A stretch of 64,000 nt of DNA from Myxococcales bacterium (GTDB lineage: Bacteria > Myxococcota_A > Polyangia > Nannocystales > Nannocystaceae), in NCBI GenBank assembly GCA_020633295.1, contig JACKDW010000006.1, positions 270,181 to 334,180 on the forward strand, given 5' to 3'. The position numbers were made by a program, and so were the translations under genes. Position 1 is the stretch's first letter. Each line of letters opens with the position of its first letter. The notes beneath the pieces were generated by a model. The model worked only from the letters and a program-made list of their open reading frames with translations, did not search any database and had not been told where the DNA came from. Below are positions 1 through 64,000 of the stretch, one piece after another.

Positions 1-1814
<1,814 letters not shown>

Positions 1815-1870
1815 CCCGCTGAGCGCACCCCGACTCGAGCTTGACGTTTTCAGCGACCACGGAGCCCTCC

Positions 1871-2656
1871 ATGTCCAAACAGACCATGAGCCTCACGCTG
1901 CACATCTGGCGACAGCCCGGCCCGGACCGTCCGGGGCGCCTCGTGCCCTACAAGGTCACGGATGTCAGTCCGGACATGTCGTTCCTCGAGATGCTCGACG
2001 TGCTCAACGAGGGCATCATCGAGGGCAAGATCAAGGACGTCGGCAACTACGGGCCGGTCGTCTTCGACCACGACTGCCGCGAGGGGATCTGCGGGATGTG
2101 CTCGATGGTCGTCAACGGCGAGCCCCACGGGCCGCGCCGCGGCACCACGACCTGCCAGCTGCACATGCGCTCGTTCGAGGACGGCGACGAGATCTACATC
2201 GAGCCGTGGCGGGCCAAGGCGTTCCCGATCGTCAAGGACCTCGTGGTCGATCGCTCCGCCTTCGACAACATCATCGCCGCCGGCGGCTTCATCTCGGTGA
2301 ACACGGGCAGCGCTCCGGACGCGAACGCGATCCCGATCGGCAAGCGCGACGCCGACGAGGCCTTCGACTACGCGGCCTGCATCGGCTGCGGCGCGTGCGT
2401 GGCGGCGTGCCCGAACGCGTCGGCGATGCTGTTCGTCGGCGCCAAGGTCGCGCATCTCGTCAAGATGCCCCAGGGCCAGGTCGAGCGAGAGTCGCGTGTG
2501 ATCAACATGGTCTCGACCATGGACGACGCGGGCTTCGGCGCCTGCACGAACCACGGCGAGTGCTCGCGCTCCTGCCCCAAGGAGATCAGCCTCGACGCGA
2601 TCATGCTGCTCAACCGTGAGTACATGCGCGCGACCGTGAAGACGCGCGGCAAGTAG
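1871..2656 (+). CDS. sdhB: Succinate dehydrogenase iron-sulfur subunit
   Basis: Fe-S cysteine motifs are present ([36 protein letters not shown]). A GGAG ribosome-binding site lies at 1861-1864, ahead of the ATG at 1871. The ORF track starts earlier at a TTG (1841). The gene immediately follows sdhA. Confidence 0.9.
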
Positions 2657-2680
2657 CGACACGCTCGCGGTTCGAAACAA

Positions 2681-2720
2681 ATCAGGCGCCGCTCGGGCTC
2701 GAGCGGCGCCTGATTTTTTG
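2681..2720. terminator. Rho-independent terminator hairpin that probably serves both convergent genes (sdhB on + and the small gene on -)
   Basis: A 13-bp perfect stem, caggcgccgctcg (2683-2695) paired with cgagcggcgcctg (2700-2712), has a 4-nt loop. It is followed by TTTTTT and preceded by an A-run (aaacaaat). Confidence 0.7.
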
Positions 2721-2741
2721 GCGGGCTTGCGCCACGGGCTG

Positions 2742-2942
2742 CTAGGAGGCCTTGCCCTGCTCCCGGTAGAACAGGGTGATCGTCAGGCAGTGAAACTCGC
2801 TGTCCGAGCTCTGCGTGACGATCTTGTCGACGACCTCGATACCGGGGTTTGAGCCGATCCAGTCGGTGACACGCTCACTGATCTGCTCGCGCTCCCATGC
2901 CTTGGTTGCCGAGAAGACCTTGACTCCAGTGAACTGCTCCAT
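2742..2942 (-). CDS. Hypothetical small protein (66 aa) with atypical lower GC and codon usage
   Basis: A clean ORF is preceded by a strong GGAGGAAA ribosome-binding site directly upstream of the ATG. Its GC is about 57%, against about 70% in flanking genes. The product (MEQFTGVKVFSATKAWEREQISERVTDWIGSNPGIEVVDKIVTQSSDSEFHCLTITLFYREQGKAS) has normal composition. I do not recognise a family. Confidence 0.55.
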   Translation of the reverse strand: MEQFTGVKVFSATKAWEREQISERVTDWIGSNPGIEVVDKIVTQSSDSEFHCLTITLFYREQGKAS

Positions 2943-3078
2943 TTTCCTCCCCCTTCACCACGTCGCCGCCTACTCCACACGACGGCCACTTTTCGAGTAT
3001 CTACACCATCCGAAAATCGATGTGCAATGCCGCTGCTGGGCGGCTCTACTCGAGTTTTCTTTGTAGGGACAACGAACA

Positions 3079-4038
3079 ATGAATCAGACCGCGAACACAG
3101 CCGAGGCCTGGGCGACGGTCACCGCCCGGCCGACCTCCCCGCCCCTCGCCGATGTGAACGGACCGGACCCGCGGCTCGAGGCTGTGGCGGCGCTGCTGGC
3201 CGAAGACGATCGCGTTGGCGGCGTGGAGCTGCGCGACGACACGACGCTCGGCTTCGCCGTCGAGCACCCCGAACTCATCGCCTATACCCAGCCTGAGCAC
3301 GTGCCGGCCATCGCTGAGGCCATCCCCGGGTTGGCGGCGCGCCTCGGGCTCGAGCTGTCGGTCGAGAGCGCGGTCCACCACGACGATGGGTGGCGCGACC
3401 GCTGGAAGGAGTTCTACAAGCCGCTCCGCTTCGGCGACGGCGCGCTGCTGCTGCGACCGAGCTGGCATCCCCGAGGACCCGATGACCCCGCCGCCGAGCT
3501 CGTCCTGGATCCCGGGCGCGCCTTCGGGACCGGCCTGCACGAGAGCACCCAGCTGTGTCTCGAGCAGCTGATCGCGGTCGGCAAGGCCTGGCCGCCTGGT
3601 CCCCCGAAGAACCTGCTCGACCTCGGCTGCGGCTCCGGGATCCTCGCGCTGGCGGCGTGTCGGCTGTTCGCGCCGCAGTTGTCGCGGGTCGCGGCGATGG
3701 ACGTCGACAGCGAGGCGACGGAGACGACCCGGGAGAACGCGGCGCTGAACGGGATCACGAAGCTCGAGCTGACCACCGGGACGATCGCGGACATCGATCC
3801 TGCGCGGCGCTTCGAGCTCATCCTGGCCAACATCCGTCCCACGATCCTCGTGCCGATCGCGGCGGAGCTCGTGCGGCGCCTCGCGCCCGGCGGCGAGCTG
3901 ATCCTCGGCGGGATCCTCGAGGACGAGGGCGATGAGGTCGCCGAGGCCTACGCCGCGCTCGGACTCGTCGAGCGCGCGCGGCCGGTCCTGCGCGACTGGT
4001 GCGCGCTGTACCTGACGCGGCCGGAGCGCAGCGCGTGA
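3079..4038 (+). CDS. prmA: Ribosomal protein L11 methyltransferase
   Basis: The PrmA signature PGRAFGTGLHESTQLCLE is followed by the SAM-binding motif DLGCGSGILALAA. An AGGGA ribosome-binding site precedes the ATG at 3079. Confidence 0.9.
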   Translation: MNQTANTAEAWATVTARPTSPPLADVNGPDPRLEAVAALLAEDDRVGGVELRDDTTLGFAVEHPELIAYTQPEHVPAIAEAIPGLAARLGLELSVESAVHHDDGWRDRWKEFYKPLRFGDGALLLRPSWHPRGPDDPAAELVLDPGRAFGTGLHESTQLCLEQLIAVGKAWPPGPPKNLLDLGCGSGILALAACRLFAPQLSRVAAMDVDSEATETTRENAALNGITKLELTTGTIADIDPARRFELILANIRPTILVPIAAELVRRLAPGGELILGGILEDEGDEVAEAYAALGLVERARPVLRDWCALYLTRPERSA

Positions 4039-4754
4039 GCCCGCGGGTGTTCGCGTGCGGCCCCCACGCCACGCCGCCGGCGCTCGTACCAGGCGGTCGC
4101 CTCGTCCTCGACCGCGACGAGTCCCACTACCTCCGCCGCGTTCGGCGCGTCCGCGTGGGCGCTACCGTGGAGGTAATTGACGGCGCAGGAGCCCTGTGGT
4201 CGGCCACCCTCGCGGACGATGACGCGCGTGCCTGCGCGCTCGAGCTCGGCGAGCGACTGCCCACGATCACGCCGCCGCGCGTCGTGGATCTCGTGCTCTG
4301 TATGCCCGAGTCCGCGGCGACCCTGACCGCGCTGACTGGGGCCTCCGAGGCCGGCGCCCACTCGATCACGCTCGCGCGCTCAGCCCGCAGTTCAACCTCC
4401 CCTCCCAGCGCCGCGCGCCAATTGCGCGTGCTTCGCGCTGCGCAACGACAGTGCGGTCGCCCGCTTCCCCCTGAGGTCCACGGTCCGATGTCGCTCACGG
4501 ACGCGGTTCGCGCGCACGCCGTGAATGGGCAAGGGTTTTTTGCTTGGGCGGCCCCGGCGGTACGCGCGCAGTCGGAACGACCGAACGTGATCGGGCCCCG
4601 TGTGTGGCTCGTGGTCGGACCCGAGGGCGGCCTCGTCGAGGAGGAGGTCAACGTGCTCCGCGAGGTTGGCGCGACGGCCATCGGCCTCGGTCCGTGGGTG
4701 CTTCGAAGCGAGACCGCCGCGATCGCCGGCATCGCGCTGCTATTGAATGTTTGA
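4035..4754 (+). CDS. rsmE: 16S rRNA (uracil1498-N3)-methyltransferase RsmE
   Basis: RsmE-like sequence includes the C-terminal motif VVGPEGGLVEEEV...RSETAAIAGIALL. The GTG start overlaps the prmA stop as GTGA at 4035-4038. The ORF track shows an earlier in-frame ATG at 3999, which lies inside prmA. Confidence 0.8.
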   Translation: MSPRVFACGPHATPPALVPGGRLVLDRDESHYLRRVRRVRVGATVEVIDGAGALWSATLADDDARACALELGERLPTITPPRVVDLVLCMPESAATLTALTGASEAGAHSITLARSARSSTSPPSAARQLRVLRAAQRQCGRPLPPEVHGPMSLTDAVRAHAVNGQGFFAWAAPAVRAQSERPNVIGPRVWLVVGPEGGLVEEEVNVLREVGATAIGLGPWVLRSETAAIAGIALLLNV

Positions 4755-4810
4755 TTTATAATTACAAATATTTAGATATCATTTTTAGATGTAAAACACC
4801 TCTCCATTTT
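4741..4810. promoter_or_regulatory. AT-rich island of about 70 bp, possibly the promoter or UP element for the downstream RDD gene
   Basis: The sequence ctattgaatgtttgatttataattacaaatatttagatatcatttttagatgtaaaac is about 20% GC in a ~70% GC genome. It contains TTGATT-N17-AGATAT and TATAAT-like hexamers. Confidence 0.3.
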
Positions 4811-4818
4811 GCGCGCGT

Positions 4819-5448
4819 GTGCGGACGCTGGAACGGACGGCCAGCGTGATAGGCTGCGTCCCGGTGGGAATCCTACGTCGCGACAACAAGCGAGCGGCGC
4901 CCTGCCCTGGGTGCGATACGCCGATTGACCCGGCGATTGCGACCTCTGCGCTCGCGGCCTGCCCGACCTGCGGTCAGGCGCTCGTGCCTGTGCGCGTCGC
5001 CGGTTTCTGGCGGCGGAGCGTCGCGCTGGTGCTCGACGGGGCCATCCTGCTCGTGACCGCGGTCCCGCTTCACTACGCCGTCCTGCGTGTCACCGGCGGC
5101 TGGCTGCCGCGACGGGAGTCCTGGGGCCTCAACGGGCTGCTCGAGCTCCTGGCGGCCGACCTCGGCAACGTGCTCGTGTGGCTCGCGCCGCTGCTCGTGA
5201 TGGCGTCGCTGTACACGGTGCTGTTCACGGCCCTCATGGGTCGGACACCGGGACAGCGCGCGGTCGGGCTCGTGGTCATCTCAAGGCGCGGAGAGCGCCC
5301 ACGCTGGCACGTCGCGGTCCTTCGATTGCTGGGGTTGCTGCTCGGCGCGATTCCGGCCGGCCTCGGCGCGATTTGGATCGCGATCGACCGCGAGAAGCGC
5401 GGACTCCACGACCATATCGCGGGCACGTACGTCGTCCGGGTATCGTAG
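4819..5448 (+). CDS. RDD-family membrane protein with an N-terminal zinc-ribbon
   Basis: A CPGC...CPTCG zinc-ribbon is followed by hydrophobic segments and the RDD-type motif IAIDREKRGLHDHIAGTYVV. It starts at a GTG and the exact start is uncertain. Confidence 0.7.
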   Translation: MRTLERTASVIGCVPVGILRRDNKRAAPCPGCDTPIDPAIATSALAACPTCGQALVPVRVAGFWRRSVALVLDGAILLVTAVPLHYAVLRVTGGWLPRRESWGLNGLLELLAADLGNVLVWLAPLLVMASLYTVLFTALMGRTPGQRAVGLVVISRRGERPRWHVAVLRLLGLLLGAIPAGLGAIWIAIDREKRGLHDHIAGTYVVRVS

Positions 5449-5505
5449 TGGGACTCGGGGCCGGTCACGACGACCGGGTCGTGTGCTGTTCGTGAGGAGG
5501 GATTC

Positions 5506-7842
5506 GTGAGCTTGCTGCGCGCATACCTGGAATCGAAGCAGCTGCTTCCGACCGACGCGCTCACGAGTATCAGTCGTCGTCAGTCGATCTATGGCGGGAG
5601 CTTCGACACGAACCTGCTCGAGCTGCAGCTGCTCGAGCCGCACGTCGTCGACGAGGCCCTCGAGCAGGCCTGCGGGTTGCCGGCGGTGCCGCCGTCGTTG
5701 CTCGAGGAGGACAACAAGCGCCCGTGGGACGCGGTGCCCTCCGACGCGACCGAGCCGGGGATGGTCGTGCCGCTGCGCAAGGACGACGACCGCCTGCTGG
5801 TCGCCACCCACCCCGACCTGCCGAACAGCCAGCTCGGGCTGCTGTACCGGACGGTCAAGGGCTTCACGCCGATGGTCACCGCCGAGTGCTGCCTGGCCGC
5901 CCTCAACGCGCAGCGCGTCGGGCAGTCGGTGGGCGGACGCTACGCGGCCCTCGTGAAGGGCTATCGCGACGCGCTCCTCACCCACCGTGTGCCCGAGCCC
6001 GAGCCGAACGAGACGCCTGCCGACTCAACGACCGACGCGGGGCCGATGGCGAAGCTCGAGCAGACGCTCGAGCGTCTTCGGGATCCGAGCCGTCCGGTAC
6101 CCAAGCCGCCCCCGCTGTGGGTCACGCTGGCGAAGCAGCTGTCGCGCTCGCGGACACGCCTGGCGATGGCGCGGGACACCAAGTCGGCGACTGCGGCGTT
6201 GGTGCGTGCCGCGCTGATCATCGCCCCGCGCGTGGGCCTGTTCGCGGTCAAAAAAGAGGGGCTTCGCGTGCTCGAGGCGCCAGGCAGCGCGCTGCGCCTC
6301 CGACGTCGCGAGGTCATTCCGCTGGCGGCCTACGGCCGGCTCGAGCGAGCGGTCCTGGGCGACGTAATGCTCGATCGAACCAGCTCGTTGACGCTGCGCC
6401 AGTGCCTCGACCAGCCGCACCCGATCCCCTGCATCTTCCTCCCGATCCGCGTGCACAGCCGCCCGGTGCTCGTCTTGTACCTCGACCGCGAAGGCCAGCC
6501 CTTCGCCAAGGCCGAGCGTGACGCCGCTCGCGACCTGTGCGACGTCGCCGAGAAGACCCTCGACGAGGTCCTGCGCGTGCTCCACCGTCGTGCGGCGCGC
6601 GCGGCCGAGGACAGCCCGACCGTGTCGGCGATCCGTCGCGTGGCGGTCGTGGATCTCACGCAGCAGCTCAACGGGGCCTCGGCTGCGGGGCTCCCGATCC
6701 CGACGAACGCCGCCAGCGTCAGCTCGGCCGAGATTCCCGAGGATCTACGCGAACGACTCCCACACGAGCGGAGCGTGACGCCGCCGTCGGATGACCTCGA
6801 GACAACACAGCCGATCCTCGTGATGCCCCGCGAGCTGACGCGCCCGCCCGAACCCGAGGCCAGCACGTCGAACATCCTGCCGTCGGTGGTGCTGCCCTCG
6901 CTCTCGGCCTCGGCGGAGTCCGCCCACGTCCCGTCCCTGATCAAGCCGAAGGCGCCAACCACGCCCGCGGCCAACGCCGAGCCCGATTCGAGCCCCGCGG
7001 CGATTGACCAGGCGATCCGCGACTACCTCGACGGGCAAGCGCCCATCACGCGACTGCGCGACCTCGGTGAACCCGCGCTCGCGGAGATCGCCAACAGGTT
7101 CCCGGGACCGCTCGCGTTCAACTCGATCAACATCAACAATCTGCGCAAACCGTCCGAGCACGGCGCGCTGCTGCAGGCCTGCGTCGAGCTCGGCCCGGCC
7201 ATCACGCCGTACCTGCTCGAGCTGATGGATCACGGCAAGGTCCAGATCCGCTTCTACGCCGTGTACCTGTATCAGGAGCTGCGCGATCCGCGGTGCATCC
7301 AGGTGCTCGGTGAGCGCGCGTTCGATGCGGACGAGAACGTGCGCGTCGTGGCCATGCGCGTGCTGGAGACCTACGCGCGCGCGCAGGGCTACGGGCGAAC
7401 GCTGCACAAGATCCGCCGGGCGCTGACGAGCAGCAACCGCAAGCGCCAGCTCCAGGCGATTCGCGCGCTCGGCACGGTGCGTGATGTCCTCGCCGTCCCG
7501 ACGCTCATCGATCTGCTCGAGACCCGGGATCCGTATCTTCAGGAAGTCGCGCTAGAGGCGCTGTGCTCGATCACCGGGCAGCAGCTCGGTTTCAAAGCGC
7601 GCCGCTGGCGCGACTGGCACAACGCCCACGGCCACGAGCACCGGGCCGAGTGGTTGATGAGTCAGCTGCGACATCGTGATGTCGCGGTGCGTCGCTGGTG
7701 CGCCGAGGAGTTGGCGCGGATCACCGGCGCGTCGATCCCGTTTCGCGCCGACGCCGACCGCCGAACCCGCGAGAAAGCGATCGAGCGGTGGTACGAGTGG
7801 TGGCGAGACAACCACAAGCGATTTCTCGAGACCATTCGATAA
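5506..7842 (+). CDS. Protein with an N-terminal MshEN/GspE-N-like domain and C-terminal HEAT (PBS-lyase-like) repeats
   Basis: The N-terminus (LRAYLESKQLLPTDALTSISRRQ...LLELQLLE) matches the MshEN/T2SS-E N-domain pattern. The C-terminus has repeated HEAT-like units (VRFYAVYLYQELRDPRCIQVLGE, ENVRVVAMRVLETY, AIRALGTVRDVLAVPTLIDLLETRDPYLQEVALEALCSITG, VRRWCAEELARITG). Start is a GTG. Confidence 0.7.
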   Translation: MSLLRAYLESKQLLPTDALTSISRRQSIYGGSFDTNLLELQLLEPHVVDEALEQACGLPAVPPSLLEEDNKRPWDAVPSDATEPGMVVPLRKDDDRLLVATHPDLPNSQLGLLYRTVKGFTPMVTAECCLAALNAQRVGQSVGGRYAALVKGYRDALLTHRVPEPEPNETPADSTTDAGPMAKLEQTLERLRDPSRPVPKPPPLWVTLAKQLSRSRTRLAMARDTKSATAALVRAALIIAPRVGLFAVKKEGLRVLEAPGSALRLRRREVIPLAAYGRLERAVLGDVMLDRTSSLTLRQCLDQPHPIPCIFLPIRVHSRPVLVLYLDREGQPFAKAERDAARDLCDVAEKTLDEVLRVLHRRAARAAEDSPTVSAIRRVAVVDLTQQLNGASAAGLPIPTNAASVSSAEIPEDLRERLPHERSVTPPSDDLETTQPILVMPRELTRPPEPEASTSNILPSVVLPSLSASAESAHVPSLIKPKAPTTPAANAEPDSSPAAIDQAIRDYLDGQAPITRLRDLGEPALAEIANRFPGPLAFNSININNLRKPSEHGALLQACVELGPAITPYLLELMDHGKVQIRFYAVYLYQELRDPRCIQVLGERAFDADENVRVVAMRVLETYARAQGYGRTLHKIRRALTSSNRKRQLQAIRALGTVRDVLAVPTLIDLLETRDPYLQEVALEALCSITGQQLGFKARRWRDWHNAHGHEHRAEWLMSQLRHRDVAVRRWCAEELARITGASIPFRADADRRTREKAIERWYEWWRDNHKRFLETIR

Positions 7843-7851
7843 CCATCGAGA

Positions 7852-9840
7852 TTACTTGGCGTTTCCGGTCAGAAGTTCGAGCACCGGATAGCGGGTGCAC
7901 AGGCTGTCCCGCACGGTCGCGTCGACCGCGGCGGCGATCGAGAGACGACCGCCGGCGACCTCGTCGATATCGAACACCGCCCCGCCCGTCCCGTCCGGCA
8001 GCGAGGGTTGGTCGCGGAAGCGCTTGAAGAACCCGGGCTCCACGTCGAGGCACTCGCACTCCCCGCCGATCCGAGCCGCGAAGCTGGCCACCCGCACCTC
8101 GTGGTCACGCAACGCCGAGAGCGTCTGGGCGTAGGAGTGCTGCACGCGCACGCCACTCTGCGGGGTCGGCGCCTCGCGGAAGTCGTCATCGGTCGCGTGG
8201 ATCACCAGACGCACCGTGTCGGCGGCGGGCCGCCACGCGAACTGGGTGGCGGCCGCGTGCAGGGCATCGAGGGTGTTCTCCGGCCAATCGACGTTGGTCG
8301 CCTCGCTGAGCACCTGGCGGTTGCTCGCGGTGAAGCCGCGCCAGTGCACGAACTGCTGGCGCAGGCTGTCGACGTCCGCGAACGGCTGGCCGCTGTTGGT
8401 GACCAGAACGTCGTCGACGAACACGATCAGCCCGTAGCGTGGATCCCGGCCGAGCGCGCGGAGTTTCTCGTCGACCTCGGTGATCCCGCGCTCGACGTGG
8501 TCGAGCATGAACCCCATGGTCGTCGAGACGTCGATGACGAACACGACATCGACGTTGTCCCTGGCGCGCTGGGTCGGGTCCTCGCAGGTGAACTCGGGCT
8601 CGGCGCCTGCGGTGCCAATGACCACGCCCTTCGCCAACTCCGGGCCGGCCTTAACCACATGGGAGAGCGCGGGACCCTCCGCTGCGGCGTCCGCGAGCGC
8701 GTGGGCCACGGTCGGCTCTGGCTCCTCAACGACCGAGATCGTGACGGACGCCGGCTCCTCGACGATCTCGAGATCGAGGGGCGCCGCCTCGAGGACGTCG
8801 AGGATGAGCCCTGGATCGGTGTCCGGATCGCCCACGAGAACCGCGAGCGGGAGTTCGGGCTCGCCGCGCGCCGGCTCGAGCTCGGCGGTTGCGATCATGG
8901 CCGTCGCCGTCTCGAGACGTGAAACGGGCTTCGGCTTCGGCTTCGGCTTCGCGGTCGGTTCGACGGTCGGTTCGACGGTCGGCTCGGGCGTCGGTACCTC
9001 CTCAGCGATCGCCGCCTCCACTGGCTCCTCGGTCGTGCCGATCACGACCGGCCCCTCCTCGGGGGAGCCCCAGATGTCGACATCTTCGGGCTCCTCGACC
9101 TCAACGTCCTCCTCCGCCTCGACCTCGCCCTCCCCCATGGCGACCATGGGCTCCACCCCACCCCACTCGACCCGAGGGCCAGGCTCGACGAGGCGCACGG
9201 TGTTGAACATCGCCCGGGCGATCGGCGAGTCCTCGCCGTTCGGATCGCCGTAGGCCAGCACCTCCGCGATGGGGTGCGACACCGCCGTGCCGATCCCGAA
9301 CAGCGCCAGCACCGAGAGCCCGTAGACGATCGTCCGCCCGAGCTCGCTCCAGGCCACGCGACTGCCGAAGCGCGCCAGGGGAGCGCTCTCCCGTCGCAGC
9401 TCGACGACGATCTCGGGGTGCGCGCGCACGCGCATCACGACGCCTGCGCCGAGCGCAAGCGGGCCGCCTCCGCGCGGTTCACGCCCATCGTGAACAAGCT
9501 CGAGCCCATCAGGAACGACCGGGCGACCGGCCGCCACCAGCGACGACAAGCCGGTCGCGCCGCCCACGCCCGGGACGATCACGGTGCTGCCGGACGCCTC
9601 TCCGATCGTCACCTCGGCGTCCGGGGGGAGCAGGCGATCCTCGCGCCGCTGACCGCAGTACTCGAGGATGACGCGCCATCCCCAGCGGGGCGACGTGGCC
9701 GCGGGCCGGGGCGAGGGTTGCTCAGCGTGCGGGCTCAGGCTCACCACCTGGGTACGTACCGCGCCGGCGGGCCATTCACGAACTGCAAGCATTGCCAGCT
9801 CGCGCGCCCGCGGCGCGCACGATCGCGCGACGGCCCGCAC
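7852..9840 (-). CDS. Membrane-anchored von Willebrand factor A (VWA) domain protein with an FHA-like N-terminal region and a Pro/Glu/Thr/Lys-rich linker
   Basis: A VWA core with MIDAS-like motif (DVVFVIDVSTTMGFML...YGLIVFVDD...VIHATDDD) is present. A transmembrane segment is LGRTIVYGLSVLALFGIGTAV. A low-complexity linker reads PTPEPTVEPTVEPTAKPKPKPKP. The upstream ORF on the other strand is Arg-rich junk. Confidence 0.7.
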   Translation of the reverse strand: MRAVARSCAPRARELAMLAVREWPAGAVRTQVVSLSPHAEQPSPRPAATSPRWGWRVILEYCGQRREDRLLPPDAEVTIGEASGSTVIVPGVGGATGLSSLVAAGRPVVPDGLELVHDGREPRGGGPLALGAGVVMRVRAHPEIVVELRRESAPLARFGSRVAWSELGRTIVYGLSVLALFGIGTAVSHPIAEVLAYGDPNGEDSPIARAMFNTVRLVEPGPRVEWGGVEPMVAMGEGEVEAEEDVEVEEPEDVDIWGSPEEGPVVIGTTEEPVEAAIAEEVPTPEPTVEPTVEPTAKPKPKPKPVSRLETATAMIATAELEPARGEPELPLAVLVGDPDTDPGLILDVLEAAPLDLEIVEEPASVTISVVEEPEPTVAHALADAAAEGPALSHVVKAGPELAKGVVIGTAGAEPEFTCEDPTQRARDNVDVVFVIDVSTTMGFMLDHVERGITEVDEKLRALGRDPRYGLIVFVDDVLVTNSGQPFADVDSLRQQFVHWRGFTASNRQVLSEATNVDWPENTLDALHAAATQFAWRPAADTVRLVIHATDDDFREAPTPQSGVRVQHSYAQTLSALRDHEVRVASFAARIGGECECLDVEPGFFKRFRDQPSLPDGTGGAVFDIDEVAGGRLSIAAAVDATVRDSLCTRYPVLELLTGNAK

Positions 9841-9863
9841 ATCCCGTGGTATGTAGGTCCACC

Positions 9864-11687
9864 GTGTTTGACACCATTTCGAAGGGGTTTAGGGCCGCGC
9901 GTGAGCGCCTGACGGGCGAAGCCGAGCTGACCGAAGAGTCGGTTAAAGCCGCGCTCAAGGACGTGCGGATGAGCCTGCTCGAGGCCGACGTCGAGTTCCG
10001 CGTCGTCAAGCAGTTCCTCCAGGGCGTCAAAGAGAAGGCGCTTGGGCAGCGCGTCAAGCTGGTCGCCAAGACCAAAGAGCAGACGATGCGCGTCCGCCCT
10101 GCGGACCACTTCGTGCAGATCTGTCACGACGAGCTCGTCGAGCTCATGGGGCCGGTCGACACCTCGATCCACCGCGCGAGCAAGGGCGTGACGGGGATCA
10201 TGATGGTCGGCCTGCAGGGCTCGGGAAAGACGACCTCGACCGGCAAGCTCGCGCGCAAGCTGCAGAAGGCGGGCTTCAAGGTGATGATGGTCGCGGCCGA
10301 CATCTATCGCCCGGCCGCCGTCCATCAGCTCAAGGTCCTCGGCAAGCAGCTCGACGTCCCGGTCTACAGCGAGGACGGCAAGTCCCCCGTCGAGATCTGC
10401 GCCAACGCGACCGAGAAGGCCGCGATGGAGGGCGTCGACTTCGTCCTCTATGACACCGCCGGTCGCCTCAGCGTCGACGAGCGCCTCATGCAGGAGCTCG
10501 ACGACATCAACGCCAAGGTCAACCCGCCCAACATCTTCCTCGTCATCGACGCGATGATCGGCCAGGACGCGGTCACCACCGCCAAGGCCTTCGACGAGCG
10601 GCTGACGATCTCGGGCGTCATCCTGACCAAGCTCGACGGCGACGCGCGCGGCGGCGCGGCGCTCTCGATCAAGGCCGCGACCGGCAAGCCGATCAAGTTC
10701 CTGGGCATCGGCGAGTCCCTCGACAAGCTCGAGGAGTTCCGCCCCGAGGGCCTCGCCGGGCGCATCCTCGGCATGGGCGACCTGGTCGGCCTCATGGAGG
10801 ACTTTCAGGACGTCGTCGACGAGGAGCAGGCCACGAAGGACGCCGCCAAGATGCTTGGCGGCAACTTCACGATGGATGACTTCCTCAAGCAGATCAAGAC
10901 CATCCAGAGCATGGGCTCCATGAAGGACATCATGGAGAAGATGCCGATGGCGCAGATGTTCGGCGTCGACATCCCCCAGGAGGCCCTGGAGAAGGCGGCG
11001 GACGACAAGGAGCTCGAGAAGGTCGAGGCCATCATCCGCTCGATGTCCAAGGGTGAGCGCGAGAGCCCTGAGCTGTTCCTGGTCGCCAGCGACGAGAACG
11101 CCGACACGCGCGCGCACAACAAGCTCGGGCGTCGCAACCGCCGGGCCGCGCAACGTCGCGCGCGCAAGAAGAAGGACCCGAGCAAGCTGCAGACCAAGGA
11201 CTTCGTGGCCACGCGCATCAGCCGCGTCGCCCGCGGCTGCGGTCGCCCCGAGCAGGAGATCCGCGAGCTGATCATGCGCTTCATCGCCATGCGCGACATG
11301 TTCGGGCAGTTCGGCGATCTTCTCGGCGGGATGATCCCGGGCTTCGGCCCTGGTGGCGGCGGCGGCGGAGGATCATGGCTCGATCGACTGCCGGGCGGCG
11401 GCATGCTCAAGCAGCTCAACGCGGCGCGAAAGCTGGCCCAGAACCCGCAGGCGATGCAGCAGCTGATGCAGAGCCTGGGCGGCGGCGGCGGTCTTCCCGG
11501 GATGGGCGGCATGCCCGGTATGCCCGGTATGCCTGGCATGGGCGGCATGCCCGGCATGGGCGGCATGCCCGGGCTCGGGGGGATGGGCGGCATGCCGAGC
11601 ATGCCCCAGGGCGGCGGCGCGCCGTCCGGGAAGCACGGCGGCTCCAAGCCCAAGCCCAAGTCCAAGGGCAAGAAGAAGCGCCGCTAG
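9864..11687 (+). CDS. ffh: Signal recognition particle protein Ffh, with a basic insertion and a long Gly/Met/Pro-rich C-terminal tail
   Basis: The canonical start VFDTISKGF uses GTG 9864. The NG domain carries the GTPase motifs GLQGSGKTT, DTAGR and TKLDGDARGGAALS. The M-domain signature is present (MSKGERESP...SRVARGCGRPEQEIRELIMRF). The ORF track begins earlier at 9792 in the same frame. Confidence 0.92.
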   Translation: MFDTISKGFRAARERLTGEAELTEESVKAALKDVRMSLLEADVEFRVVKQFLQGVKEKALGQRVKLVAKTKEQTMRVRPADHFVQICHDELVELMGPVDTSIHRASKGVTGIMMVGLQGSGKTTSTGKLARKLQKAGFKVMMVAADIYRPAAVHQLKVLGKQLDVPVYSEDGKSPVEICANATEKAAMEGVDFVLYDTAGRLSVDERLMQELDDINAKVNPPNIFLVIDAMIGQDAVTTAKAFDERLTISGVILTKLDGDARGGAALSIKAATGKPIKFLGIGESLDKLEEFRPEGLAGRILGMGDLVGLMEDFQDVVDEEQATKDAAKMLGGNFTMDDFLKQIKTIQSMGSMKDIMEKMPMAQMFGVDIPQEALEKAADDKELEKVEAIIRSMSKGERESPELFLVASDENADTRAHNKLGRRNRRAAQRRARKKKDPSKLQTKDFVATRISRVARGCGRPEQEIRELIMRFIAMRDMFGQFGDLLGGMIPGFGPGGGGGGGSWLDRLPGGGMLKQLNAARKLAQNPQAMQQLMQSLGGGGGLPGMGGMPGMPGMPGMGGMPGMGGMPGLGGMGGMPSMPQGGGAPSGKHGGSKPKPKSKGKKKRR

Positions 11688-11751
11688 AGCGCGCGCGTCC
11701 TGAAGCCGGACGCGAAGCGGCGAGCCACGGCTCGCCCGCTTGGCGTGCGTC

Positions 11752-11979
11752 TCAGTGCACGCCGACGCCCCCGCCCCGCCCGTCGGGATCATCGGGATCA
11801 TCGGGATCATCGGGCGAGTACGGGCGATCGGGCGGGAACAGCGGCGTCGAGATCGTGTAGGCCTCGTCGAGCCAGTTCCCGAGGTCCGCGAGCTTGCAGC
11901 GGCGCGAGCAGAACGGGCGGAACGCGAAGTCGTCGGGCACGGCGGCCTCGCGGTGACACAGCGGACAGCGGATCTGCAT
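11752..11979 (-). CDS. yacG: DNA gyrase inhibitor YacG (zinc-binding), with a PDD-repeat tail
   Basis: MQIRCPLCHREAAVPDDFAFRPFCSRRCKLADLGNWLDEAYTI is the YacG four-cysteine zinc finger. The internal ATG at 11979 is preferred. The N-terminal 41 aa of the track ORF are Arg-rich and improbable. The tail PDDPDDPDDPDG is encoded by a 9-bp tandem repeat. Confidence 0.8.
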   Translation of the reverse strand: MQIRCPLCHREAAVPDDFAFRPFCSRRCKLADLGNWLDEAYTISTPLFPPDRPYSPDDPDDPDDPDGRGGGVGVH

Positions 11980-12028
11980 GAAGAAACCTGTCTTTTTGGT
12001 CCTGTAAAAAGAGCGTCGTGAGGCGCGC

Positions 12029-13267
12029 TCAGCCCCTCGCGGTCGGGAGGCCGGTGAACGCCTCCTCGAGGCGCGCGAGGCCCTCGCGCAGGCTGGCGTC
12101 ATCGGTCGCGTAGCTGATCCGGATGTTGCCCGGGGCGCCGAAGGGCGTGCCGGGGACCGTGGCGACCAGCTTCTGCTCGAGCAGCCAGGTCGCCAGATCG
12201 AGGTCGTCGGCGAACTGCGTGCCGGGGCCGACGTGCGCGGAGACGTCGAGGAACAGGTAGAACGCGCCGTCGGGCGCCGGCACGTTGACCCGCGGCAGCG
12301 CGCCCAGGCCCTCGAGCATCAGCGCGCGGCGCCGCGCGAACGCGACGCGCATCTCGTTCATCGCGACCGCGCAGGCCGGGTCGGTGAGCGCCGCGATCGC
12401 GGCGATCTGCGAGGTCGTGGTCGCGCCGGAGGTCATCTGCCCCTGGATGCGCCCGGCCGCGTCGATGACCTCGCGCGGCCCGGCGAGGAAGCCGATGCGG
12501 AAGCCGGTCATCGCGTGGCTCTTGGACACGCCGTCGGCGAACACGAGCTGCTCGGTCAGGCCCTCGAGCGCCCGCCAGGCGCTGACCTGCTCAAAGCCGT
12601 CATAGGTGAGGTGGCGGTAGATGTCGTCGCAGAGGATCCACGCCTGCGGCGCGCGGGCGACGATGACCTCGCCGAGCGCCCGCAGCTGCGCGCCGGTGTA
12701 GCCGACGCCGGTCGGGTTGCTCGGGCTGTTGAAGATGACGAACTTGGTCCGCGGGGTCAGCACGCGCGCGAGCGCGTCGGGCTGCAGGCGCAGGCCGTGC
12801 TCCCGCGAGCTCTCGACGATCACCGGGGTCCCGCCGCCGAGCGTGACGATGTCGGTGTACGAGACCCAGTACGGCGCCGTGATCACGACCTCGTCGCCGG
12901 GCGAGAGCGTGACGAGCATGAGGTTCGCGAGGCTGTGCTTGGCCCCGCACGAGACCAGGATCTCGCGCCGCGAGAACGGGCGCCCATGAAATTCGCTCAG
13001 GTCGGCCGCCGCCGCGTCGAGCAGCTCGGGGAGGCCTGACACCGGCGCGTACTTGACCGCCTTCGAGTTGATGAAGTCCCGCACGGCCCTCACGACGGGC
13101 TCTGGCGGGCGAAAGTCAGGCTCACCGGCGCTCAGCGCGAGCACGTCCTTGCCCTGGGCGGCGAGCTCCTTCGCGCGACCCGAGACCGCCAGCGTCGCCG
13201 ACGGTTGAATCGCTGCTGCCAGCGCGTTGGTCGCCAGGGGGGTGGATCGCGTGGTGGGCTCGTTCAC
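12029..13267 (-). CDS. Pyridoxal-phosphate-dependent aminotransferase, class I (aspartate/aromatic aminotransferase-like)
   Basis: Class-I aminotransferase fold motifs are present: the PLP lysine region SKSHAMTGFRIGF, NPSNPTG, and the asparagine/tyrosine anchors. It starts at a GTG at 13267. Confidence 0.85.
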   Translation of the reverse strand: MNEPTTRSTPLATNALAAAIQPSATLAVSGRAKELAAQGKDVLALSAGEPDFRPPEPVVRAVRDFINSKAVKYAPVSGLPELLDAAAADLSEFHGRPFSRREILVSCGAKHSLANLMLVTLSPGDEVVITAPYWVSYTDIVTLGGGTPVIVESSREHGLRLQPDALARVLTPRTKFVIFNSPSNPTGVGYTGAQLRALGEVIVARAPQAWILCDDIYRHLTYDGFEQVSAWRALEGLTEQLVFADGVSKSHAMTGFRIGFLAGPREVIDAAGRIQGQMTSGATTTSQIAAIAALTDPACAVAMNEMRVAFARRRALMLEGLGALPRVNVPAPDGAFYLFLDVSAHVGPGTQFADDLDLATWLLEQKLVATVPGTPFGAPGNIRISYATDDASLREGLARLEEAFTGLPTARG

Positions 13268-13336
13268 GCCGCTTTTGTAGCCGAGAAAAACCAGGGCGTC
13301 ATCGGGGCGCCCTCAGGGCCTCGTGATCTCCAGCGG

Positions 13337-13921
13337 TCAGCTCGCGTCGCCCAAACCCGTCCAGCGCAGGTAGTCGACCCCGGTCTGGCCGTAGCGTCGA
13401 CTCGCCTCGTTCGTGTACCCGCCGGCCACGAAGCCCGCGCCTGCGCCCGCGCGCTCGTATTCGAAGATCACGAGGGCGTCGCGCGCGAGCCAACCGCTCG
13501 CCGCGAGCGCCTCGAGCAGCGCCGCCGTCTCGGCGCGCGCCGTCGCGTACGGCGGGTCGAGGAACGCGAGCTCGAACGGGCCGCCCTCGGGCGCCCCTCG
13601 CACCAGCTCGCGCGCGTCTCGGGCGATCACGCGCGCGCGCGTCTCGAGCCCCACCGCCGCGAGCTGGCGTCGCAGGTGCTGCACGATGACCCGCTCGCGC
13701 TCGACGAGCACCGCCGCCTCCGCGCCGCGGCTCAGCGCCTCGATCGCGAGCGCGCCGCTGCCCGCGAACAGATCGAGCACGCGCGCCCCGGAGACCTCAC
13801 CCTGCAGCCGGTTGAAGATCGCCTCCCGCACGCGCGCGCCGGTCGGCCTCAGCGACGTGACCCCGCCGGGGAGCGCCAGGAGCTTGCGCCCGCGCAGCAG
13901 TCCGCCCGTGATGCGTTGCAC
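13337..13921 (-). CDS. rsmD: 16S rRNA (guanine966-N2)-methyltransferase RsmD
   Basis: RsmD-type SAM-binding and substrate motifs are present (VLDLFAGSGALAIEALSRGA, LDPPY). Confidence 0.85.
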   Translation of the reverse strand: MQRITGGLLRGRKLLALPGGVTSLRPTGARVREAIFNRLQGEVSGARVLDLFAGSGALAIEALSRGAEAAVLVERERVIVQHLRRQLAAVGLETRARVIARDARELVRGAPEGGPFELAFLDPPYATARAETAALLEALAASGWLARDALVIFEYERAGAGAGFVAGGYTNEASRRYGQTGVDYLRWTGLGDAS

Positions 13922-14057
13922 GGGCCGATACTTACTACAGTCCGTCGCCGCGCGCGGGGCCCGGGGAGCGGCGAGGGTCGGCGCTCAGCGGAGCTGCGAG
14001 GTCGTAGGGGCTGCGGCGCGGTGACCATCCCGCCGCGTCGCGCGACCCCGAGGAAGC

Positions 14058-15223
<1,166 letters not shown>

Positions 15224-15227
<4 letters not shown>

Positions 15228-16057
15228 GGCCCAACCGTGATCACGACCGTCTCACTCCGCAAGGTGCTCGCGAGAATAAGCCCGACAGCCGCTCCAACCA
15301 CGAGGATAGCACTCCCCGCGATCAGGCCGGTGCGGACCTTGGGGTTCATCGCCAGGCCCGCGCGCCGGGCCTGCACGCCGTCGCGGATCAGCGCCTCGTG
15401 CTCGTCCCAGAGCGCGCGCACGAGCCCCGGCTCCGTCGCCGCCGCCGCCCCGCGGATGCCGAGCGGGCGGTCCAGCGTGCAGTCGTGCGGTACGAGCACG
15501 GGCTCCGGTCGGTCGGCGACGTAGTCGACCATGATGATGAGATCATCAGCGCGCTCGCGGCAGATCCGTCGGGGCGCGCCAGCGCCGGCGCGCAGGCGAC
15601 GGAGCTCGACGCGCGGCTCGGTCGAGGCCCGCGCGGCTTGTTCCAGGGCGCTGACGAGCGCCTTCTCCTCGCGCGAGCCCGGCGCCGATGGACCGAGTCC
15701 GACGGCCACGCGCACCGACTCGGCGTCCGTCGAGATCTGCGTGGGGATCCGCGCCGGCCCGGGCGTCGGCGCGTCCTCGACCGGCGCGGGCGTCGGATCG
15801 TCCGCGAGCGACGCGGGCGTCGGCTCGTCCGCGACCGGATCGCCCGCGCCCTGGGCCTCGACCGCGAGTGGCCCTTCAGACAGGCGGGGATTGGCCGCGC
15901 GCGCCTGCGGAGTCGCGAGCGCCAGCGCCAGCGCGGCGAGCAGCGTCGCGCGCACGCGTCCCGTCGTCCCACGCGCGCGTGGACGCGCCCCCCTTCGCGA
16001 TCGACTCGCGGTCCCGCGCATCGCGGCAGTCTTCGCGTGCGCGCCCGCGCCTGTCAA
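15224..16057 (-). CDS. Hypothetical secreted or membrane protein (Pro/Ala-rich middle region, C-terminal transmembrane segment)
   Basis: A signal-like N-terminus (…RATLLAALALALATPQARA), a C-terminal transmembrane segment (GLIAGSAILVVGAAVGLILASTL) and the 4-bp overlap with the downstream gene suggest an operon. The start could be the internal ATG at about 16021. Confidence 0.5.
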
Positions 16058-16091
16058 CCGAGCGCGCCGCGTCGACGGCGAGGCGCGCGCC

Positions 16092-18190
16092 CTATTCCCG
16101 CGATTCGCTCTCGTCGCCCGGACCGCCCGCGCCGCGCGGCGGCCGGCGACGCTCCTTGAACCACACCCGGTAGCCGCGCATCTTCGCCTGCTGCTCCGCC
16201 GGCGCCCGGCGATTACACGAGCGCAGCTCGTCGCTGCCCTTCGGCGCGCCCCAGCGGATCTCGGGGCAGTCGTTGGGGTTGTAGGCGACCTCGAGGGCCT
16301 CGGCGCGGTCGAGCAGATCCTGCAGCGACAGCGTCCACTCGTCGCCGCCGGTTCGCCGGTAGGTGAAGCGATAGCTCGGATCCGCGGCCAGCGTCGCCAG
16401 GCGCTCGTCGAGCTGCTCGGCCAGCGCCTCGATCTTCGCGTCGCGCTGCGCGCCCTCCGGGATCCCGAACACCTCCGGCTGGCGGCGCACCTTGTCGGCG
16501 AAGCCGCGCACCACGTCGATCGCGATCAGCAGCCGGAGGTCGCGCGCCGGCGTCGAGAACGACTCCCACGCGCCTGTCGTTTCGAACACCTTGTAGCCCG
16601 ACGGCATGCTCACGAGGCCGCCGCTCTTCTCGAAGTTGTCGACGCCGTTCTGGACCGAGGTCACGCGCACCTTGGCCGACTCGAACAGCGCCTCCACGGC
16701 CTCGCGCTGGGCGGTGAAGGGGTCGCGCTGGCCGGGCGTGATGAGCGTCTCCATGCGATCGTAGAACGCGACGCCGGGCAGCTGCTCGTGCCCGGTCCAG
16801 ACGTCGGCGTAGTCGGGGTCGGCCGCGATCGCGTCGTCCTCGAGCTGCACGACCTCGCCCTCGACGACGCGCACGGGCCGGAATTGCTTGAAGCCGGAGC
16901 CGCCGAGGTCGGGGTCCGGGTTCCACAGGAAGTTGCCCTCCCAAAACCGCTTGCGCGTGATGCTGCCGTCGGGCTGCCCGTCGACCGCGTAGAGCACCCC
17001 GGGCTGCTCGCCGTCGGGGTCCATGAGCTCGACGAGCACGAGGATGTGCCCGTACGGATCGGCGTAGACGGTGCCCGGCCGCAGCCCGCGACGATCGAGG
17101 CGCACGGGGTAGAGGTCGCTGCGCGAGTCGCCGATCGCGGTGCGCCCGTTGCCGGTGTGCACGCCCCAGGCGAGCGTCCGGCGCATGAACTTCTGCACGA
17201 GGCCGAGCTCGCCGGGCTGACGATCGCCGCCGTCGCGGGCCGCGAGGCTCGAGCGGACCTGCCCGCAGCGGGGCGCCTTGCCCGGGGCGCCGCGCGAGCA
17301 CGGCCGAAACGCGTACGGCAGCCGCCGCTTCCACGACCAGTACGCGCGCAGGAAGTAGGGCGTGTCGGCGCAGTCGGGCTTGAGCCGCAGCGCCATGTCG
17401 CCGCCCTCGAGATCCTCGTCCCAGCCGAGCGCGTTATGAAGAAGGTTGCGCGCCGGGATCGCGGTCACCTCGTCGAGCCGGCGATAGGCGACGTCGTCGC
17501 CGCGCGGCGCGTGGAACATCTCGCGCACCCACGCGCTGTACAGCGCCTCCTCGCCCGCGTCCCAGCCGCGCTTGACCGGCCACACGACGCCGCCCTCGGG
17601 CGTCGGGGGGGTGCGCGCGCCCCCGCCCGCGCGCACGCGGAAGCGCAGACACGCGAGGCCCTCGCCGTCGCGCCCGACGATCGCCCGGTACGCGCCGGCG
17701 CTCGGCGTCTCGATCTCGGCGATCGTGGCCGAAGGGACACCTGGCCGATACGTCAGCTTCGTGGCGATCGCGTCGCCGCCGTCCTGCGGCTCGACGCGCA
17801 CGGCGAGCGGCGCCTCGCCCGTCAGCGTCGCCGCGAGCACGCGCACGGGCTCGCCGGCGACCGGCTGAAACGGCGAGACCATCACGCCGAGCGCGCGGGC
17901 GTCCTGCTCCAGGCACGCGCCCGCGTCGGCGGGCGACGGGTCGCGCCAGGCCGGGCGCGCGGGCGCCTTGGCGATCGTCGCCGCGTCGGCGCCTGGCTCC
18001 GCGGGCGCGTCTGCCTTCGGCGCGTCGGGCTCGCTCGCCGCGACCCCTGACGCGCCCCCCTGACCCCGGCGGGCTGCGGCGGCGCGTCGGGGGCGTTGCG
18101 TCCGCAGGCCGCGAGCGCGAGCGCGAGGCCCCACGCCCACGGGCGCGCGCCCGCCCGCGTCCGGACGGTGACGGCGGAGGTCGCTGACAT
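16092..18190 (-). CDS. Large hypothetical lipoprotein (~700 aa), apparently interrupted by a frameshift at a C6/G6 homopolymer (18055-18060)
   Basis: A lipoprotein signal with lipobox (MSATSAVTVRTRAGARPWAWGLALALAACG) starts at the ATG at 18190 in one frame. The long ORF (16092-18323) with normal composition is in another frame. Adding one G to the G6 run joins them exactly (…PQPAGVRGGASGVAASEPDAPKADA…). The 5' 100 aa of the long ORF as called in the track is Arg-rich junk. Confidence 0.55.
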
Positions 18191-18355
18191 CGGGAACAGG
18201 GATAGCGGGACTCGCCGATAAACGCCAACGCGATGACTTTCTAGCGACGCCGCGGTGACCGGCGGCGACGCGATGCGATCCCGCACGCGCGCGCGTCAGC
18301 TCGGCGCCCGCGATGGGCGACACCGCGCCCGCGCCCGCGTGGTATCCCGGCCCCG

Positions 18356-19588
18356 ATGACGACGCCCCGCAAGCCGAGCTCCAGCATCGTGCTCATCGCC
18401 GACAAGTTCTCCCATCGCGGCGTGGAGGCGCTGCGCGGCCTCGTGGGCGAGGTCGTCTACCAGCCCGGGCTCAAGGCCCAGGACCTGCCGGCGGCGCTCG
18501 CCGAGACGCGCGCGAGCATCCTCGTGGTGCGCTCGACCGAGGTCACCCAGGACGCGCTGTGCGCCGGCGAGCGGCTCTCGCTGGTGATCCGCGCCGGCGC
18601 CGGCGTCAACACCATCGACCTCGCGACCGCGAGCGACCGCGGGGTGTTCGTCGCCAACTGCCCGGGCAAGAACGCGATCGCGGTCGCCGAGCTGACCATG
18701 GGCCTGATGCTCGCGCTCGACCGCCAGCTCGTCGACGCGACCAGCGAGCTGCGTCAGGGCACGTGGAACAAGAAGAAGTACGGCGCCGGCCGCGGGCTCA
18801 AGGGCCAGCGTCTCGGCCTCGTCGGCTTCGGCATGATCGGGCGCGAGGTCGCCCAGCGCGCGCGTGCCTTCGCCCTCGAGATCCAGGTCTACGAGCCCGC
18901 GGGCGTCGACCACGAGCTCGCCGAGCGCTACGGCGTGAGCGCGGCGCCGGACCTCGAGACGCTGCTGCGCACCAGCGACATCGTCAGCCTGCACGTGCCC
19001 TACTCGACCGCGACGCATCACCTGATCGGGCGCGCCGAGCTCGCGCTCATGCGCTCCCGCGCGGCGCTGATCAACACCTCGCGCGGCGGCGTGGTCGACG
19101 ACGCGGCGCTCACCGACGCGGTCAAGGAGGGCCGCGTGCGCGCGGGGCTCGACGTGTTCGAAGACGAGCCCGCGGGCGGCCACGCGCCCTTCGACAGCCC
19201 GCTGATGCGCTACCCCGACGTCTACGCCACGCCGCACATCGGCGCGTCGACAGCCGAGGCGGCCCAGGCCATCGCCGCCGAGGTCGTCCACATCATCCGC
19301 GGCTACGTGCTCGAGGGCGTCGTCCACAACGCCGTGAACGTGATCACCGACCGCGACGCGCCGTTCACCCTCGTCGTCCGCCACCTCGATCGCGTCGGCG
19401 TGCTCGCCGGCGTGCTCGCGGCGCTGCGCGAGGAGGAGGTGAACGTGCAGGACATGCACAACGTCATCTTCACCCGCGGCGAGGCGGCCTGCGCCACCAT
19501 CACGCTCGAGTCGCGCCCGAGCCCCGAGCTGCTCACGCGCCTGCGCGAGGCCGACGAGGCCATCCTCGCGGTCGACCTGCGCGGCTGA
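18356..19588 (+). CDS. serA: D-3-phosphoglycerate dehydrogenase
   Basis: The NAD-binding motif GLVGFGMIGREVA and the catalytic region PHIGASTAEAQ are present, with a C-terminal ACT-like region. Length is typical of SerA. Confidence 0.9.
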   Translation: MTTPRKPSSSIVLIADKFSHRGVEALRGLVGEVVYQPGLKAQDLPAALAETRASILVVRSTEVTQDALCAGERLSLVIRAGAGVNTIDLATASDRGVFVANCPGKNAIAVAELTMGLMLALDRQLVDATSELRQGTWNKKKYGAGRGLKGQRLGLVGFGMIGREVAQRARAFALEIQVYEPAGVDHELAERYGVSAAPDLETLLRTSDIVSLHVPYSTATHHLIGRAELALMRSRAALINTSRGGVVDDAALTDAVKEGRVRAGLDVFEDEPAGGHAPFDSPLMRYPDVYATPHIGASTAEAAQAIAAEVVHIIRGYVLEGVVHNAVNVITDRDAPFTLVVRHLDRVGVLAGVLAALREEEVNVQDMHNVIFTRGEAACATITLESRPSPELLTRLREADEAILAVDLRG

Positions 19589-19697
19589 TCCTCCCTCGCG
19601 CGTCGTCGGAGCCGCGGACGCGGGCGAGCCAGCGCCGCCGCGCGGCTCCTCCTAACGCGCGATCGAGCTCGCGCGCGCGACGTGGTACGAACGCCCC

Positions 19698-20135
19698 ATG
19701 GACACCGCACCTCCCGCGAGCGCGGACGCCGAGGCCCAGTCGCCCGGCGGACGCGCGATCGTCCTCGTCGCCCACGGCAGCCCCGACCCCGACTGGGCGC
19801 GCCCGATCGTCGCGGTGCTCGACCGGGTCCGCGCGCGACTCGACGCCGAGCGGCCCGGCGTCGTCGTCCGCCTGCACCTGCTCTCCCAGGGCCTCCCCCA
19901 CCTCGAGGGCGTCGTCGCCGACCTCGCGCGGATCGGCTGCGCCGACGTGCGCGTCGTCGCCTGCTTCCTCTCGGCCGGCGGGCGCCACTTCAAGCGCGAC
20001 CTGCCCGACCACGTCGCGCACGTACAGCAGCAGCTGCCCCAGGTCCGGCTGACGCTCGCGCCCGCGCCGCTCGGGGAGGACGACGAAGTCATCGCCGCGC
20101 TCGCGAGCGCGGCCGTCCGCCTGGGCGCGGGCTGA
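19698..20135 (+). CDS. CbiX/SirB-family (class II) chelatase, short form
   Basis: The N-terminal motif LVAHGSPDPDW, the small size (145 aa) and a His-containing C-terminal half fit short CbiX. Family-level call only. Confidence 0.65.
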   Translation: MDTAPPASADAEAQSPGGRAIVLVAHGSPDPDWARPIVAVLDRVRARLDAERPGVVVRLHLLSQGLPHLEGVVADLARIGCADVRVVACFLSAGGRHFKRDLPDHVAHVQQQLPQVRLTLAPAPLGEDDEVIAALASAAVRLGAG

Positions 20136-20173
20136 CGGACCAACACCTGCACCGCGGGCCAGGCCCCGCAGCG

Positions 20174-22711
20174 CTACGCCTCGAGCGCGAGCAGCCCCTC
20201 GACCAGCGCGTGCTCGATCGCGCTGGTCGCCATCTCCAGGCTCGCGCGCGCGTGCGCGCTCCAGCGCTCGGCCCGGGGCAGCACGCGGAACTCGCCGTCC
20301 TCCGCGAAGAAGGTGTGGATCACCGACGACCGGTTCCCCCGCATCATCACGAGCGCGCGCTCGAGGATCGCGGGCGCGTCGTCGTCGCGCGCGACGAGGC
20401 GCGCGCGCGGGCGCAGCCCGAGCTCGCGCGACGCCTCCCACAGCAGCCCGGGCGCCTGACTCGAGACCTGCGCGAGCGCCTCGTCGGCCGCGCGCGCGCG
20501 ACCGCGGGCGAGCTCGATGAGCGCGATGTTCACCCACGTCGACATGCGCGACGGCTTGGCGGCGACCGCCGCGTGACACTGCTCGAGCGCCTCGTCGAGC
20601 GCGCCGCGCGTGCGCAGCAGCTCGCCGCGGTAGACGGTCGTCGTCGCGGCCGCGAGGAAGCCGAACACTCGCGTCCCCTTCGCCATGTCCGCTTCGGCGA
20701 GCGCGGGGCGCCCGAGCATCATCTGCGCGGCGCCGCGACCGACGAACGCCCAGCGGCACAGCGAGACGCGCTCGGCCGCGTTGAAGTCGGCGATCGCCTC
20801 GTGGTAGTCGCCGAGCCACAGGCGCAGCTCGCCGCGGTAGGTGTACGGGTGCGGTGACCAGGGGTAGCGCGCGCGCGCGTCGCGAAAGCCCTCGAGCGTC
20901 TTGCGCGGCGGCTCGTGCTCGATCCGGCGCAGCGCGTCGACCGCGGCGGCGCGCGAGCTCGGCGGGATCTCGATCAGGCGCAGGCTGGGCTGCCCGTCGC
21001 CCGCGGCGGGGACGAGCTCCGTGAGCACCTCGCTGCGGTTCCCCGCGAGCCGCCGCAAGATGTCCCAAAGGACGGCTCGAAGCCGGCGCCGCGGGATCGC
21101 GTCGGCGGTCGGGTACTCGGGCGGCAGCAGCCCGACCAGGCGATCGTGGAAGAAGCCGTCGAGGAACATCCGCGTGCGCAGCTCGAGGTGAAACTGCACG
21201 CGTCGCCAGGGGCTCATCTCGATGATCGAGAGCGCCTGCAGCACCACGCCGGCGGCCGTCGAGATGCGCTCGTGCGCGCCCTCGATCTCCGCGTAGGCCT
21301 CGCGCGCTCGCCCGACGCGGATCAGCGCCTCGCAGCGCCACAGCCGCGCCTCGCCGTCGCGCTCGTCGCCCGCGATCGCGTGCCCGAGCAGCTCGAGCGC
21401 GGCCTCGTGCCGCCCCTCGAGCACCAGCGCGGCGCCCCGCATGCGCGCGACCTCCGGCGCGTCCGAGGGGGACTCCGCGCGCAGCAGCTCGCGCGCGCGC
21501 TCCGGCTGACCGCGCCACAACGCGAGCTGCGCGAGCTTGTGCCGGGCGCGGACGCGGACCGAGAGGCCCGGCCGCCGCTCGCCGCCGCGCGCTCCTGACT
21601 GTCTCTGTAGACAGGTTTGAAGATGGGCCTCGGCGTCCGCGAACGCGCCCGCCTTGATCAACAGCGCCGCGACCCGCAGCCGATCGTCCGGGGCCCAGTC
21701 GACCCCGGACGCGCTCAGCACCTCGAGCACCCGCGCCCGCGCGCCGCGCTCGTCGAGCAGCGCGGCGAGCCCGAGGCGCTCGCTGGCCGCGCGCGCCGGC
21801 TCGGCCTGCTCCACCGCGCGCTCGAGCAGCGGCAAGGCCTGCTCGTCGCGGTGCAGCGAGACCAGGCCCTGGGCGCAGGCCCGCAGCGTCGCGTCGGACT
21901 CGGGCGCGTCGCAGCGGGCCGCGACCGCGTCGAGCAGGCGCGCTGCGGCGGCGTGCCGGCCTTGGAGCGCGAGCAGCACGGCGCGCGCGTGGGCCGAGAG
22001 CTGCTCGTGGACCGTCGGCTGCTCCTCGTTCGGCTCCGCGTGCTCATCCTCGCGCGTCGCCGCGTCCGGGAGCCGCTCCGCGAGCGTGAACGCGTCGTCG
22101 TAGGCCCGCAGCGCCAGCAGCGCGTGGACGCACGCGGCCAGCAGCTCCGCGTCGTCGGTCCCCGCCGCGACCGCGCGCGCGTCCTCGACCCGCGCGCGGT
22201 GATCGGGGCCGCCGATGACCCGGGCCGGGTGCTCCTCGCGCTCGCTCAGCTCGACGGCGCACGCGAGCAGCCGCGCCAGCACGGTCACGCGCCGGGCCTC
22301 GGCGCGCTGCAGATCAAAGGGCGACTCCGCGTCGACCCACCCGCGCCGGCGGAAGCTCGAGAACCAGCGCACGCGCGCGATCCACCGCTCGGCGCGGGCC
22401 GCCTCTCGCTCGAGGCGCTCGCCGAGCTGGGTGCAGAGCGCCCCCGCCGTGGCCCCGCCGACCGACGAGGCGCTGCCCTCGGTCCCGCGCGTGTAGCCCA
22501 CGGAGATCCGCGCGCCGCGATACGGCCAGGGCTCGCGCACGGAGATCGTGCGATCGACGATCACGAGCAGCGCCGCGCCCGGCTGCTCGATCGCCGCGCT
22601 GACGTCGAGCTCGAGCACGGGCGCGTCGCGGGTGACCAGCACGCCGCGGCAGCGCAGCGTCGGGCCGAGCAGCGCGTCGAGCCAACCTGGCGTCGGGAGT
22701 CGTGATCGCAC
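20174..22711 (-). CDS. Large TPR/alpha-helical repeat protein (845 aa)
   Basis: Amino-acid composition is normal and a long run of helical Ala/Leu/Arg-rich repeats is consistent with TPR-like units. The overlapping opposite-strand ORFs (19533-21518, 21617-22705) are Arg-rich artefacts. Confidence 0.6.
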   Translation of the reverse strand: MRSRLPTPGWLDALLGPTLRCRGVLVTRDAPVLELDVSAAIEQPGAALLVIVDRTISVREPWPYRGARISVGYTRGTEGSASSVGGATAGALCTQLGERLEREAARAERWIARVRWFSSFRRRGWVDAESPFDLQRAEARRVTVLARLLACAVELSEREEHPARVIGGPDHRARVEDARAVAAGTDDAELLAACVHALLALRAYDDAFTLAERLPDAATREDEHAEPNEEQPTVHEQLSAHARAVLLALQGRHAAAARLLDAVAARCDAPESDATLRACAQGLVSLHRDEQALPLLERAVEQAEPARAASERLGLAALLDERGARARVLEVLSASGVDWAPDDRLRVAALLIKAGAFADAEAHLQTCLQRQSGARGGERRPGLSVRVRARHKLAQLALWRGQPERARELLRAESPSDAPEVARMRGAALVLEGRHEAALELLGHAIAGDERDGEARLWRCEALIRVGRAREAYAEIEGAHERISTAAGVVLQALSIIEMSPWRRVQFHLELRTRMFLDGFFHDRLVGLLPPEYPTADAIPRRRLRAVLWDILRRLAGNRSEVLTELVPAAGDGQPSLRLIEIPPSSRAAAVDALRRIEHEPPRKTLEGFRDARARYPWSPHPYTYRGELRLWLGDYHEAIADFNAAERVSLCRWAFVGRGAAQMMLGRPALAEADMAKGTRVFGFLAAATTTVYRGELLRTRGALDEALEQCHAAVAAKPSRMSTWVNIALIELARGRARAADEALAQVSSQAPGLLWEASRELGLRPRARLVARDDDAPAILERALVMMRGNRSSVIHTFFAEDGEFRVLPRAERWSAHARASLEMATSAIEHALVEGLLALEA

Positions 22712-22801
22712 CGCGTAGAAGCTTAACCCGAACCCGCCTTCAGGCCACGTCGCATCCCCGCGCGTGAGCGCGCGCCGGCACGCCGAGATGAGCGCGCGCG
22801 C

Positions 22802-25800
22802 TCAGAAGCTGCGCGCGATCAGCATGCGGAAGTAGTCGATCCCGAACACGTCGTCGAAGCCGTGCGCGTAGGTGAAGAACACGTTGACCGTCTCCGCGTA
22901 GCCGATCTTGAACGAGAGGATCAGCGACGCGCCGACGCCGACCTTGATCACGTCCGCGGTGAACGGGCCTGACCACGCGCCGCCGAAGTCGGTGAAGCCG
23001 GCGACGAGGATCCGGCGCATGAACAGCGGCAGCGAGCCGAGGCCGCGCTCGACGTCGGCGATCGGGATCCGGTACTCGGCGTTGAGCACCGAGTAGTAGT
23101 TGCCCTGCAGCGCGCCCGGCGAGAACCCGCGCAGCACCCCCTGCTCGCTGAACGCGGAGCGCTGGATGATCGTGCGGATGATGTCCTGATCCATCGAGTA
23201 GCCGCCGACGAAGAACGCCCCGCGGCGACCGAAGCCGCCCGCCGCCGCGCCGCCCTCGATGCGCAGCGCCAGCGTCTGGTGCCCGCGCCACGGCATCGAG
23301 AGGTACTCTTGGTAGTTGCCCGTGATCTGGAGGTCGCGGTAGGAGCCGCCCAGCGCGGGGTCGATCAGCGAGACGCGCATCCCGAGCCGACGCCCCGAGG
23401 TGTTGCCGTAGCCGAAGCGGACCGAGCGCTCGTTGCTGTACGCCATGCCCAGCGCGATCTCGCCGACGCCGCCGACGAAGGGGCGCGTGCTCGTCGGCGC
23501 GTTGGGGTCGATCGGCTCGAGCTCCGCGTCGACGTTGGTGTAGTGGGTGTAGCGGTAGCTCAGGTCCGCGTCGGTCTGGTGGATCGGGTGGCGCACCACC
23601 GGCACGTTGACGCTCGCCGAGACCCGGTCGACCTGCTCGTGGTAGCCGACCTGATAAAACCCCGGGTCGCCCTCGAGCTCGTCGGCGCGGTGATCGTAGA
23701 CGTAGCGCTCGAAGTCGCCGGTGCGCTCGAAGAAGCCGCGCCCGTAGCCGAGCGAGAAGTTCGGCAGCAGCTGGTTGAACGAGTAGTCGACGGAGCCGAC
23801 CGACTTGTTGTAGGCGAACAGGTAGGTGTAGCTGCCGCCGAGGTAGTGGAACCCGAGGACGTCCGACACCGAGGTCGAGAGCCCCAGCTGCAGCCCGTTC
23901 GCGTTCGAGATCTCGATGCCCGCGGGCATGATGAGCCGCGGGTACATCGTCTTGATCGGGCGGTACGGGCTGTTTCGGGCGCTCAGCGGGCGCTCGCGCG
24001 GCGCGCCGTCCTCGCCCCGCACGGGCGGCGCGGGCTGGTCCTTGAGGCGCAGCGGGCTGACGCTCGGGAGCGGTTCGAAGAAGCGCGCCGGATCGAGCTC
24101 CATGACCCAAAGGTCATACCCGGTGCTGCGGTAGCCGATGTACGCCAGGCGCGCGCCGTCGTGGCTGACGACGGGATCGAAGGCGCCGCCCAGGACGTTC
24201 GTCACCTGCTGCACCAGCCCGGTCTCGACCTGGTAGGCGTAGATGTTGAACACGTCGTCGCGGTCGCTCGCGAACACGATGTAGGCGCCGTCGGGCGTCC
24301 AGTCCGGCTGCAGGTCGAGGTAGCGATCGGCGGTGACGCGCTCGAGCGCCTCGGTCTCGCGGTCGTAGACGTAGATGTCGCGGTAGCCGCCGTCGCGCCA
24401 GCCCGAGAACGCGACCTTGCGACCGTCGGGGCTGAACGCGGGCCCCGTGACCTGCTGGACGCGGTCCTTGGCCGCGACCTCGATGACGTCGAGCGTGTCG
24501 AGCTCGAGGAAGCCGAGCCGCGACTGCCCGACGTCGTTGCGCGCGAACACGACGGTGCGCCCGTCGGGCGAGACCTCGGGGTCGCGCGCGCGCTTGCCGA
24601 AGGTGAGCTGCTCGATGTCGTGCCCAGGACCGCGCCAGCGGTGCAGATCGTTCCAGCCGTAGCGGAAGTCGTGGTTGCGCGACTGGTTGAACACGATGTC
24701 CCCGGTCGCGCCGATGAACGCCCCGCCCGCCGCCTCCTGGACCTGGAACACGTCCTCGATGTCCATGTCGGCGCCCTGGCGCCCGATCCCCCAGCCCTCG
24801 CGGATCCGGCCGCCGGTCGAGCGGATCCGGCGGATCCCCGGGTTGGTGTGGGCGTCGTCCTCGTAGAAGTAGATGTAGCGGTCGTCCGGCGACCAGAACG
24901 GCGCGCGCGTGAACTGGCCCGAGGCCTGCTCCGAGGTCGAGTACGTCAGGCGGCGCCCCTCCCGGATCCCGCGCGCCCGGATCCGCCGCGCCTGGGCCTG
25001 GAAGCGGCGCGCGGTGTGCTGGCGGAACTCCTCCCACAGCTGGTCGAAGTCGACGCCGAGGACCTTCTTGATCGCGCGGTTGATCGAGAGCGGCACGGCC
25101 TGGCCGCCGTAGATGTGCCCGAGCTCGGCGATCTTGTCGCGACCGTAGCGCTCGGCGATGTAGTGCATGAAGTGCAGGCCGTAGAGGTAGACCGACGTCG
25201 AGAACGGGAACACGTTCGCGCTGCTGTTGACCTGGTCGAGCGTCTCGAAGGACTGCTCGAGCACGCCCATGCGCAGCAGCATGTCGAACTGCGCCGAGTT
25301 AAAGCGCCCCTGCGAGCCGAAGCTCGACTCGTACTTGGTCGCGAGGCCCTCGACGACCCAGCGCGGCTGGATGATGTTGGGCGTCCAGACCTTGCCGAGC
25401 ACGCCGAAGCCGAGCACCGCGTTGACCAGCTTCGGCAGCCCGTGCACCGTGTCGAGGTGGATGATGTGCACGTACTCGTGCGTGATCAGGATGTCGATCC
25501 AGTCGTCGTAGGCCATCAAGACCGACATCTCGTAGGGCGCGACGACGTTCGCGTAGATGCGCGGGAACGGGGTCGCGCTCGCCGAGCCGTTGGCGGTGTC
25601 GGTGTCGTCGCGGACGACGATGTGCGTCTTCAGCAGCGGCGCGTGCCCGAGCTCGACGCTGAGGCGATCGTGCGCGCGCTCGGCCGTCATCGCCACGCGC
25701 TCGGCGGCCTGCTCCTCGCCGGCGTAGTAGTGCACGTAGAAGTGCTCCGTCTCGAGCGTCTTCCAGCGCTGCTCGCCGTTGTGCGCGCGCGCGGACGAGG

Positions 25801-25951
25801 GCCGCGCGAGCCACAGCGCGAGACAACACAGGACCCACACAATCGCCGTCAGGCCGCTGTTTCGCGCCCGCGCGCGCACGACCGGCGCGCGGCGGCCAAC
25901 GCCGACGCGCGGATCCTCGGGTGACGCCTGGCTGGTGCTCGCGCGCGGCAA
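22802..25951 (-). CDS. Outer-membrane multidomain protein with an N-terminal gluzincin-like HExxH domain, a TolB-like (PD40) beta-propeller, and a C-terminal beta-barrel
   Basis: A signal peptide (LTAIVWVLCCLALWLARPSSARA) is followed by ILITHEYVHIIH...PRWVVEGLATKYE. This parallels the HEMVHV...PRWFHEGVAESF of gene 14058-15227. PD40/TolB-like repeats follow (PAFSPDGRKVAFSG, DWTPDGAYIVFASDRD, VSHDGARLAYIGYR). The ~400 aa C-terminus is rich in alternating aromatic residues and ends ...MLIARSF, a terminal Phe typical of outer-membrane barrels. Confidence 0.7.
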   Translation of the reverse strand: MPRASTSQASPEDPRVGVGRRAPVVRARARNSGLTAIVWVLCCLALWLARPSSARAHNGEQRWKTLETEHFYVHYYAGEEQAAERVAMTAERAHDRLSVELGHAPLLKTHIVVRDDTDTANGSASATPFPRIYANVVAPYEMSVLMAYDDWIDILITHEYVHIIHLDTVHGLPKLVNAVLGFGVLGKVWTPNIIQPRWVVEGLATKYESSFGSQGRFNSAQFDMLLRMGVLEQSFETLDQVNSSANVFPFSTSVYLYGLHFMHYIAERYGRDKIAELGHIYGGQAVPLSINRAIKKVLGVDFDQLWEEFRQHTARRFQAQARRIRARGIREGRRLTYSTSEQASGQFTRAPFWSPDDRYIYFYEDDAHTNPGIRRIRSTGGRIREGWGIGRQGADMDIEDVFQVQEAAGGAFIGATGDIVFNQSRNHDFRYGWNDLHRWRGPGHDIEQLTFGKRARDPEVSPDGRTVVFARNDVGQSRLGFLELDTLDVIEVAAKDRVQQVTGPAFSPDGRKVAFSGWRDGGYRDIYVYDRETEALERVTADRYLDLQPDWTPDGAYIVFASDRDDVFNIYAYQVETGLVQQVTNVLGGAFDPVVSHDGARLAYIGYRSTGYDLWVMELDPARFFEPLPSVSPLRLKDQPAPPVRGEDGAPRERPLSARNSPYRPIKTMYPRLIMPAGIEISNANGLQLGLSTSVSDVLGFHYLGGSYTYLFAYNKSVGSVDYSFNQLLPNFSLGYGRGFFERTGDFERYVYDHRADELEGDPGFYQVGYHEQVDRVSASVNVPVVRHPIHQTDADLSYRYTHYTNVDAELEPIDPNAPTSTRPFVGGVGEIALGMAYSNERSVRFGYGNTSGRRLGMRVSLIDPALGGSYRDLQITGNYQEYLSMPWRGHQTLALRIEGGAAAGGFGRRGAFFVGGYSMDQDIIRTIIQRSAFSEQGVLRGFSPGALQGNYYSVLNAEYRIPIADVERGLGSLPLFMRRILVAGFTDFGGAWSGPFTADVIKVGVGASLILSFKIGYAETVNVFFTYAHGFDDVFGIDYFRMLIARSF

Positions 25952-26029
25952 GGCTGCCCGAGCCTAACAGACCAGCCTCCACGGGAGAGGCTCCGCGCCC
26001 GCGCGTCGAATCGCGGTGAGAAACCCGGG

Positions 26030-26941
26030 CTAGCCGGGCGACGCGCGCTCGACGTGCGCGCGCAGCAGCCTCGCGAGCTCCTCGGGCGCCTCCTCGTTGG
26101 GCGCGTGGCCGCACCCCTCGATCAGCTCGAGCCGCGCCCCCGGGATGAGCGCCGCGAGCCGCCGCCCGAGCGACGCCGGGATCAACGCGTCGACCGCTCC
26201 CCAGACCACCAGCGTCGGGCACCGCAGCTCGCAAAACCGCGCGCTCATGGCGTCGAGATCCGCGAGCTGCTGCAGCATCGCGTAGGCCGCCTCGCGCCCC
26301 CCGGCCCGCGTGAGCTGGTCCCAGTACACCGAGACCGCGCCCTCGTCGATCAGCTCGGGTCGCGAGAACACGCGCGTGAAGTAGCGCCGCAGGTCCGCGC
26401 GCCGGTACAGGCGCGTGAACACGAGCGGCCCCACCCTGGGCACGAGCGCGAGCCGCCCCTCCAGCGGCATCGGCATCGTGAAGCACGAGCTGTCGACGAG
26501 CGTCAGCGTCGCCGGCGTCGGCGCGTCGCTCGCGAGCGCGGCGCTCGTCGTCAAGATCGCCGCGACCGCGCCGCCCAGGCTGTGCCCGAGCACGTGCAGC
26601 GGGCGCCCCGGCTCGAGCTCGAGCTCGGGGCTGCGCAGCAGCTCGAGCAGCGCGCTGGCCAGCCACGGCAGGCTGTACCCGTCGCACTCCTCGGGCGGCG
26701 GGCGATCGCTCGTGCCGCAGCCCGGGAGGTCCGGCGCCAGCACGCGATAGTCCCCCTCGAGCAGCGGGATCAGCCGCGCGAATTCGTGGTGGTGCACGAG
26801 CAGCCCGTGGAGCAGCAAGATCGTCGGCGCGTCCCTCGGCCCGCGATCACAGACGAACACGTGCGCCCGCCGCTCGCCGAGCGTGAGCGCGACCCGGCGC
26901 GAGCGATCGGCCGGCCGCGGCGCGTGTCCGACCCCGTTCAT
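26030..26941 (-). CDS. Alpha/beta-fold hydrolase
   Basis: TILLLHGLLVHHHEF provides the HG oxyanion motif. GHSLGG is the nucleophile elbow and GCGHAPNEE carries the catalytic His. I place the start at the internal ATG (MNGVGH...). The first ~100 aa of the track ORF is Arg/Gly-rich junk. The start coordinate is approximate, +/-1. Confidence 0.75.
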   Translation of the reverse strand: MNGVGHAPRPADRSRRVALTLGERRAHVFVCDRGPRDAPTILLLHGLLVHHHEFARLIPLLEGDYRVLAPDLPGCGTSDRPPPEECDGYSLPWLASALLELLRSPELELEPGRPLHVLGHSLGGAVAAILTTSAALASDAPTPATLTLVDSSCFTMPMPLEGRLALVPRVGPLVFTRLYRRADLRRYFTRVFSRPELIDEGAVSVYWDQLTRAGGREAAYAMLQQLADLDAMSARFCELRCPTLVVWGAVDALIPASLGRRLAALIPGARLELIEGCGHAPNEEAPEELARLLRAHVERASPG

Positions 26942-26955
26942 CCCGTCGTCGATCG

Positions 26956-28773
26956 TCACTCGTCGTCCCCGCCGTCCGTCTCCGACGCCACGAGCGCGCC
27001 GGCGCCGTGCTCGAGGTGCTCGGGGAACCGGGCGTGCATGGTCTCGTAGACGATCGCCTCCGCCTCCGCGGCCGATCGCGCCGCGAGCACGCGGTTCGCC
27101 AGCTTGGTCATCTCGGCCGAGGTCGACGTCCGGATGATCGCCTTGATGACCGAGATCGCGCTCGGGTTCATGGACAGCTCGCGGATCCCGAGGCCCGCGA
27201 GCACCCAGGTGTAGCGGGGATCCGCGGCCATCTCGCCGCACAGGCTCACCGGGACATCCCGCGCCGCGCCGGCCTCCGCGACCATCTTGATCAGGCGCGT
27301 GATCGCCGGGTGCAGCGGCTGGTAGAGGTACCCGACGTCCTCGTTCTCCCGGTCGATGGCCAGGCAGTACTGGATCAGGTCGTTGGTCCCGATGCTCAGG
27401 AAGTCGACGCGCTCCGCGAGCAGGTCGGCGATCAGCGCGGCCGCGGGCGTCTCGACCATGACGCCGACGCGGATGTCGTCGGACTGCGGCAGCTCGTCGC
27501 GGATCAGCTGCTCGCGCGCCTCCTCGATCGCCTCGAGCCCGTCGTCGAGCTCGCGCATGCTGCTGACGAGCGGCAGCATGATCCGCAGCGGGCCGTGCAC
27601 GCCGGCGCGCAGCAGCCCGCGCAGCTGGGCCAGGAACATCCCGCGCTCCTGCAGCGCGAGCCGCAGCGAGCGCAGCCCCATCGCCGGGTTGTTCTCGGCC
27701 TCGCGCGCCTTGAGCAGCGGGCTCTGCTTATCGGAGCCGAGGTCGAAGGTGCGGAACACCACCGGGTACGGCGCCATCTTGCGCAGCACCGCCTTCGCCG
27801 TGCGGTAGTGCTCCTCCTCGCTCGGCAGCGTCTCGCGGTTCATGAACATGTACTCGCTGCGATACAGCCCGATGCCCTCGGCGCCGTGCTGGATCGCCAG
27901 CTCGATGTCCTCGCTCATCGCCAGGTTCGCGCGCGTGACGACGTGGAGGCCGTCCTGCGTGACCGCCTTGAACGCGCGGTCTTTCTGGATCTTCTCCTCG
28001 AACGCGTCGTAGCGGCGGCGCTCGCCCTCGTGGTCGTCCAGCTCCTCGGCGTCGGGGCGCACGATCACGCGCCCGTGCACGCCGTCGACGATCACGGTGT
28101 CGCCGGTCTGCGCGATGTCGATCACGCCGTCGATGCCGACGACCGCCGGGATCTGCAGCGAGCGCGCCATGATCGCGCTGTGCGAGGTGCGGCCGCCGAC
28201 CTCGGTGACGATGCCCAGCACGCGCACGCGGTGCAGCTGGGCGGTGTCCGCGGGGCTGAGGTCATGGGCGACGACGATCGAGCCCTCCGGCGGGCTGATC
28301 TCGCCGGTCTTCTCGCCGACGAGCGTCTGCAGCAGGCGGCGGCCGAGGAAGCCGATGTCGCTGCTGCGCTCGCGGAAGTACTCGGTCTCCGCCTGGTCCA
28401 GCGTCGCCTGCAGCTCGTCGATCGCCGTGGCCACCGCCCACTCGGCGCAGCGCAGCTCGTCGCGCACCAGCGTCTCGGTCCGCTGGATCAGGTCCGGGTC
28501 ACGCAGCATCATCTGCTGCGCCTTGAGGATCTGCCGGTGCTCGCCGTGGGGCAGCTTGGCCTTGATGGCCTCGATCTGCTTACGCGTGGCGACCAGCGCC
28601 TCGTGGAAGCGGATCTGCTCCTCCTCGACCTGCTCGCGCTCGATGTGCGTGTGGGGCACGGCGACGCGTCGTCGCCCGACCACGTAGGCCGCGCCGATGC
28701 CAATGCCTGGGCTGACGGCGGTTCCCCCCCGCGCCCAGCGCTCCTCTGCGGCGTCGACCCGGCCGTCGCTCAC
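26956..28773 (-). CDS. ptsI: Phosphoenolpyruvate-protein phosphotransferase (PTS Enzyme I)
   Basis: Full-length PtsI similarity includes the phospho-His region GGRTSHSAIMARSL, the PEP-utilising domain, and the C-terminal motif LSIGTNDLIQY...CGEMA. Confidence 0.9.
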   Translation of the reverse strand: MSDGRVDAAEERWARGGTAVSPGIGIGAAYVVGRRRVAVPHTHIEREQVEEEQIRFHEALVATRKQIEAIKAKLPHGEHRQILKAQQMMLRDPDLIQRTETLVRDELRCAEWAVATAIDELQATLDQAETEYFRERSSDIGFLGRRLLQTLVGEKTGEISPPEGSIVVAHDLSPADTAQLHRVRVLGIVTEVGGRTSHSAIMARSLQIPAVVGIDGVIDIAQTGDTVIVDGVHGRVIVRPDAEELDDHEGERRRYDAFEEKIQKDRAFKAVTQDGLHVVTRANLAMSEDIELAIQHGAEGIGLYRSEYMFMNRETLPSEEEHYRTAKAVLRKMAPYPVVFRTFDLGSDKQSPLLKAREAENNPAMGLRSLRLALQERGMFLAQLRGLLRAGVHGPLRIMLPLVSSMRELDDGLEAIEEAREQLIRDELPQSDDIRVGVMVETPAAALIADLLAERVDFLSIGTNDLIQYCLAIDRENEDVGYLYQPLHPAITRLIKMVAEAGAARDVPVSLCGEMAADPRYTWVLAGLGIRELSMNPSAISVIKAIIRTSTSAEMTKLANRVLAARSAAEAEAIVYETMHARFPEHLEHGAGALVASETDGGDDE

Positions 28774-29051
28774 AGCTCGCCGAACCCGTCCTTGACCAGA
28801 TCCTCGATCGCGCGGTAGGCGTCCGGCGCGTCGCCGCCCTCGCAGCGCAGGGTGATGATGGTGCCCTTCGCGGCCGCGAGCATCAGCACGCCGAGGATGC
28901 TCTTGCCGTTGACCTCGGTGCCGTCCTTGTCGATCCAGACGTCCGCGCCGTACTTGTTCGCAAGGCTGACCAGCTTGCTCGCGGCGCGGGCGTGCAGCCC
29001 GAGCGGGTTGATGATCTGGAGCTCCCCCGTGACTTGCTCTTGCTTCTTCAT
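28770..29051 (-). CDS. ptsH: Phosphocarrier protein HPr
   Basis: The protein is 93 aa. GLHARAA contains His15, and SILGVLML carries the regulatory Ser for HprK. There is a 4-bp overlap with ptsI. Confidence 0.9.
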   Translation of the reverse strand: MKKQEQVTGELQIINPLGLHARAASKLVSLANKYGADVWIDKDGTEVNGKSILGVLMLAAAKGTIITLRCEGGDAPDAYRAIEDLVKDGFGEL

Positions 29052-29635
29052 GAAGACTCCTGTGCAGGCTCTCGCTCCGCGTCCCGGCAGAGCTCGTTCG
29101 CGCGCTCCTTCTCGACCTCAGCCTCGTCGTCGCGCGCGCGCTCGGTCGGCTCCTCGCCCCCGACGACCCTGACCGAGCGAGTCCCCGAGTCGGCGCACGC
29201 GCGCGCGAGCTCGCTGGGGGAGACGCGCGCGCGGTCGATCGTGGCGAGCTTCAGCAGCATCGCGAGGTTGAGCCCCGAGAGCACCACGACCTCGTGCCCG
29301 GCGCGCTCGCGCAGACCGCAGGCGCACGGGCTCGCGCCGAACAGGTCGACGATCATCACCACGCCGCGGCCCTGGTCCGCGCGCGCGATCGTCGTGCACA
29401 GCGTCGCCTGCAGCACGGGCGTCTCGCCTGTGCCGGCGTCCACCGTCATCACCCCCTCGAGCCCGGCCGGCATGATCGCGCGCGCGGCCGCCAGCAGCTG
29501 ACTGGCCGTGTGCGCGTGCCCGAGGATGACGACGCCGACCCGCGCGTCGACCTCGTCGAGGGGCGCGTCGTCCGGCGACCCACCGCCCCCGTCAAGGGTG
29601 GTCGGCGTGTGCCCCGCGTGGTGGCTCTGAAGCAT
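29048..29635 (-). CDS. PTS EIIA component, mannose/fructose-type (EIIA-Man family)
   Basis: VGVVILGHAH carries the active His near the N-terminus, followed by IMPAGLEGV..VDAG..VMIVDLFGASP. It overlaps ptsH by ATGA. I prefer the internal ATG at 29635. The upstream part of the track ORF is junk. The start is somewhat uncertain because it overlaps the rapZ 3' end by 44 bp. Confidence 0.75.
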   Translation of the reverse strand: MLQSHHAGHTPTTLDGGGGSPDDAPLDEVDARVGVVILGHAHTASQLLAAARAIMPAGLEGVMTVDAGTGETPVLQATLCTTIARADQGRGVVMIVDLFGASPCACGLRERAGHEVVVLSGLNLAMLLKLATIDRARVSPSELARACADSGTRSVRVVGGEEPTERARDDEAEVEKERANELCRDAEREPAQESS

Positions 29636-30509
29636 TGGGCGTGCCCTTTCCCGACTCCGCGACCTCAGGGAGGTCTCGATGGCGCACGATGAGGTTCGGA
29701 GCTGGCTCCGAGAGCGGCCGGCCGGTCTCCAGACGCGTCGCCATGGCCTCGACGAGCGCAACAGATCGATGCTGCCCCCCAGTGCAGCCGATCGCAACGG
29801 TCAGATACGAGCGTCCCTCGCGGGCGCTGCGCGGCGCCACGAAGCGAACGACCGCCTCGATGTGCTCCAGCATCGTCGACGCGTCCTCCTGGCCGAGCAC
29901 GAACGACGATACGGACGGCTCGAGCCCGGTCAACGGGCGCAGCGCCGGCACGTTGTACGGGTTGTTGAGGAACCGGACATCAAACACGACGTCCGCCGAG
30001 CTCAGCAGCCCGAACTTAAACCCGAAGGACGACAGCACGAGGTTCATCACGCCGCGCACCCCGTAGCGATCGCGGATGAGCTGGCGCAGGCCGCGAGCTC
30101 CCATCCCGCGGGTGTCGATGATGCTGCTCGCCATGCGCCGCAGCGGCGCGAGCAACGTGACCTCGCGCTCGCTCGCCTGCGGCAAATCGCCGAGCGGGTG
30201 CTTGCGCCGCGTCTCCGAATAGCGCCGCACGATGACGTCGACGGGCGCCTCCAGGAACAGGATCTCGACGCGGTGCCCGGCCGCCCGCAGGCGCCCGTGC
30301 ACCGCCGCGAACTCCGGCAGGTAGCGCGCGTCTCGAGCGTCGATGCAGACCGCGACCCGGCGCCCCTCGTCGACGTCGACGAGCCCCGGCAGGTCCGGCA
30401 GCATCGGCACCGGCAGGTTGTCGACGCAGAAGAAGCCCAGGTCCTCGAGGGCCGCGAGCGCGGTCGACTTCCCCGAACCGCTGAGACCGGTGACGACGAG
30501 CAGCTGCAT
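29592..30509 (-). CDS. rapZ: RNase adapter protein RapZ (YhbJ), a P-loop NTPase
   Basis: MQLLVVTGLSGSGKSTALAALEDLGFFCVDNLP (Walker A) and the C-terminal motif IGCTGGQHRSVALVE are present. The start is the internal ATG at 30509. The long track ORF upstream is junk. Confidence 0.88.
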   Translation of the reverse strand: MQLLVVTGLSGSGKSTALAALEDLGFFCVDNLPVPMLPDLPGLVDVDEGRRVAVCIDARDARYLPEFAAVHGRLRAAGHRVEILFLEAPVDVIVRRYSETRRKHPLGDLPQASEREVTLLAPLRRMASSIIDTRGMGARGLRQLIRDRYGVRGVMNLVLSSFGFKFGLLSSADVVFDVRFLNNPYNVPALRPLTGLEPSVSSFVLGQEDASTMLEHIEAVVRFVAPRSAREGRSYLTVAIGCTGGQHRSVALVEAMATRLETGRPLSEPAPNLIVRHRDLPEVAESGKGTPNASEPPRGAHADHP

Positions 30510-30541
30510 GGCGGACCTCGTGCGCGGCGCGGCGGCGCCCG

Positions 30542-31552
30542 TCACTCGACCTCCGGGATCGGCATGCTCTGGGAGCTGTTGCGCGGGCGCGGCGACGGCA
30601 CCGCCGCCGAGCCCGTGGACGCGAGGATCCGCGCGTTGATCTTGTCCTGGAACTCGCGCGCGGAGTCCCGCCCCCGGTACTTGAGGATCTGGTTGCGCGC
30701 GACGACCTCGATCAGCGACGCGATGTTGCGCCCCGGTCGCAGCGGGATCCGGGCCAGCGGCACGTCCACGCCGAGGATCGGCCAGACCTCGTTCTCGGTG
30801 CCGAGCCGGTCGTAGTCGGCCTCCTCGACGTCGCTGAGCTCGACCACGACCTCGATCTTCTTGTTGTCGCGCACGGCCGCGACCCCGAACAGGTGCGTGA
30901 TGTTCAGGATCCCCATGCCGCGGATCTCCATGTGGTGCTGGTGGATCTCCGTCGCCTCGCCCCACACCGTGTCGGGCGGCCGCACCGTCACCTCGACCAC
31001 GTCGTCGGCGACCAGGCGGTGGCCCTTCATCACCAAGTCCAGCGCCGCCTCGCTCTTGCCCACCCCGCTGCGCCCGATCAGCAGCAGCCCGATGCCGAGC
31101 ACGTCGACGAGCACCCCGTGGATGCTCGCCCGCGGCGCGAGCAGCTCCTCGAGCTTCCGCGTCAGCCGCGAGATGAACGTCGAGCTCATCAGCGGCGTGC
31201 GCATCAGCGGGATCTTGTGGGCGCGCGCGGCGTCCATGAGGATGTCGGGCGCCTCGAGCCCGCGCGTCAGCACCATCCCGCACAGGCCGCGGCCGCAGAA
31301 CTTCTCGAGCCCCTCGATCGCGGCCTCCCGCGAGATGCTCTGGAGGTAGTCGATCTCGGTCAGGCCCATGACCTGCAGGCGATCGGGGAACACGTGCTTC
31401 ACGAAGCCGCACAGCGCGAGGCCGGGCTTCTGGATTCGCGGGCGGGCGATCTTGCGATCAAGCTCCCCCCAGTCCGACAGCAGCTCGAGCTGCAGCTGCT
31501 TCGCGGACTGATCGAGGAGCTGGCCGACCTCGACGGAGGCTTCTCGTCGCAT
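30542..31552 (-). CDS. hprK: HPr kinase/phosphorylase
   Basis: The Walker A motif GRSGVGKSE and the HprK C-terminal signature (LVADD, EIRGMGI) are present. Position between hpf and rapZ matches the conserved cluster. Confidence 0.9.
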   Translation of the reverse strand: MRREASVEVGQLLDQSAKQLQLELLSDWGELDRKIARPRIQKPGLALCGFVKHVFPDRLQVMGLTEIDYLQSISREAAIEGLEKFCGRGLCGMVLTRGLEAPDILMDAARAHKIPLMRTPLMSSTFISRLTRKLEELLAPRASIHGVLVDVLGIGLLLIGRSGVGKSEAALDLVMKGHRLVADDVVEVTVRPPDTVWGEATEIHQHHMEIRGMGILNITHLFGVAAVRDNKKIEVVVELSDVEEADYDRLGTENEVWPILGVDVPLARIPLRPGRNIASLIEVVARNQILKYRGRDSAREFQDKINARILASTGSAAVPSPRPRNSSQSMPIPEVE

Positions 31553-31710
31553 CGCGGGGACTTTACCAGCCGCAGCAACCGGGGTCCGCGCGGGCGAAAT
31601 CGCGGCGGCCGCGGGCGCCGGCGCGCGCCGTTGACAACGCGCCCAAAAAAAACGACCCCGCGACGCACCTGCGGTGCGTCGTCGGGGCGTCGCTCTCGAG
31701 CGCGCGCGCG

Positions 31711-32331
31711 CTAGCCGGTCTCGGCCGTCTCGGCGCTGGGCTCGGGCTGGATCAGCCCGTAGGTCTCGCCGTCCTCGAGCCGGTAGACGACGTTGATCTG
31801 CTCGGTCTCCGGGTTCGTGAACACCCAGAACGCCTTGTGCATCAGGTTCATCTGCATGATCGCCTGATCGGGCGTGAGGCGCTCGGCCTGGAATTCCTTG
31901 GTGTGGACGATCGTCGGCCCGCCGTCGATCGGCGTGACGGAGGCCGGCGTCTCCTCCGGCTGCTGCAGCGCGATCTCGTCCGTGTCGTTCTCGGCCGCGA
32001 TCACGTTGAGGCGCACCTTGGCGCTGCGCCCCTCGTTCTGCTTGTGATGCTTGATGCGCTTCTTGTACCGGCGGACCTGGCGCTCCATCTTGGCGAGCGC
32101 GAGATCGACCGACGAGTACATGTTCTCCGTCGATTCCGAGGCGTGGAGCTGCAGCCCGTTACGCAAGACGACTTCGAACTGCGCGATCTGATTGAACTTG
32201 TGCACGCTGAAGGTGCAGCTGACTTTGAGCGGATCCGCGACATAGCGCTTGATCTTCTCGAGCCGCTCCTCGGCGTAGTTCTGGAGCGCCTGCGAGGTCT
32301 CCATCTGTCGGAAAACGAAGTGTGTCTGCAT
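31711..32331 (-). CDS. hpf: Ribosome hibernation-promoting factor (long HPF / sigma-54 modulation protein)
   Basis: The N-terminal YfiA/HPF domain (FRQMETSQALQNYAEERLEKIKRY...) and the C-terminal dimerisation domain are present. An AAGAGG ribosome-binding site lies 7 nt upstream of the ATG at 32331. The gene is immediately downstream of rpoN. Confidence 0.88.
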   Translation of the reverse strand: MQTHFVFRQMETSQALQNYAEERLEKIKRYVADPLKVSCTFSVHKFNQIAQFEVVLRNGLQLHASESTENMYSSVDLALAKMERQVRRYKKRIKHHKQNEGRSAKVRLNVIAAENDTDEIALQQPEETPASVTPIDGGPTIVHTKEFQAERLTPDQAIMQMNLMHKAFWVFTNPETEQINVVYRLEDGETYGLIQPEPSAETAETG

Positions 32332-32429
32332 GGGTGGCACCTCTTGGAGAGAGTCGCCGGCCCCAGCCTGGGGCCGTCACCCTACAACGTAACGCGAACC
32401 GGCCCCGATGTGACCCCGAATCCCGAGAT

Positions 32430-33914
<1,485 letters not shown>

Positions 33915-34169
33915 CTGGCGTACCTCTCTCGATCTCCTGAAGCGGGCTTCTCTACACCCGTCGGGCCAGCATATCAGATCCGCCCGCCGCGATGGGCGAG
34001 TTGAGCAGGAGCGCGCGCGGGGTCCTGCGGTCCCGCGCCGGCGGGCGCGTCCCGGTCGACGGCGCTCCCCGTACGCGGACGTCGCGGAGCGAATCTGACT
34101 CTTGGTTCACAACTGCACGGCGCCTGACGCCGCCGCGCTCGCCACGCTCGCCCGTCTGGACGCCGCGCG

Positions 34170-35846
<1,677 letters not shown>

Positions 35847-35954
35847 CTACGCAGCTTTCACACGCGCGTGCGCGGGCCCTTCGGCCGGGTTACGCGGAGC
35901 TCGCGTGGTATTGTGGTTAACCCGCGTCTCGTGATCGCGTGGTGTTCGCGTCCG

Positions 35955-37481
35955 CTAGCTTCGCCAGCGCGACGCGCGACGCCAGGCCGAGACGCCGACC
36001 TCTCCGACGTCCGCGCGCGCTCCGCTGACGCGGGCGCGACGAGCGGCGAACACGGCCGCTGCGGCCGCCGCCTTGGCGTCGCGCTCGTCGAGCGTGAGCG
36101 CCTCGGTCAGCGCGGGGTGCTCATCGATGTAGCGCGTCGTGTAGCGCCCGGCGAGGAAGTCGGGCTCGTCGAGCACGCGCAGGTGAAAGGGGATGTTGGT
36201 CGAGATGCCGAGCAGCACCGTCTCATGCAGGGCCTCGCGCATGCGCCCGATCGCGGCCATACGATCGGGCCCCCAGACCGTGAGCTTGGCGATCATCGGG
36301 TCGTAGTGACGCGAGACGACGCTGCCCGAAGAGACAGCCGTGTCAACGCGGATGTGCGCGCCGGTCGGCCAGCGGACCTTGTGCACCGCGCCCGGCGCGG
36401 GCAGGAAGCGGCGCGGATCCTCGGCGTAGAGGCGGCACTCGATCGCGTGCCCGCGCAGCTCCACGTCGCGCTGGCTGTAGCCGAGCGGCTCCCCGGCCGC
36501 GACGCGGATCTGATCCCACACGAGGTCGCGGCCGCAGGTCATCTCGGTCACCGGGTGCTCGACCTGCAGGCGGGTGTTCATCTCGAGGAAGAAGAACTCG
36601 GGTCCGCCGGGCCCCTCTTCGAACAGGAACTCGACCGTGCCCGCGCCGGTGTAGCCCACGGCGCGCGCCGCCTTGACGGCGACCTCGCCCATGGCGGCGC
36701 GCACGCTCGGCGTCATCTGTCCGCTCGGGCTAGGGCACTCCTCCGTGACCTTCTGATGGCGCCGCTGCACCGAGCAGTCGCGCTCGTTGAGGTACACGAC
36801 CTCGCCGTGGGCGTCGGCCATCAGCTGGATCTCGACGTGCCGGGCGCGCATCACCGCGCGCTCCATGAACATGCGACCGTCGCCGAACGCGGCCTTCGCC
36901 TCGCGGCTCGAGGCCTCGAACGCGCGCGCGAGATCGGCCTCGCGGTGGACGATCCGCATGCCCTTCCCGCCGCCGCCGGCGACCGCCTTGAGCATGACCG
37001 GGAAGCCGACGTCACGCGCGGCCGCGAGCGCGGACTCCGAGGTCCCCAGCTCGTTGACGCCCGGCACCACCGGCACGCCCGCGCGCGTCATCGTCTCGCG
37101 CGCGCGCATCTTGTCGCCCATCAATTCCATCGCCCGCGCGGGCGGACCGATGAACGTGATCCCGGCCTCCTCGCAGGCCTGCACGATCACCGGCCGCTCC
37201 GACAGGAAACCGTAGCCAGGATGAATCGCGTCCGCGCCGGTCTCGCGGGCGGCCGCGATGATCCGATCGACGTTCAGGTAGCTCTCGTGCGCAGCCGCGC
37301 CGCCGATGTGCACCGCCTCGTCCGCGCCGAGGCGATGGAGCGCGTCGCGGTCGGGGTCGCTGTAGACGGCGACCGTGCCGATGCCACGCTCAGCGCAGGT
37401 TCGGAACACGCGGAGCGCGATCTCACCGCGATTGGCGACCAGGATCTTGGAGAACGGGGGCTTCGAAGTCGACGCTGCCAT
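35955..37481 (-). CDS. accC: Biotin carboxylase (acetyl-CoA carboxylase subunit)
   Basis: KILVANRGEIALRV and the ATP-grasp motifs are present (GGGGKGMRIV, EMNTRLQVEHPVTE). There is no fused BCCP or carboxyltransferase domain. Confidence 0.88.
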   Translation of the reverse strand: MAASTSKPPFSKILVANRGEIALRVFRTCAERGIGTVAVYSDPDRDALHRLGADEAVHIGGAAAHESYLNVDRIIAAARETGADAIHPGYGFLSERPVIVQACEEAGITFIGPPARAMELMGDKMRARETMTRAGVPVVPGVNELGTSESALAAARDVGFPVMLKAVAGGGGKGMRIVHREADLARAFEASSREAKAAFGDGRMFMERAVMRARHVEIQLMADAHGEVVYLNERDCSVQRRHQKVTEECPSPSGQMTPSVRAAMGEVAVKAARAVGYTGAGTVEFLFEEGPGGPEFFFLEMNTRLQVEHPVTEMTCGRDLVWDQIRVAAGEPLGYSQRDVELRGHAIECRLYAEDPRRFLPAPGAVHKVRWPTGAHIRVDTAVSSGSVVSRHYDPMIAKLTVWGPDRMAAIGRMREALHETVLLGISTNIPFHLRVLDEPDFLAGRYTTRYIDEHPALTEALTLDERDAKAAAAAAVFAARRARVSGARADVGEVGVSAWRRASRWRS

Positions 37482-37796
37482 GGAGCAGCGCCATGCGTAC
37501 CACAGTCACGCGCCCTCGCAGGTTACTCCGGCGTATCAGCGGGCGCGGACGCCTCAGCCGGAACAACGGGCGCTGCTGCCTCCTCGGCGAGCGCCGCCGT
37601 GGCGCCCGCGCCGAGGCTGGACGAGCGGACGCCGTCCTGACCGATCGGCTCGGCGAGGGTTGGCGGCGGCGGCGACGGCCACTGGGCTGGCGGCGCCTTG
37701 CTCACGCACGCAGGCAGCACGAGCGCCACGCTGAGGGCGACCACGATCGCGCGGGGGCGTCGAAGCGCGCCCCCCCGGGACTCGAACGAGCTTCGA

Positions 37797-38336
37797 CTAG
37801 ACCTCGTCGTCCGTCTCGTCGTCGTCGTCGTCGTCGTCATCGTCGTCGTCGTCTTCGACCTCGCCGAGATCAACCTCGGGATCGTCGTCCTCGCCGTCAT
37901 CGACGGCCTCGCTCGCAGCGTTGACGTCAACGGCGTTGTCGTCGTCGTCGGTCTTCTCGTGGTTCTTGGTCCCGAGGCGCTCGAGGTCGGCGGTCAGCTC
38001 CTCGACGTCGCCGCCGACGTCATCGATGCCGTCCTCGTCGCCCTCGATCCCGCCGAAGGCCACGGCCTCGAGGTAGGTGTTGTCGGTGTTCGACGAGCGC
38101 AGCTTGCTGCGCTGCTCGTCGATGAAGGCCTCGAGGATCCCGTCGACCGACTCGACGTAGCGCACGCGATCGGCGCTAATCTCGCGCAGCGCGGTCACGG
38201 CCTGCTTGTTGTCACAATGGATAAGGGGAGTCCCCCGGTTCTCCAGCAACGCACGGGCCCGCCGAGAGGCGAGGATCGTCAGCGCGAACCGGTTGGGGAT
38301 CTTTTCGAGACAGTCTTCTACCGTGACACGAGCCAT
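37797..38336 (-). CDS. rpoZ: DNA-directed RNA polymerase subunit omega with a ~100 aa acidic C-terminal extension ending in poly-Asp
   Basis: The canonical omega start [30 protein letters not shown] uses the ATG at 38336. The tail is Asp/Glu-rich and contains D12 ([21 protein letters not shown]). Confidence 0.8.
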
Positions 38337-38449
38337 GGGCCGACGGAGTATGGGGGCCGCTCGAGTTTTCAGCAAGCCCAGACGGCGAATTCGCGCGTCC
38401 CGCGGCGAAGCGCCCGCGTCATGAGTCTGCTCATGACGCCGGTCGGATC

Positions 38450-38881
38450 CTACATCTCGATCAGCAGCTGCTGCCCGCGCTCGCGCAGCTCAATGCTGTC
38501 GCTCACCCAGCGGATGAACTGGGCGGCGTGCCCCTTGTCGAACTCGAAGGCCTCGGCCAACTCGAGCAGCGCGTCGACCTCCCCCTCGACCAACTTGTTG
38601 TCGGCGAAGGCGGCGCAGACGGCCTGGTAGAACAGGAAGATCCGGGCCTCGCGGTGACGCACGCGCGTCGCCACGTCGAGCAGATCACTCGGCGACATGA
38701 ACTCGCGGCGCACGAGATCGCGCTCCTCGGGCAGGAGCATCATCTGGCCCATCAGCTCCTCGACGAAGTGCCGCTCGCTGTCCGAGACCTGATCATCCCT
38801 GGACGCCATGATCGCCACCGCGCGGGCTACGGCGACCTGCTCCTCGGGCGTGATCAGTTCTGCGATCGGAAAGTCGAGCAT
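38450..38881 (-). CDS. TerB-like (tellurite-resistance TerB / DjlA-N-type) domain protein
   Basis: The protein is 143 aa and acidic. The segment ...[15 protein letters not shown]...[17 protein letters not shown] resembles TerB-fold proteins. Family-level call at low confidence. Confidence 0.5.
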
Positions 38882-39080
38882 GGGCTTTCTCCAGTTCGGC
38901 CCCAGGCTAACGCAAAGCGGGTGCGGTGACTAGCGAGCCTCCCCCGCCGCCTCGTGAAGGACAACACACGGGCGTGCGCCGCCCCGACGACGCGAGATCG
39001 ACCCGGCGCGGGCGCAATTGCGACCACGCGATTGCCGCTCTTTCGCCCGGGCCTCGGGGCCGAGCTCGGATGAGCGCTCG

Positions 39081-40742
39081 CTACTCGTCGCGCGCGACCA
39101 GGGCCCGCACCGCGGGGTCGTGGAACATCTTCTGCGGCGCGACCACGATCGACGCCTCGTGGTCGTCGTGCACGTAGGTCATCGCTACCTCGGCGAGCGC
39201 GTCGTGATCGAGCCCGGGAGGCAGCGGCGCGAGGACGTTGATCGCCGGGTAGTGCGGACGCTCGCCGACGACGGCCGCCTCGTGCACGACCTGACCGTCG
39301 CCGAGCTCAAAGCGCACCGAGTGCGTGGCGCTGCGCGCCTCATCCTGCGCGAACGAGCCGGGCGCGGTCCACCACTCGGAGTCCCCGTTCGGCTCGATCA
39401 CGCCGATCAGCACGCCGTCGCCGTCTGGCTCGACCGGCGCGTCCTCGAGCTCCCAGCTGCTCAGCAGCGAGATGCGCTGGTAGGTCGCGTTCCACTGCCA
39501 ATCGGAGCACCACGTCGGACCGCAGTAGCTCATGTAGTCGACCGTCGCGGTCGGGTGGCGGAGCTGGAAGTCGCGGATGCCGAAGCCCCACACGTTGATG
39601 ATCCCGTTGTCGTAGGGGTAGCTGCCGTCGGTCCCGGCGGCGCCGCCGTTCGGGCAGTAGATGTGACGGCGCCCCTGCGTGTGCCCGACCTCGTGCACGA
39701 AGGTGTCGAGCGTCGCGCCGTCGGTGCTGAGCAGCTGCCCCGCCGAGACCCGGAGGTTGGCGTTCTGCTTGCTGTCGCCGGTGATGCCGGCGGCGAGGCC
39801 TACGGTGCAGCCGCCCCCCGGACCGTCGCCGGTGCCGATGCACCCGCCGCAGCTGTCGAACAGCCCGTAGTAGTAGATCCACGGCTGCGGGTTCTCGGCC
39901 GCGCGCAGCTGCGCGATGTCGTTGACCAGGTTGTTCAGGCCGGAGAACGAGGTCATCGAGTAGGTGACCTCGAAGGGCTCGTGGATCGTGATCTCGACCT
40001 CGTCGGCCGGGTTCTCCTGCAGCAGCGCGTCGCGCATGAGCGGCTGCCAGTACTCCGGATCGACGTTGGCCGCGCAGCTGCCGTTGGAGTAGTGAACCGG
40101 CACGAGCACCACGCGGAGCTTCTGGTAGCTGTTCTCGACGCCCACGATCACCGAGTCATCCGCGTTGACCGGCAGCCGCGGCGGCGGGTCCGGCTCCGGC
40201 GTGTCCTCCTGACCCCACTCGGCCTCCCACAGGCTCAACCTGTACCGCACGCCAGGCTGAGCGTCGTCGGCCAGCAACCCGAAGTACGGGCCCGTGGTCA
40301 GCCCGCCCGCGAAGGTGTCGGCCTCGATCAGGAAGGTGTCGCTGAGCTCCTTCTCGGTGCCGTCCTTGAAGAGGAGCGTGAGGCGAGCCTCGAGCTTGCG
40401 CGCGACCCAGTTGTCGCCGACGTCGAGGAACACGCGGATTAACATGTCGCGGTTCGCCGGGATGTACGCGTTGCGCATGGCCCCCGGGACCTCGCCGCCG
40501 TCGAGCCCGATCGGCACCGCGACGCCCGGGTTGGCCTCGACCCGCACGATGCTCACGTCGCGCGCGGGGATCGGCACGAACGGCGGGCCGGTGGTCGCGT
40601 CGGTCTCGCCGCCGCTCGAGCCCGCGCTGGGGTCGTCGGTGGTGCCGCTGTCGCTGTCCGTCGTCTCAGACGTCGAGGGCGCGCACGCGGCGACGCAGAG
40701 CGAGAGAAGACCAAGCCCAATTCGAGACGACGAACGCACCAT
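39081..40742 (-). CDS. Secreted zinc metalloprotease lipoprotein (HEVGH motif)
   Basis: A lipoprotein signal MVRSSSRIGLGLLSLCVAACA carries the lipobox. An Asp/Thr/Ser-rich linker is followed by a catalytic HExxH (FVHEVGHTQGRRHIY). I prefer the ATG at 40742 over the TTG at 40778. Confidence 0.65.
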   Translation of the reverse strand: MVRSSSRIGLGLLSLCVAACAPSTSETTDSDSGTTDDPSAGSSGGETDATTGPPFVPIPARDVSIVRVEANPGVAVPIGLDGGEVPGAMRNAYIPANRDMLIRVFLDVGDNWVARKLEARLTLLFKDGTEKELSDTFLIEADTFAGGLTTGPYFGLLADDAQPGVRYRLSLWEAEWGQEDTPEPDPPPRLPVNADDSVIVGVENSYQKLRVVLVPVHYSNGSCAANVDPEYWQPLMRDALLQENPADEVEITIHEPFEVTYSMTSFSGLNNLVNDIAQLRAAENPQPWIYYYGLFDSCGGCIGTGDGPGGGCTVGLAAGITGDSKQNANLRVSAGQLLSTDGATLDTFVHEVGHTQGRRHIYCPNGGAAGTDGSYPYDNGIINVWGFGIRDFQLRHPTATVDYMSYCGPTWCSDWQWNATYQRISLLSSWELEDAPVEPDGDGVLIGVIEPNGDSEWWTAPGSFAQDEARSATHSVRFELGDGQVVHEAAVVGERPHYPAINVLAPLPPGLDHDALAEVAMTYVHDDHEASIVVAPQKMFHDPAVRALVARDE

Positions 40743-41029
40743 GAAAAACACGTTAGAGATTTCACATCGGCATTGCAACGCCTAGAGCCCCCAAGGCACG
40801 GATTTCGACGAAACACTGGTCCCCACGACGATCCCTGGAGGGTGATTCCCCGCGGCGCGCGTCTCCACCGCGTTCGTCAAATCCTGCGTGAGCTTTGTTC
40901 CGATCATGAACGGCGTCTTCGCGCCACGACGAGACGTACAGTGCGGCCACCTCGAGCACGACATCGCCCAGCAGGTGTCCCCGGAACCATTCACGAACGA
41001 ACGACAGCTTCCGCGCGCGGTGTGATCAG

Positions 41030-41185
41030 CTCGTCTGATCGCCGAAGAGGGAAATCGGTTTAATGCCGATGCGGCTCCCGCCACTGTAAGTGGACACGAG
41101 ATCGACACGAGCCACTGGGCGCATCGCCTGGGAAGGCGTCGATCGAGGATGACCCACAAGCCAGGAGACCTGCCGCGCGCACCCC
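41030..41185 (+). ncRNA. Cobalamin (adenosylcobalamin) riboswitch
   Basis: AAGAGGGAAATCGGTTTAATGCCGATGCGGCTCCCGCCACTGTAAG...GAGCCACTGGG...TGGGAAGGCG...AAGCCAGGAGACCTGCCG matches the conserved cobalamin-riboswitch core. The B12-box AGCCAGGAGACCTGCC is at 41159-41174. It lies upstream of a TonB-dependent receptor. Confidence 0.88.
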
Positions 41186-41404
41186 TTCTCGGGCTCGTGA
41201 GCCCGACGCGGAGCCCACGGGAGTACTGGGCCGGGACCACGGGCGCGCCCGCCCGCCCGGGGAACACCCCACCTGCCCCCTCGCGCCGCGAGATTTCCCC
41301 CTCGCCGGTCGGAGGCAGGTATCGCACACCGCGCAACATCTCGGGCTTCTACGCCGCCGCGAGCGCCGCCAGACGAGCGCAGGACGATCGCTAAGAAGTG
41401 CGTC

Positions 41405-43540
41405 GTGATCGCGTGCGGGCTCGCGGCCGTGCTCACCACGACGCGCGCCGCCGCCGACGAGCGCGAGCCGACGTCACGCGACGCTCCGCCGGCGTACCGG
41501 ACCACGGTCCGTGACGCGCGCGAGGATCCCCTGGACGAGCAGCGGCGGATCGACGCGCGCGCGCCGGGCTTCGCCACGGCGATCGATCTCGAGCGCGACG
41601 TGGGGGCGCGACCCGCCGACTCGCTGGCCGAGGTGCTCGCGCGCTCGGCCGGCATCCACGTACGGTCCATGGGCGGGCTCGGCCAGTTCAGCTCGCTCTC
41701 GATCCGCGGATCGACGGGTCAGCAGGTCGCCGTCTATCTCGACGGCGTGCCCATCACCGGGAGCATGATGGGCCTGTTCAACATCGGCGACCAGCCGCTC
41801 GACGCGCTCGGGCGCGTCGAGGTCTATCGCGGCCACGTGCCGATCGTGTTCGGCGGCGCGGCGATCGGCGGCGCGGTCAACCTCGTCAGCGCGCGCGACT
41901 GCCCCAAGGACGGGGACGCGCAGCTCGAGGCGGGCGCCGGCTTCGGCTCGTTCCTCTCGCGTCAGGCCGACGTGACCGTCGCGCTCGGCCTCCCACGTCG
42001 CTTGTGTCTGCAGAGCCAGCTCAGCTACGCCGGCTCGCGCGGCGACTTCCCGTACTACGACAACGGGAGCACGCCGCTCGTGCCCGAGAACGACCAGACC
42101 TCGAGCCGCGAGAACAACCAGTACGATCGCGCGCAGGGGCGCGTCGGGCTCTCGGGCCGCCGCGGTCCGTGGCGCTTCCACGTCCAGCAGCTCGCGCTCG
42201 TCAAGCGTCAGGGGCTGCCCGGCATCGCCGAATCACCCGCCACGGTCGCCAGCCTCGACACCTACACGGCGCGCGCGCTCGGCTACGCGCGCCGCGCTGG
42301 GCTCGGCGGCCCCGGCGGCCGGCTCGAGCTCGTCGGCGCCGTCAGCTTCGAGGGCCGCGTGTTCCTCGACTCCAAGAACGAGGTCGGGCTCGGGGCCAAC
42401 AACCAGCGCACGCGCGCGGTCGATGTGTACCTCTCGCCGCGCCTGCGCCTGCCCCTGTGGACCGGCGCCTTCCTGGGCAGCGCGCTCGATCCTCGGCTCG
42501 AGTGGCTGCGCACGGACGAGCGCGTCAACCCCTCGCTCCCGCTCGGATACACGGGCGACCGCGTGCGCGCGCGCGTCGGCGGCGGCCTGGAGCTCGAGCA
42601 ATTCCTGCTCGACGATCACCTGCTCCTCGCGCCAGGCGTGCGCCTGGACGTGCTCTACAGCGAGTTCTCCGACGCGCGGGACGGCGAGGCGCGCGGCGCC
42701 GTCGACCACGCCGCGATCGCGGCGTCGCCCCGCCTGGGGGTGAAGCTCGCGCTCGCGCCGTGGCTCAGCCTGCGCAGCTCAGTGGGTCGATACTTCCGCG
42801 CGCCGACGATGTTCGAGCTGTTTAGCGACGTCGGCTACGCCGTCGGCGCCCCGACGCTCAGGCCCGAACGCGGCACGACGCTCGACGCGGGCTTCGTCTT
42901 TGATGTCGACGATCAGCCGCTGTTCACGCTGCGCGCCCACGTCGCGGCGTTTCGCACCCGGGCGCAGGACATGATCATCTGGCGGCAAGCCGGCCCGCGG
43001 ATCTCGTTCGTGAACGCGAGCGCGGCGCTCGTCGCCGGCGTCGAGAGCAGCGTCGACCTCGCTATGCTCTCCGGCGACATCGCGCTCACGGGCAACTACA
43101 CGCGGCTGTTCACCTTCAACGCCGCGCGCGGCAGCAACGAGTACGGCTTCCCGCTGATGGGCGTGCCCACGAACGACCTGTTTCTTCGGCCATCATGGGG
43201 ACACCGCTGGCGCGTCCGCAGCGTCGCGCTCGCGCCGCGCGTCTTCTACACGTACGAGCACCTCAGCGGCTACTTCCTCGATCCCTCCGGCCGCCACGAG
43301 GACGCGCCGCGCCGGTTCCACGGCCTCGGCCTCGAGCTCGCCATCTCCGAGCGCGTCAGCTTCGCGCTCGAGCTGCGCAACCTGACGAACATCAGCTTTG
43401 TGCACTGGAAGCTCTCCTTTATCAACGACACCTCCTTCGCCATCCAACAGCTCGCCGACGTCGCTGGGAACCCGCTCCCCGGTCGCAGCCTGTGGGCGAC
43501 CCTCCGCATCACGCCGACGCGCGCCCGTGCGCGCGACTGA
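41405..43540 (+). CDS. TonB-dependent outer-membrane receptor (BtuB-like), downstream of the B12 riboswitch
   Basis: A signal peptide is followed by the plug domain (DSLAEVLARSAGIHVRSMGGLGQFSSLSIRGSTGQQVAVYLDGVPI, RVEVYRGHVPIVFGGAAIGGAVNL). The long beta-barrel ends in an aromatic-rich C-terminus. Confidence 0.85.
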   Translation: MIACGLAAVLTTTRAAADEREPTSRDAPPAYRTTVRDAREDPLDEQRRIDARAPGFATAIDLERDVGARPADSLAEVLARSAGIHVRSMGGLGQFSSLSIRGSTGQQVAVYLDGVPITGSMMGLFNIGDQPLDALGRVEVYRGHVPIVFGGAAIGGAVNLVSARDCPKDGDAQLEAGAGFGSFLSRQADVTVALGLPRRLCLQSQLSYAGSRGDFPYYDNGSTPLVPENDQTSSRENNQYDRAQGRVGLSGRRGPWRFHVQQLALVKRQGLPGIAESPATVASLDTYTARALGYARRAGLGGPGGRLELVGAVSFEGRVFLDSKNEVGLGANNQRTRAVDVYLSPRLRLPLWTGAFLGSALDPRLEWLRTDERVNPSLPLGYTGDRVRARVGGGLELEQFLLDDHLLLAPGVRLDVLYSEFSDARDGEARGAVDHAAIAASPRLGVKLALAPWLSLRSSVGRYFRAPTMFELFSDVGYAVGAPTLRPERGTTLDAGFVFDVDDQPLFTLRAHVAAFRTRAQDMIIWRQAGPRISFVNASAALVAGVESSVDLAMLSGDIALTGNYTRLFTFNAARGSNEYGFPLMGVPTNDLFLRPSWGHRWRVRSVALAPRVFYTYEHLSGYFLDPSGRHEDAPRRFHGLGLELAISERVSFALELRNLTNISFVHWKLSFINDTSFAIQQLADVAGNPLPGRSLWATLRITPTRARARD

Positions 43541-43576
43541 CTCAAGGACATGAGACCCTCGCAGGAGCTGCCCATC

Positions 43577-44815
43577 ATGAACACACGCACCGCGCTGCTC
43601 ACCGCGCTCACGCTCACCGCCTGCGCGCCGAACATCCAGGACACCGGCGACGTCGTGGTCACCGACTCGGGGGACAGCGAGGGCGACACCGACGCGTCGC
43701 CCCTGCCCGGCTACCCGACGCTGACCGGCCCGTGCGTCCTCGGGACCGCGCAGCCGCGCCGGCTCGTCGTCACGACGACCGACTTCGCGACCGGGGCGGT
43801 GAGCGTCATCGACGCGGCGACCGACGCGGTCTCGGCCGACGTCGCGCTCGGCAGCACCGACGCGCTGCCCTTCGCCCACGGCGGCTACGTCTACCTGCTC
43901 CACCGCTACACGCTCGACGCGCTCGACACCCTCGACGCCGACGGCGCGTGGGCGACGCTGTCGCAGCAGGCGATCGAGGCGCCCGACGTCAGCAGCGCGA
44001 ACGCCCACCGCCTCGCCTTCTCGGACGACGGGCGCGCGTACATGACCCTGTTCGGCGCGCCCGAGATCCACGTCTACGCGCTCGACGATCCGACGCGCCC
44101 GACGCTGCTGCCCGACGCGACGATCGACATCTCCGCCGTCGCCGACGCCGACGGCAACCCGGAGGCGTCGCTCGCGGTCGTCTGCGGCGAGCTGCTGCTC
44201 GTCTCGATCGGGCGCCTCGACGAGGACGCGCTGTATCAGCCGACGACCGACCACGACGCGATCGTCCTCATCGATCGCCACACGGGCGCGCTCCACGACC
44301 TCGACGCCGACGCCGACGGGGTGCAGCCGCTGCGCCTGCAGGGTCGCTGGGCGCGACAGTGGCGGCTCGACCCCGCCGACGCGGAACGCCAGACCCTGCT
44401 GGTGCTGACGACCGGCCTCGAGCGACTCGACGTGCGGACCGGCGCCGTGTCCTGGGCGATCACGCCTGAACGCCTCGCGGCGGTCGGCGTCGCCGACGTC
44501 ATGCAGCCGCAGGCCTTCGCGCTCGCTGAGGACGGCCAGCTCGCCTACCTCGCCGCCTACACCGCAAACTTCGGCGGCGTCTCGCTGTTCGCCGGCGCGC
44601 TCGACGACGACGCGCCGCTCGTCCCGATCGCGACCGGCCTGCGCAGCGTCGAGCGGGTGCTCGAGCGCGTGGGCGACACCCTGTGGTACGGCGACAGAGC
44701 CGACAACCAGATCGGCGTCCACGCCCTCGACCTGACCACGAGCCCGCCGACGCCCCGACTCCACCTCCCGCTCGACGTGGGACTTCCTCCCTACTCCATG
44801 ATCGCGATCCCGTGA
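43577..44815 (+). CDS. Hypothetical lipoprotein (possible beta-propeller) in the B12-uptake cluster
   Basis: An AGGAG ribosome-binding site lies 9 nt upstream of the ATG at 43577. The lipobox signal is MNTRTALLTALTLTACAP. The protein is Asp/Thr/Ala-rich with repeated beta-strand-like segments. No family is recognised. Confidence 0.6.
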   Translation: MNTRTALLTALTLTACAPNIQDTGDVVVTDSGDSEGDTDASPLPGYPTLTGPCVLGTAQPRRLVVTTTDFATGAVSVIDAATDAVSADVALGSTDALPFAHGGYVYLLHRYTLDALDTLDADGAWATLSQQAIEAPDVSSANAHRLAFSDDGRAYMTLFGAPEIHVYALDDPTRPTLLPDATIDISAVADADGNPEASLAVVCGELLLVSIGRLDEDALYQPTTDHDAIVLIDRHTGALHDLDADADGVQPLRLQGRWARQWRLDPADAERQTLLVLTTGLERLDVRTGAVSWAITPERLAAVGVADVMQPQAFALAEDGQLAYLAAYTANFGGVSLFAGALDDDAPLVPIATGLRSVERVLERVGDTLWYGDRADNQIGVHALDLTTSPPTPRLHLPLDVGLPPYSMIAIP

Positions 44816-45720
44816 CCTCGAGCCCCACAGCCCCCCCGCGACGACGCGGCGCGGCCCTCGTCGCGCTCGCGCTGCTCGCCTGTAGCGGCCCCCCGCGCGC
44901 GCCCGCGTCGTCCGACGAAGAGGCGGTCGCGCGCGGCCGCACGCTGGCCTCGCAGACCGTGCTGAGCGACGAGGTCCTCTGGGAGCTCGGGCCGGCGGTG
45001 CGCGACCGCGTCGTCGCCGTGAGCGTGATGGCGGACGACCCGCGCTACAGCGCGGTCGTCGATCGCTGGCCCGAGGCCGTCCCGCGGCTCGCGGGCACGA
45101 GCGAGGCGCTGCTGGCCCTGAAGCCAGGCTACACCTTCGTCGCCAGCTTCACCTCGGCCGAGGCGCGCGCGCTGCTCGATCGGCACGGCGCGCCGACCCA
45201 CGTGCTCGACGGCTTCACCGGCTTCGCGGACTACCGAAGGCACGTCGGCGACATCGCGCGGCTCGCCGGCGCCGAGCAGGCCGGTCGCGCGCTCGTCGAG
45301 CGCTTCGACGGCGAGCTCGCGCGCCTGTCTCGCGACGTCCCGACGCCCGCAGTCGGGCTCGTCAGCTACAACGAGGGCGTCATCGCCGGCCGTGACACGA
45401 GCTTCCACGACGTCGCGCTCGCGGCCGGCTTCCGCAACATCGCGGCCGAGCACGAGATCACCGGCCACCGCTCGATCAGCGACGAGCTGCTCGTCTCGTG
45501 GGACCCGGCGGTGATCGTCATCCCCTGCGGGCCGCCGTCCTGTGACGCCAGCGAGCGCGCGTTCGCGCAGCGACCTGGCTTCTCCGCCACTCGCGCGGCG
45601 CGCGAGGGCGGCGTCATCGCGCTGCCCCCGGACAACCTCTACAGCGTCGGCCGCGGGATGATCGCGGCCGTCACGGCGCTGCGCCGTCGTCACCCCTCCC
45701 TGCGATCGCCCGCCCCGTGA
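44812..45720 (+). CDS. ABC transporter periplasmic substrate-binding lipoprotein (cobalamin / Fe-siderophore type, BtuF/FecB-like)
   Basis: The GTG start overlaps the upstream stop as GTGA. The lipobox is ALVALALLACSG. The TroA-like two-lobed binding protein resembles BtuF and FecB. Confidence 0.75.
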   Translation: MTSSPTAPPRRRGAALVALALLACSGPPRAPASSDEEAVARGRTLASQTVLSDEVLWELGPAVRDRVVAVSVMADDPRYSAVVDRWPEAVPRLAGTSEALLALKPGYTFVASFTSAEARALLDRHGAPTHVLDGFTGFADYRRHVGDIARLAGAEQAGRALVERFDGELARLSRDVPTPAVGLVSYNEGVIAGRDTSFHDVALAAGFRNIAAEHEITGHRSISDELLVSWDPAVIVIPCGPPSCDASERAFAQRPGFSATRAAREGGVIALPPDNLYSVGRGMIAAVTALRRRHPSLRSPAP

Positions 45721-46775
45721 TTGCCTCGCACCACGCCGCGCGCGCGCGGCATCCGGCCCTCGGCACGCTGCTCGCGCTCAGCTTGCTCGCCGCGCTCGCG
45801 CTCGCGGTCGTCGTCGGGCCCGGCGGCGTGGCGCCACGCGACGCGCTGCAGCTAATCGCGCGTCGGCTCGTCGGCGCGGGGCCGCCGACGGACCCCGACG
45901 TCGCGCTCGTCGACGCGATCGTGTGGTCGCTCCGCCTGCCCCGCGCGCTCCTGGCCGCGCTCGTCGGCGCGGCGCTCGGGGTCGCCGGCGCGCTCACGCA
46001 GGGCCTGTTCCGCAACCCGATGGCCGAGCCCGGCGTGCTCGGCGTGAGCTCGGGAGCCGCGGTCGCGGCTGTCCTTGGGTTCAGCCTCGGGCTCGACGCG
46101 CTCGGCCTCTGGGTGACGCCCGCGCTCTCTGCCGTCGGCGCGATCGGGATCCTGCTCGCGCTGCTCGCACTCGCGGGCACGCGCCACGGGATCGCCACGC
46201 TGCTGCTCGCCGGCGTCGCGCTCGCGGCGCTGTGCTCAGCCCTGACGACGCTGATGCTCGCGCTCGCGAGCGAGCGCTGGGATCTCGGGCTCAAGGTCGT
46301 CCGCTGGCTCATGGGCAGCTTCGAGGGCCGCAGCTGGGACCACCTCGCCGGCGCGCTCGCCCCCGCCGCGCTCGGCCTCCTCGCCGGCGCGTGGCTGCGA
46401 CGCGACCTCGACACGCTCCAGCTCGGCGCCGACACGGCCCGCTCCCTCGGCGTCCGGCTCGAGCGCGTACAGCTGCTGACGATCCTCAGCGCCGCGATCC
46501 TCGTCGGCACCTCGACTGCGGTCGCTGGCGTCATCGGCTTCGTCGGCCTCATCGTCCCCCACGTCGTGCGCATGCTCGCGGGCCCCGGGCACCGCCGCCT
46601 CCTGCCGCTCTCGGGGCTGCTCGGCGCGAGCCTGGTCGTCCTCGTCGACACCGGCTCACGCGCCTTCGGCGATCGGAGCCTCCCGCCCGGCGTCATCACG
46701 AGCCTGCTCGGCGCGCCGTTCTTCCTGTGGATCCTCCGCCGCCACGGGCGGCGGCTCGATCACCTCGATCGTTGA
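45717..46775 (+). CDS. FecCD-family ABC transporter permease (BtuC-like)
   Basis: Multiple transmembrane helices are present. FecCD signature regions are RLPRALLAALVGAALGVAGALTQGLFRNPMAEPGVLGVSSGA and LLLAGVALAALCSALTTL. The GTG start overlaps the upstream stop. Confidence 0.85.
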   Translation: MIASHHAARARHPALGTLLALSLLAALALAVVVGPGGVAPRDALQLIARRLVGAGPPTDPDVALVDAIVWSLRLPRALLAALVGAALGVAGALTQGLFRNPMAEPGVLGVSSGAAVAAVLGFSLGLDALGLWVTPALSAVGAIGILLALLALAGTRHGIATLLLAGVALAALCSALTTLMLALASERWDLGLKVVRWLMGSFEGRSWDHLAGALAPAALGLLAGAWLRRDLDTLQLGADTARSLGVRLERVQLLTILSAAILVGTSTAVAGVIGFVGLIVPHVVRMLAGPGHRRLLPLSGLLGASLVVLVDTGSRAFGDRSLPPGVITSLLGAPFFLWILRRHGRRLDHLDR

Positions 46776-46967
46776 CGACGCGCGTCGACGCCGACGACGC
46801 GGTCTGACAATTTGCATCTACAAGTTCCCGCGCGAGCGCGACGCGACCAGCGGGAACCACGACGACGCGCGTGACGTGGGTCGAATCACGTCGAGGTTCA
46901 CGACCCCCACAACGCCGTGAATTCAGCGCGCCCGCGGGCGTCCTCGGGGCGCCCGTGTGCGCGCTCC

Positions 46968-47040
46968 TTGTCCACAGCGGAGAATCGAGTTATCCACACC
47001 CGCGCCGGAGTCATCCACAGGTCGAGCCTGCTTCTCCACA
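46968..47040 (+). promoter_or_regulatory. Array of four same-orientation DnaA boxes with 21-22 bp phasing inside a 1 kb gene-free region
   Basis: The boxes are TTGTCCACA (46968), TTATCCACA (46990, a perfect consensus), TCATCCACA (47011) and TTCTCCACA (47032), each within one mismatch of TTATCCACA. A weaker CCATCCACA lies at 47298. The flanking region 46776-47806 has no convincing ORF and has AT-rich patches. Confidence 0.5.
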
Positions 47041-47806
47041 GCGCCCCACGCCCACGAAGCCCATGAAACGGTGACCTGCACTACGCCCGCGTCAACCAAG
47101 TCACCGTCGCGCTGTGCTCCGCGCTGAAGCCGCGCCCACGTCGAGTGTCGCCCTCAGGCCGTCACGATCGTCGCCGCGGACCCCCATACAGGCCAACACT
47201 CCCGATTTCCGAGCGGCCCGCCGCTCGGCGCGGGATCGACGACATGAGCGCTTCCACGCCCAATACGAGGAAAATTACGTTTCATGCGCGCTCGCGTCCA
47301 TCCACAGGGGAGATCACTCCACGCCCTGGGGATAATCGTCGACCAACCGGCCAACCGGCTTGCACTTCGGTACCAGACGTGTTGGGGGATACGAGCCTCC
47401 ACTGCATTGGCAGAGACGGTGGTGCCCGCGCGTACGCGTGTCACGCTGTACGCGTCCCGCTCACCCACAACATCTTGCGCCTCGGTGACCGCGCGCGACA
47501 CAACATGTTGTGTTCGCGCCGCGACGCCCGCCGCGCCGAACGACTTCGCACCGGCCGGCCGGAAGCGGTCCGGAGCGCAAGCGAGCGTACGCGTAAATAT
47601 GTACTTTCCGACCAATGCACAATCGTGCGTAGACGCGCCGCAATTGCGAGCATACGCGACCCTACTGGAACAAGAAAAATGCGTTTACCATGGCCGTCCG
47701 CCTGGCCCGTGGTTCCGGGGTGGCTCGAAGCACAGCCGCCCCCCAGTCGCGCAGGGAGATTGACCTCGCGACGCCCGTTACAGGCGCCCCCAGGAGACGA
47801 TCCCCT

Positions 47807-48826
47807 ATGCGCTTGCACCACATCGCGATCCTCGCCTGCTGTCTGACCGCGTGCATGAGCGACGACCTCGACGACCTCGACACCGCAGAGGATGACGTCG
47901 ACGTCGAGCTCGCCGAGAAAGACGAGGTCGAGCTGCGCGCGGACGCCGAGAACCAGGAAGTCGCCTCGCTCGCGCTCGTGGACGACGAAGCCATCGACAG
48001 CGAGGGAGACACCCACGCGGGCGGCGACCTCGAGGACGAGGACGGCGACGAGGCCCTGGACGAGGACGCGCTCGCGGCGGCGCTCGACTTCGAGTACCGC
48101 GAGTGCGTGCACGCGCTCGACAGCAAGCGCCCCAAGCTGACGAAAGAGACGCAGCAGCGGACCAAGGACATCATCGCCCACGTCCACAAGCGCATGAAGG
48201 CGTCCCGCGGCTTCCGCAAGCTGCTGATGCTCGTCGCGCTGCGCGAGGCCAGCTACCAGAGCGGCCTCGTGCACCGCCTCCAGCCCGACATCGAGGGCAG
48301 CCACAGCGCGTGGCGCAAGATGAAGGACCGCTACCCCGACAACCCCTACGCCGAGGATCCCAACCTCTGGCAGACCTACGGGCTGTTCGGGATGAACTCG
48401 AATTACTTCACGATGCTGTGGAGCAAGCAGGCCGACCCGCGCGTGCTCTGCGACCCGATCGTCGACGTGCTCGTCTATCGCCGCGCGGCCGAGCGCGCGC
48501 TGCGGAAGCTCAACGGCACCATCAAGTGCAAGAACGCCGACGGCGAGACCTACGACTTCCGCACGACGCCGACGTGGGCGACGATCCACCGCGCGGTCAA
48601 CGGCGGCAAGCTGTGCCCCTCCAAGCACGAGAACCAGGCCGCGATCATGCGCAAGTACTTCAACGCGCGCGCGATCAAGAAGGGCCTCGACGCGGATGAG
48701 CGCGTGACGTCGAAGATGCTCGGCGTCGAGCCCGACCGCGGCCTCGACGGCGAGGTGTGGGAGACGCAGGAGGAGATGGTCATGGGCCTTTGGGAGGAGT
48801 TCGAGGCCCTCGCCGAGGAGAGCTAG
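47807..48826 (+). CDS. Hypothetical lipoprotein with an acidic N-terminal region, possibly a lytic-transglycosylase/lysozyme-like fold
   Basis: An AGGAGA ribosome-binding site lies 7 nt before the ATG at 47807. The lipobox is MRLHHIAILACCLTAC. An Asp/Glu-rich region follows. The C-terminal domain has SLT-like motifs (LREASYQSGL, GLFGMN, YF). The fold assignment is tentative. Confidence 0.6.
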   Translation: MRLHHIAILACCLTACMSDDLDDLDTAEDDVDVELAEKDEVELRADAENQEVASLALVDDEAIDSEGDTHAGGDLEDEDGDEALDEDALAAALDFEYRECVHALDSKRPKLTKETQQRTKDIIAHVHKRMKASRGFRKLLMLVALREASYQSGLVHRLQPDIEGSHSAWRKMKDRYPDNPYAEDPNLWQTYGLFGMNSNYFTMLWSKQADPRVLCDPIVDVLVYRRAAERALRKLNGTIKCKNADGETYDFRTTPTWATIHRAVNGGKLCPSKHENQAAIMRKYFNARAIKKGLDADERVTSKMLGVEPDRGLDGEVWETQEEMVMGLWEEFEALAEES

Positions 48827-48850
48827 AGCTAGAGCTAGAGCTAGAGCTAG
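48821..48850. repeat. Hexanucleotide microsatellite (AGCTAG)x5 that begins inside the stop codon of the upstream lipoprotein gene
   Basis: The sequence reads gag-agctag-agctag-agctag-agctag-agctag-cgcg. Each unit contains TAG. The unit is built of palindromic AGCT and CTAG tetramers, which is unusual in a 70% GC genome. Confidence 0.85.
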
Positions 48851-49410
48851 CGCGTCCATCCCGGCCCACGCGTGACCGACCGTCGCGCCGTGGGCCGTCG
48901 TGTATCGGGGGCCCGAGGCGACCACGCGACGCTACGGCGCGCCGCTGGGGCTCGACGGCGGCGACGGGGCATCGCGCCCGCTCGCGGGGCCGCTGGGGGC
49001 GGCGCGAGCCGGGCGCGGACTCGCGCGCCCCTGCGCTCGTTGTATCGGCATTCTCGACGCGCCTGTGCACATAAACCACGCGCGAGGAATCGTCGATCCT
49101 CGAGAGTGCGCTCAATTCGTTTTATCTACACATTTCCATTAGGACATCTAGAGAACGACGCGCGGCTCGCCGCGCTCGACGACCCGCGCGAGCGCCCGCG
49201 AGGCGACCGCGAGATCTCGCGTCGCTCGAAAACGCCGCGGCGCCGTCGCGTCGCGACGCTTTGGTTACCACGCGGACGTCCGTCGCTGACGAGCCGGCCG
49301 ATGGACCCGTGCGCCGCGAAAACATCACGCGTCGACGTCGGCCTGCCGCCCGTGACGTGGTCCACGATTCGGGCTAGAGTTCGCGCGCCGCTCCGCCCGA
49401 AGGACCCCTC

Positions 49411-50442
49411 GTGCCATACGCCTATATCTCCGGAACCGGACAGAACATCCCGCCGCGCGTCGTCACGAACGAGGACCTCGTCGACGTCTACGGGATCGAG
49501 ACGAGCCACGAGTGGATCGTCCAGCGCACCGGGATCGAGTCGCGGCACTTCTCGGCCGAGGGCGTCGGCACCGCCGAGCTGGCGGAGCCGGCGGCGCGCG
49601 CCGCTCTCGAGCGCGCCGGGATCGCGGCGACCGATCTCGACATGATCGTGTTCGCCACGCTCTCGCCCGACTACGCGTTCCCCGGCAGCGGCGTGATCCT
49701 CCAGCGCCTGCTCGGCGTCGCCGAGGCGAAGAGCCCGAAGTTCGTCCCCGCGCTCGACGTTCGCAACCAGTGCTCGGGCTTCCTCTACGGGCTCCAGGTC
49801 GCCGACTCGATGGTCAAGTCGGGCGCCGCGCGCCACGTCCTGGTCGTCGGCGCGGAGACCCACTCGGCCGCGCTCGACCTCACGACCCGGGGCCGCACGG
49901 TCGCCTCGCTGTTCGGAGACGGAGCCGGCGCGGTCGTCGTGTCGGCGACGAACGAGGATCGCGGGATCCGACGGATCGCGCTGGGCGCCGACGGCCGCCA
50001 CGCCGAGGTCCTGTGCCAGAAGGTCTGGGATATCCGGCAGCGCCCGTTCATCCCCGTCGACGAGGACGGTCGCGGCAGCGTCGCGCCCGAGATGCTCTGG
50101 GCCCACATGGACGGGCGCAAGGTGTTCAAGAACGCCGTCATGATGATGATCGGCAGCCTCATGCAGGTCTGCGGCGACGAGCAGGTCGAGTTCGACGACA
50201 TCGACCTGTTCTTCTTTCACCAGGCCAACATGCGGATCAACCAGTACGTCGCCGAGCAGCTCGGGCTCCCGCCCGAGAAGGTCCCGCATAACATTCAGCG
50301 CAACGGCAACACGACCGCCGCGACCATCCCCACCCTGCTCGCCGAGTGCGTCGAGTCGGGCACGCTGAAGCCGGGGATGAAGATCGCGCTCGTCGCCTTC
50401 GGCTCCGGCTTCACCTGGGGCGCGGCGCTCATCGACTGGTAG
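49411..50442 (+). CDS. fabH: 3-oxoacyl-[acyl-carrier-protein] synthase III (KAS III)
   Basis: The active-site Cys region is LDVRNQCSGFLYGL. The His/Asn region is FFFHQANMRINQ…GNTTAATIP. It starts at a GTG at 49411. The gene is not adjacent to other fab genes in this window. Confidence 0.88.
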   Translation: MPYAYISGTGQNIPPRVVTNEDLVDVYGIETSHEWIVQRTGIESRHFSAEGVGTAELAEPAARAALERAGIAATDLDMIVFATLSPDYAFPGSGVILQRLLGVAEAKSPKFVPALDVRNQCSGFLYGLQVADSMVKSGAARHVLVVGAETHSAALDLTTRGRTVASLFGDGAGAVVVSATNEDRGIRRIALGADGRHAEVLCQKVWDIRQRPFIPVDEDGRGSVAPEMLWAHMDGRKVFKNAVMMMIGSLMQVCGDEQVEFDDIDLFFFHQANMRINQYVAEQLGLPPEKVPHNIQRNGNTTAATIPTLLAECVESGTLKPGMKIALVAFGSGFTWGAALIDW

Positions 50443-50540
50443 CAGGCGTAGTTCGCGCGCCGGCCCCGTCGTCGGACGACGCAGCGGGCGGCTACGCTCC
50501 TATAGGACCGCGTCCGCACTTGGTTGTAGGCTTGCGCGAG

Positions 50541-52436
50541 ATGTCTCCCGCACGCAACGGCCACCGATCGCCCGCGTTCCGAGCCCGACGGCCGTGGACC
50601 CTCCTCGGTCTCGCAGCGCTCGCGCTCACGATCACCGCGTCCCCGTCCTGCAAACGGACCCCGGACGACGGGCCGTCGAAATCACCGGACGGCGGCAACG
50701 CCGGAGACGCCAACACCACTGACGCCTGGTCGACCCTTGGGCCGGTTGATGTCGCCCACATTCGCACGCACATGGAGTTCCTCGCCGCCGACGCCCAGGA
50801 GGGTCGCGCGCCGGGGACCGAAGCCGACCAACGCGTCCGCGCGCACGTCGTCGCCGCCATGCGCGAGCTGGGTCTCGAGCCGGCCTTCGACGGCGGCGGC
50901 TACGAGCAGGCCTTTGAGGTCACCGACGGCGTGCGCGTGCGCGCCAAGAAGACCGACATGCTCGCGTCCGGTCGCACCCTCATCGAGCACAACCTCGTGC
51001 CCTGGGGTCACGATACCAGCGAGAGCGGCCCCGTCCTCGGACGCTTCATCTATCTCGGCTACGGCCTCGCGGGTGATGAGCCGTGGACCGGGGACTACGC
51101 CAACCTCAAGGGGCGCACCAACCGAATTGTCGTCGTCCGCGCGGGCGGCCCCGACGACCCCCACCTCGACCCCAGCAAGATCCGCCCGCAGACCAAATTA
51201 ATCACCGCGCGCGAGCACGGGGCCATCGGCTTCGTGCTGTGGGAGCCCGACAACGAGTCGCCCTACCCCAACAACGGGCGCGTCAACGATCTGCAGATCC
51301 CGGCTGTCGCCGTCGGCGCGAGCGGCACCGACGCGATGCTCGAGATCTTCGGCGTCAAGGGCCGCGCCGCCGCCAAGGCCAAGAAGTCCGACGATCCCCA
51401 CTTCGGGATCACCAACGGCACCAAGAGCACGCGACAGGGCGTCATCGACACCCCCGTCGAGCCGATCGTCCTCGGTACCGGCAACGTCAGCGGGATCCTC
51501 CGCGGCAACGGCTCGAGCCCCAAGCGTCTGGTCATCGGGGCGCACATGGACCACCTCGGCATGGGCAACAGCCACTCGCTCGCGCCGGGCGAGCGCGCCG
51601 TCCACAACGGCGCCGACGACAACGCGTCGGGTGTGGCGACCATGCTCGCGCTGGCCAAGACGCTCGCCTCCGTGCCCGCGAGCGAGCGCCCCTACGACAT
51701 CCAGTTCGTCGCGTTCGGGGCCGAGGAGATGGGCCTGCTCGGCTCCAAGCACCTCGTCACCCAGCTCGGCGCCCAGGCCGCCGAGCAGATCGTCGCCATG
51801 CTGAACTTCGACATGGTCGGGCGCATGCGCGACAACACCGTCATCGTCGCCGGCGCGGGCACCTCCTCGGCGTGGGCGGGGCTGCTCGAGAAGTCCGGGG
51901 GCGGGCTCACGGTCAAGACCAACGAGCAGGGCTACGGCGCCTCCGACCAGACCTCCTTTTATGAGGTCGGGATCCCGGTCCTTCACTTCTTTACCGGCGC
52001 CCACGACGACTATCACAAGCCCTCCGACGACCTGGACAAGATCGACTTCGCCGGCGCCGCCCGCATCGGCGACATGGCCGCCCGCGTGGTCGCGGCCATC
52101 ATGTCGCAGTCCCTCCAGCTCGACTACAAGAAGGTCGTCGAGTCCAAGCCGATGCGTTCGGGCTTCCGCGTGTCCCTGGGCACGATCCCCGACTACGCCG
52201 CCCAGGCCGACGGCCTCGCGCTCTCCGGCGTCCGCCCGGGCGGCGCCGCCGAGAAGGCAGGACTGCGCAAGGGCGACGTGATCCAGAAGCTCGGAGAGCG
52301 CGAGATCCACAACATGGACGACTACATGGCCGCCTTCGCCGTGCTCAAGCCCGCGGTCGAGATCGAGGTCGTCGTGCTCCGCGACGGCAAGCAGGTCGCC
52401 CTGAAGATCACCCCGGAAGCGCCACGTCGACGCTAG
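50541..52436 (+). CDS. M28-family aminopeptidase with a PA domain and a C-terminal PDZ domain
   Basis: M28 zinc ligands are present (GAHMDHLG, GADDNASGVATML, FGAEEMGLLGS, GAHDDYH). The C-terminal PDZ is GLALSGVRPGGAAEKAGLRKGDVIQKLGEREI. I prefer the internal ATG at 50541 (signal-like MSPARNGHRSPAFRARRPWTLLGLAALALTITA). The upstream part of the track ORF overlaps fabH. Confidence 0.75.
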   Translation: MSPARNGHRSPAFRARRPWTLLGLAALALTITASPSCKRTPDDGPSKSPDGGNAGDANTTDAWSTLGPVDVAHIRTHMEFLAADAQEGRAPGTEADQRVRAHVVAAMRELGLEPAFDGGGYEQAFEVTDGVRVRAKKTDMLASGRTLIEHNLVPWGHDTSESGPVLGRFIYLGYGLAGDEPWTGDYANLKGRTNRIVVVRAGGPDDPHLDPSKIRPQTKLITAREHGAIGFVLWEPDNESPYPNNGRVNDLQIPAVAVGASGTDAMLEIFGVKGRAAAKAKKSDDPHFGITNGTKSTRQGVIDTPVEPIVLGTGNVSGILRGNGSSPKRLVIGAHMDHLGMGNSHSLAPGERAVHNGADDNASGVATMLALAKTLASVPASERPYDIQFVAFGAEEMGLLGSKHLVTQLGAQAAEQIVAMLNFDMVGRMRDNTVIVAGAGTSSAWAGLLEKSGGGLTVKTNEQGYGASDQTSFYEVGIPVLHFFTGAHDDYHKPSDDLDKIDFAGAARIGDMAARVVAAIMSQSLQLDYKKVVESKPMRSGFRVSLGTIPDYAAQADGLALSGVRPGGAAEKAGLRKGDVIQKLGEREIHNMDDYMAAFAVLKPAVEIEVVVLRDGKQVALKITPEAPRRR

Positions 52437-52577
52437 CTCGGGACACCCCGTCGAAAGCGGCCGGTCGCTCGCGCGACACGGCCGCTTTGAACGTTCGGGC
52501 CCGCTGTCACGGCGCCGTGTCGGGTCGGTTGTCGCAGACTCTGCCGGGAGATCCAGGGATCATCCGCGCGGTTGCAG

Positions 52578-52624
52578 GAATCCACAGGAGCGACCTGCCA
52601 TCCACAGGGAGAACTTGTGGATAA
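52578..52624. promoter_or_regulatory. Second DnaA-box-like cluster: two plus-strand near-boxes and one perfect minus-strand TTATCCACA forming an inverted pair
   Basis: GAATCCACA (52578) and CCATCCACA (52598) lie on the plus strand. TGTGGATAA (52616-52624) is a perfect DnaA box on the minus strand. The extended motif CATCCACAGGGAG is shared with sites at 47011 and 47298. Confidence 0.35.
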
Positions 52625-52995
52625 CTTGTACCTACATCGCGGTACAGGCGCTGGGCGTAGAACTGTCATTAGGACCAGCCAGGGCGGGCTTCTCGGGGGG
52701 TCTGATTGTGACATGCCGCGGAATTCATGTCGCAACAGACCGCTGGTTCCGGCGCGGGGCCATCAGCCTACGCAGACGTCCCGCCTAGCGGCAGGAGACC
52801 CGAACCCAACCTTTCGAAAAAAATCGAATTCCAGATTTCTGAATTTTCTCCGCGCCCGAATTTTGCCTCGAGGCCCACGTCAGCGCGGTTCTCCTGTATC
52901 TTCGTGTTGGTTGTACGCGCATGCACTCGGCTCTGAGCCAGCGCGTCACCCTAAGAATCCGGCGATTCGACCAACACAAGCCAAGGCAGGAAGAC

Positions 52996-54468
52996 ATGAT
53001 GCGTGTACGCACAACGACGCTCCATCTCGGTCTATTCGTGATGATGGGCCAGGTCTTCGGGTGTGGTGACAGCGGCTCGCCGACTTCGACCGACGCCGCC
53101 GGGACGACCGGGAGCACCGAGACCACCGAGAGCGAGGACGAGTCCACCGGAGGCGCGAGCATTAACACCTCGACGTCGAGCGCGGACGAGACCAGCGACA
53201 CGGGCAGCTCCGGCGCGACGACCGAGCCCCACGACACGACCGGCACCACCGGCGAGCCCATGACCACGAGCGACGGGAGCGGGACGAGCGACACCGGCGT
53301 CGGCTCGTGCGGCGACGGGATCAAGGACGAGGGCGAGGAGTGCGACGGCGCCGATCTCGGCGAGTTCACGAGCTGCCAGGCCCTCGACATCGAGCATGAG
53401 ATCGGTCCCGGAGGACAGATCACGTGCAGCCCGAGCTGCGAGCTCGACACGAGCGGCTGCGACATCTGCTACGCGCCGTACAAGAACGAGCCCTGCGACA
53501 ACAACTCCAACGACCGCATGCACGCGCTCGAGCTCAACTGCGCGCTGCTCAACGGCGAGGACTTCAACGAGCTCAACTCGACCTCGCTCGTCAACGGCAG
53601 CCTGAGCTTCCACGCCCCCGACAGCGACTCGTGGCGCGTGATCCGACAGTTCGGCACCGCGATCGACCCCGACACGAACAAGCCCTACTGGAGCGCGCGC
53701 GGCGGCGAGAAGTTCATCGCGCTGAGCACCGGCAACCTCGACGTGCCGGTCGGCGGCGTGCTCGAGATGGCCTCGGGCGCCGCGCAGTCCGGTCAGAACG
53801 GCGAGAACGACAACCCCGACAACCTCGTCGAGCTGCCTGGCGTCATGAACCACCAGCACGGCGGCTTCGACGAGCAGGACCCCGAGGTGCTCTCGCCCTT
53901 CGACAAGTGCGAGCCGGGCCTCGACTGCTCCAACACGCTCGAGGAGCACTGGCTGACGGGCACCGGCAAGGGCCACGACGTCCTGTACTTCGAGTTCCAG
54001 GTGCCTGTGCCCATGGGCACGCACTCCTTCGAGCTCGACTTCGCGTTCTTCTCGGCCGAGTACCCCGAGTGGAACGGCGACGACTTCCTCCCGTTCAGCG
54101 ACATCGCCATCATCTGGGCGCAGAGCGAGGAGTACACCGGCAACATCTCGTTCATCGACGACGGCCAGGGGAACAAGCAGCCGCTCGTGACCCTGTACCT
54201 CAACGAGCGCGGGCTGATCGCGTTCAACGAGGATCACGAGGCGCTCGAGGGCACCGGCTTCGACGGCGTCGGCGGCACGACCGGCTGGCTCAAGGCCCGC
54301 GGCAACGCGATGCCGGGCGAGACGCTGACGCTCGCGTTCTCGGTCATCGACCGCGGCGACAAGCTGATCGACACCGTGCTGCTCCTCGACAACTTCCAGT
54401 GGGGCTGCTCGGCCTGCCCGCAGGGGACCGTCGACATCGACGGCAGCTGCGGGATCACGCTCCAGTAG
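52996..54468 (+). CDS. Lipoprotein with a Myxococcus-type cysteine-rich repeat and a large C-terminal domain
   Basis: An AGGAAG ribosome-binding site precedes the ATG at 52996. The lipobox is LHLGLFVMMGQVFGCG. A Thr/Ser/Asp/Glu-rich linker follows. CGDGIKDEGEECDGADLG matches the myxobacterial Cys-rich repeat (TIGR02232-like pattern CGDGxxxxGEECDDGN). Confidence 0.7.
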   Translation: MMRVRTTTLHLGLFVMMGQVFGCGDSGSPTSTDAAGTTGSTETTESEDESTGGASINTSTSSADETSDTGSSGATTEPHDTTGTTGEPMTTSDGSGTSDTGVGSCGDGIKDEGEECDGADLGEFTSCQALDIEHEIGPGGQITCSPSCELDTSGCDICYAPYKNEPCDNNSNDRMHALELNCALLNGEDFNELNSTSLVNGSLSFHAPDSDSWRVIRQFGTAIDPDTNKPYWSARGGEKFIALSTGNLDVPVGGVLEMASGAAQSGQNGENDNPDNLVELPGVMNHQHGGFDEQDPEVLSPFDKCEPGLDCSNTLEEHWLTGTGKGHDVLYFEFQVPVPMGTHSFELDFAFFSAEYPEWNGDDFLPFSDIAIIWAQSEEYTGNISFIDDGQGNKQPLVTLYLNERGLIAFNEDHEALEGTGFDGVGGTTGWLKARGNAMPGETLTLAFSVIDRGDKLIDTVLLLDNFQWGCSACPQGTVDIDGSCGITLQ

Positions 54469-54788
54469 CCGGCTAGGATCGCGCGCCCGGCGGAACCGGC
54501 TCGCGGACCGACCCGCTCGCGTGTGTCGGTTTAGCCGCGATCGGGGCCCCACGAGCGCGCTTCATCACGCGCGCCGCTGCAGCCCGTCGCGGGCGCGAGC
54601 GTGAGCTCGCGGACACCAGCCCGATCCTCCCCCTGCCCTCCACACCTTCGCGCCAACGCCGTAAATACGACGTTTTTGGCATTTCCGCGCGTTGCGGCCC
54701 GTTGCGTGTCTGGAGCCGGCGCTGGTATATGCACGCCGACCTCAGCAGGTGACCCCGGGAAAGTGGGTCCGGTCGAGAGGGAGTCGGA

Positions 54789-55751
54789 ATGTCACGTCGG
54801 AACAAGATCACGATCGTTGGTGCCGGGAACGTTGGAGCCACGGCGGCTCACTGGGCGGTGCAGAAACACCTCGGAGATGTCGTCCTCGTCGACATCAAGG
54901 AGGGCATGCCCCAGGGCAAGGCGCTCGACCTGGCCGAGGCGTCCCCGGTGATGGGCTTCGACTGCACGCTCACGGGCAGCAACAGCTACGACGCGACCGC
55001 GGGCTCGGACGTCGTCGTCATCACCGCCGGCGTCCCCCGGCGCAAGGACCCCAAGACTGGCAAGTTCACGAGCCGTGACGAGCTCGTCGAGATCAACCGC
55101 AAGATCGTCGGCTCGGTGACCCGCGAGGTCGTCAAGCGCTCGCCCGACGCGGTCCTCATCTGCGTGGCCAACCCGCTCGACGCGATGTGCCACGTCATGT
55201 ACCACGAGTCAGGTTTCCCGAAGGAGCGCGTGATCGGCATGGCCGGCGTGCTCGACACGGCGCGCTACAAGTTCTTCATCTCCGAGGCGCTCGGCGTCAG
55301 CGTCGACGACATCCACGGCATGGTGCTCGGCGGCCACGGCGACACGATGGTGCCGCTGCCGCACCACACCTCGATCGGCGGCATCCCGCTGCCGGAGCTG
55401 CTGCCCAAGGAGAAGATCGACGCGATCATCGAGCGCACGCGCAAGGGCGGCGGCGAGATCGTCGGGCTGCTCGGCTACTCGGGCTACTACGCGCCGGCCG
55501 CCTCGGTCATCGCGATGGTCGAGTCGATCGTCCGCGACCGCAAGCGCGTGCTCCCGGCCGCGTGCATGCTGCAGGGCGAGTACGGCTACAAGGACCTGTT
55601 CATCGGCGTCCCCGCGGTGCTCGGCAAGGGCGGCGTCGAGAAGATCATCGAGATGAAGCTCGGTGACGCGGAGAAGGCGATGCTCGAGGTCTCGGCCGAG
55701 GCCGTCCGCAGCGTCGTCGAGCTCCTGCCCTACGACAAGAGCAGCAACTAG
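54789..55751 (+). CDS. mdh: Malate dehydrogenase (LDH-like family)
   Basis: KITIVGAGNVGATAA is the NAD-binding Rossmann motif. Catalytic motifs include VITAGVPRRKDPKTGKFTSRDELVEIN and GGHGDTMVP. An RBS precedes the ATG at 54789. Confidence 0.93.
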   Translation: MSRRNKITIVGAGNVGATAAHWAVQKHLGDVVLVDIKEGMPQGKALDLAEASPVMGFDCTLTGSNSYDATAGSDVVVITAGVPRRKDPKTGKFTSRDELVEINRKIVGSVTREVVKRSPDAVLICVANPLDAMCHVMYHESGFPKERVIGMAGVLDTARYKFFISEALGVSVDDIHGMVLGGHGDTMVPLPHHTSIGGIPLPELLPKEKIDAIIERTRKGGGEIVGLLGYSGYYAPAASVIAMVESIVRDRKRVLPAACMLQGEYGYKDLFIGVPAVLGKGGVEKIIEMKLGDAEKAMLEVSAEAVRSVVELLPYDKSSN

Positions 55752-55854
55752 CGATTAGGGTCCGCGCGGGCGCCGACGCGTCGGCGCCCGCGCGGCGCAA
55801 TTACAACAACAGGACAGCTGGAGACGATCCCGTGATCATCGGAGGGAGCCCCGA

Positions 55855-57054
55855 ATGAAGATCCACGAGTACCAGGGCAAGGACCTTCTGCGGGCAGAGG
55901 GAGTGCCCGTTCCCCTTTCACACGTCGCGTTCACGGCCGAGGAGGCCAAGGACGCGGCGGCCAAGCTCATCGACGAGACCGGCAGCGAGATCGTCGTCGT
56001 CAAGGCGCAGATCCACGCCGGCGGCCGCGGCAAGGGCCGGTTCAAGGAGTACCCCGAGCTCGGCGGCGTCAAGGTCGTCAAGGGCGCGACGGCGGCCAAG
56101 GACGTCGCGACCAAGATGCTCGGCAGCACCCTCGTGACCATTCAGACAGGTCCTGAGGGCAAGAAGGTCCAGCGCGTGCTCGTCGAGCAGGGCATGGACA
56201 TCAAGCAGGAGCTCTACCTCGGGATCACGCTCGACCGCGCGACCGGCCGCAACACCGTGATGGCCTCGACCGAGGGCGGCATGGAGATCGAGGAGGTCGC
56301 GGCCCACACGCCCGAGAAGATCCTCAAGGAGGCGATCGACCCCGCCGTCGGCCTCGCCGGCTTCCAGGCGCGCAAGCTCGCCTACGGCCTCGGCCTCGAG
56401 GGCAAGGTCGCGCGCAAGGCCGCGGCGTTCCTCGGCAAGCTCGCAGGCGCCTACGAGCGGCTCGACTGCTCGCTGCTCGAGATCAACCCGCTCGTCATCA
56501 CCGGCAGCGGCGACGTGCTCGCGCTCGACGCCAAGGCGAACTTCGACGACAACGCGCTGCACCGGCACCCGCACATCGAGGCGCTGCGCGACCCCGGCGA
56601 GGAGGACGCCGCCGAGCTCGAGGCCAAGAAGCACGACCTGAGCTACGTCAACCTCGACGGCAACATCGGCTGCATGGTCAACGGCGCGGGCCTGGCCATG
56701 GCGACGATGGACATCATCAAGCACTTCGGCGCCGAGCCGGCGAACTTCCTCGACGTCGGCGGCGGCGCGACGGTCGAGCGCGTCACGGCGGCGTTCAAGA
56801 TCATCACGTCCGACCCGCGGCTCGAGGGCATCCTCGTCAACATCTTCGGCGGGATCATGAAGTGCGACACCATCGCGCAGGGCGTGATCGCGGCGGTCAA
56901 GGAGGTCGGCCTCACGGTGCCGCTCGTGGTTCGCCTCGAGGGGACGAACGTGGCCCAGGGCAAGAAGCTGCTCGAGGAGAGCGGCCTCAACCTGACGACG
57001 GGGTCGAGCCTGCGCGACGCCGCGTCCAAGATCGTGGAGCTGGTGAACAAATGA
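55855..57054 (+). CDS. sucC: Succinyl-CoA synthetase beta subunit
   Basis: [13 protein letters not shown]... opens the ATP-grasp domain. The CoA-ligase region [17 protein letters not shown] is present. A GGAGGGAG ribosome-binding site precedes the start. Confidence 0.93.
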
Positions 57055-57932
57055 GCGTACTCGTCGACAAGAACACCCGCCTGATCGTCCAGGGCATCAC
57101 CGGCAAGGTCGGGATGTTCCACGCCCAGAAGTCGCTGGAGTACGGCACCCAGGTCGTCGGCGGCGTCACGCCGGGCAAGGGCGGCGACAAGGTCCTCGAC
57201 CTGCCCGTGTTCGACACCGTGGCGGAGGCGATCGAGAAGACCGGCGCCAACGCGACCGTGATCTTCGTGCCCCCGCCGTTCGCCGCCGACGCGATCATGG
57301 AGGCCGCCGCCGCCGGCGTCCCGCTGATCGTGACGATCACCGAGGGCATCCCGGTCGCCGACATGATCCGGGCCAAGCGCTTCATTCAGGACAAGCCCGT
57401 GCGCCTGCTCGGGCCCAACTGCCCCGGCGTCATCACGCCCGACCAGTGCCGCATCGGCATCATGCCCGGCTACATCCACAAGCCGGGCAAGGTCGGCGTG
57501 ATCTCGCGCTCCGGCACCCTCACCTACGAGGCCGTGCACCAGCTGACGACGCTCGGGCTCGGGCAGACGACCGCCATCGGCATCGGCGGCGACCCGGTCA
57601 ACGGCACGAACTTCGTCGACTGCCTCCAGCTGTTCAACGAGGACCCCGACACCGAGGGCATCGTCATGATCGGCGAGATCGGCGGCAGCGCCGAGGAGGA
57701 GGGCGCCGCTTTCATCAAGGAGCACGTCAAGAAGCCGGTCGTCGGCTTCATCGCCGGTCGCACGGCGCCGCCCGGGAAGCGCATGGGTCACGCCGGCGCG
57801 ATCATCTCCGGCGGCAAGGGCACCGCAGAGGCGAAGCTCGAGGCGCTCCGCGACGCCGGCGTGCACATCGCCGAGACGCCCTCGGACCTCGGCAGCACGA
57901 TGGCGGCGGCGCTCAACAAGGCCGCCAGCTGA
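57051..57932 (+). CDS. sucD: Succinyl-CoA synthetase alpha subunit
   Basis: The ATG overlaps the sucC stop as ATGA. Motifs are [12 protein letters not shown] and the phospho-His region [14 protein letters not shown]. Confidence 0.93.
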
Positions 57933-57960
57933 CGACGCCCGCGCGACGCGTACGGTGAAC

Positions 57961-57988
57961 GAGGCCAGGGACCGTGGTCCCTGGCCTC
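57961..57988. terminator. 28-nt near-perfect palindrome immediately 3' of sucD (terminator-like hairpin without a U-tract)
   Basis: gaggccagggacc-gt-ggtccctggcctc forms a 13-bp GC-rich stem with a 2-nt loop, 29 nt after the sucD stop. Confidence 0.5.
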
Positions 57989-58010
57989 ACGCGTTGGTTC
58001 ACACGTTGTG

Positions 58011-58070
58011 GTTCGATCGTCGGTTCGATCGTCGGTTCGATCGTTGGATCGATCGTTGGATCGCTGGCTC
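58011..58070. repeat. Tandem 12-bp repeat, about 5 units of GTTCGATCGTCG, degenerating in the 3' units
   Basis: The units read gttcgatcgtcg / gttcgatcgtcg / gttcgatcgttg / gatcgatcgttg / gatcgctggctc. Each unit contains the palindrome TCGATCG. The repeat is intergenic. Confidence 0.75.
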
Positions 58071-58404
58071 AATTGCACCGCGACCGATCTCCGTGATGAC
58101 CACCGCGAAAATTTTGTCGTCTACGGGGCTCTACGACCGAATTTCGACCATCCGCGCGCCCGTTCCGAACATGCTGTGAACTAATCCACAACCTCGGCGA
58201 ACATGATGCCTGTTCGGCCAGGTCTTGATTCTGCGTCGACGCGGCGCGTGCGAGACGTTCGGCGCGAGATACCGTTCAGTTGAGCAGGTATCCGCGAACT
58301 TCACGCGTTTCGGGCGACGCTCGCGGCGCCCGACGAGCGTGACGTGCGCGCGTCGGCACCTGCTGACCTTCGCATCCCCATGCACATACACTAGGGTGCG
58401 GCCA

Positions 58405-59556
58405 ATGCAGGGAACGAGTATTCGCGCCCACACGGTCCGCTGGACGCTCGCGCTCGCGTCCGCCTCGACGCTCGCGCTCCCCGGCTGCTACGGGATGCAC
58501 AACGACCAGTCGACGATGGGCGGCTTGAGTCTCGCGGACTCCTCGAACGACGATGATGATGACGACGACGTCGAGGAGACGACGGACACCGACGGGACGA
58601 CGGGCGAGGACAGCGCGGACGCCGGTGATCCTTCCGGCGATCCCGACGCCAGCGAGAGCGACGGCGAGACCTCGACCACCGGCGCGTCGCCGATCTGCGG
58701 CAACGGCGTGCAGGAGGGCGACGAGGCCTGCGACGACGGCAACGGCGACAACACCGACGACTGCCTCAACACCTGCACGCTGGCGAGCTGCGGCGACGGG
58801 CACGTGCGCGCGGGCGTCGAGGACTGCGACGACGGCGACAACGACGATACCGACGACTGCACGAGCGCGTGCGTCGAGGCGAGCTGCGGCGACGGCTTCG
58901 TGCGCGAGGGCGTCGAGGCCTGCGACGACGGCAACGCCGACAACACCGACGACTGCCTCAACACCTGCGTCAAGGCGACCTGCGGCGACGGCTTCCTGAA
59001 CACGAACAGCGGCGAGGTCTGCGACGACGGCGTCAACGACAGCGGCTACGGCTCGTGCAAGTTCGACTGCTCCCAGAAGATGGCGCACTGCGGCGACAAG
59101 CTCGTGCAGAAGGAGCACGGCGAGATGTGCGACGGGGACTCGCCGTCGGTCGAGGTCCCCTGCACCTCCGACTGCACCTTCGACTTCTCCGACGTGAAGC
59201 AGCTGTACTGCTTCGGCAGCTGCTCGTGGGTCTGGCCCAACGGCTGCGACCAGGGCGACGCCGACCTGTTCTGCCGCCTGCTCACGGGTAACCCCGACAG
59301 CGTGGCCACGAGCTACGACGTCGTGGAGGCGCTCGACACCAGCGGCCTCGCGTGCGCGGACTCGGACGTGCTCATCTACGACCCGATGTTCCCGCCCAAG
59401 CCCGGCGACCCGGCCGAGGAGGCGCGCATCGACCTCGGCGGCCCGCTCGAGGCCTACGGCGTCGACCTGGAGCAGATCTTCTACATCGAGCTCAGCGTCG
59501 CGGCGACGCACGGACCGAACTCGGTCATCCTGCCGCCGAACTGCACGAACCCGTGA
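58405..59556 (+). CDS. Lipoprotein with four tandem Myxococcus-type cysteine-rich repeats
   Basis: The internal ATG at 58405 gives the lipobox signal [32 protein letters not shown]8 acidic stretch follows. There are four repeats of [27 protein letters not shown] / [24 protein letters not shown]…, matching the TIGR02232-like pattern. Confidence 0.75.
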
Positions 59557-59757
59557 CGCGATCGGGCGCCCGCGCGCGCCCCCACGCGTCCACGCGCAAC
59601 CGCGCGCGGCCCCGCGTGAATTCGCGCCGCGTCACGGGCGTGATCGAGATCTCTGGAACGCGGCCTGGCGGCGAAGTCTCAATGGATAACTGGCGCCGCG
59701 CGGCCTGACCGGGATAGGGTAAGTCCGCCGCGGTACCAACCGCAGCAGGAGTTGCAC

Positions 59758-60426
59758 ATGTCACGCAGGGTTCGCCGCCGTACACAACGCCGTTCTCCAG
59801 TCCGCAAGGCGCTCCAGATCGTCACCGCGGCCGCGACGCTCCTCGGCACCTACGCCTACTCCCAGGACGCCGAGGCCGCAGTACCGCGGATTCTCCGCGA
59901 AGGGACCCGGGCGCTCTACTTCAACTTTGGCGCCGGCGGCGATTGGCACATCTACCACCGGTACTACGCCGACTACCCGGGTCGCTACTACAACTGGAGT
60001 CGCTTTCGCCTCCACCAGGAGTTCGGCGGCCACTTCCGCGGCGACGCGTCAGGCCCCGCGCTGGCGATCGTCACGCAGGAGGGCTTCCCGCGCTACCGCG
60101 GCTACTACGGCTACGGCGGCGGCGACTTCGCGTTCCAGGTCAAGGGCAAGTTCCTCTGGGACATCCAGGTCAAGAAGGGGCTCGGCTTCTACATCTCGCC
60201 CTTCGGCACGGTCGGCTGGGCGGGCTGGTTCGGCGACGCCTACTGGGCCCGCACCTACGGCTACCGCCACAGCGCGACGACGTCCGTCGGCGTGACCGCG
60301 AAGCTGATGCTCGATGATCGCTGGGTCGTCTGGCTGCAGGTCCCGACCGTCGAGTTCTTCTTCAATAGCCGCGACTGGTACGCGCGCTTCGGCTTCTTCA
60401 CGGGCGTCGGCGTCACCTTCGGATAA
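59758..60426 (+). CDS. Small secreted beta-rich protein, possibly an outer-membrane beta-barrel
   Basis: An AGGAG ribosome-binding site lies 7 nt before the ATG at 59758. The signal peptide is …ALQIVTAAATLLGTYAYSQDAEA. Alternating aromatic/Gly-rich strands end in GVGVTFG. Confidence 0.5.
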   Translation: MSRRVRRRTQRRSPVRKALQIVTAAATLLGTYAYSQDAEAAVPRILREGTRALYFNFGAGGDWHIYHRYYADYPGRYYNWSRFRLHQEFGGHFRGDASGPALAIVTQEGFPRYRGYYGYGGGDFAFQVKGKFLWDIQVKKGLGFYISPFGTVGWAGWFGDAYWARTYGYRHSATTSVGVTAKLMLDDRWVVWLQVPTVEFFFNSRDWYARFGFFTGVGVTFG

Positions 60427-60478
60427 CGGGCGCCGCCCGTCAGCCCCCGAGCCGCGATCGTGTACGCTGTCGCGGCTC

Positions 60479-61357
60479 GTGACGTCTCCGCTCCTCCCCG
60501 CTCCGCCCTCCCCGGTCCTCGTCGTCGGCGCTGGCTTCCTTGGGAGCCGAGTCGCGGCCGCGATCCCCGGCGAGGTCATCGCCACGACGCGCTCCGGGAC
60601 CTGGCGTGGAGGCCAGCCGCCCGAGAACGTCCGCCTGCGCGCGCTCGACATCCTCCAGCACTCAGACGCGCAGGTGAACGCGGCGCTCGAGGGGGCCCGC
60701 GCGATCGTCGTCTGCTTCGCCGCGGGTCGCACGCAGCCGCGCGAGGCCCTCTACATCGACGGCGCGCAGCGGCTGCTCGACGCCTGCGCCGATCGAGCTC
60801 CCGCGCTCGCCCGCGTCGTCTACACGAGCTCGACATCGGCGCTGCCCGACCACGACGGCTGGCTCGATGACGACTGCGAGGCGTGGCCCGACAGCGCGCG
60901 CGGGCGCGTGCAGCGAGCCGGCGAGCAGCGCGTGCGTGAGCGCTGTGAGGCGCTCGGCCTCCCATGGATCATCCTGCGCCTCGGCGGGCTCTACGGACCC
61001 GGACGCGGGATCGGTCGGATCTACCGCAGCCGCGGCCAGCACGAGGGCGCGCTCGAGGGCGACGGGATGCAGGCGACCAACCTGATCCACGTGCGCGACG
61101 CGACCCGCTGCGTGCTCGCGGCGCTGCGCCTCGACCCCGCGCGCTGCGGCGTGATCAACGTCTGCGCCGACGATCACCGCGCTCGAAGAGACATGTATCA
61201 ACGAGCAGCTGAGCTCACGGGCGCCCCGTCGCCGCGCTGGGCCGAGGAGCCGACCCCTGGTCGCGGGGTGTACGGAAAGCGCGTACGCAACGCGCGGATG
61301 AAGGACTGGCTCGGGCTCGAGCTCGAATTCGCCCAACACGACGTCGCTACCGCATAA
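60479..61357 (+). CDS. NAD(P)-dependent epimerase/dehydratase family protein (SDR/Rossmann fold)
   Basis: VLVVGAGFLGSRVA is the N-terminal NAD-binding motif, reached from a GTG start at 60479. Overall similarity is SDR/NmrA-like. The upstream part of the track ORF is Ser/Arg-rich junk. Confidence 0.7.
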   Translation: MTSPLLPAPPSPVLVVGAGFLGSRVAAAIPGEVIATTRSGTWRGGQPPENVRLRALDILQHSDAQVNAALEGARAIVVCFAAGRTQPREALYIDGAQRLLDACADRAPALARVVYTSSTSALPDHDGWLDDDCEAWPDSARGRVQRAGEQRVRERCEALGLPWIILRLGGLYGPGRGIGRIYRSRGQHEGALEGDGMQATNLIHVRDATRCVLAALRLDPARCGVINVCADDHRARRDMYQRAAELTGAPSPRWAEEPTPGRGVYGKRVRNARMKDWLGLELEFAQHDVATA

Positions 61358-61557
61358 CGGGCGTCGTGCATCGTTCGCTCGGCGCCGAGCCCGCTACCGC
61401 AATTCCAGCGGCGCGGGCCTGGGCGGCAAAATCCCATGTGGTTTCATGGACAGTCGCGCGGGGAACGATGTCTGCAACGCACGCGCGAGGCGAATCGCGT
61501 GGGAGCTCCCCTTGCGTCACCTGGTGGCGTGCTTAAACCCCACGGCGAGGACCGCCC

Positions 61558-62526
61558 ATGAATCTCTCGTCTGCTGTGACCCACGCGCTGCCCGTGCCCA
61601 CCAACTCCGGAAAGGCCGGCGCCAGCGCGCCCCTTTTGGACATGCGAGAGGTTCAGGCCGAGCTCGACGAGCTCGCCCACGAGGTCGTGCGCGCGCGCGA
61701 GCTCGGCGTCCCGCTCCCGGAGGCGGTCCGCTCCCCGGAGTTCCCCAACCTGAGCGCGTTCCACCAGGGTCTGCGCGACGCGCTGTTCGTCGAGATCCCC
61801 CGCGACTTTGAGCCGCTCGTCGCGCCGCTGACGGGCGCCGCGGACTCGCCGGTGCCGGCCGAGCAGCTGCAGAGCCTCGCGCAGCTCCAGCGCACGCTCG
61901 TCGAGCACGCCCAGGCCCACGAGGTCGTCGACGTCGACGAGCACGAGGACGAGCTCGAGACGCTGCAGTCCGCGCTCGCCGAGCTGCTCGTGTTCGAGTC
62001 GGTGCGGCTCCGCCTCCTGATCACGACCTTGAGCACGGAGGACTACGAGCTCGTCGGCGGCGAGGAGACGGACATCGACGCGATCGCCTGGCGCGAGATC
62101 GAATTCCTGCTCCATGAGCCAGCCATCCGCGATCCGCAGATCCGCCCGCTCTCGGTGATGCACGCCGCCGCGACCGTGGCCGTCGCGCGCGACGCGGCCG
62201 ACCGCGCCGATCTCCTGCGCGCCTCGGGCGAGGACTTCCGCGAGGAGCTGCGCATGCGCGCCCGCCTCCGCGCCGCGCTCCGCGAGCTCCGGCTCCCCGA
62301 GTCCGTGCTCCTCGAGAACGCGCTCGCGTCGCTCCTCGGCAATGAGCGCAAGGAGCTGACCACGCTGCAGTCCGAGCGCCCCGTCGCGCTCGAGGGCCTC
62401 TCGCGTCAAGCCATGGATCAGCGCGTCTCTCGGGGTCGCCGCGCGCTCACCCGCCAGCAGACGGCGTGGCCGCGTCGCCGTCGCCCGGCGCTCTTCGACC
62501 TCCTGCGCCAGCCGAGCGCGGCGTGA
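61558..62526 (+). CDS. Hypothetical protein (alpha-helical, Glu/Leu/Arg-rich)
   Basis: A clean ORF has a GAGGA-like ribosome-binding site and normal composition. No family is recognised. Confidence 0.5.
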   Translation: MNLSSAVTHALPVPTNSGKAGASAPLLDMREVQAELDELAHEVVRARELGVPLPEAVRSPEFPNLSAFHQGLRDALFVEIPRDFEPLVAPLTGAADSPVPAEQLQSLAQLQRTLVEHAQAHEVVDVDEHEDELETLQSALAELLVFESVRLRLLITTLSTEDYELVGGEETDIDAIAWREIEFLLHEPAIRDPQIRPLSVMHAAATVAVARDAADRADLLRASGEDFREELRMRARLRAALRELRLPESVLLENALASLLGNERKELTTLQSERPVALEGLSRQAMDQRVSRGRRALTRQQTAWPRRRRPALFDLLRQPSAA

Positions 62527-62624
62527 GCCGCGACGAGCCTGCGGCTATACTGCCGCAGGCTCGTATGAACGCCCGCGCCCACGCCCACGTCCAGCGCGCG
62601 CCGCGAGCGGAGTGAGCGGCGTCC

Positions 62625-63542
62625 ATGCACCCCGTCCTCTTCGACTCCGCCTGGCTCGGCTCGATCAACAGCTACGGCACGTTGATCATGCTGGGGGGCA
62701 TGCTGATCGGGCCCGGCGTGTGGTGGGACGCGCGTCAGCGCGGCGTCTCGACGCCCTTCGTCTTCCTGCTCGACTTCTACCTCGTCCTGATCTTCGGCTC
62801 GTTCCTCGGCGGACGGCTGCTGTACGTGCTCACGAGCCCGCTCGAGCACCTCGCCGATCCAGCGCGGATCTTCGATCTCGACGAGGGCTTCGTGTTCTTC
62901 GGCTCCGTGCTCGGGGTCGTCGCGGGCTTCTTCGTGCTCGGTCGTCGCTACGAGCGCCGCGTCGGGGAAATCTGCGACATCCTCGCCACGTGGATGGCGC
63001 TGAGCCACGCGTTCGGACGCGCGGGCTGTTTCCTGTCGGGCTGCTGCTGGGGCGCGCCGTGTTCGCCGGAGCTCGCCATCGCCGCGCGCTTCCCCGAGAA
63101 CTCGGTGGTCTACTTGACCGAGCTCGTGCCGCAGGAGGGCGCCCACACGATCCCGCTGCACCCCGTCCAGGCCTACGAGGCGCTCGGGCTGCTGCTCCTG
63201 TTCGTCGTCCTCACGAGCTTGCGGAGGCGTCGCGGACCAGAGCGCCTCTGGGTTCAGAGCTCACGCTGGGCGCTCGGTTACGGGCTGCTGCGCTTCGTCA
63301 CCGAGATCTTCCGGGGCGACCCCTCGCGCGGATATCTGCTGCGTGTCGAGCTCGCGCCGCTCACGACCGCGCTCGGGCTGCCGGCAGATCAACCGGTGAT
63401 GTTGTCGGTCTCGCAGGCCATCGGCGCCGCGCTGGTGCTCGTCGCGTCGTGGTACCTGCTCGCCAGCCGCTCCGCGGCGACCCGAAACGGCCCCAAAAGC
63501 CCGGAGAAGCCCGCAAAGACGCTGTCTGAGACCGGTCGGTGA
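62625..63542 (+). CDS. lgt: Prolipoprotein diacylglyceryl transferase
   Basis: Lgt signature regions are present (GSINSYGTLIMLGGMLIG, FGRAGCFLSGCCWGAP). It has multiple transmembrane segments. Confidence 0.9.
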   Translation: MHPVLFDSAWLGSINSYGTLIMLGGMLIGPGVWWDARQRGVSTPFVFLLDFYLVLIFGSFLGGRLLYVLTSPLEHLADPARIFDLDEGFVFFGSVLGVVAGFFVLGRRYERRVGEICDILATWMALSHAFGRAGCFLSGCCWGAPCSPELAIAARFPENSVVYLTELVPQEGAHTIPLHPVQAYEALGLLLLFVVLTSLRRRRGPERLWVQSSRWALGYGLLRFVTEIFRGDPSRGYLLRVELAPLTTALGLPADQPVMLSVSQAIGAALVLVASWYLLASRSAATRNGPKSPEKPAKTLSETGR

Positions 63543-63607
63543 ACGCGCGCTGACTCGCTTGCTGTGATGGCGGGTTGCGTTACACTGCGCCGACTTGGCG
63601 TCCGCCT

Positions 63608-64000
63608 ATGAGTGACGAGTCCGCGACAACACCCGAGCCGGCGTCCTCGCCGTCCGCTCCCGCTCCCCCCGACCCCGCGCGCTCCGGTCGCGCGGTCGCC
63701 GTCGCGCTCGCGGCCGCGCTCTCGCTGGGCCTCGACCTCTGGACCAAGCAGTGGGCGTGGAACAACCTCCACCTGCCCAACAAGCGCATCACGGTCATCG
63801 AGAAGTTCTTCTACTTCGACTTCAGCTTCAACACGGGCGCCGCCTTCGGCTTCCTCGAGGGCACCGGCTACGCGCGCCCGCTGTTCATCGTCATCACCGT
63901 GTTGACGGTGCTGTACATGCTCAACATGGTCCGCACCCTGCCGACCCGGCGGCTGTACGGCTTCATCGCCATCGGCCTCATCATCGGCGGGGCGCTCGGC
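63608..64000 (+). CDS. lspA: Lipoprotein signal peptidase (signal peptidase II), 3' partial; it runs off the window
   Basis: The ATG at 63608 opens a frame with no stop before the window end. The LspA motif FNTGAAFGF and the expected transmembrane segments are present. It is absent from the ORF track only because no stop is reached. It lies next to lgt. Confidence 0.8.
   Translation, partial: MSDESATTPEPASSPSAPAPPDPARSGRAVAVALAAALSLGLDLWTKQWAWNNLHLPNKRITVIEKFFYFDFSFNTGAAFGFLEGTGYARPLFIVITVLTVLYMLNMVRTLPTRRLYGFIAIGLIIGGALG

Follow-up and report, generated by a model that had tools for sequence, protein, structure and literature searches.

A two-turn-phased array of DnaA-box-like sites in one subclade of Nannocystaceae: a candidate DnaA-box cluster outside the replication origin

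INTRODUCTION

Outside oriC, Bacillus subtilis carries six clusters of DnaA boxes (DBCs) in intergenic regions; they bind DnaA, regulate neighbouring genes and restrain initiation (PMC3245932). The Escherichia coli loci datA, DARS1 and DARS2 are non-coding chromosomal sites with few DnaA boxes, on which DnaA oligomers assemble and change the amount of active initiator (PMC5742627, PMC4585315). In the left half of E. coli oriC the boxes R1, R5M, tau2, I1 and I2 are co-oriented and helically phased, in 11-bp steps of a 9-mer plus 2 bp (PMC10316083), and the basal unwinding system combines tandem DnaA boxes with a spacer of at most 16 bp and at least three DnaA-trios (PMC8287927). A limited full-text literature search found no published description of an extra-origin DnaA-box cluster in Myxococcota.

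Here we analyse a 64-kb stretch of DNA from a member of the Nannocystaceae (the window). An earlier reading, made without database searches and called here the sequence-only reading, had noted four phased DnaA-box-like 9-mers in a gene-free gap of the window, and had proposed the gap as a candidate replication origin or as a DnaA-titration or regulatory locus.

Like the B. subtilis DBCs, the array is intergenic, has several DnaA boxes and apparently lies away from the origin (PMC3245932). Those clusters, however, were recognized through DnaA ChIP and the phenotypes of deletions, and the majority are near oriC, whereas the array is known from its sequence alone and has only four strong boxes, in strict two-turn phasing. 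The datA locus requires an IHF site between its boxes, and DARS boxes I and II are oppositely oriented; the array shares with these loci a non-coding chromosomal setting and a small number of boxes, but it is strictly co-oriented and has no sequence homology to them. The IHF consensus WATCAANNNNTTR has no match in the window, which is weak evidence, since this E. coli-type consensus may not be the myxobacterial one. Co-orientation and helical phase, which would direct head-to-tail DnaA assembly, are shared with the left half of oriC (PMC10316083), whose 11-bp step recurs in the arrays of two relatives. In contrast, the oriC boxes adjoin both an unwinding element rich in AT and an IHF site, at the position of the skew switch. 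None of these features was found here, and the oriC boxes are one turn apart where those of the window are two. The tandem co-oriented boxes also recall the basal unwinding system, but a trio run on the correct side is missing and the adjoining DNA is 70% GC. Plasmid iteron origins (P1, F, RK2 and pSC101 type) have direct repeats with a period of ~22 bp, as here; iterons, however, are conserved over their full length and are read by a Rep protein encoded nearby, whereas here only the DnaA-box 9-mer is conserved.

RESULTS

The four-box array

A position check found the four 9-mers where the sequence-only reading had placed them, all on the plus strand (Table 1), with start-to-start intervals of 22, 21 and 21 bp and with one perfect match beside three sites of one mismatch, as it had said. 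The array is far above chance: the 64-kb window holds 11 sites within one mismatch of TTATCCACA, compared with 1.36 in dinucleotide-preserving shuffles, and none of 100 such shuffles reached 11. Density in the gap, with four strong and up to three weaker boxes in 1031 bp, is 6.8 per kb versus 0.76 per kb elsewhere in the window. It had been conceded that the motif might turn out to be a dispersed repeat. In a search space of 456,957 bases (the window and related loci), co-oriented pairs of boxes (at most one mismatch each, 9-24 bp apart) were found only in this intergenic region, of the window and of the related loci L004 and L005, and the array is therefore not a dispersed repeat. Tandem Repeats Finder did not call the array, because the likeness between its units is limited to the 9-mers.

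All four boxes share T4-C5-C6-A7-C8-A9, and the variable positions are 2-3. Box 2 is a perfect E. coli-type DnaA box, and the sequence of box 1, TTGTCCACA, is what we take to be the high-GC (Streptomyces-type) consensus. The base that follows the 9-mer is G or C (TCCACAG three times, TCCACAC once). The DnaA-box call of the sequence-only reading thus fits in box match, co-orientation, helical phase and purifying selection, with DnaA as the presumed binding protein.

Table 1. Coordinates of the boxes, neighbouring elements and flanking genes in the window
Feature	Position	Strand	Remarks
FecCD/BtuC-type permease, last gene of the B12 uptake operon	45717..46775	+	Pfam FecCD, E=3e-84; upstream flank of the gap
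Conserved block TTTGCATCTACAAG	46811..46824	+	~145 bp upstream of box 1; related copies T.GCA..TACAA in L004, L005, L006 and L016
GC-rich hairpin, 19-nt arms, 3-nt loop	46925..46965	+	Inverted repeat; ends 2 nt before box 1
DnaA-box-like site 1	46968..46976	+	TTGTCCACA, 1 mismatch; identical in L004 and L005
DnaA-box-like site 2	46990..46998	+	TTATCCACA, perfect consensus; identical in L004 and L005
DnaA-box-like site 3	47011..47019	+	TCATCCACA, 1 mismatch; identical in L004, lost in L005
DnaA-box-like site 4	47032..47040	+	TTCTCCACA, 1 mismatch; identical in L004, lost in L005
Convergent weak box-like 9-mers CCATCCACA (+) and TTATCCCCA (-)	47298..47335		Flank the core GGGAGATC(A/T)C
Two copies of CACAACAT(C/G)TTG, palindromic core CAACATGTTG	47466..47512	+	Direct repeat, copies 33 bp apart
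Promoter-like block CTACTG..AAATGCGTTTACCATGGCCGTCCGCCTGG	47658..47707	+	Conserved family-wide in alignments; ~120 nt before the start codon
Downstream gene, lipoprotein (lipobox LTAC) with lysozyme-like / lytic-transglycosylase-like fold	47807..48826	+	Without Pfam family
Isolated second perfect TTATCCACA	52616..52624	-	Next large intergenic region, 4.8 kb downstream; may be another DnaA site

Conservation and distribution in relatives

Five loci carry an array: the window, L004, L005, L006 and L016. Between the window and L004 (81% identical) the box bases are identical at 36 of 36 positions and the spacer bases at 20 of 37 (Fisher p=1.4e-6). By this comparison the array is kept by selection, whose targets are the 9-mers rather than the repeat unit. 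L005 retains boxes 1 and 2, 22 bp apart. In the same region L016 has co-oriented boxes at 5275, 5286, 5330, 5341 and 5352, and L006 at 5296, 5307, 5350 and 5361, so that L006 and L016 (62% GC) are carriers with 11-bp steps. Among the carriers orientation and helical phase are thus kept while spacing varies between 11 and 21-22 bp, as an oligomer on one DNA face predicts. In each of the five loci, this intergenic region has 2-9 times the density of boxes (at most two mismatches) seen in the remainder of the locus. Among the 19 boxes of the five loci, T at positions 1-2 is retained in most, and variation falls at positions 2-3, plus position 5 in the lower-GC genomes.

Array carriers other than these five were not found, and all five belong to one clade, which also includes the box-less L007. 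A further 18 genome loci and 26 metagenome loci of Nannocystaceae, orthologous to this one, have no box cluster. On this survey the carriers are a small group of uncultured myxobacteria, one subclade, and such a clade-restricted array fits the finding that the genes downstream of the B. subtilis DBCs differ from species to species (PMC3245932). The layout of the orthologous locus in other Nannocystaceae is the B12-uptake operon, a gap, the lytic-transglycosylase-like gene and, where checked, fabH, and Pfam confirmed that the flanking genes are shared in three box-less loci (L008, L012 and L023). In Nannocystis the intergenic region is only ~400 bp long, without the extra ~600 bp that bear the array. 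An unbiased search for phased hexamers other than the boxes, upstream of the gene in box-less relatives, yielded only GC-rich coding noise and CAACATGTTG-type elements.

The non-coding gap and its other elements

At 1031 bp the gap (46776-47806) is the longest intergenic stretch in the window, as had been noted, the next being 744 and 626 bp. Several descriptions of its composition held in part. The GC dip is present but modest (65.8% versus 70.2% for the window). The AT-rich patches were likewise confirmed, but when stretches of the window are ordered from the least stable upwards they take only about places 5 to 11; first place goes to 4746-4800, 42 kb from the array. The minus-strand ORF 47154-47615 does have a low GC3 (0.66, compared with 0.80-0.99 in likely genes as picked by a composition filter), but it is not the only ORF in the gap, where ORF GC3 is ~0.62-0.66. 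Six-frame tblastn against relatives revealed no frame-specific conservation of the gap, matching all frames equally, and the gap is therefore not coding. Rfam gave chance-level matches only, in the gap of the window (gathering and permissive thresholds) and in ten related loci (gathering threshold); a tRNA/tmRNA scan found none, and neither sigma-70 promoters nor intrinsic terminators were called in the gap.

On the upstream side, the B12 uptake operon is controlled by a cobalamin riboswitch (41001-41191, 124 bits), and the permease that ends it also flanks the gap in L004, L006, L016 and L008. The hairpin before box 1 is probably the terminator of this operon, which the terminator scan missed because it has no T-run; by RNA folding, L004 and L005 each have a strong counterpart of different sequence immediately 5' of box 1. 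Further downstream, the GAGATC core between the convergent 9-mers is conserved in all five array-bearing loci; the 9-mers themselves are degraded in L004, so their status as DnaA boxes is doubtful. The CACAACAT(C/G)TTG element, ~340 nt before the start codon, is kept across Nannocystaceae, including loci without DnaA boxes. The pair lies outside the DnaA array and looks like an operator for a dimeric regulator of the downstream gene. The promoter-like block reads TACCAT in the window and TATGAT in distant loci; the sigma-70 scan did not call it, and its assignment as a promoter is therefore tentative. Sigma-54 promoters at the TTGCA blocks were considered and rejected, the GG-to-GC spacing being off by one or the GG missing. 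The start codon of the downstream gene, previously put at 47808, is corrected to 47807.

A probable DnaA-box cluster outside the origin

On balance we favour reading the array as a DnaA-box cluster outside the origin, kin to the B. subtilis DBCs, E. coli datA and the Streptomyces DnaA-box cluster. From the motifs, their phasing, their conservation and the selection on the 9-mers, all directly observed, we infer DnaA as the binding protein, cooperative binding and the consequences downstream of it. Initiator DnaA would bind the four co-oriented 9-mers through its C-terminal domain, and since the three intervals add up to 64 bp, or two helical turns each at 10.7 bp per turn, the protomers would all lie on one face of the DNA. 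The gaps between boxes, at 12-13 bp, are wider than the 2-bp gaps of E. coli oriC arrays, and cooperativity may for that reason depend on the flexible N-terminal domain, or on additional protomers in the gaps. A stable nucleoprotein complex would form just past the terminator-like hairpin of the B12 operon and ~650 bp upstream of the promoter-like block of the lipoprotein gene. Its probable effect would be either to sequester or inactivate some of the cell's DnaA or to tie the transcription of a neighbouring gene to DnaA status, and we consider the two about evenly split.

Some points sit less easily with a DnaA-box cluster. The ~650 bp between the array and the nearest promoter-like block are far for direct transcriptional control, the 21-22 bp spacing differs from the 11-bp spacing that permits direct AAA+ contacts, and another protein with a similar recognition sequence is possible.

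The five genomes amount to a natural experiment, in which orientation and phase are kept while number and spacing (11 versus 21-22 bp) vary, and which shows the geometric features that selection sees. The 75-bp array is also a defined substrate on which to study DnaA cooperation over two helical turns. If DnaA binds, both B12 uptake and the cell-wall-cleaving lipoprotein might, speculatively, be suspected of coupling to the replication cycle, the former because class II ribonucleotide reductase uses B12 as its cofactor.

Possible binding by another protein

It is conceivable, though unlikely, that the TCCACA repeats are sites of some other protein, for example an OmpR/PhoB-type response regulator or a regulator of B12 uptake or of the cell wall, and resemble DnaA boxes by coincidence. 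OmpR/PhoB-type response regulators bind direct repeats at 10-11 bp periodicity, and the head-to-tail pairs and triplets at 11 bp in L006 and L016 have this classical geometry; the 21-22 bp spacing in the other three genomes, however, is ill-suited to a tandem response-regulator dimer. The G or C after the 9-mer gives TCCACAG-type box ends that recall the TCACAGC-type direct repeats of actinobacterial PhoP and MtrA, but conservation covers an entire 9-mer with the DnaA-box match, and the four include one exact E. coli consensus and one TTGTCCACA. The retention of T at positions 1-2 in most of the boxes and the placing of their variation also speak for DnaA, which tolerates changes at positions 3 and 5. 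Myxobacteria encode very many response regulators and the region clearly bears sites for further factors; against this, such paired sites occur nowhere else in 457 kb of related sequence, a sample too small to exclude a small regulon.

A CarH-type operator, considered because of the B12 context, was rejected. Such operators are 11-bp repeats of the form nAnnTnnACAn; every box has T where position 2 would have to be A, and the boxes recur at 21-22 bp.

Is the array the replication origin?

We regard it as very improbable that this clade has its chromosomal origin, or an additional one, in this region, relocated to an intergenic site far from dnaA and dnaN. Such an origin would consist of a two-turn-phased DnaA array between the B12-uptake operon and the lytic-transglycosylase-like gene, without a canonical unwinding module. 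It would find some favour in the co-oriented phased boxes within the longest non-coding stretch, in several conserved non-coding blocks and a few AT-richer patches, and in the switch of gene orientation from minus to plus ~6 kb upstream of the array, near 41 kb. Origins distant from dnaA are also known, that of Sorangium cellulosum being predicted beside dnaN and not dnaA (PMC2650636).

The skew tells otherwise. The sequence-only reading had proposed to look for an inflection of GC skew at the array; over the 64 kb of the window, skew is negative on both sides of it without a change of sign, and cumulative skew falls from -1.26 (46-48 kb) to -1.93 (62-64 kb), with no minimum there. Were an origin to separate them, minus-strand genes to the left and plus-strand genes to the right should have equal coding-strand GC skew at fourfold sites; they have -0.024 and -0.237, respectively (p=9e-5), a contrast to which differences in gene expression could add. 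Among plus-strand genes alone, the left-hand set (-0.143) shows no difference from the right-hand set (p=0.35), which fits a single direction of replication.

Nor is there a recognizable unwinding element beside the boxes. The 210 bp after box 4, where it would be expected (3' of the boxes on the TTATCCACA strand), are 70% GC, and the nearest AT-richer patch (47262-47285) is ~220 bp from the boxes and ranks 6th in the window. DnaA-trio runs were sought after all 55 boxes with at most two mismatches, as NAN repeated at least three times on the trio strand, within 16 bp of the box and on the correct side (pattern from PMC8287927); the lone match in the region is the spacer that runs into box 4.

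The absence of dnaA and dnaN from the neighbourhood, remarked on earlier, was borne out by Pfam scans of 45 of the 46 likely genes in the window (the remaining one is not a flanking gene), the fragment 63575-64000 and the ORF 59752-60426 included, and parS was not found in the 64-kb window at up to three mismatches. Linkage of dnaA, dnaN and parS to the origin is not universal (E. coli, Caulobacter). Because the array is missing in the rest of the family, the origin would moreover have had to move here in one subclade. Skew, unwinding element, DnaA-trios, dnaA/dnaN/parS and family-wide position thus all go against the origin half of the earlier proposal, and support a non-origin status, short of proof at the 64-kb scale. 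With its candidacy as an origin unsupported, the array is unfit for placing the origin in these draft genomes. The titration or regulatory locus is the half left standing, and one that we infer.

Remnants and isolated sites

It is equally hard to credit that the array is a functionless remnant (a decayed tandem duplication, a fragment of plasmid-type iterons or the relic of a lost gene), for although the extra ~600 bp that bear it are missing in Nannocystis and a 21-22 bp period is typical of plasmid iterons, the perfectly conserved 9-mers amid spacers diverged between the window and L004 are the reverse of what neutral decay would leave, iterons show conservation along all of their 17-22 bp as these units do not, phase and orientation are kept in genomes of differing GC content, and frame-specific conservation is not seen in the gap. 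A plasmid origin was rejected after blastn found no match among 72,556 plasmids and no rep gene was found nearby. At the corresponding place L008 and L012 have a 508-aa gene on the minus strand, and since no similarity to it was found, a relic of that gene was rejected as well.

Near the isolated perfect site in the next large intergenic region, weaker plus-strand boxes at 52578 and 52598 are not conserved; the TGTGGATAAC of the perfect site and the 15 bases that follow it are kept in L004.

DnaA-box array

The four co-oriented 9-mers described in the sequence-only reading are confirmed (table), with starts 22, 21 and 21 bp apart. Allowing up to one mismatch, TTATCCACA occurs 11 times in the window; the expectation from 100 dinucleotide-preserving shuffles of the whole window is 1.36, and none of them reached 11. 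Similarity between array units is confined to the 9-mer, and the array was not called by Tandem Repeats Finder.

The setting had also been described correctly: no intergenic stretch of the window is longer than the gap at 46776-47806, which is also of lower GC content (65.8% versus 70.2% for the window). In the ORFs within it, GC is flat across codon positions at about 0.62-0.66, whereas GC3 is 0.80-0.99 in the likely genes. Six-frame comparison with relatives found no frame-specific conservation there, and searches for Rfam families, tRNAs and consensus promoters or terminators called nothing in the gap.

Features of the array, its gap and the flanking genes
Feature	Position	Strand	Remarks
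Cobalamin riboswitch	41001-41191		124 bits; upstream of gap
Riboswitch-controlled operon	41001-46775		TonB-dependent receptor, 421-aa protein without Pfam family, BtuF-like periplasmic binding protein, BtuC-like FecCD permease
Subclade-specific block TTTGCATCTACAAG	46811-46824
GC hairpin	46925-46965		ends 2 nt 5' of box 1; no T-run
Box 1 TTGTCCACA	start 46968	+	9-mer
Box 2 TTATCCACA	start 46990	+	9-mer
Box 3 TCATCCACA	start 47011	+	9-mer
Box 4 TTCTCCACA	start 47032	+	9-mer
Subclade-specific block GAGGAAAATTACGTTTCATG	47267-47286
Facing pair CCATCCACAGGGGAGA ... TGGGGATAA	47298-47335
Subclade-specific block GGGAGATC(A/T)C	47307-47317
Subclade-specific block, exact tandem CCAACCGG CCAACCGG, then CTTG	47343-47359
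Two CACAACAT(C/G)TTG elements	47466-47512		palindromic core CAACATGTTG; 33 bp apart; about 340 nt before downstream gene start
Promoter-like block	47658-47707		nearer downstream gene
Downstream gene	ATG at 47807		AGGAGA Shine-Dalgarno; 339-aa lytic-transglycosylase-like product, no Pfam family
Isolated perfect box TTATCCACA	52616-52624	-	4.8 kb downstream, in next large intergenic region, upstream of 515-aa gene

Conservation among relatives

The downstream gene led to 23 related loci among species-representative genomes and a further 26 in metagenomes; those named are Nannocystaceae or Myxococcales, Nannocystis species among them. Locus L004 (protein identity to the window 81%) has all four boxes with spacing unchanged, and L005 (62%) retains boxes 1 and 2, 22 bp apart. 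L006 and L016 (each 59% identity and 62% GC) have co-oriented boxes at 5296, 5307, 5350 and 5361 and at 5275, 5286, 5330, 5341 and 5352, respectively, with all inter-box steps 11 bp or near a multiple of 11. Between the window and L004, 36/36 box bases are identical versus 20/37 spacer bases (Fisher p=1.4e-6). The 19 boxes from the five genomes keep TT.TCCACA, varying at positions 2-3 and, in the lower-GC genomes, at 5. In each of the five loci, boxes are 2 to 9 times denser in this intergenic region than in the remaining sequence.

In a tree of the downstream protein the five array-bearing loci fall in one clade, which also includes L007, a divergent box-less copy from the same bin as L004. 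The box cluster is absent from every other locus among the 23 genome and 26 metagenome loci examined, and 457 kb of related sequence contains no close co-oriented pair of good boxes elsewhere. From this pattern we judge the array to be real, selected and clade-specific rather than a dispersed repeat, the alternative that the sequence-only reading had allowed for.

The bin in question, MAG Co_bin.371, has two lytic-transglycosylase-like gene copies on different contigs (L004 and L007, whose products share 81% and 60% identity with the window protein), reflecting either a paralogue or a mixed bin; the L007 copy is without any of the upstream motifs. The B12-operon flank was confirmed by Pfam in L008, L012 and L023, as was fabH downstream in L004. 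In Nannocystis the intergenic region measures no more than about 400 bp. The window derives from an uncultured myxobacterium, and an identical 9.4-kb contig is present in GCA_020431325.1.

Interpretation of the array

We read the array as, more likely than not, an extra-origin DnaA-box cluster, a fresh example of an already known type of element. The motif is a 9-mer rather than a hexamer, and its copies include the exact E. coli consensus as well as TTGTCCACA, the Streptomyces-type DnaA-box consensus. The boxes stay in phase while their spacing varies between 11 and 21-22 bp, which speaks for proteins arrayed along a single face of the DNA. In E. coli oriC, co-orientation with helical phasing is what directs head-to-tail DnaA assembly across the left half (PMC10316083). 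B. subtilis has six intergenic DnaA-box clusters outside oriC that bind DnaA, regulate their neighbours and jointly restrain initiation, and clusters of this type adjoin different genes, on the upstream side, in different species (PMC3245932), matching the clade-restricted occurrence of the array. The predicted DnaA complex may hold or inactivate DnaA; standing between the B12 operon and the lytic-transglycosylase-like gene, it may also serve as a barrier or regulator.

The isolated box at 52616-52624 and the ACCTACATCG following it are conserved in L004 (about 10560-10580), a hint that more than one nearby promoter region may make use of DnaA boxes. Within 52578-52624 this box faces CCATCCACAGGGAGA, in the arrangement of the facing pair in the gap.

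That the sites belong to a different protein is unlikely, if still worth weighing: the head-to-tail 11-bp pairs in L006 and L016 would suit an OmpR/PhoB-type regulator as well.

The sequence-only interpretation was half right. Its DnaA-related site is borne out by the 9-mer motif and its conservation; the site is very probably not a replication origin, a reading to which we give very little credence, all origin tests run being negative. No GC-skew inflection appeared over the 64 kb: skew is below zero to the left and to the right of the array, and cumulative skew, which stands at -1.26 at 46-48 kb, falls without a minimum and reaches -1.93 where the window ends. Coding-strand GC skew at fourfold-degenerate third positions is -0.024 for 20 minus-strand genes left of the site versus -0.237 for 13 plus-strand genes right of it (Mann-Whitney p=9e-5), whereas an origin between the two groups would make both leading-strand, with equal skew expected. 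Left plus-strand genes (-0.143) do not differ from right plus-strand genes (p=0.35), so a single replication direction across the site fits. This evidence is moderate, since 64 kb is a short span and differences in gene expression may add to the contrast.

In the E. coli oriC sequence the 13-mers are located 5' of R1 when this is read as TGTGGATAA. By analogy, an unwinding element would be expected beyond the 3' end of the boxes as read on the TTATCCACA strand; that side of the array is 210 bp at 70% GC. No run of at least three trios follows any box by the published search pattern (PMC8287927), and no parS was found in the window with up to three mismatches allowed. The same locus is box-less in sister genera, so an origin would have had to move here. 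As had been noted, dnaA and dnaN are not nearby, neither domain occurring in any scanned window gene. The Sorangium origin is predicted next to dnaN (PMC2650636), and origins away from dnaA exist, so absent dnaA linkage alone decides nothing.

A neutral remnant or plasmid-type iterons are scarcely plausible, since the 9-mers are perfectly conserved while the spacers diverged, and no rep gene, plasmid similarity or gene remnants were found.

Other elements in the gap

We read the hairpin before box 1 as a putative terminator of the B12 operon. Strong hairpins directly 5' of the first box also occur in L004 (about 5105-5145) and L005 (about 5126-5170), equivalent in structure and different in sequence; if these hairpins without T-run are terminators, their sole U-rich stretch would come from the first box (TTGT...).

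The CACAACAT(C/G)TTG pair, probably the operator of a dimeric regulator, is conserved across the Nannocystaceae (L008-L014, L019, L022, L024, L025, L027-L031, L033, L036, L040, L042 and L043). Both it and the promoter-like block are kept family-wide, in genomes without DnaA boxes as well. We assign the two to control of the downstream gene, not to the array. Some loci have an extra CACAACAT(C/G)TTG copy 2-4 kb downstream. At 47343-47359, the site of the tandem CCAACCGG, the motif GCCAACCGG.TTG is kept in L004, L006 and L016, not in L005.

Neighbouring genes

The FecCD permease gene is last in its operon, ending at 46775; no ABC ATPase gene (btuD) was found in the operon, the window, L004, L006 or L016. 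The downstream protein carries a lipobox (LTAC), and its E-S-x-Q motif is invariant. Its AlphaFold model (mean pLDDT 71.5) has a confident C-terminal domain, and neither Foldseek nor sequence search found anything significant in PDB.

Elsewhere the window carries ordinary core-chromosome genes (sdhAB, prmA, ffh, rpoN-hpf-hprK-ptsHI, pyrG, accC, rpoZ, fabH, mdh, sucCD, lgt, lspA). Genes are mostly on the minus strand at 12029-40778, except two plus-strand genes at 18.4-20.1 kb, and all on the plus strand from 41.4 kb (41405) to the window end (64000). With the plus strand rich in C over its whole length, transcription in one of these two orientation blocks would run head-on to replication. At 4746-4800 lies about 55 bp of nearly pure A+T (AATGTTTGATTTATAATTACAAATATTTAGATATCATTTTTAGATGTAAAA) within a 70% GC genome, the least stable DNA of the whole window by a wide margin. 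This stretch has no DnaA boxes close by, includes TTGATT/TATAAT-like hexamers and is flanked by genes for an RsmE-like methyltransferase and an RDD-family protein.

Follow-up and report, generated by a model that had tools for sequence, protein, structure and literature searches.

DnaA-binding loci outside the replication origin control initiation in Escherichia coli, Bacillus subtilis and Streptomyces (PMC3245932). Among the closest described systems, the DBCs of B. subtilis are intergenic, carry several consensus-like DnaA boxes and are not origins. They precede unrelated genes, which differ by species, and they have been proposed to titrate or modulate DnaA and to regulate the downstream genes, and are also implicated in restraining initiation (Okumura et al. 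2012, PMC3245932). Another example is datA of E. coli, a cluster of high-affinity DnaA boxes outside the origin that lowers the initiation potential (as summarised in PMC3245932). For the myxobacteria, which have very large genomes, a literature search found no comparable DnaA-binding loci described.

Here we describe two candidate loci of this kind in a 64-kb stretch of DNA (hereafter the window), with a G+C content of ~70% and with proteins that are closest to those of the Nannocystaceae (Polyangia, Myxococcota). One of its lipoproteins is 100% identical to H6713_21395, a protein of a 'Myxococcales bacterium' MAG. The two loci are probably DnaA-box clusters specific to this lineage and located outside oriC, comparable to the B. 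subtilis DBCs and E. coli datA, which would hold DnaA and may influence the lipoprotein genes that follow them. Their motif is enriched and fits the DnaA consensus with a T-rich 5′ half, and the 9-mers are constrained while the spacers are not. Both clusters share with the DBCs the presence of several consensus-like boxes in intergenic, non-origin DNA. The Bacillus clusters, mostly located near oriC, have been shown to bind DnaA in vivo.

Cluster 1 is carried by the first of two intergenic regions, the 0.9-1.0 kb between fecCD, which ends at 46775, and the lipoprotein gene lipo1 (ATG at 47690 or 47807, end at 48826). The fecCD gene is the last of a riboswitch-led operon (41001-46775), which comprises a cobalamin riboswitch (41001-41191, 124 bits, the sole Rfam match in the window) followed by genes for a TonB-dependent receptor, a product without assigned function, a BtuF-like binding protein and the FecCD permease; no ABC ATPase gene was identified beside this operon. 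Downstream of lipo1 come fabH and the gene of an M28-PDZ peptidase, which ends at 52436. The second region, 560 bp between the peptidase gene and lipo2, carries cluster 2, so that three genes stand between the clusters. The lipo2 gene (52999-54468) encodes a lipoprotein, annotated as a choice-of-anchor-L protein, and is followed by mdh and sucC. We place its start at the second ATG (52999) because contigs found via mdh show it so; exact-protein look-ups for the downstream lipoprotein from two candidate starts gave no match. Housekeeping genes elsewhere in the window include sdhAB, prmA, rsmE, ffh, rpoN, hpf, pyrG, accC, lgt and lspA, and a tRNA scan of the window found none. These flanking gene ends and starts bear out the preliminary description of this DNA, which had both clusters as intergenic.

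The same gene order with both intergenic regions was found in L003 (a 'Polyangia bacterium' MAG), in L163 (MAG, GCA_964496845.1) and in the more distant L004 (a Nannocystaceae MAG). Identity of the M28-PDZ peptidase to that of the window is 80% in L003, 63% in L004 and ~53% in Nannocystis species. Footprinting rests on four genomes, the window included, i.e. three lineages; L001 and L002, which are near-identical to the window and hence uninformative for this purpose, were left out. The comparison covers ~0.4 Mb of Nannocystaceae DNA, and a metagenome scan with FabH returned only relatives of ~70% identity, none of them syntenic and none with box clusters. Loci of the genus Nannocystis have no lipo2, fabH or lipo1 beside the peptidase gene, and for that reason they are silent on the clusters at that position; there, mdh lies directly 3′ of the peptidase gene. 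In the window and in L004, mdh stands between lipo2 and sucC (54789-55751), a place from which it is missing in L003 and L163. From these gene orders, the peptidase-lipo2-mdh segment appears to be rearranging within the family.

The most regular part of cluster 1 is an array of four same-strand boxes at 46968, 46990, 47011 and 47032, spaced by 22, 21 and 21 bp, which is absent from the preliminary description. Its first box, b1 (46968-46976, plus strand), reads TTGTCCACA followed by G, with one mismatch to the DnaA-box consensus TTATCCACA, and CTTGTCCACAG is invariant there in the window, L003, L163 and L004. A perfect TTATCCACA follows 22 bp later as b2 (46990-46998, plus strand), where GTTATCCACA is invariant in all four genomes and the next base is C, not GG, in three of them. 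Next come b3 (47011-47019, plus strand; TCATCCACA then GG, 21 bp after b2) and b4 (47032-47040, plus strand; TTCTCCACA then G, 21 bp after b3). Both are fully invariant in the window, L003 and L163 (11 of 11 columns for b3, 10 of 10 for b4); in L004, b3 is degenerate and b4 is lost.

A sub-cluster begins 260 bp downstream of the array with box 1b (47298-47306, plus strand), which reads CCATCCACA followed by GGGGAG; its TCCACA core is kept in L003 and L163, and the adjoining GGGAGATCACTCCAC is invariant in three genomes. Seventeen bp after box 1b, a weak box with a TCCAC core, CACTCCACG (47315-47323, plus strand), falls within an invariant block at 47308-47322. In L004, TCATCCACAGG, located ~12 nt after the shared GGGAGATC, may be the counterpart of this weak box, by our own reading and not by aligner placement. 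The sub-cluster ends with an inverted box (47327-47335, minus strand), TTATCCCCA or TGGGGATAA on the plus strand, which has one mismatch and is partly conserved, as TGGTGATTA in L003 and TGTTGATTA in L163. The octamer-sized GGGAGATC occurs only twice in the window (47308-47315 and 52546-52553), once per box-bearing region and near a box, following box 1b in the first region and preceding box c1 in the second. It looks like a separate small conserved element, since the TCATCCACAGG box of L004 comes after it and the aligned counterpart of box 1b in that genome is degenerate.

Cluster 2 consists of two direct boxes that converge on a perfect inverted one, and the coordinates previously given for it all proved correct on re-reading the window. 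The first, c1 (52578-52586, plus strand), reads GAATCCACA then GG, and a same-strand CCACAGG box lies at roughly the corresponding position in L003 (TACCCACAGG), L163 (GTATCCACAGG) and L004 (TCATCCACAGG). The second, c2 (52598-52606, plus strand), begins 20 bp after c1, reads CCATCCACA then GGGAG, and faces c3 over a 9-bp gap; it has no positional counterpart in L003 or L163, where the gap between the plus and minus box cores is 24 nt. The inverted c3 (52616-52624, minus strand) is a perfect TTATCCACA, TGTGGATAA on the plus strand, and lies within a TGTGGATAACTTG shared without change by the window, L003 and L163; L004 lacks this box. Ahead of the c3 position, same-strand CCACAGG boxes vary in number and spacing, but no genome is without one.

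How unusual these boxes are can be judged from counts over the 64 kb. The motif ATCCACAGG has six matches against 0.23 expected, a number that none of 100 shuffles of the window reaches. Four of the matches start in the two intergenic regions, which lie 5.5 kb apart (47013, 47300, 52580 and 52600). Two further exact copies lie in coding DNA: one in rpoN (33253-33261) and one, not kept in L003, on the minus strand in the 3′-terminal part of fecCD (46724-46732). Allowing one mismatch, TTATCCACA, a consensus from which that of the host may differ, has 11 matches against 1.36 expected, with 6 of the 11 inside the two intergenic regions. When 500-bp windows were ranked for boxes, these regions came out as the densest of the 64 kb. 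Together they contain two perfect boxes, one in each, four with one mismatch and three with two mismatches; TCACCCACA at 47461, also with two mismatches to TTATCCACA, was not counted as a box.

A motif table built from 10 independent sites gives the recognition element more precisely. TCCACA is invariant in 10/10 sites, position 3 is A in 8/10, and positions 1 and 2 are T in 6/10 and 5/10, against roughly 15% T in the genome. Beyond the 9-mer, G is found at +10 in 8/10 sites (p=0.005) and at +11 in 7/10 (p=0.03), with no base preferred at positions beyond these. The extended motif appears, then, to be the DnaA box TTATCCACA with G at +10 and at +11. Its core had been described as identically extended at 47011, 47298, 52578 and 52598, which holds through ATCCACAGG and ends beyond it (tcgag, ggag, agcg and gaga, respectively); orthologous sites in the relatives continue differently again, and the 'gag' tail is not conserved. 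The boxes of E. coli, read directly, are TTATCCACAGGG for oriC R1, TTATCCACAGTA for R4 and TTATCCACAGGA for DARS1 box II. The high-affinity boxes R1 and DARS1 box II both read TTATCCACAGG, and ATCCACAGG is the exact sequence there, so that neither a second protein nor a special consensus is needed. The GG flank would be an ordinary feature of strong DnaA boxes and no separate signal. Of the two explanations offered in the preliminary description, a longer DnaA-box consensus in this organism gains weak backing from the favoured G at +10 and +11, but the same flank in E. coli shows that it is not organism-specific. The other, a different protein for ATCCACAGG, is unnecessary: the best-conserved sites, TTGTCCACAG and TTATCCACA(c/g), which are invariant in four genomes, follow the DnaA 9-mer, and one of these two, b2, lacks the GG.

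Other readings of the motif were tried and discarded. A CsrA-type small RNA with repeated GGA motifs was rejected because the conserved part is the box, not GGA. A CRP/FNR-type palindrome formed by c2 and c3 was rejected because its half-sites are wrongly oriented and their distance shifts from 9 to 24 nt among genomes. The Myxococcus 'C box', with the consensus CAYYCCY, is mismatched at position 6.

In the window, L003 and L163, the four boxes b1-b4 are invariant in 41 of 41 columns, compared with 58% for the whole of intergenic region 1, none of the 10 columns of the b3-b4 spacer, and 30% for the lipo1-fabH spacer taken as a neutral comparator; c3 is invariant in 9 of its 10 columns. A further box of that spacer, TTATCTACA at 49122, lacks conservation and was rejected. 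Since the 9-mers are invariant while the spacers diverge in the three closest syntenic genomes, the boxes are under purifying selection. Their arrangement is looser: the gaps from plus to minus boxes are 9 and 29 nt in the window versus 24 nt in L003 and L163, and the number, spacing and orientation of the boxes differ among genomes. Such flexibility suggests monomeric binding of the protein rather than a dimer site of fixed geometry.

The distribution of the boxes is limited to one clade. At fecCD-lipo1-fabH they are absent in L176, L179 (N. punicea) and L180 despite the same gene order, and L004 has lost b3, b4 and c3, half of its boxes. The lipo1 paralogue in the L003 genome has no boxes either. 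Cluster 2 is found only where lipo2 and its upstream region exist, and the more distant lipo2 homologues of L013, L014 and L168 are box-free; a pair of boxes spaced by 21 bp in Paraliomyxa (L010) lies inside coding sequence and was dismissed as coincidental. The clusters are evolutionarily young; L004 retains them in partly decayed form and neither L176 nor Nannocystis has them, from which it follows that any role in replication control is dispensable at the family level. They show DnaA-box loci arising and decaying within one family.

Cluster 2 recalls a further E. coli element, the core of the DnaA-reactivating sequences DARS1 and DARS2 (PMC6868365); in DARS1, box I is set against box II, and here too an imperfect box converges on a perfect one, and the orientation of c2 (plus, 52598) and c3 (minus, 52616) is that of TTATCCACT and TGTGGATAA in DARS1. 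The perfect box of L003 and that of L163, unlike the one in the window, also have the CCTGTGGATAA context of DARS1. However, boxes I and II of the E. coli DARS are always 5 bp apart and a third lies 3 bp beyond box II, whereas the corresponding distance is 9 bp in the window and 24 nt in L003 and L163, and no third box follows c3. A DARS-like mechanism is not supported. As to datA, with which the clusters share the accumulation of high-affinity boxes away from the origin, its stimulation of DnaA-ATP hydrolysis needs an IHF site among specific boxes. The IHF consensus WATCAANNNNTTR, which is that of E. coli and may not be the host's, had no match on either strand of the two intergenic regions.

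One rival is that the two clusters, with an AT-rich tract at 52808-52862, form a recently relocated two-part oriC of this lineage, far from dnaA, as proposed for Sorangium, whose predicted origin lies ~2 Mb from dnaA (PMC2650636). If true, it would be an origin in a class, the Polyangia, with no experimentally mapped origin and where skew-based prediction is problematic. Like oriC, including the two-part origins of Helicobacter pylori and B. subtilis, the clusters present multiple intergenic boxes in two groups split by genes, and the five boxes with at most one mismatch inside 370 bp would satisfy origin-prediction programs. The segment 52808-52847 is the second most AT-rich 40-mer of the window (72% AT, 185 bp from c3), and in L003 and L163 the tract is preceded by an extra box, GATCCACAGGC; it could equally be the lipo2 promoter. 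The resemblance to an origin stops at the intergenic box clusters, as a skew switch, an adjacent unwinding element or DnaA-trio, linkage to replication genes or parS, and conservation in syntenic relatives are all missing. None of dnaA, dnaN, gyrB, parAB or rpmH/rnpA was among the window ORFs scanned for Pfam domains, and no parS-like site occurs in the 64 kb. GC skew is -0.027 to the left and -0.039 to the right of the clusters, 13 of 16 4-kb bins are negative, and the cumulative skew falls monotonically; being negative on both sides, independently of gene strand, it has no switch here and the window apparently lies within one replichore. The four-box array has neither an AT-rich element nor a trinucleotide repeat beside it, and by eye no trinucleotide repeat follows any box. 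Together with the three genes that separate the clusters, the box-free syntenic loci of L176, L179 and L180 and the loss of half of the boxes in L004, this leaves an origin very unlikely.

Better placed, yet still unlikely in our view, is a different protein, such as a response regulator, a lineage-specific transcription factor or a paralogue with a DnaA-type domain IV, that would recognise TCCACAGG and control both downstream lipoprotein genes from far-upstream sites. The enrichment of G at both +10 and +11 speaks for it, as does the location of both clusters upstream of, and pointing at, genes of secreted lipoproteins, in long intergenic regions with several other conserved blocks typical of complex promoters; phasing by 21-22 bp is also known from arrays of transcription-factor sites. 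Nevertheless, the best-conserved sites match the full DnaA 9-mer including its TT(A/G) 5′ half, b2 does without GG, the same 11-mer is present at bona fide DnaA sites of E. coli, and neither spacing nor orientation of the boxes is kept among genomes. Between 41 and 64 kb, where several ORFs have no family match, none of the genes identified encodes a regulator. Moreover, lipo1 orthologues and the paralogue elsewhere are box-free, and the boxes are not tied to lipo1, since the orthologues in L179 and L180 lack them yet keep an upstream CACAACATNTTG. An element of this type is present in the window as a 16-bp perfect palindrome, ACACAACATGTTGTGT (47498-47513), with a half-site near 47467-47478; the core of ACACAACATGTTGTGT is invariant in four genomes, and the related CACAACATNTTG is found upstream of lipo1 orthologues including those of Nannocystis punicea and L180. 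It is probably this palindrome element, and not the boxes, that serves as the lipo1-linked operator of some regulator. Chance coincidence, a dispersed repeat or the remnant of a mobile element (a MITE, a REP element or plasmid iterons) is scarcely credible. The motif is short and in the same orientation in both regions, and its four-fold repetition every 21-22 bp is superficially iteron-like, but only 9-11 bp of each unit are conserved, so the array units are not iterons. The shuffles never equalled the observed count, orthologous boxes are conserved in three other genomes, and the genes identified in the vicinity include no rep, transposase or integrase. Similarity from one cluster to the other reaches at best 28 nt at 71%, with only the core motif in common, and neither region has a match among 72,556 plasmids; without a longer shared repeat or a plasmid match, the clusters are not a dispersed element, and the known-repeat test proposed in the preliminary description comes out negative. 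To chance, a repeat element or an RNA-level element we leave only a small remainder.

DnaA-box clusters outside oriC thus remain our preferred reading. We infer DnaA as the binding protein, with titration or regulation as the consequence. Each 9-mer would bind one DnaA monomer through the helix-turn-helix domain IV. The boxes b1-b4 being two helical turns apart (22, 21 and 21 bp), the bound proteins would lie on one face of the DNA, where they could touch each other via DnaA domain I. Both clusters together would act as high-affinity DnaA-holding loci, which hold or modulate the initiator pool, and the transcription of lipo1 and lipo2 may respond to DnaA. Because DARS-like and datA-like mechanisms are unsupported here, simple high-affinity binding is the favoured mode, either as titration or as a DnaA-dependent tuning of nearby promoters. 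Some observations count against this reading: the clusters are young and dispensable at the family level, the boxes of the array are separated by 12-13 bp, a distance too great for a continuous DnaA AAA+ filament, with no conserved weak sites in between, and the sole published origin prediction in the Polyangia, that of Sorangium, proposed a different box, TTATCCCCC (PMC2650636). The gain is modest, in that the two clusters are concrete, conserved candidate DnaA-binding loci in the Nannocystaceae. There is also a caution for annotation, as an origin-prediction program would be drawn to a run of five such near-perfect boxes where skew, gene content and comparison argue otherwise.

Several other elements were noted around the lipoprotein genes and elsewhere in the window. 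Scans for sigma-70 promoters and intrinsic terminators gave no match in either intergenic region, and a sigma-54 promoter seen by eye near 47665 (TGGAAC-N..-TGC) was discarded, its spacing being off by 2 bp. Far from the clusters, the A+T content of the window peaks in a 60-bp island at 4737-4800 (82-88% A+T, ctattgaatgtttgatttataattacaaatatttagatatcatttttagatgtaaaac), which takes in the 3′ end of rsmE as well as the short gap to an RDD-family gene and has no DnaA box nearby. The lipo1-fabH spacer contains a conserved palindrome, CGCGAGATCTCGCG (49207-49220), and GAGATC could represent either another shared element or a site of methylation. Beginning in the final codons of lipo1, the hexamer AGAGCT is repeated perfectly in tandem (5.3 copies, 48819-48850), producing a run of in-frame TAG stops; this repeat is absent from L003 and L163. 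Upstream of lipo2, an inverted repeat at 52707-52734, TGTGACATG-N10-CATGTCGCA, becomes the perfect pair TGCGACATG/CATGTCGCA in L003 and L163 and is a second candidate operator, unrelated to the DnaA boxes. Finally, lipo1 has an in-frame upstream ATG (ACCATGGCCGTCCGC, MAVRL...) 117 nt before its lipoprotein signal peptide (47690-47806). In four genomes the nucleotide sequence of this segment is conserved, although L003 has a 1-nt indel, and the segment could be a conserved 5′ leader or a small upstream ORF instead of the true N-terminus of lipo1.
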